A DNA stretch of 21,164 nt, from the IMG/VR virus record IMGVR_UViG_3300033120_000816; one strand, given 5' to 3'. Origin of the DNA: a virus (taxonomy: Duplodnaviria > Heunggongvirae > Uroviricota > Caudoviricetes). The translations under genes were made by a program, and so were the position numbers. Positions 1 through 21,164 of the stretch are shown piece by piece (position 1 is the stretch's first letter; each line of letters begins with the position of its first letter). The notes under the pieces are model-generated. The model was not told the DNA's origin. It did no database searches and saw only the letters and a program-made list of their open reading frames with translations.

Positions 1-3000
1 CGTAGCAATATCACAAAGGTATGCTGCTGCTTGAAAATCATTCCTAATTTCAAACTGAGAAATTAACACTCTTGACACCTGACCCTTTTCTGATACCACA
101 TTTGGGATATAGAATAACGGCTGAGACAACTGAGTAGGTAAGCCGGGTAATGTCTCTTTGGTGTATATCTCTATCCATAGGTACCTTTTTACAGTATCCG
201 GCTCTGGGTTTACTACAGGGATTACGTAGCACGGGCACTGCTCTCCATAGTAGTTTGCGTACGAGACTCCCGTTAGCGTAGCTCCTTGGTGGTGCTTGTA
301 TGGGAATCCTTCTTTGAATGAGAAAAAGTTCCTGCCAGAGTAGTAGCTACCTATATTCCCATACATTTCTCCAGTGTATGACCTGAACCCTTTTAGTAAG
401 CCGCTCTCAAAATCTACAGCCATCGTTTCATTTAATGGGAGAGATAGCGATGGTTCGTTGTTTATGTATGACCTAGTTATACCTTCTTCTACACTTCTCT
501 GTATAAAAAACGTTAGGTTGTACTCACCCGTTCTTGGATCTATGCCTGCTACTGGATAATATAAATTGCCTGGGTTTCTGTTGGCCATGTTTATGTATGC
601 CAACTTATTCATCAAGTAACCTGAGTAGCCGCCTATTATACCACCCTCTGGGTCAAATGTGCTTATATCTCGGCTGGCGTTGAAGTTGTTTTGTATCAAC
701 CTACCCTCTGAGTCTAACCATATCACTTTGCCTAGATACTTCGCTATGGAGTTTAGGTTTTTGTTTGTGCACCCATACGGTGTCCCTGAAGGTCTCTGTG
801 GGCTGGTAAATGGCCCATACTGATTTGTAGCGCTCACCAATCCGTCTGCGCCTACGCTTAACTGAGATTGATTGAACCCAGATAAGAAGTGGTCTGACTC
901 ACAAATAAACAACACTCTTCCGACTTCCATAAAGGCTGCGTTGATATTCCCCCAGGTGTTGCGGTCAAACTCGTAGATATTCTTATCCTCAAAGTAAGAG
1001 AACCCTGCCAAGTTGCTTCGGTCTGTTGTGGTAGCGCTCAAAGCAACCTCGGTACCTATCCTTCTTTGAGCTTCGTATGGATTAACTGTTCCTACACGAC
1101 CTCTATTTGCTAAGTGGCTACCCCAAAAGTCTGAGGGCGACGGAGACTCAAAATAGAATGGGTATGCAGTGGTGGCATCATTAACACTCATTACCAAAAC
1201 ATTATTGTTGTTGGCAATGTTGTTTGTGGCATATCCGCTACCTGCTAGTGTGCTGTCTAGGTCCGTACTGGTGTACTCTATTGGATTGGGAGGCGTAGCG
1301 CCAGGAGCAAGCGGTCCGGGTTGTCCTTGCAGTATCGGAACGGGGAGTAGTCTTGATAACAAGTAGCTATCAAAGTATGGGATTACACCTATTCTATCTG
1401 CATCAGATATTCTGCCGTCTACTATGTCTATTACCTTGCACTGTTCGTAGTAGATATAGTTGGTTTGACAACTTTTTGGTCTGATAATTCTGAACAGACA
1501 TCCATTGGTTAAATCTAATAGTTCAGCTCTGAAGTCTACAGTAAAGAACAGGCCACTACTGTCATAGGTTACTGCAGAAGTTAATCCCATTGGCAGGAAA
1601 GAACCATCTCCATTCATGAAGAACTGCACCGTATCCCCAGAGGTAGATGTTTGTGTCCCGTCACTTCCGGTTGTTAAGAACTGCCATCTACAGTTAACTA
1701 GGTTGTTGTTGACTTTTTTGTACTCATTCAGTGAACCGTAGTATATTCTGACTTTTGTGGGATTTACCGTGTTTGTGGTGCCAGTGTTATCTATAAACTG
1801 CACATAGTCTGCTGACCAACTTAAAAAGTCCGAGAATATGGTATTCTCGGTTACACAGAAGGTCATTTTCTTAAACACAGAAGGCACTACAAATGAAGGA
1901 TCTATATTATACCCTATCTGCGATAACATAACTGCCGGGTACGGGGGATTGAACGTATCGTTGATGTTGGGCATTGTAACAAACCCACCATCCCCTTGCC
2001 TTATCTGAGCAAATGTTCGTCTGCCTATGTTGTCATATAAGAACACACCAACTCCGTATCTACCCCCAGTCTGCACCCCTTTGCTGCCAGAGGACACAAG
2101 AGACACAAACACATCGTCTAGCACCGTATCTCTATCGCCTCCACAATCCACGTATTCTACTTCCGCGTTGGGGAGATAACTGTCACACCCTCCACACGCT
2201 GTCCACCTACATGCCCCTAGTTGCCCGAATATCAACTCGTCTCCAGAGTTTGCCGGGTCTGAGTAGTCAGGAACAAGATTTGACAGGAATACGTATGGTG
2301 GCGCACTAGGGAACGGGACCGATAGGTAGTCATACCTGTTATGGGCTATGAGTATCACTTTGCCGTTTGAGTCTGTAGTCCCAACAGCACCCTTGGTCAT
2401 AACTATTGGACTGTTTTGTAGCCCAGTTTCTGTATCACATAACAACATAGATTGCTCAACAGTCCTCCTTGCTGCTGCCGGATATTCTGGCATTAACCAA
2501 GTTGGTCCAGCTACAAAAACAGCATTGTACCAGTTACCGCTAAATCCACCACACCCACCAACTCCACTTCCGTTTCCGTGAAGTATACCAAGCCCAAGAT
2601 AATTTATTATCGTTATTGGTGGTTCGTAAGAAGCGCCATCACAGACACTTAAAACTATATCTACAGCACTTATGCCAGAACCCGCACTTTTGGCAAAATA
2701 AAACCCATTGTGATCTGTAAAAAAAGACCCATAACCAATGTCCGTTCCCGGAGAAGCCCCGTTTAACCTCCAAGATATAGGGCTCATTTCTATTGGCACT
2801 CTTTGCCCTTCCTGTTCGCACAAATAACCATCTATGGGTCCAGAAGACCCACCGCTTAAATCCAATATAACAAACATCGGAGACAGAGAGTCTGTATAGT
2901 AAACATCTCCTGCAGTACAATCAATAACCAATTCTTTAATTGGATTTTGAGCGTAGTTCCTTCTGTCAAGTGGAACAAATGCAGCCCCAAGTGTTGTATA

Positions 3001-4665
3001 TCCAGCTACGTAGGTACTGGTTTGTTGATAGTTTACATCTGTAACCTTTGCTTTGTGTGACGCAGCGCGCATAACATACTTGCCTGCTGGCACCCTCATC
3101 ACTATTCTTAACATTGGCTCCCCTAGCGCAGGGTCTAGGACTGAAAAGTCTGGGTTGCTAGTGAAAACTCCTGTAGAGATATTTAAACTACCATACTCAG
3201 CTATGCAGTAGTACTGAGTTCCTGCCATGTAGAATATGAAGCCGGGGTTGTCTTGGTCTCCAAAAACCTGATCTACCTTAAAAGAGTTTGGGGTCCCGCC
3301 AGAACAATCCCCGTCCTCATTCCCCCAAACAACCTTATCAAAAGAATTTCTTATTCTACCACTATCGTCGGATAGTGGGTTGTAGATGCTTGCGTAAAGC
3401 AGTATAGTTCTTACTGGAGGTGCAGAACATGGAGCTTCTTCTGGTATTGCTGGGAAAATATTTATCTTTTCTAGCTCCTCTGGCACCATGGGTTGAAATC
3501 CTCTTACATTGTTTACTAGCGCTACTCTTTTGTTTGGAGAGAAAACACTTGTAGACGATCTAGGAATAGGATTTTCTACCAGTGTCGTTTCTTCTTCAGG
3601 AATAGGCTGGCAGTTTTTATCCGCACAGAATGTGTAATTTATTTTGTTTGTTAGAGGGTTGTAGTAGGTGGTGTTTGGCGCCCTGTCATACCATTGGACA
3701 CCTGGCGCATGTACCCACTTGGTGATAGTATCGTATTTTATCCACCCAGTTTGTAGCGCTCCTGCTCTGTCGTTGCCAACCCATCTTCTGTACTCTATCT
3801 GTATGTAGTCAACTAATGGATTGCCGCCGTCAAAATCTAATAACAGACATCTTGGAGTTGAACTGCTGGGAGATATACACCCACCCCCAACAATACTTAC
3901 CCATGCGTTGCTTATTATACCATGAATACTCTCCCTGCCAAATACGTCTATGAACTTTACTCTGAACTGATAGCCGTTTCTTACGAGCATGTTTTGCTTA
4001 TCGGCGTCTTCTGGCTCTGAGGGAACTTCGTTTACGCCTATACAACTTAACGGAGAAGGAACTCCTAAAGATATTAGGGTGTCTCTGTCATAAAACAACC
4101 CAGCACCATCAAAATACGGGGCTGTAGTAAATGAATCAGTGGCTATTGAGTCTGTAACAGATATGCAGAATTGACCATCCAGTGTGTTGTTGGTAAATAT
4201 TAGGAACTTGTAGTTCGTTTCTTCGCCTGTGTCCGGATCAATGTACGCCTTTAGCTGCATCGTCACCCTGCCAGCGCTTATAAAGTGTTCGGGGTCAAGC
4301 GAGAATGGCAAGTTGTCCCCCTCATAAACCTTAGTTACAGAACCATCGTCACCGGATATTACCCATATACTGTGGGAGTCTAGCGAATTATGCAAAAAGA
4401 AATACCCCTCATTTGTTTCATCGGAACTATAGAAACCAACACACGTATTTTCGCCAACGGAAAATTCGCCAACGGGCATTACCTCATTCCCTTCCATTGG
4501 AGTCCATACGCCAGCATTTGCGCCCGCCCTTGCTTGGGTTTGTGGGTTTTGATTTACTGCCGCAGTCATGTTTTTCATGAACTGCACCATATCCTTTGGT
4601 AGCGACAATTCATCAAGGTCAAGATTGACTCCTTTAAGGAATGTCTGAGGGAACTTGTAAGGCAT
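1..4665 (-). CDS. Large virion protein, probable crAss-type tail stabilisation/muzzle protein (P22 gp10-like); 3'-partial, >=1555 aa
   Basis: Manual translation from ATG at 4665 (MPYKFPQTFLKGVNLDLDELSLPKDMVQFMKNM...) is open to base 1 (...AAAYLCDIAT). The track misses it because no stop lies in the window. The N-terminal GxNxDxD..LP...N motif, YQFRVKFIDVFGRES and C-terminal NPEPDTVKRYLWIEI resemble recalled crAss-like stabilisation-protein motifs. ORF reality is near certain; the product call is less so. Confidence 0.7.
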   Translation of the reverse strand, partial: MPYKFPQTFLKGVNLDLDELSLPKDMVQFMKNMTAAVNQNPQTQARAGANAGVWTPMEGNEVMPVGEFSVGENTCVGFYSSDETNEGYFFLHNSLDSHSIWVISGDDGSVTKVYEGDNLPFSLDPEHFISAGRVTMQLKAYIDPDTGEETNYKFLIFTNNTLDGQFCISVTDSIATDSFTTAPYFDGAGLFYDRDTLISLGVPSPLSCIGVNEVPSEPEDADKQNMLVRNGYQFRVKFIDVFGRESIHGIISNAWVSIVGGGCISPSSSTPRCLLLDFDGGNPLVDYIQIEYRRWVGNDRAGALQTGWIKYDTITKWVHAPGVQWYDRAPNTTYYNPLTNKINYTFCADKNCQPIPEEETTLVENPIPRSSTSVFSPNKRVALVNNVRGFQPMVPEELEKINIFPAIPEEAPCSAPPVRTILLYASIYNPLSDDSGRIRNSFDKVVWGNEDGDCSGGTPNSFKVDQVFGDQDNPGFIFYMAGTQYYCIAEYGSLNISTGVFTSNPDFSVLDPALGEPMLRIVMRVPAGKYVMRAASHKAKVTDVNYQQTSTYVAGYTTLGAAFVPLDRRNYAQNPIKELVIDCTAGDVYYTDSLSPMFVILDLSGGSSGPIDGYLCEQEGQRVPIEMSPISWRLNGASPGTDIGYGSFFTDHNGFYFAKSAGSGISAVDIVLSVCDGASYEPPITIINYLGLGILHGNGSGVGGCGGFSGNWYNAVFVAGPTWLMPEYPAAARRTVEQSMLLCDTETGLQNSPIVMTKGAVGTTDSNGKVILIAHNRYDYLSVPFPSAPPYVFLSNLVPDYSDPANSGDELIFGQLGACRWTACGGCDSYLPNAEVEYVDCGGDRDTVLDDVFVSLVSSGSKGVQTGGRYGVGVFLYDNIGRRTFAQIRQGDGGFVTMPNINDTFNPPYPAVMLSQIGYNIDPSFVVPSVFKKMTFCVTENTIFSDFLSWSADYVQFIDNTGTTNTVNPTKVRIYYGSLNEYKKVNNNLVNCRWQFLTTGSDGTQTSTSGDTVQFFMNGDGSFLPMGLTSAVTYDSSGLFFTVDFRAELLDLTNGCLFRIIRPKSCQTNYIYYEQCKVIDIVDGRISDADRIGVIPYFDSYLLSRLLPVPILQGQPGPLAPGATPPNPIEYTSTDLDSTLAGSGYATNNIANNNNVLVMSVNDATTAYPFYFESPSPSDFWGSHLANRGRVGTVNPYEAQRRIGTEVALSATTTDRSNLAGFSYFEDKNIYEFDRNTWGNINAAFMEVGRVLFICESDHFLSGFNQSQLSVGADGLVSATNQYGPFTSPQRPSGTPYGCTNKNLNSIAKYLGKVIWLDSEGRLIQNNFNASRDISTFDPEGGIIGGYSGYLMNKLAYINMANRNPGNLYYPVAGIDPRTGEYNLTFFIQRSVEEGITRSYINNEPSLSLPLNETMAVDFESGLLKGFRSYTGEMYGNIGSYYSGRNFFSFKEGFPYKHHQGATLTGVSYANYYGEQCPCYVIPVVNPEPDTVKRYLWIEIYTKETLPGLPTQLSQPLFYIPNVVSEKGQVSRVLISQFEIRNDFQAAAYLCDIAT

Positions 4666-4688
4666 GGCTTTTTGTTTTAATTACCCCT

Positions 4689-4706
4689 CAAAGTTATGCA
4701 AAATTA
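4689..4706 (-). promoter_or_regulatory. Two tandem Bacteroidetes -7 boxes (TAATTTTG, TAACTTTG) upstream of the tail gene
   Basis: + strand CAAAGTTA 4689-4696 and CAAAATTA 4699-4706 read TAnnTTTG on the minus strand. No clear -33 TTTG; that zone is occupied by the parS palindrome. Confidence 0.5.
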
Positions 4707-4710
4707 AGAA

Positions 4711-4726
4711 TGTTCCACGTGGAACA
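4711..4726. promoter_or_regulatory. parS: parS-type centromere site TGTTCCACGTGGAACA within a 30-bp perfect palindrome (4704-4733)
   Basis: TTAAGAATGTTCCAC|GTGGAACATTCTTAA read directly. The central 16 bp fit the bacterial chromosomal parS consensus TGTT(T/C)CACGTG(A/G)AACA. Confidence 0.8.
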
Positions 4727-4729
4727 TTC

Positions 4730-5017
4730 TTAAAAACCGTTTGAACAACTTGTGCCAGTCGGGCCATGTACGCTTTGGAGGTACGCCTCTTGTTTATCAC
4801 ATGCTTTAGATGCAGCCTCCTTTGTTTGGTTTGGATACATGTACTTTACCGTTGTGTCTTTGGTTTTCTTACGGTACTTGCAGGTGCACACCCAATTACT
4901 TTTGTTCTCTTCTTTGCTGTTTTGGCAAGAAGAAAAAAGAAGTGCTATTGTTGACAATGAGAAAAATGCCGTTATTGCCGTGAATAGTAACGCTAATTTT
5001 GTTATTGTGGTTTTCAT
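4730..5017 (-). CDS. Small lipoprotein (signal peptidase II type) with four further Cys
   Basis: MKT..K basic N-terminus, hydrophobic stretch, lipobox LFSS-C, then QNSKEE, similar to the Bacteroidetes K(D/E)2 surface-export signal. Confidence 0.75.
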   Translation of the reverse strand: MKTTITKLALLFTAITAFFSLSTIALLFSSCQNSKEENKSNWVCTCKYRKKTKDTTVKYMYPNQTKEAASKACDKQEAYLQSVHGPTGTSCSNGF

Positions 5018-5019
5018 AA

Positions 5020-5469
5020 TTACTGTTTACCATATGAGGCCCTGAGCATCCACGCCATCTTCTCGTGCTGCTCCATGATGCCGGTTAAAAAATTTGCTGT
5101 TCCAAAGTCTTCCGTTTGGTTGACTTCCTTTATGTACTCTCTAAGTTCAGTTATCAATACCTCATGAGCGTCTAGTAGCTCAGGTATTATATCCCCAGAT
5201 AGCTTGTTTATCTTTGTTATGTAGTTACCCGAAACATCCGCAAGCTCTCCCAGTGAGCGTATTCTTTCAGCTATACTATCTACTATGCTAGATATTTCTT
5301 CGTACTGCTTGCCAAACATTTCATGCAGCCCATAGAATGACCTATCAATTACATTCCAGTGAGCATGAAGTGTTTTTATATACAACTCAAACTCGCTAGT
5401 CAGTATGCTTGCTAGGTTTTTTACGGAAGATTCTACCTGCTCTTCGGGAATTCCTATTTCTGGTATCAT
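5020..5469 (-). CDS. dps: Dps family DNA-protection/ferritin-like protein
   Basis: HWNV..F..LH and D.IAERIRSLG ferroxidase motifs; C-terminal DFGTANFLTGIMEQHEKMAWMLRA. Confidence 0.93.
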   Translation of the reverse strand: MIPEIGIPEEQVESSVKNLASILTSEFELYIKTLHAHWNVIDRSFYGLHEMFGKQYEEISSIVDSIAERIRSLGELADVSGNYITKINKLSGDIIPELLDAHEVLITELREYIKEVNQTEDFGTANFLTGIMEQHEKMAWMLRASYGKQ

Positions 5470-5474
5470 AATGC

Positions 5475-5954
5475 TTATTGTTGTGGCTCCTCGGATTGAG
5501 GTTCGCCTATTTTAGTAAGCCTTCTCAGGTTTCTAGCCAATTTCATTGACTCGTCTAGCAAGTTTTTATCAGCAAGTGATAAAGCGTATTTTTGGTCGCA
5601 TGGCAACCCCAGTGTTGCAGCAAATGCTTCAGCGCCAAATTCATTGACTCCGCTTACAATGCTCAGTTTCTTTGTAATTTCCTCTGGGCTGTCAGTGTGA
5701 ACCATCTGCATGTTGTTGGTGTCCAATTCGCAGGAGATGCTCACCAAGTCCAGTGCCTCTAGCTTGCCGTCCCCAAGTTGCTCCAGTTTGTTCTTTCTCA
5801 TATCAAGGACGGCAGACTGTAGGTTCAGCACAATAGACTCTACTGCCTTCTCTCTACTTGTGGCGCCTTCTACGCATACTGGTATCTGAGCGCACTCTGC
5901 ATCAAAGTTGTTCTCTGATACTTCTCTAATGATGATGTTTAATGAAAGTTTCAT
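5475..5954 (-). CDS. Hypothetical protein with HicB-like N-terminal region
   Basis: FDAECAQIPVCVEGATSREKAVESIVLNLQSAV resembles the HicB pattern (A.CP.LPGC...G.T.EEA..NI..A). ATGA overlap with the upstream ORF. Confidence 0.4.
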   Translation of the reverse strand: MKLSLNIIIREVSENNFDAECAQIPVCVEGATSREKAVESIVLNLQSAVLDMRKNKLEQLGDGKLEALDLVSISCELDTNNMQMVHTDSPEEITKKLSIVSGVNEFGAEAFAATLGLPCDQKYALSLADKNLLDESMKLARNLRRLTKIGEPQSEEPQQ

Positions 5955-6364
5955 TGGTTTGTGTGTTTGTTGTTTTTAAGCTCGTAATGCCCTATCTTTT
6001 TTATTATATTTTTGGCTACTGATTTATGTAATTTAACTATCCAACCCTTTGTGTCGTAATTGGTGTTTATAAATATAAAACAATTTTTCTTGAAAAAGTC
6101 TGTCCCTTTGTCGCTTTTTATAAAATACTTTTCAAAGAAAAATGTTGCCTTAACCCAATCTTTAGCCATGTAGTAAAATCTACGCACAACTCCGCCTCTT
6201 TTTAAACTTGCAGCAATTTCGTCTATTAAAAAAACAGGCAATGCAATAATAAGCCACATCAACAACACCAATGGAATAAACAATGGCTTATACTCATCTA
6301 AATCATCGTCTCTGCCAATAAGGTAGGCGTTAATCATTAGGTAGATGTAGATTATGTGTATCAT
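5951..6364 (-). CDS. Hypothetical membrane protein
   Basis: Two N-terminal hydrophobic segments (IIYIYLMINAYLI; LFIPLVLLMWLIIALPVFLI); AC-rich leader before the ATG. Confidence 0.7.
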   Translation of the reverse strand: MIHIIYIYLMINAYLIGRDDDLDEYKPLFIPLVLLMWLIIALPVFLIDEIAASLKRGGVVRRFYYMAKDWVKATFFFEKYFIKSDKGTDFFKKNCFIFINTNYDTKGWIVKLHKSVAKNIIKKIGHYELKNNKHTNQ

Positions 6365-6377
6365 TGTTGTGTGTTTG

Positions 6378-6740
6378 TTATGCTTTAAGGTAATTGTTTA
6401 TTGCTTTATCAGTATTTAGTGTATCCCAAAAACCACTTGATATTTTTCTTAGTTGCTTAAACCCTTCAAGAACCCTTCCAGATTTATACTCAGAAATTCC
6501 CTCAAACCTAAATTTCGTGTACCTATTTTTGCGTATATTGTACGTAGCTACCCCAATAATTCCGATGATTCCATTGCCCAAATATTCAGACAGCCTACCT
6601 TTGTGTGACTCCCAAACCTCAAAACTTATCTTTTCTCCTGTAAGCAATTTAATCGTTGCAATCACCTTGTTTGTTGAAGTGTTATTATCAACAGAAACCA
6701 AGTTGCCATATAGTGTTTTATTAATCTTTACCGTCAGCAT
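6378..6740 (-). CDS. Hypothetical protein, possibly SSB-like OB fold
   Basis: TLYGNL...FEVWESHKGRLSEYLGNGIIGIIG loosely follows the SSB pattern (L.GNL...V.W...AE..YL.KG..V.V.G). Operon position and leader support a real gene. Confidence 0.45.
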   Translation of the reverse strand: MLTVKINKTLYGNLVSVDNNTSTNKVIATIKLLTGEKISFEVWESHKGRLSEYLGNGIIGIIGVATYNIRKNRYTKFRFEGISEYKSGRVLEGFKQLRKISSGFWDTLNTDKAINNYLKA

Positions 6741-6759
6741 GATTTATTGTTGTGTCTTG

Positions 6760-6767
6760 CAAATTTA
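6760..6767 (-). promoter_or_regulatory. Candidate internal -7 promoter box TAAATTTG
   Basis: CAAATTTA on + strand, overlapping the stop codon of 6765-7631 and 20 nt before the next ATG. No -33 match. Confidence 0.4.
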
Positions 6768-7631
6768 CGGAATTATTTCATATCTCTTCTTCTTTTTGCC
6801 GAATGTTATTTCGTGCATGTAGTTGTGATACTTTATTATCTGAGCAATACCCAGTGAGGTTATAATATAGCACACCTTTTTCATAAAGTGCTTGTTTCTT
6901 CCTGGCTCTCCGTCTGATTGTACGTACCTCTTGTTCTCTAGGCTGTTCAAGAATTTACCTACGTACTTGTTCCGATTGGTGAACTGTATGTACTCTGCTA
7001 TCTGCGCTTGGTTTATTGCCTTGTTCCGGTGCTTGAATAAGATGGAGAGTATCATCAACTCGTTTTGATTGACATTCAGGTTTTCTTCCACCCAGTCAAA
7101 GGAGTTGATTTGATTACATAGCAGAGTTGTGTAGTCCTCGTAGGCTCTCTCTGCTTCTCTGCCCTCTACGTCTTTGTATGCTTTTTTGAATAGCTTGCCA
7201 TTTCGTATTATCTCCTTGGCGTACTGGCTCGTTTGGTATGCTTGTGAGTGACTTAGCTGTGCTGCTATTTGCAAGCCCACCATTTGACTATTGCTATTCG
7301 TGATGAAGATATTAGACTCCACCATCTTCTGTATCAGGTCCCGGCGCTTGAGTGGGAAAGACGCTTGCTCAAAGCTGTTGTCCACCATACCCAGTATATC
7401 GTCAGCGTTGTTGGCAAATATCTGAACCCATTGGACTCCTATCTTAGTTAGAGTGCACTCTATCTCCTCCTTGGATGCTGTACGGCAAAACTTATCCAGA
7501 GAGAGGTTAGATTTGAATATCTGCCTCTCTTCTGGGGTTAGTCTTGCTTTCTCTTCTGGGGTTGCCACCTTTAACCTAACGTATGCGTAGTTGCTAAGTT
7601 GCTGGTTGTGGGCTTTAAATCTTGCTTTCAA
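6765..7631 (-). CDS. Protein with C-terminal MarR-like winged helix-turn-helix
   Basis: LNVNQNELMILSILF...INQAQIAE...FLNSLENKRYVQ...YIITSLG fits the MarR/wHTH pattern. TTG start after the aaacacacacaa leader. The N-terminal ~170 aa are unrecognised. Confidence 0.6.
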   Translation of the reverse strand: MKARFKAHNQQLSNYAYVRLKVATPEEKARLTPEERQIFKSNLSLDKFCRTASKEEIECTLTKIGVQWVQIFANNADDILGMVDNSFEQASFPLKRRDLIQKMVESNIFITNSNSQMVGLQIAAQLSHSQAYQTSQYAKEIIRNGKLFKKAYKDVEGREAERAYEDYTTLLCNQINSFDWVEENLNVNQNELMILSILFKHRNKAINQAQIAEYIQFTNRNKYVGKFLNSLENKRYVQSDGEPGRNKHFMKKVCYIITSLGIAQIIKYHNYMHEITFGKKKKRYEIIP

Positions 7632-7641
7632 TTGTGTGTGT

Positions 7642-8187
7642 TTAGAAATTCACTATATCAACGGTTTCTGCACATATTTTTGCAGCCCAGCCCATCATTC
7701 TCTTTATGTCGTCGTCGGTTACTTCATATCCTTCTGGCTTCTTGGATATTTCCGCTACGAGAATATCTTTAGCGTAAGCAGTAGCAAAGGTAATCATTTT
7801 GCCACTTGCGTTTAGTGTGTACATGTTGTTCTCGGTGGGTGGCTCTTGGCGAGCTGCGGGGGCTTGGGAATGCTGTACGGATGGTGTGGATGTTGGGACT
7901 CTTCCGCTTGCTGCTGGTGGCTCAGTGGGTTGTATATCCATTGTGAAGTGTGGTGCTGGGCTTATTGCAACACACTGAACCCACTGCATAACACCTTCCA
8001 CAAAATCTGGGCGCACACCTTCTAAGGTGAATGTTTCGCAGATTGCAGTTTCCCCAGCTTGGTTTTGAATGTGGATGTCGTGCCTGCACTTAACTCCTGC
8101 CTTGAATGGAACGGTTTTAACGCATAGATCTATCTTTGTGACCTTTACTTGAGCTTTTTGCCCTCTCTCTATTTTTAAAGTAGCCAT
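7642..8187 (-). CDS. Hypothetical protein: beta-rich (OB-like) N-domain, Pro/Ala/Thr linker, helical C-domain; possible ssDNA-binding protein
   Basis: Start moved from 8241 to ATG 8187 (MATLKIERG), which follows the aatagcacacacaac leader; the track start overlaps the upstream gene. Confidence 0.5.
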   Translation of the reverse strand: MATLKIERGQKAQVKVTKIDLCVKTVPFKAGVKCRHDIHIQNQAGETAICETFTLEGVRPDFVEGVMQWVQCVAISPAPHFTMDIQPTEPPAASGRVPTSTPSVQHSQAPAARQEPPTENNMYTLNASGKMITFATAYAKDILVAEISKKPEGYEVTDDDIKRMMGWAAKICAETVDIVNF

Positions 8188-8189
8188 GT

Positions 8190-8622
8190 TGTGTGTGCTA
8201 TTTTGTTGGTTTATTATTGATTTTTTATTGTTGTGGGTCAATGCTTTCTATTTCAAAATCATCGTAACTAACATCAACGTCGTCAGTTGACAATATCTTA
8301 ATGCCACAGCTTCCGTCCATTTTACACCAACCCTCCATGTCGTTAAACTCCTCCACTACACCATATGTGTTATATTGATTAGAGGATGCGATCATGTACG
8401 CTTGACGAGCAAGTTGCTTTAAAAACGCATAAGTATAGTCGCCATTATTGTCTGATAGCAAACTCTCCCATTCGCTCCAAAATTCAACCATTTCTTTAAT
8501 CCGGTCAATCGTTTTTACGCCATCAACCTCTTCGGTTATTTCTATTACGCACCACCAGTCTATTGGTGCATAACTTATCGTATACTTTTTTGTTGCCATT
8601 GTGTGTGCTATTTTATTGGTTT
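8190..8622. repeat. 23-bp direct repeat pair (8190-8212, 8600-8622) flanking the DUF2528-like gene
   Basis: TGTGTGTGCTATTTTGTTGGTTT vs TGTGTGTGCTATTTTATTGGTTT, one mismatch; each copy lies just upstream of an ATG-GC start. Confidence 0.85.
8225..8599 (-). CDS. DUF2528-like phage protein
   Basis: FWS...L.....FLKQLA....N.YGVV.EF...EGW..MDGS.GIKI matches the recalled DUF2528 pattern. Confidence 0.7.
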   Translation of the reverse strand: MATKKYTISYAPIDWWCVIEITEEVDGVKTIDRIKEMVEFWSEWESLLSDNNGDYTYAFLKQLARQAYMIASSNQYNTYGVVEEFNDMEGWCKMDGSCGIKILSTDDVDVSYDDFEIESIDPQQ

Positions 8623-8627
8623 GATTG

Positions 8628-9461
8628 TTATAGATTTTTCTTTATTTTCTCAATACATCCGGCATACCCAGCAAGATCAACCAATGAATCTTCCTTCTCG
8701 CAATTATCGTTTGATGCCCTGCATATTTTTAACCATGCCATTGCAAGCCCTACGCGCTCAGGAGTAAAGCCATCTTTGAAGATTATCTCCCAACCTGCGC
8801 ATATATTGGCAAAGTTATCGGAGGTTTTGCCGTAGTCGTTTACCCTGCTTCCGTATATGAGGTCTTTGGCTTTTTCTAGGACTGTTTGGGTGTTGTTGAG
8901 TTCTGAGCGAGGCATGGTTGTGTAGTTGGCGTTGCTTGCAAAAACAGGGGGAGGCATTGTTTTGAAATCGGTTTCGCTTAATAGCTGAATGTATGGCTCT
9001 TCTATTATCTCAAATAGTGGCGTTTCCCCAAATAAGGCGTCCCATGTTGTATATAGCGTGTACGCATTTTTTGGAGATTTTATTTTAAGTTCACCTTCTC
9101 TGTCTGGACCCAATATCTCCCAGTCGTCAAAATTCTCAAGCCCTTGCGCTCTTCTGTATTCTTCTCCCGCCTTGGTTGCCCTTACTTTCTTCCCGATGTA
9201 ATCAGCGGTTGATTTTTGTTTAACTGACGGCTGCTCCGATTTTTTAAATGTAAAGTCTTGCGGTTCGGATAGCATAAACAAGGAAACGTCTGTGGCTTTT
9301 GTTGTGTAACCGTATTCGTTATTGCGTAATGTCACAATACCTTCATCTATTTCTACAACCTCCCATTCGCTTGTTAATGGGACGTCACTGTATCCATAAA
9401 GCTCTCTACCTCTCTCTGTTAGGTACATCTTTGTGCCGATGTAGTTTGTTGTTCCCGACAT
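8628..9461 (-). CDS. Phage protein with two N-terminal repeat domains and a C-terminal DUF6378-like domain
   Basis: C-terminal LEKAKDLIYGSRVNDYG...NF..I...W...V.LAM.WLKI.R...DSLVDLAGYA. N-terminal YIG.K...T..G.E....WE unit occurs twice. Confidence 0.75.
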   Translation of the reverse strand: MSGTTNYIGTKMYLTERGRELYGYSDVPLTSEWEVVEIDEGIVTLRNNEYGYTTKATDVSLFMLSEPQDFTFKKSEQPSVKQKSTADYIGKKVRATKAGEEYRRAQGLENFDDWEILGPDREGELKIKSPKNAYTLYTTWDALFGETPLFEIIEEPYIQLLSETDFKTMPPPVFASNANYTTMPRSELNNTQTVLEKAKDLIYGSRVNDYGKTSDNFANICAGWEIIFKDGFTPERVGLAMAWLKICRASNDNCEKEDSLVDLAGYAGCIEKIKKNL

Positions 9462-9470
9462 AATGTGTGT

Positions 9471-10244
9471 TTATTTTAAGTAAGTGTAAATGCCGTTTTT
9501 AATATCGCCTAGTATTCTTTCCAGCTGGGCTTTTGTTTCTGCTGGGAAGTCGTTCTTTAACATCCACAGCGCAAACCCTAAGTCCTTGTAAACTGGCACG
9601 TCTTTTGCCTTTGCTCCGAATGAGTATGTGGGGTAGCCCTCTTTGTTCAGGTAAAGTTTACCGGCTATGTCTATGCTCTTGGGTATATCCTGTCTGCAAT
9701 ATGCGTCTAGCTGCTCGGGAGACATCAATCTTACGTCTTGGTATATCTCTAGTTGTCTGCGGAATATACGCATGGTAGCTGTGGCATCTGCTATGGCTCC
9801 GTGCGCTCCTTCGTGACCCTCGTTGAGGTAGTGCTTAACTGCCGCTGTAAGGTCTCTGCGCTCGTTTTGGATAAATATTTTATAGATGTCGAAGATATAT
9901 CCTAGTGACACCATTATTCCGCATCTATAAAACTCAGTAAGTAACATCGGTATGTCAAACTTATTGAGATTGAACCCCGCCACATCACACCCCTCAAACC
10001 ATGCAGCCATTGATTTTGCTACGTTGGCAAATGTAGGTGCCGTAACCACCATTTCATTTGTGATACCATGCACGTCTATTGCTGTTTGTGGTATCTCAAT
10101 GGTTGGGTTGATATACAGATGCTTTGTGTCTGTGGTCCCGTCTGGGAACACCTTTATTGCTCCTATCTCTACTATTCTATCAGCAGTAGGGTTAGATCCA
10201 GTTGACTCTAAGTCAAAGAATATGGTTGGTTTGTGGAAGGTCAT
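9471..10244 (-). CDS. DEDDh 3'-5' exonuclease (DnaQ/Pol III epsilon-like)
   Basis: ExoI FFDLESTG, ExoII GFNLNKFDIPML, ExoIII HGAIADATAT. Confidence 0.92.
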   Translation of the reverse strand: MTFHKPTIFFDLESTGSNPTADRIVEIGAIKVFPDGTTDTKHLYINPTIEIPQTAIDVHGITNEMVVTAPTFANVAKSMAAWFEGCDVAGFNLNKFDIPMLLTEFYRCGIMVSLGYIFDIYKIFIQNERRDLTAAVKHYLNEGHEGAHGAIADATATMRIFRRQLEIYQDVRLMSPEQLDAYCRQDIPKSIDIAGKLYLNKEGYPTYSFGAKAKDVPVYKDLGFALWMLKNDFPAETKAQLERILGDIKNGIYTYLK

Positions 10245-10518
10245 TATCTTGTGCTATTATTTCGTTAAGCAATGTCTCCGTCACGCTTACGTGCGATCGG
10301 TTATGGTTTTTATCAAATACCGCGTAGTCTGAATTTACCTGTAAAAGGAAATATCCACCAGCCTCAACAACCCCTACATTGTTACCTATATCCCAATCTT
10401 TACTTAAGACGTGTATTGGCTCTGGGTGTGCTATCGCTCTGTCTTCTCTAGTAGGCCACCTTGCTGCTTCTCTGGTGGATACTCCCTTGTAGGTAAATTC
10501 TTTTACTTTCTTAGCCAT
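10213..10518 (-). CDS. Hypothetical protein
   Basis: 101-aa ORF packed between the ATPase and the exonuclease; ATG 3 nt after the upstream stop. Confidence 0.65.
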   Translation of the reverse strand: MAKKVKEFTYKGVSTREAARWPTREDRAIAHPEPIHVLSKDWDIGNNVGVVEAGGYFLLQVNSDYAVFDKNHNRSHVSVTETLLNEIIAQDNDLPQTNHIL

Positions 10519-10521
10519 GCT

Positions 10522-11967
10522 TTATTTTAGCTCCTTGTGAAACGACACCTTCAACTCCTTATATCCTCTCTGCATGGTGGTAATGAACACATATCCTCCG
10601 TTGTTTGCGAACCAGTTGATACGCTGTACTGCATCGCTACCCAGTGACGAAGAGTTTTCTATAAACACTACGCGTATACCGGTACACTTCCACACCTGCA
10701 AACATAGGTCCCAAAGTTCACTTTCGCAAAGGTGGGCAATGTTTGTTCCCTTGTAATATACCCCCTCTGGTTTTGCGCTGTCAATGTTTGCTACTATCAC
10801 CTCTAGTCCTTCTATTGGTGGGGTGTATTGCTTCGTTAGGTTTTTGAGGTCCGCCTCGCAGGTATCCATTATTGCCTCGCACTCCTTTTTTGCTTCCTCG
10901 TAGGTGTTGTAGTTGTCCAGTGTTTGCTTAGAGTCAGAGAGTAGTTTGCGGAGGGTTTCTATGTTGCCGTAGTCCATAACCTCCTTGCGGATTTCTTGGT
11001 ATTCTTGCTCGGCAGACTCTCTTTCCTGGATGTATTCTTTACCTCTTTTTATAGCCTCTTCTGTTTCTGCAAGTTTTACTTTTTCAGTATCCAATTGTGC
11101 TTGAAGAGCAAGTATTTCGTTTTCTATGGTTGTTATTGACCTGTTGTAGTTTGATAGTTTTGTACCCAACTCTGCCAATCTTGATTTACCGTTGTTATAC
11201 TCTGATATTTTCTTCTCGGCGGATTTAAATTTCTCGTCCAGCGCTACTCGGTCCTTGGGGGCTTCTGCCTCTATTTTCACATGGGTTGCATAGTCGGCAG
11301 ATTCTACGTACACCTTGTTTTCTGCATCCCACACGTATAAACCACTCTCATTGAGTATGCGCTGGCACTCTTTGAGGGATTTGTTTATCTCGGTGCGGTT
11401 GTTGTAGGCTTTTTGGAAAAGAGTTTTGTACTCCTCTTCTTTTTGAGAGATGTCCGTATTCTGTGCGGCCATAGATTTTATCCACTCTATCTGCTCAGAA
11501 CCTTTGCTCTTATTTTTTAAGAAGTCAGGAGATACGCCTATTGACCCAACAAGACCAGCCAACATAGTTTTGGGAGAACTCATGACAGATGTTGCCTTTT
11601 TGCCACTAGGGACATCTGTTATCATTTTTAACTTATATGCTGATTTGGTAAGCAGACTTTCGTATGTGTTCCCATTAACTTCAAACTTTAGAGACGCTGC
11701 CCTTGCTTGCTTAACGCTGTTCACGGAATTGTTTGGCTCTTCTCCGTTCATAAGGCAAGTTATTGCGTTTGCTAGCGACGTCTTGCCTACTCCTTGGTCT
11801 CCCGAAAACTCGGCTATGTTTTCTCCTTCAGGAAATACGATTACCAAAGATTTATCTGAATAATCCAGCCCTGCAAATGTATCTACTGTAAGAGATACCA
11901 GTTTGAGGTGGTTGGGGCGCGATGCTATATCGGCTACTTCTGTTGTTGGTGTGTTGGTGTTTTCCAT
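10522..11967 (-). CDS. SbcC/RecN-like split ABC-type ATPase with central coiled coil
   Basis: Walker A GDQGVGKT, long heptad-rich middle, signature-like LCESE, Walker B-like VVFIE. Confidence 0.8.
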   Translation of the reverse strand: MENTNTPTTEVADIASRPNHLKLVSLTVDTFAGLDYSDKSLVIVFPEGENIAEFSGDQGVGKTSLANAITCLMNGEEPNNSVNSVKQARAASLKFEVNGNTYESLLTKSAYKLKMITDVPSGKKATSVMSSPKTMLAGLVGSIGVSPDFLKNKSKGSEQIEWIKSMAAQNTDISQKEEEYKTLFQKAYNNRTEINKSLKECQRILNESGLYVWDAENKVYVESADYATHVKIEAEAPKDRVALDEKFKSAEKKISEYNNGKSRLAELGTKLSNYNRSITTIENEILALQAQLDTEKVKLAETEEAIKRGKEYIQERESAEQEYQEIRKEVMDYGNIETLRKLLSDSKQTLDNYNTYEEAKKECEAIMDTCEADLKNLTKQYTPPIEGLEVIVANIDSAKPEGVYYKGTNIAHLCESELWDLCLQVWKCTGIRVVFIENSSSLGSDAVQRINWFANNGGYVFITTMQRGYKELKVSFHKELK

Positions 11968-11997
11968 TTGTTTTGTTGTATGTGTTTTGTGAAAAAA

Positions 11998-12504
11998 TTA
12001 TTTTGTTGTAGTGCTGCTTATTGCTAGTCCAGCGGTGATTAATGATGGTATGTGCATGTATCCGCAGTCGTAAACAGGTTTTGGTGTGCCGTCTTGTCGG
12101 AATGGAGAGCGGAGGTAATCAATACAATGCAAAACATAGTTTATAGGGAAATCTACACCTGCACCGTAAGCAAGTGCAAAAGCTACCATTTTACCTATAA
12201 CAGCATTTTGCGTGTCATCAAACTCTGGGTTGTTGCCACTTACAGTGCGACCAACTTCCACCGCATCATCATCCTTAACCTCGGATAGTGGGGTTAAAAT
12301 GGGTTTGCATCTTGTAATATCCACAGTTTCTAAATTATAATTACTGTTGTGTACTTGCGTTTGGTATACGCCACATATCAACAGCGTGTCATAAAAACCA
12401 AATAATTTTATTCTTTTGGAATAATCTGAAATGTTTGTGTACATCACCTCACAGCCCATATAAGCCGCAAACATTCCTCTTAAAAATTCGTTCGTGTGTG
12501 TCAT
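11998..12504 (-). CDS. Hypothetical phage protein
   Basis: 168-aa ATG ORF. CKPILTPLSE resembles a motif recalled from Bacteroidetes phage hypothetical proteins. Confidence 0.7.
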   Translation of the reverse strand: MTHTNEFLRGMFAAYMGCEVMYTNISDYSKRIKLFGFYDTLLICGVYQTQVHNSNYNLETVDITRCKPILTPLSEVKDDDAVEVGRTVSGNNPEFDDTQNAVIGKMVAFALAYGAGVDFPINYVLHCIDYLRSPFRQDGTPKPVYDCGYMHIPSLITAGLAISSTTTK

Positions 12505-12506
12505 AT

Positions 12507-12710
12507 TTAGTTGTTTAAATCTATTTCTGAAATGTGGTGAATGGGGTTGGCGTTATTGTCAGATAATGAGGTTCTTTTAATGCCTACAAAAAATTGAACT
12601 CTAATAAGCGTTTCAGATTTACCAATACCGAAAGTTTTTTGTGTGGATGATTCCTCCAAATCAATCAACGAATACACCTCTCTCAACTTTTTTATTGGTG
12701 CCACAGTCAA
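12507..12710 (-). CDS. Possible small hypothetical protein (alternative: 29-aa ORF 12661-12750)
   Basis: 67-aa TTG ORF fills the gap. A competing ATG at 12750 overlaps the upstream stop (ATGA) but ends at 12661. Unresolved. Confidence 0.3.
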   Translation of the reverse strand: MTVAPIKKLREVYSLIDLEESSTQKTFGIGKSETLIRVQFFVGIKRTSLSDNNANPIHHISEIDLNN

Positions 12711-12746
12711 TGTAGCAGTCGGTACGGATAATTTCGCTTAGTTTTT

Positions 12747-13037
12747 TCATTGCGCTTTTTGTTTTTCGTTTCTCTTTTGGATATGTCTAGCTATATAAAT
12801 ATCAGAGGCATCCATAAACATGCGACGAAGCAGTTGGTTTTTAATTATTCCTTTAGATATATGGTATAACGCAAACTTGGTACAAGGGACGTTAGAGTAT
12901 TCTTTCCACTCCTCTGACTCAGATATTATTGCCGAAATGTCAGACGCCCAACTATTTGCAATGTTTTTAACCTTTTGAGTGCGTTTTTCAAGACATTCAT
13001 TGGTTATTGCCTTAATATTAGTTTCCGTTTCTTGCAT
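12747..13037 (-). CDS. Hypothetical protein, first gene of the leftward operon
   Basis: Start moved to ATG 13037 (MQETETNIK), because the track TTG at 13118 lies within the leftward promoter. Confidence 0.7.
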   Translation of the reverse strand: MQETETNIKAITNECLEKRTQKVKNIANSWASDISAIISESEEWKEYSNVPCTKFALYHISKGIIKNQLLRRMFMDASDIYIARHIQKRNEKQKAQ

Positions 13038-13088
13038 TTTGATTTTATTTATTTTTACTTTTCTTTTGAAAATCTTAATAATTTTCAA

Positions 13089-13119
13089 CAAAGATAGTTT
13101 GTTTTTACTTTTCTGCAAA
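13089..13119 (-). promoter_or_regulatory. Leftward Bacteroidetes sigma-70 promoter
   Basis: Minus strand TTTG (13119-13116), 19 bp spacer, TATCTTTG (13096-13089): full consensus and spacing. Confidence 0.8.
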
Positions 13120-13155
13120 TTTTCTTAAAAAATTTTATTTTCTCAACATTTAGTG

Positions 13156-13163
13156 TACTTTTG
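13156..13163 (+). promoter_or_regulatory. Rightward promoter -7 box TACTTTTG
   Basis: TAnnTTTG 21 nt upstream of ATG 13185. The -33 zone is T-rich but imperfect. The box overlaps a palindromic repeat copy. Confidence 0.6.
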
Positions 13164-13184
13164 GTCAAGCAAAACACACAGCAA

Positions 13185-13757
13185 ATGGGATTCAAAACAA
13201 TTAAGATAGGCGACCCCTGCACTATAAAGTCATCGGGGGAGCTTGGAGAAGTTGAGGATATAATTAAAGGTAAGTATAAAGTAAGTGGGTCTGAGGAGCT
13301 GTTATTTGCGCATGAGATACTTACAATACCCAAGAAGACAGAGCCAAAATTACCCAAACCTATAAAGAGAACAGAGAAAAAACCTTTTGCTGAAGTTTTG
13401 CTTAAGCAAAAATTCAGCAAGAGTATCAACAAAGTGAGTGACAAACAAAAAAAGTACAACAACATATACACTATTGTCGCTCCAAAATTCAAAATAAACA
13501 ACCCAGAATGTCTTGCTCGCCTACCTGGTTGTACTGTTGTTACCGAGGAAATCCACCACATGTATAAAAGAACTGGGCACTGGCTGGTGATGTCAAAATA
13601 CTTTCTACCAGTGTGCAGATGCTGCCACCGGACCATAACAGACAATAGCGCAATGGCTATTGAAATGGGATTATCTATATCAAGGATGGTGGAATTAGAG
13701 CAGGAATACACCGAGGAAGAGCAGCTATTAATTGATAAAATCTTCAAAAAAGACTAA
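13185..13757 (+). CDS. HNH endonuclease with small N-terminal beta domain and Lys-rich linker
   Basis: C.ARLPGC...EEIHH...R.G...FLPVCRCCH..I zinc/HNH pattern. Start moved from TTG 13161 to ATG 13185. Confidence 0.8.
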   Translation: MGFKTIKIGDPCTIKSSGELGEVEDIIKGKYKVSGSEELLFAHEILTIPKKTEPKLPKPIKRTEKKPFAEVLLKQKFSKSINKVSDKQKKYNNIYTIVAPKFKINNPECLARLPGCTVVTEEIHHMYKRTGHWLVMSKYFLPVCRCCHRTITDNSAMAIEMGLSISRMVELEQEYTEEEQLLIDKIFKKD

Positions 13758-13810
13758 AAAATACATTTTGCAACAGTTTTGCTTGAGCAAAACGCTAAAC
13801 AAACATAAAA

Positions 13811-14905
13811 ATGGCTAAAAAAAAGGATTTCTACTTAAAGTTTGACTTTAAGGACTTTTCAACCGACATCCAACTAATGAAGTGCTCTCCAGCAACAACA
13901 GGAGTGTATATTAGGCTTATATGCTTACTCTGTCAGACTGAATCAAGAGGGAAGTACGAATTAGGAGAAGATTTTACTGCAAAATTTGCTTCAATTTTGC
14001 TTAAGCAAAACGTTGAGCAAAAGAATGAGCAAATAGGCAAGCACCTGCTTGACGTTTGCTGTGGAATTGCTGATGATATTGGTAGACTTTTGTCGTACGA
14101 AAGAGAGCATATTGTCTCTGCATTTATGGAGCTTCTGAAACACAATGTCATTTATTTGGAGGATAAATTTATTTGTCAAAAAAGAATGATTAGAGATGCG
14201 GAAATCTCTAAGATGCGCGCCAGTAGCGGAAGGAAGGGAGGTTTGGCTTCTATTAAAAAACAAAAAAAGGCACCTAAAAAAACTGATGATGCTTTTGCTC
14301 AAAATTTGCTTGAGCAAAATGTCAAGCAAAAGCCTAACTATAACTATATCTCTATTAATAACACTAATACAGAGATAGGGGAAGAGAAAAAAGAGAAAGA
14401 GGGTATAGGAAATGTAAGAGGGGTGCAGGGGGACGAAAATTTGGGAGAAAGAGAAAAAAGAGAAACCCCAAAAAATAATTTGCCGCCGCAAAATTTGAAT
14501 TTCAACCTTCACGACACTTCGAAAAAATCCACCAAGACCCTGACGCTGGATGCTGGGGACCTTCAGCTCTTGGCAAATTTCGGGGAGTCGGTTCGGGTAG
14601 AGTGGTTGGTTTGGCGGCAGTACCTTCTCGACGCACATAATAAAAAAACTGATAATATTCAGGTCAAGCAGCAGCAACTTGAAAAGCTGGCGATACTCTC
14701 GAAAGGCGACGAAGATTTGATTGTGAAAATTATTCGAAATTGCATCGCAAATGTGTGGCCAAATTTGCACCCATTACCCGCCTCAAAATCTCTGCAAAAC
14801 GGACCAGTTCTCCAGCCACTTTCCGACATCGACCAGCGAATCGCAGCCGAAACAGACCCGAAAAAGAAGATAGAATTGCAGCGAGAAAAATATGCCTTTC
14901 CTTAA
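13811..14905 (+). CDS. Phage replication initiator/replisome organiser (DUF1376/YdaU-like N-terminus)
   Basis: N-terminal F.F.DF.TD..L......GVYIRL.C; low-complexity linker; C-terminal W..W..Y....H.K....L..L.KGD....IIRNCIAN.W. Lies directly upstream of the DnaC-like ATPase. Confidence 0.75.
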   Translation: MAKKKDFYLKFDFKDFSTDIQLMKCSPATTGVYIRLICLLCQTESRGKYELGEDFTAKFASILLKQNVEQKNEQIGKHLLDVCCGIADDIGRLLSYEREHIVSAFMELLKHNVIYLEDKFICQKRMIRDAEISKMRASSGRKGGLASIKKQKKAPKKTDDAFAQNLLEQNVKQKPNYNYISINNTNTEIGEEKKEKEGIGNVRGVQGDENLGEREKRETPKNNLPPQNLNFNLHDTSKKSTKTLTLDAGDLQLLANFGESVRVEWLVWRQYLLDAHNKKTDNIQVKQQQLEKLAILSKGDEDLIVKIIRNCIANVWPNLHPLPASKSLQNGPVLQPLSDIDQRIAAETDPKKKIELQREKYAFP

Positions 14906-15053
14906 AAAAACACCCCTCTCCTTGCTATGTGTACGGAAATTGGGAGAAAATCGAAGGAATGTGCCAAAAAACAGGGTAAAAACATCGGTTTGTCCCGACT
15001 TAGAACTATTCAAAAACTCAAAAACCAAAAAATACTAAAAATCGAACAATATT

Positions 15054-16142
15054 ATGGAAAATGTTAATGAAATAATGAGCTTCCAAAAGTTCATAGAAAA
15101 CAGGTATCCAAACTACCAAATTGACCCCTACAATGAGGGTGAAATTGAAGCCCTAAATTTGTGGGCAAATCGGTCCTCAGAATTCGAAAAAAAATACCCA
15201 AAATTTTCCCTGCAAAAAGGGTGGATTTTAACAGGCAATGTAGGCACCGGAAAAACCGATTTGATAAAAATGTTTCAGAACTATTTGGGCAGGTATCTGA
15301 AGAGTAATTACAAATTCAGCCTGCATGTTGCTTGGAAACTAGCAGCTGATTTTACAAAAGAAGGGTATACTGTCATTAGCGATCACGAAAAAGGGAACCG
15401 ATATTACGATGAATTGTGCCTTGTGGATGCCAGAAATCCGTACCCTATTAGAGAGACTGTAACCAACTATGGTAACAAATTACTGATAGGCGAGGAGATT
15501 ATCATGTCGCGCTACAACTCCCTGAAAGATTACGGATACCTGACTCACTTCTCTACAAATGCCACAACTAAACAGCTTTTGGATATATATGGAGAGAGAG
15601 CGTACTCAAGATTGACCGAAATGTGCAATTTTATGCTACTTACGGGACCAGATAGAAGAGGCACAGCATCCAAACCAAACATATACGTAGACCTAAACAA
15701 CCCAACTAAAAAAGAAGTCCCCAGCGCCCCGGTATCAGATTACGAGCACCAGCAAATCAAAGCAAACCTAGAAGCAAACTACACAAATTACCTTAACACT
15801 GGAGTAATTGACAAGCTACTCGCTCAGTTGGATTATAACGTACTCATTACTTATGGCTGCAACCTTGGAGGGCAAGAAGAACTGGATAGCTTAACTTTTG
15901 CCGCAGCAAAAACTTACCAAAAGAAACAAAGTGTGACTGGTGGGCAGAGTGCAGGCGAACCGATAGTGTATATAGAGCCTACCCAATTTGAAAACGAAAA
16001 GGCTAAGAGGATACATTCTGTCACTGAGGCTAAAGCAATTATGGTTGAAAACTTTTATATAGCACTAAAACAAGGTGGAAGTAAGAGTATTTTCGGTATG
16101 GTTGATGTTAATGTATCAGAATTGCTACACATGCAAAAATAA
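15054..16142 (+). CDS. DnaC/IstB-like AAA+ helicase loader with C-terminal extension
   Basis: Walker A GNVGTGKT, Walker B YYDE, FSTN, YGERAYSRLTEMC...GPDRR. Confidence 0.85.
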   Translation: MENVNEIMSFQKFIENRYPNYQIDPYNEGEIEALNLWANRSSEFEKKYPKFSLQKGWILTGNVGTGKTDLIKMFQNYLGRYLKSNYKFSLHVAWKLAADFTKEGYTVISDHEKGNRYYDELCLVDARNPYPIRETVTNYGNKLLIGEEIIMSRYNSLKDYGYLTHFSTNATTKQLLDIYGERAYSRLTEMCNFMLLTGPDRRGTASKPNIYVDLNNPTKKEVPSAPVSDYEHQQIKANLEANYTNYLNTGVIDKLLAQLDYNVLITYGCNLGGQEELDSLTFAAAKTYQKKQSVTGGQSAGEPIVYIEPTQFENEKAKRIHSVTEAKAIMVENFYIALKQGGSKSIFGMVDVNVSELLHMQK

Positions 16143-16271
16143 TACAAAACCAAAGCCCTACTTAACATAATGTAAAACTTTTTTCAAAACATTTCATTCT
16201 AATTTATAACATGACAAAATGGCTGATTTTAAGTAAATTTTAAAACTATTTTGGCAGAAAATCACACAAAT

Positions 16272-16535
16272 ATGAGTTTAAATTCTAATTACACACCAAA
16301 AGGTATCCCAGTTCAAGGGTGTTATCTTAACAATCTGCTCCCACACGCTGTTGTTTACGAGCATGAGATGTTTTATACTATGCTCTGTATCTATCCACCA
16401 AAGGCCAGAGTCAATGGGTTTGAGAAAATCTATCAAGATGTAAAGGAAAAACTTGGAGAAGCACTGCTCCCGGTATATACACTGGTTCCTAAAGGAAGTG
16501 TGAGGAGTTATTTTGTATTGTTTGTAAGGAAGTAA
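16272..16535 (+). CDS. Hypothetical protein
   Basis: ATG 16272 follows the atcacacaaat leader; the track uses TTG 16251. Confidence 0.6.
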   Translation: MSLNSNYTPKGIPVQGCYLNNLLPHAVVYEHEMFYTMLCIYPPKARVNGFEKIYQDVKEKLGEALLPVYTLVPKGSVRSYFVLFVRK

Positions 16536-16546
16536 AAAATAAAATT

Positions 16547-17356
16547 ATGATTAGCGAAGTTTTTAACATGGATTGCGTAGCGTACATGCAGACATTGCCC
16601 GATATTTTTTTTGATTTGGCTATTGTAGACCCTCCGTATGGAATTGGTGAGTCGTCAAAAAACCACACTAGCAGGAATACTCCAATTACTCAGAAGAACG
16701 GGGTATTGATGAAAGCTCCCAAGACCAACTATAAGAAAAAAGATTGGGACAAAAAGCCGCCTGAGCCTGTTTATTTTCAGGAACTAAAAAGAGTAAGTAA
16801 GCGCTGGTTTGTATTTGGAGCTAACTACTATCCTGAAATATGTGGCACTCCATTTAAAGCACCTAAGAGAGAGGATTATGATAAGTTTATTTCTGAACAC
16901 CCTAAAGGATGGATTATCTGGGATAAGGTAAACGGAGGCAATGATTTTAACGACTGCGAGCCGGTATATACTAACATGGATATAGATAGTTACGTGTTGC
17001 CTTACATGTGGAACGGCATGATGCAGGGCAAGTCAATACATGAACCCTACACCATGCAGGGAAATAAAAAGCTGAATGAGAATAGAATACACCCAACGCA
17101 GAAGCCAGTTGTATTGTATAGGGCGCTTATTCAAAAATACGCACAGCCGGGTTGGAAGATATTTGATAGCCACATGGGTAGCCAATCCAGCCGAATAGCA
17201 GCGTATCACATGGGATTTGATTATTGGGGTTGTGAACTTGACGAAGAGTACTTTAATAACGGTAATAAACGTTTTATACGTGAAACAATGCAACAGTCAC
17301 TATTTACACCAACTATTGCCAAAAAGGAAACAGTTCAACAAAATTTATTCCAATAA
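16547..17356 (+). CDS. Orphan DNA methyltransferase (N6-A/N4-C, beta class)
   Basis: Catalytic DPPYG near the N-terminus, HPTQKP, SAM-binding FDSHMGS near the C-terminus. No restriction gene adjacent. Confidence 0.93.
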   Translation: MISEVFNMDCVAYMQTLPDIFFDLAIVDPPYGIGESSKNHTSRNTPITQKNGVLMKAPKTNYKKKDWDKKPPEPVYFQELKRVSKRWFVFGANYYPEICGTPFKAPKREDYDKFISEHPKGWIIWDKVNGGNDFNDCEPVYTNMDIDSYVLPYMWNGMMQGKSIHEPYTMQGNKKLNENRIHPTQKPVVLYRALIQKYAQPGWKIFDSHMGSQSSRIAAYHMGFDYWGCELDEEYFNNGNKRFIRETMQQSLFTPTIAKKETVQQNLFQ

Positions 17357-17360
17357 CACC

Positions 17361-17390
17361 TTGCATGTGTAAATAAAAACACTACCTTTG
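17361..17390 (+). promoter_or_regulatory. Bacteroidetes promoter
   Basis: TTG (17361-17363), 19 bp spacer, TACCTTTG (17383-17390); ATG at 17407. Confidence 0.75.
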
Positions 17391-17406
17391 TAAATACACA
17401 ATAGAC

Positions 17407-17646
17407 ATGCCTACAAAATGTAAAAGGTCAGGGAAGGAGCGGCACCACACGGAAGATGATGCTCAGGAAAGGTTAAGTGTTTTGTCAAAAACAAACCGTT
17501 CACGAAAGCCAGTAAGGTACTATCACTGTGAATATTGTAATGGGTATCATCTTACAAGCAAAGTGATGGTAATAAAACAAGGAGATATCCCACACCCAGA
17601 GCTGTTTGAGAAGTATTTGATTAAGAATGAAGAAATAGGAGACTAG
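17407..17646 (+). CDS. Small Cys/His (zinc-finger-like) phage protein
   Basis: C..GK....A....R.Y.C.YC.GYHLTS pattern recalled from phage proteins. Confidence 0.75.
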   Translation: MPTKCKRSGKERHHTEDDAQERLSVLSKTNRSRKPVRYYHCEYCNGYHLTSKVMVIKQGDIPHPELFEKYLIKNEEIGD

Positions 17647-17676
17647 ATTTTTTAACCCCCAATATAAAAATAGAGT

Positions 17677-17946
17677 ATGGAAATGAGTACACATATGGGC
17701 CTTAGTGTAGAAGGTGCATTAAATGCCATCAAAAACAGAAACAACAAATCCATGAGTTTTGCTCAGCACGACGATGGCAGAACTATGACAATAGGTGAGT
17801 TAAAAGACGTACTGAGGAAAGCCTTGAGAGAAGGTAAGAAAGTCCTGCCTACTGGTGAATGCGACAATTTTGACTACCAAAGAGGATGCAGAGGACACTA
17901 CACATGTATTACAAAAGACATAGACTTCGAAACAGGAAACGGCTAA
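17677..17946 (+). CDS. Hypothetical phage protein
   Basis: G.KVLP.G.CDNFDYQ.GC.GH motif recalled from phage hypothetical proteins. The start could be the second ATG. Confidence 0.7.
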   Translation: MEMSTHMGLSVEGALNAIKNRNNKSMSFAQHDDGRTMTIGELKDVLRKALREGKKVLPTGECDNFDYQRGCRGHYTCITKDIDFETGNG

Positions 17947-17986
17947 CAAAATTAATTACCCAACTAAAAAACAATTTAATAAAATA

Positions 17987-18358
17987 ATGGAACACACAAG
18001 AACCACTCCCGAACAATCGGTAATACTTAAAAAGATTGGGTATGATGTGCCCGATACGCATTACTGGAACGCACATTTAAATTTAGGTTTTATAAAAGAA
18101 GAGGGAGAGAATTGCAATTACAATAAAGATTATACATGGTACTATACCCGACCAAAATTAATAGATGTGTTGTTATGGCTACGTGAGGTTAAAGGATGGC
18201 ATGTTTATGCAGATAGCAGTAGGGAGTGGTGTACATGGTATCCCGTATGTGTTCCCAAAGGAGGCAGTTTTGATACGGGTACTGAGGGATTTAACACACA
18301 CGACCTTGCATTATCGGCAGGGGTTGATTTTATACTTAAAAAACTTGAAAAGATATGA
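17987..18358 (+). CDS. Hypothetical phage protein
   Basis: 123-aa ATG ORF after an A-rich leader; ATGA coupling to the next gene. Confidence 0.75.
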   Translation: MEHTRTTPEQSVILKKIGYDVPDTHYWNAHLNLGFIKEEGENCNYNKDYTWYYTRPKLIDVLLWLREVKGWHVYADSSREWCTWYPVCVPKGGSFDTGTEGFNTHDLALSAGVDFILKKLEKI

Positions 18359-18645
18359 CACCCACCCAACAAACTAAACTAGCCGAATTGCTAGTAGACA
18401 AACTAGCAGCGCACCACAATCAAACTCCCGACCCGACACTACCACCTAGTATTCGCCTGAACAACATTAAACAGAAGATGCCATTGGCTAAGGTGCTGTA
18501 TGATATGATGAGAGAGGCGTACACTAACGGTTGGCAAGATGGTTTTAGGAACGGCATATGCAGAGGTGATGGCAACTACAGCAAACCTAACCGAGCCGAA
18601 TATGCACTAGAAGATTTTGAACACTTTTTAAACAACATAAAATGA
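18355..18645 (+). CDS. Hypothetical protein
   Basis: 4-bp start/stop overlaps with both neighbours. Confidence 0.7.
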   Translation: MTPTQQTKLAELLVDKLAAHHNQTPDPTLPPSIRLNNIKQKMPLAKVLYDMMREAYTNGWQDGFRNGICRGDGNYSKPNRAEYALEDFEHFLNNIK

Positions 18646-18857
18646 AAGAATGTGCCTGCTGCCCTACTAAGCTAGTAAATACTAGAGAGAAGTACTGTTC
18701 TAATAAGTGTAGACGAGCTTACAAAAACGGATCTATTTTACTAGCCAACGGGACGAGGAGAAGAAGGTTTAACAACTTTAACTACACTCTAAAAGTAGCA
18801 TTGTCGGAAGCTATATCAAATGGTGATGAATTTGTTACGGTAAGATTTGACGACTAA
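18642..18857 (+). CDS. Small Cys-rich hypothetical protein
   Basis: C.CC......KYCSNKCR zinc-ribbon-like pattern; coupled start. Confidence 0.65.
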   Translation: MKECACCPTKLVNTREKYCSNKCRRAYKNGSILLANGTRRRRFNNFNYTLKVALSEAISNGDEFVTVRFDD

Positions 18858-18875
18858 ATAAACAAACATAAAACA

Positions 18876-19262
18876 ATGAAAAAGATCTACATCTCAGGAA
18901 GAATAAGTGGGCTTACAATAGAAGAATCCACAGCCAAGTTTGCAGAAGCAGAAAAGATGCTTAACGATAAGGGTTGGGAGTGTATCAACCCTATAACGCT
19001 GGTTCCGTTTGACCCAAAATTAGATTGGGTAGACTACATGGTAAAAGACATAGAAGCAATCCTGCGTGATTGTGATAGAGTCTACATGTTGGATAACTGG
19101 GGGCAGTCAAGAGGCGCACGGGTTGAGCGAGCAATAGCTATTGAGGAGGGTATGAAAGTGTATTATTTTGAAAAAGATGTGCCTTACAGAACAATACCCG
19201 GCAACAATGTCCCGCAACAGCTGTCCAAAACTGAGTTAGAAATAATTCATGAAAATATTTAG
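18876..19262 (+). CDS. DUF4406 family (nucleoside deoxyribosyltransferase-like fold)
   Basis: IYISG.ISGL....F..AE..L...G....NP...W.DYM..DI..L..CD..YML.NW..S.GA..E. Confidence 0.88.
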   Translation: MKKIYISGRISGLTIEESTAKFAEAEKMLNDKGWECINPITLVPFDPKLDWVDYMVKDIEAILRDCDRVYMLDNWGQSRGARVERAIAIEEGMKVYYFEKDVPYRTIPGNNVPQQLSKTELEIIHENI

Positions 19263-19282
19263 GTTATTCGGAAATGTTTATT

Positions 19283-19290
19283 TACATTTG
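19283..19290 (+). promoter_or_regulatory. Candidate -7 promoter box TACATTTG
   Basis: TAnnTTTG just after the DUF4406 stop and ahead of a structured leader; -33 weak. Confidence 0.55.
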
Positions 19291-19331
19291 CTAAAGAAAA
19301 TACAGTAGCCCCCAACTACTATTTATAACAC

Positions 19332-19395
19332 TAATCCTCATTGTAGAGTGCCCCGGCTTTGGGGAGCCAGCACTCTCTTTGGGGATTATTTTTTT
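19332..19395 (+). terminator. Long leader hairpin followed by T7 (terminator/attenuator-like)
   Basis: TAATCCTCA(19332-40)/TGGGGATTA(19380-88), AGAGTGC(19345-51)/GCACTCT(19370-76), inner GGCT/AGCC; seven Ts directly before ATG 19396. Confidence 0.6.
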
Positions 19396-19540
19396 ATGAA
19401 AACACAACTAAGAATATCCAAATCAGACCGAGAGAAGGTTCTTCATAAGTACGACTGCAGGTGTGGTTATTGCGGAAAGGAGTTGACATTAAAAAGCCTA
19501 CAGGGTACCGCACATAGTAACTGAAACAATAGAAATATAA
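19396..19540 (+). pseudogene. Truncated/frameshifted HNH endonuclease remnant
   Basis: MKTQLRISKSDREKVLHKYDCRCGYCGKELTLKSLQ is a typical HNH N-terminus (CxYC). It stops at 19524. Skipping one G near 19504 gives QVPHIV (compare QVDHI), then a stop at 19540. No second CxxC. Confidence 0.65.
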
Positions 19541-19603
19541 CACCAATCAAAACCATAAACCTAAGAGTTAACTCTATGGTTTTTAAACCAAAACATCTAA
19601 TTC

Positions 19604-19777
19604 ATGAAAAAACCATCAATAAAAAGACGGCATAGACAGCAAACATTAAGGTGGTTGCTGAAAAACAAAAACAATAAAATACGTAAAGTAGTATGTAAAG
19701 ATTTTTGCGTACAACGTATGCTGCGCCCGCTAGATAGGCATATACAATGGATGCGAGAAATAATTCCTGGTAAGTAA
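19604..19777 (+). CDS. Small basic hypothetical protein (57 aa; below track cut-off)
   Basis: MKKPSIKRRHRQQTLRWLLKNKNNKIRKVVCKDFCVQRMLRPLDRHIQWMREIIPGK*; fills the gap on the coding strand. Confidence 0.55.
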   Translation: MKKPSIKRRHRQQTLRWLLKNKNNKIRKVVCKDFCVQRMLRPLDRHIQWMREIIPGK

Positions 19778-19792
19778 ACAATCAAACAGAAA

Positions 19793-20230
19793 ATGGCAAC
19801 ACAATACAACTTTCAAAACAAGTCAATTAAATGCACTTCTTGGTGGCAGATGATACACCTTTCAGAAATAGCAAACGCCCACAAACTAAGAGATTGGTAT
19901 CTATGCGAAAGAGCCTTTCGAGGTGGGGCAATTTATTTTGTAGTGGATGGTGATGGGGATTATCTAAGTGCTAAATCGTCAGAAGGAGAGGTGGTGGATT
20001 ATGGCGATTTTATTGCCAACCCAGATGTGTTTAAGGAGGAGTTGCCGATAGAAATTGTAGAGGTCACTGGGTGCGATGGTTGTCCGATGTACACTAAAAT
20101 ATCACAGCACGATTACCAATATTGCAGCTATCCCGATAAGCAGAAATCTTGTCAAATGCATGTTGATATGTTTGCCACTTGCCCGCTAAAAACAAAATCA
20201 ATCACAATCAAAAACAAAACCATAGGGTGA
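19793..20230 (+). CDS. Hypothetical protein with C-terminal Cys cluster
   Basis: CDGCP...C..P...C....TCPL. The stop codon lies inside the right inverted repeat. Confidence 0.7.
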   Translation: MATQYNFQNKSIKCTSWWQMIHLSEIANAHKLRDWYLCERAFRGGAIYFVVDGDGDYLSAKSSEGEVVDYGDFIANPDVFKEELPIEIVEVTGCDGCPMYTKISQHDYQYCSYPDKQKSCQMHVDMFATCPLKTKSITIKNKTIG

Positions 20231-20322
20231 CCTCTTAGGTTTTATGTTTATGGTTCTTAGGTAAGAAATAATTTCACACCAGTATACGAGCAATCCTCGG
20301 ATACTTAAATCAAACAAATAAA

Positions 20323-20658
20323 ATGAGCAAGCAGAACTATTACATACTTATATCCTACAGAGGTAAGCAAAAGTATTTCCGTGTATCGGCGCACGAAGAA
20401 ACTATAAACGGCACCGACATAAGGTGCGAGTACATAGACTACAACCCCAAGAGGGAGTGGCCCGGCGTTTGGATTAAAAAAGGACTAGAGAAAAGCCCCA
20501 AGGTGTTTGCGAAAGGCTCTCCAGAGTATAAGTATTTTAGCTCTCTTGAAGCTAAATACAGGGAACTAAGCAAAGGGCTTTCGGGCACAGCAAATTATCT
20601 AAAAGCATACAAGGACGCTGTTAAACAAACGCCTAATCCGTTAAATATTAAGTTGTGA
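20323..20658 (+). CDS. Hypothetical protein
   Basis: 111-aa ATG ORF after an A-rich leader. Confidence 0.7.
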   Translation: MSKQNYYILISYRGKQKYFRVSAHEETINGTDIRCEYIDYNPKREWPGVWIKKGLEKSPKVFAKGSPEYKYFSSLEAKYRELSKGLSGTANYLKAYKDAVKQTPNPLNIKL

Positions 20659-20843
20659 AGATAAAAATCACAGTCAACAAGCGAAACGTCTCAAGAAAGA
20701 CATTCTGGCAGGCCGTAAAGAACCTAAACACAATAAAAAGGCTATACAGGGCTAAGAGCATACACATGCTATACAACATGCCTTGGGGTGGTAGAGAGGA
20801 GTGTAGCGAGTATAATATCTCTGGGGCAACAATAACTATTTAA
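20655..20843 (+). CDS. Small basic hypothetical protein
   Basis: GTG start overlapping the upstream stop (GTGA). Confidence 0.5.
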   Translation: MKIKITVNKRNVSRKTFWQAVKNLNTIKRLYRAKSIHMLYNMPWGGREECSEYNISGATITI

Positions 20844-20891
20844 TAATCTAATCAAACAAACACTGAGAAGTGTATAAATCATCTAGTAGCA

Positions 20892-20972
20892 ATGCAAAAA
20901 ACAAAATGGATAAAAACAACACAGACTGGCACTAGGAAAATCATATGGGTTCCTGTAGTTGTTAAAGATTAA
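20892..20972 (+). CDS. Possible 26-aa peptide
   Basis: MQKTKWIKTTQTGTRKIIWVPVVVKD*; on the coding strand, but very short. Confidence 0.3.
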   Translation: MQKTKWIKTTQTGTRKIIWVPVVVKD

Positions 20973-20987
20973 GATGGTTTATCTTTG
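20959..20987 (+). promoter_or_regulatory. Bacteroidetes promoter
   Basis: TTG (20959-61), 18 bp spacer, TATCTTTG (20980-87). Confidence 0.65.
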
Positions 20988-20990
20988 TTG

Positions 20991-21116
20991 TAGCAGCAGT
21001 TGCGGTGTTTATAAGCCAAACAAGAGGGTATAGCGCAGTTTAACTTGTTTGGGTAGAAAATCACCTCACTGCATGGTGTGTCAAGGTAAGACTCCGCAAC
21101 GCTGCTATACCCCCTC
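20991..21116 (+). ncRNA. Candidate multi-stem structured RNA
   Basis: P1 20991-21005/21094-21107 (14 bp, one bulge), P2 CCAAACAAG 21016-24/CTTGTTTGG 21044-52, P3 CACC/GGTG. The P2 loop GGGTATAGC is complementary to 21104-21112. Confidence 0.55.
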
Positions 21117-21164
21117 ACCCCAAAGAATTAACCCCCCCACCCACCAACCCCAATCAAACCCAAA

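Follow-up and report, generated by a model that had tools for sequence, protein, structure and literature searches.

In the literature we searched, phi29 is the only virulent phage that has been described experimentally as borrowing the ParB protein of its host through a host-type parS site. This Bacillus phage carries five such sites, which are bound by the host Spo0J/ParB, and its genome becomes entrapped in the spore (Meijer et al. 2005, in the account given by PMC2731898). On bacterial chromosomes, parS is a 16-bp inverted repeat with the consensus TGTTNCACGTGNAACA. The site of Pseudomonas aeruginosa and P. putida is identical to TGTTCCACGTGGAACA, and that of Myxococcus xanthus is one base off this sequence (PMC7022226, PMC4368675). 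The B. subtilis site reads TGTTNCACGTGAAACA. ParB can also act on transcription: P1 ParB silences nearby genes. In P. aeruginosa, ParB represses the promoters beside parS3 and parS4 (bioRxiv 10.1101/151340, PMC5521831).

The locus described here lies in a stretch of 21,164 nucleotides of DNA from an uncultured phage, analysed as a whole and referred to as the window. A first-pass annotation had proposed that it contains a palindrome with a parS core of the chromosomal type, flanked by a lipoprotein gene and a tail gene, and that neither parA nor parB is visible in the window. Re-analysis confirmed the palindrome, the type of its core and the lipoprotein neighbour, and found the description of the other neighbour as a tail gene to be reasonable. 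The relevant features of the window are as follows.

1-4665, minus strand: giant gene that runs off the window, assigned to a crAss-like tail muzzle protein by its fold and language-model features
4689-4696, minus strand: promoter-like box TAACTTTG, an exact match to TAnnTTTG
4690-4703, minus strand: U-rich tail UUUUGCAUAACUUU, directly 3' of the stem
4699-4706, minus strand: a second, overlapping TAnnTTTG match, TAATTTTG
4711-4726, no strand assigned: parS core TGTTCCACGTGGAACA, 16 bp, at the centre of the 30-bp palindrome
4730-5017, minus strand: lipoprotein gene, 95 aa, with a signal peptide and an LFSSC lipobox
5020-5469, minus strand: gene for Dps, a ferritin-like DNA-binding protein (phrog_3636), the penultimate gene of the upstream operon

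The palindrome TTAAGAATGTTCCACGTGGAACATTCTTAA occupies positions 4704-4733 and is perfect over its 30 bp (15-nt arms, 100% complementarity, spacer 0). It separates the lipoprotein gene from the giant muzzle gene, and the TAA stop codon of the former (4730-4732) lies within the 5' arm of the hairpin that the palindrome can form. The core has no mismatch to the chromosomal consensus and agrees at all 16 positions with the parS published for P. aeruginosa and P. putida. A search of the window for TGTTCCACGTGGAACA with up to three mismatches returned this single match (expected 0.08; a match occurred in 8 of 100 shuffles). Half-parS heptamers are not enriched in the window (6 found, 5.6 expected). 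Scans of the window ORFs for the ParA, ParB (ParB_N) and integrase families gave no match, in keeping with the first-pass annotation as far as parA and parB are concerned. The phage thus resembles phi29 in carrying a chromosomal-type parS with no ParB gene found in the 21-kb window. It differs in having one site, a candidate for ParB binding that is fused to a terminator hairpin, and in having sister lineages that have lost the site. The pay-off of forespore entry cannot apply in Bacteroidota, the presumed host phylum. To our knowledge, Bacteroidota do not sporulate. The site also differs from chromosomal parS/ParB-CTP complexes, whose sequence it shares, in being a viral single copy that is not beside oriC or parAB and that overlaps a transcription signal.

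The Bacteroidota affinity of the phage is drawn from the relatives of its Dps protein and from the promoter motif discussed below. Dps has homologues with the PF00210 domain, and its closest cellular relatives, at about 45% identity, are from Bacteroidota (Flavobacterium, Chitinophagaceae, Ohtaekwangia and similar taxa). For the lipoprotein, only five homologues were found, all of them from related phages; throughout this phage group, the Dps gene lies directly upstream of the lipoprotein gene. The upstream minus-strand genes encode, in addition to Dps, DUF2528 and DUF6378 proteins, an RNase_T-type exonuclease and an SbcC-like ATPase, and the opposite strand encodes a DnaC-like loader and a DNA methyltransferase. 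The window contains a 40-bp near-perfect palindrome at 13384-13423 (20-nt arms, 90% complementary), in or near the minus-strand ORF 13085-13747 and close to the divergent region 13747-13811, where two transcription blocks part.

The giant protein exceeds 1,555 aa within the window; in relatives its length is 1,609-1,617 aa. Neither Pfam nor PHROG gave a match above threshold, and a search of PDB sequences gave none at all. Its language-model features score 0.96 to crAss_MUZ clusters, and two of its homologues have weak, sub-threshold matches to crAss_MUZ_C (PF25729). An AlphaFold model of its N-terminal 450 aa (pLDDT 68) retrieved 7qok_A and 7qol_P, the muzzle protein of phicrAss001, as the top two Foldseek matches with E values of 1e-6; the next match was at 1e-2. 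Taken together, the language-model, sub-threshold Pfam and Foldseek results make a tail gene a reasonable assignment and suggest that the phage is probably crAss-like. The crAss_MUZ Pfam profile gave no match among the IMG/VR relatives, in a search that had no positive control.

As the genes on either side are read from the minus strand, the palindrome should be transcribed as a hairpin that is followed by UUUUGCAUAACUUU. The minus-strand RNA folds into a 13-bp stem with an ACGU loop (-16.9 kcal/mol, z -4.4) and is the top-ranked terminator-like hairpin of the window, located on the coding strand. The element has the hallmarks of an intrinsic terminator, namely a stem-loop and U-tract at the 3' end of a gene and a structure that is kept by compensatory change. 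As in Rho-independent terminators, the stem-loop and U-tract follow a stop codon and the stem pairs covary. Three properties are unlike those of such terminators: the stem is AT-rich, with G-C at 4 of 13 pairs; the U-tract is short, consisting of UUUU followed by GCAUAACUUU; and the upper stem is more conserved in sequence than pairing would require.

Relatives of the locus were reached through the Dps, lipoprotein and muzzle proteins, the search with the last of these giving 84 homologues. Other routes returned nothing related: no GenBank phage record was similar to 3 kb of window DNA, the Dps query found no related loci in IMG/VR, an alignment of the muzzle N-terminus from close relatives found none in IMG/VR and the JGI metagenomes, and an exact look-up of the window Dps returned no contig. 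A flank-anchored DNA pattern gave a single chance match (L126) and none in IMG/VR. Including the window, eight lineages contain the hairpin, in the following states.

Window: 30-bp perfect palindrome; parS core exact
L123/L124: TTAGGAATGTTCCACGTGGAACATTCCTAA; core exact, compensatory A-T to G-C change in the outer stem
L131: outer stem abolished by the insertion of a 122-aa gene at the left arm; core exact, with the 20-bp core intact
L216: outer arms and flanks unlike those of the window; core exact, 18-bp palindrome
L129/L130: outer arms and flanks as in L216; core 15/16, central G>A
L120/L121/L122/L128: TGTTCCACGTAGAATA; core 14/16, with a G.U pair and a mismatch close to the loop
L125: TGTTCTACGTAGAATA; core 13/16, mismatch repaired by a second change
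L217/L218: TGTTCTTGACGGAACA; GCCGAATGTTC-TTGACG-GAACATTCGGC; core 11/16, GC-clamped outer stem, centre replaced

The core is thus exact in four of the eight lineages, matches at 15/16 positions in one, and has decayed to 14/16, 13/16 and 11/16 in the other three. Three deeper lineages (L219, L213 and L214/L215) have a different upstream region with no parS-like site, and relatives with a muzzle identity of 61%, 55% and 47% have none upstream of the gene. In L213 (2440-2460) and L219 (1420-1440), which have no palindrome, a different conserved motif, TTAATTCCGCCAA, is found about 50-60 nt upstream of the muzzle gene, where it could act as another kind of regulatory element. A tree of the muzzle N-terminus has the topology (L213,L214),(L219,(L217,((window,L123,(L120,L125)),(L216,L129)))). 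Parsimony on these sequences assigns the exact parS to the ancestor of the six-lineage clade and has the exact core decay twice, once on the branch leading to L120 and L125 and once in L129. The first-pass annotation had held that a hairpin surviving in relatives without the 16-bp sequence would reduce the element to a terminator; three of the eight lineages show precisely this state, and four retain the exact core. Its suggestion that conservation of the core be compared with that of the flanks gave an equally mixed picture, the core having survived scrambled flanks between the window and L216, yet having decayed in three lineages and being absent from the three deeper ones.

The search for further sites and segregation genes in related phages, which it had also suggested, revealed one site per 20-kb locus. 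In 91 kb and 73 kb of two IMG/VR records from the deeper lineages, there is no integrase, no ParB_N domain above threshold and, with up to two mismatches allowed, no parS beyond a single match that looks like chance; the 73-kb record has one sub-threshold ParB_N hit. A near-site at 17272 with two mismatches was judged to be due to chance. Seven relatives (L120, at 15753-19187, L121, L123, L124, L216, L217 and L219) encode a GroEL-like Cpn60 of about 534 aa together with a 595-aa partner that contains a Cpn10 domain, both in convergent orientation to the muzzle gene. These phages carry a chaperonin pair of their own, whose co-chaperonin is unusually long. The start codon of the muzzle gene is GTG in the lineage of L120 (10803) and L125 (7098), and ATG in the window, L123, L216 and L129.

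The hairpin is maintained across all eight lineages by compensatory and G.U changes, with folding energies of -10 to -19 kcal/mol, and the T-rich tail is retained in every hairpin-bearing relative. In the eight-lineage alignment, 89% of the cells assigned to stem pairs are paired, compared with 38-51% when the partners are slid; 6 of 13 stem pairs have changed on both sides. The covariation score is 0.31 versus 0.16 in shuffles and was reached by 0 of 500, but all of these pairing statistics are soft, as they come from only eight sequences. The first-pass annotation had not treated a hairpin function as primary. Such a function is shown by the compensatory and G.U repair of pairing in the three lineages that lack the 16-mer.

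These observations raise the possibility that the element functions as an RNA hairpin only, be it an intrinsic terminator, an attenuator or a transcript-stabilising stem-loop, and that its parS identity is an accident of the stem, even if ParB binds to it. We consider this a tenable explanation, albeit a doubtful one. It accounts well for the universal presence and compensatory evolution of the stem-loop, for its rank as the best terminator-like match in the window and for the G.U pairs, which work only in the coding-strand RNA. It is also consistent with the variation of the centre CACGTG in four lineages (CACATG, CACGTA, TACGTA and TTGACG) and with the fixation of a compensating C>T change by L125 on a very short branch. 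Three lineages restored pairing rather than sequence, which makes the parS dispensable. Stems evolve slowly in any case, so that conservation of the core could partly reflect the hairpin constraint alone. Moreover, at an estimated 1 in 16,384 per perfect palindrome, a few chance coincidences of terminator and parS are expected across some 250,000 windows.

Other features of the relatives are poorly explained by a hairpin alone. The window and L216 are separated by 0.39 changes per residue on the tree, and their outer arms and flanks can no longer be aligned, yet they share an identical 18-nt stretch that makes up the upper stem and all four bases of the loop. The stems of L216 and L129 are weak as terminators (z about -1.5). 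In L131, the core has outlived an insertion that removed the outer stem: the extra 122-aa gene (1012-1380) separates the lipoprotein gene from the palindrome. The junction of this insertion is inside the left arm, which suggests that the element travels with the muzzle-gene side.

A different explanation of the palindrome is a DNA-level hairpin or cruciform that serves replication or packaging, for example as part of an origin or as a pac site. The site borders a block of replication genes (exonuclease, SbcC-like ATPase and DnaC-like loader), as would befit such an element. However, on the opposite DNA strand the G.U pairs of L120, L125, L216 and L217 would turn into C.A mismatches; the constraint therefore acts on one strand only, in the manner of RNA. 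The palindrome is surrounded by neither iterons nor AT-rich unwinding elements, and distant relatives do without it. We regard a DNA-level function as highly improbable.

The occurrence of the motif in other phages bears directly on the question of accident. An exact 16-mer is expected about once per ~5 Gb scanned, and chance is therefore not excluded by the window alone. It is excluded by the conservation of the core in relatives and by the over-representation of the 20-mer AATGTTCCACGTGGAACATT, which is present in at least 119 IMG/VR viral contigs (L001-L119), compared with 0 for the reversed control. The flanks of the 20-mer are unrelated, the contigs span 23% to 70% GC, and 96 of 136 sites are located outside ORFs of at least 100 aa. 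Of 108 distinct contexts, 79 have a palindrome that ends with the 20-mer, which indicates that most copies are not terminator hairpins. Six contexts extend it by at least 4 bp (0.4 expected), suggesting that a minority is fused to hairpins, as in the window. The exact motif is thus about a thousand times more frequent in phage contigs than expected by chance and mostly located outside hairpins, which argues against the hairpin-only explanation and makes it far more likely that an exact parS in a phage has been selected than that it is accidental.

Most phages with the 20-mer appear to have no ParB of their own: ParB_N was found in only 6 of 55 tested records, and in 2 of the 13 records rated at least 90% complete by CheckV. 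Several contigs carry two to four copies of the 20-mer (four in L095, three in L025 and L100). A BLAST search with the 30-mer matched 205 GenBank phage records, those of the phi29 family among them. At 3392-3421 of L091, a 40.8-kb IMG/VR phage, a near-identical 30-bp palindrome, TTGAGAATGTTCCACGTGGAACATTCTCAA, lies between a stop codon and the start of the next gene. We rejected kinship as the reason, because the phage is unrelated and flank sharing of this extent is expected by chance among ~108 contexts.

Comparison with the parS of the host lineage, also proposed in the first-pass annotation, supports the designation as host-type, the lineage being presumed. The exact 16-mer is present at 18 sites in 13 of 201 sampled Bacteroidota genomes, compared with 0 for the reversed control. 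The chromosomal copies are often paired within 2-5 kb. Chitinophaga pinensis has two exact copies and TGTTACACGTGTAACA within 5 kb, a Mucilaginibacter genome has one exact copy, and Flavobacterium granuli has two copies of the one-base variant TGTTTCACGTGGAACA. As Bacteroidota chromosomes use this variant of parS, it is fair to call the phage site host-type, at the level of this phylum sample. Additional GAA...TTC flanks were considered as a host parS signature and rejected, as the chromosomal flanks in Bacteroidota have no consensus beyond AT-richness.

The muzzle gene begins 38 nt past the hairpin, and the promoter-like box TAACTTTG is located in this interval, 13 nt downstream of the 18-bp core ATGTTCCACGTGGAACAT. 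The box matches TAnnTTTG, which we take to be the Bacteroidota -7 promoter motif. The sigma-AB promoters of Bacteroidota combine a TAnnTTTG at -7 with a TTTG at -33, some 19-21 nt upstream. No TTTG was found at the usual spacing from TAACTTTG, where the palindrome lies instead. Seven of the eight lineages have the box unchanged, and its 13-nt spacing is the same in the clade of L216 and L129; L217 has the hairpin but not the box. Judging from the motif, TAACTTTG is a putative promoter of the muzzle gene, and a protein bound to the palindrome would cover the upstream half of this promoter. In the window as a whole there are 43 matches to TAnnTTTG on both strands (25.7 expected; 0 of 100 shuffles reach 43), an excess that fits a Bacteroidota-type promoter vocabulary or simply the T-rich composition.

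This arrangement could also be that of an operator, with some other transcription factor of phage or host binding to ATGTTC-N6-GAACAT over the -33 region and switching the tail gene. Whereas the centre and the outer arms vary, none of the eight lineages has a change in the inner arms ATGTTC and GAACAT, and the fixed 13-nt distance to TAACTTTG and the missing TTTG make an activator or repressor site plausible. Phage regulators usually have several operators, and neither the 21-kb window nor any 20-kb locus of the relatives contains a second copy of the palindrome. There is also no HTH or regulator family among the neighbouring ORFs, the hairpin of L217 has no promoter box to go with it, and the exact parS identity would remain a coincidence. 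An operator for a different protein therefore seems quite unlikely to us.

A hairpin alone poorly explains the lineages with an exact core, and a parS alone poorly explains those in which it has decayed. The dual-purpose reading that follows from this is that the palindrome combines a terminator-type RNA hairpin with a host-type parS that is used by the host ParB; on the sequences at hand, we give this reading an even chance of being correct in full. Its main premise, inherited from the first-pass annotation, is sound in that the site is a genuine chromosomal-type parS which is enriched in phages and whose core is ancestral; it falls short in the three of eight lineages that keep only the hairpin.

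According to the dual-purpose reading, the stem-loop and U-tract of the minus-strand transcript would end or attenuate the Dps-lipoprotein operon ahead of the promoter-like box of the muzzle gene. As double-stranded DNA, the top of the same stem would present a perfect parS of the host type in the window lineage. The ParB-CTP clamp of a Bacteroidota host should then nucleate on the phage genome at this single point, with the host ParB as the presumed reader, given that the phage apparently has none of its own. Whether ParB binds to the site, and whether binding is of benefit, are matters on which we judge the odds to be balanced. If ParB is recruited, the use that we rank first is to position or retain the phage genomes while carrier-state cells divide; carrier state and pseudolysogeny have been discussed as open issues (PMC8375218). 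Ranked second is the local silencing of the muzzle-gene promoter under the site. This option is suggested by the overlap of the parS with the upstream part of the promoter-like region, where ParB nucleation could silence the adjacent gene, by analogy with the repression by ParB at P. aeruginosa parS3 and parS4; unlike those cases, the promoter here is predicted from the TAnnTTTG match only. Titration of ParB by replicating phage DNA, which the first-pass annotation had offered as an alternative to segregation as an episome, would rank third. The single site, the lack of parAB and integrase genes among the window ORFs and the loss of the site in sister lineages argue that any role of ParB is auxiliary.

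A more general form of the idea is that some crAss-like phages, which persist for long periods in Bacteroidota and are non-lysogenic, hitch their replicating genomes to the host ParABS system through a single parS, so that both daughter cells inherit them, while clamps loaded at the terminator hold the late genes down. We think it unlikely that this holds as stated.

The present analysis shows that this exact parS is strongly over-represented among contigs of uncultured phages from many hosts, most of which have no ParB of their own to go with it, and that one copy occurs in a phage, probably crAss-like, of a non-sporulating phylum. Should ParB turn out not to be used, the lesson of the locus would be a cautionary one, namely that the stem of a conserved terminator may look like a perfect parS. 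Should ParB really be used, the site would offer a testable handle on how non-lysogenic phages such as the crAss-like group persist in dividing hosts, and the relatives would provide a natural allelic series (exact, 15/16, 14/16, 13/16 and 11/16) on similar genomes.
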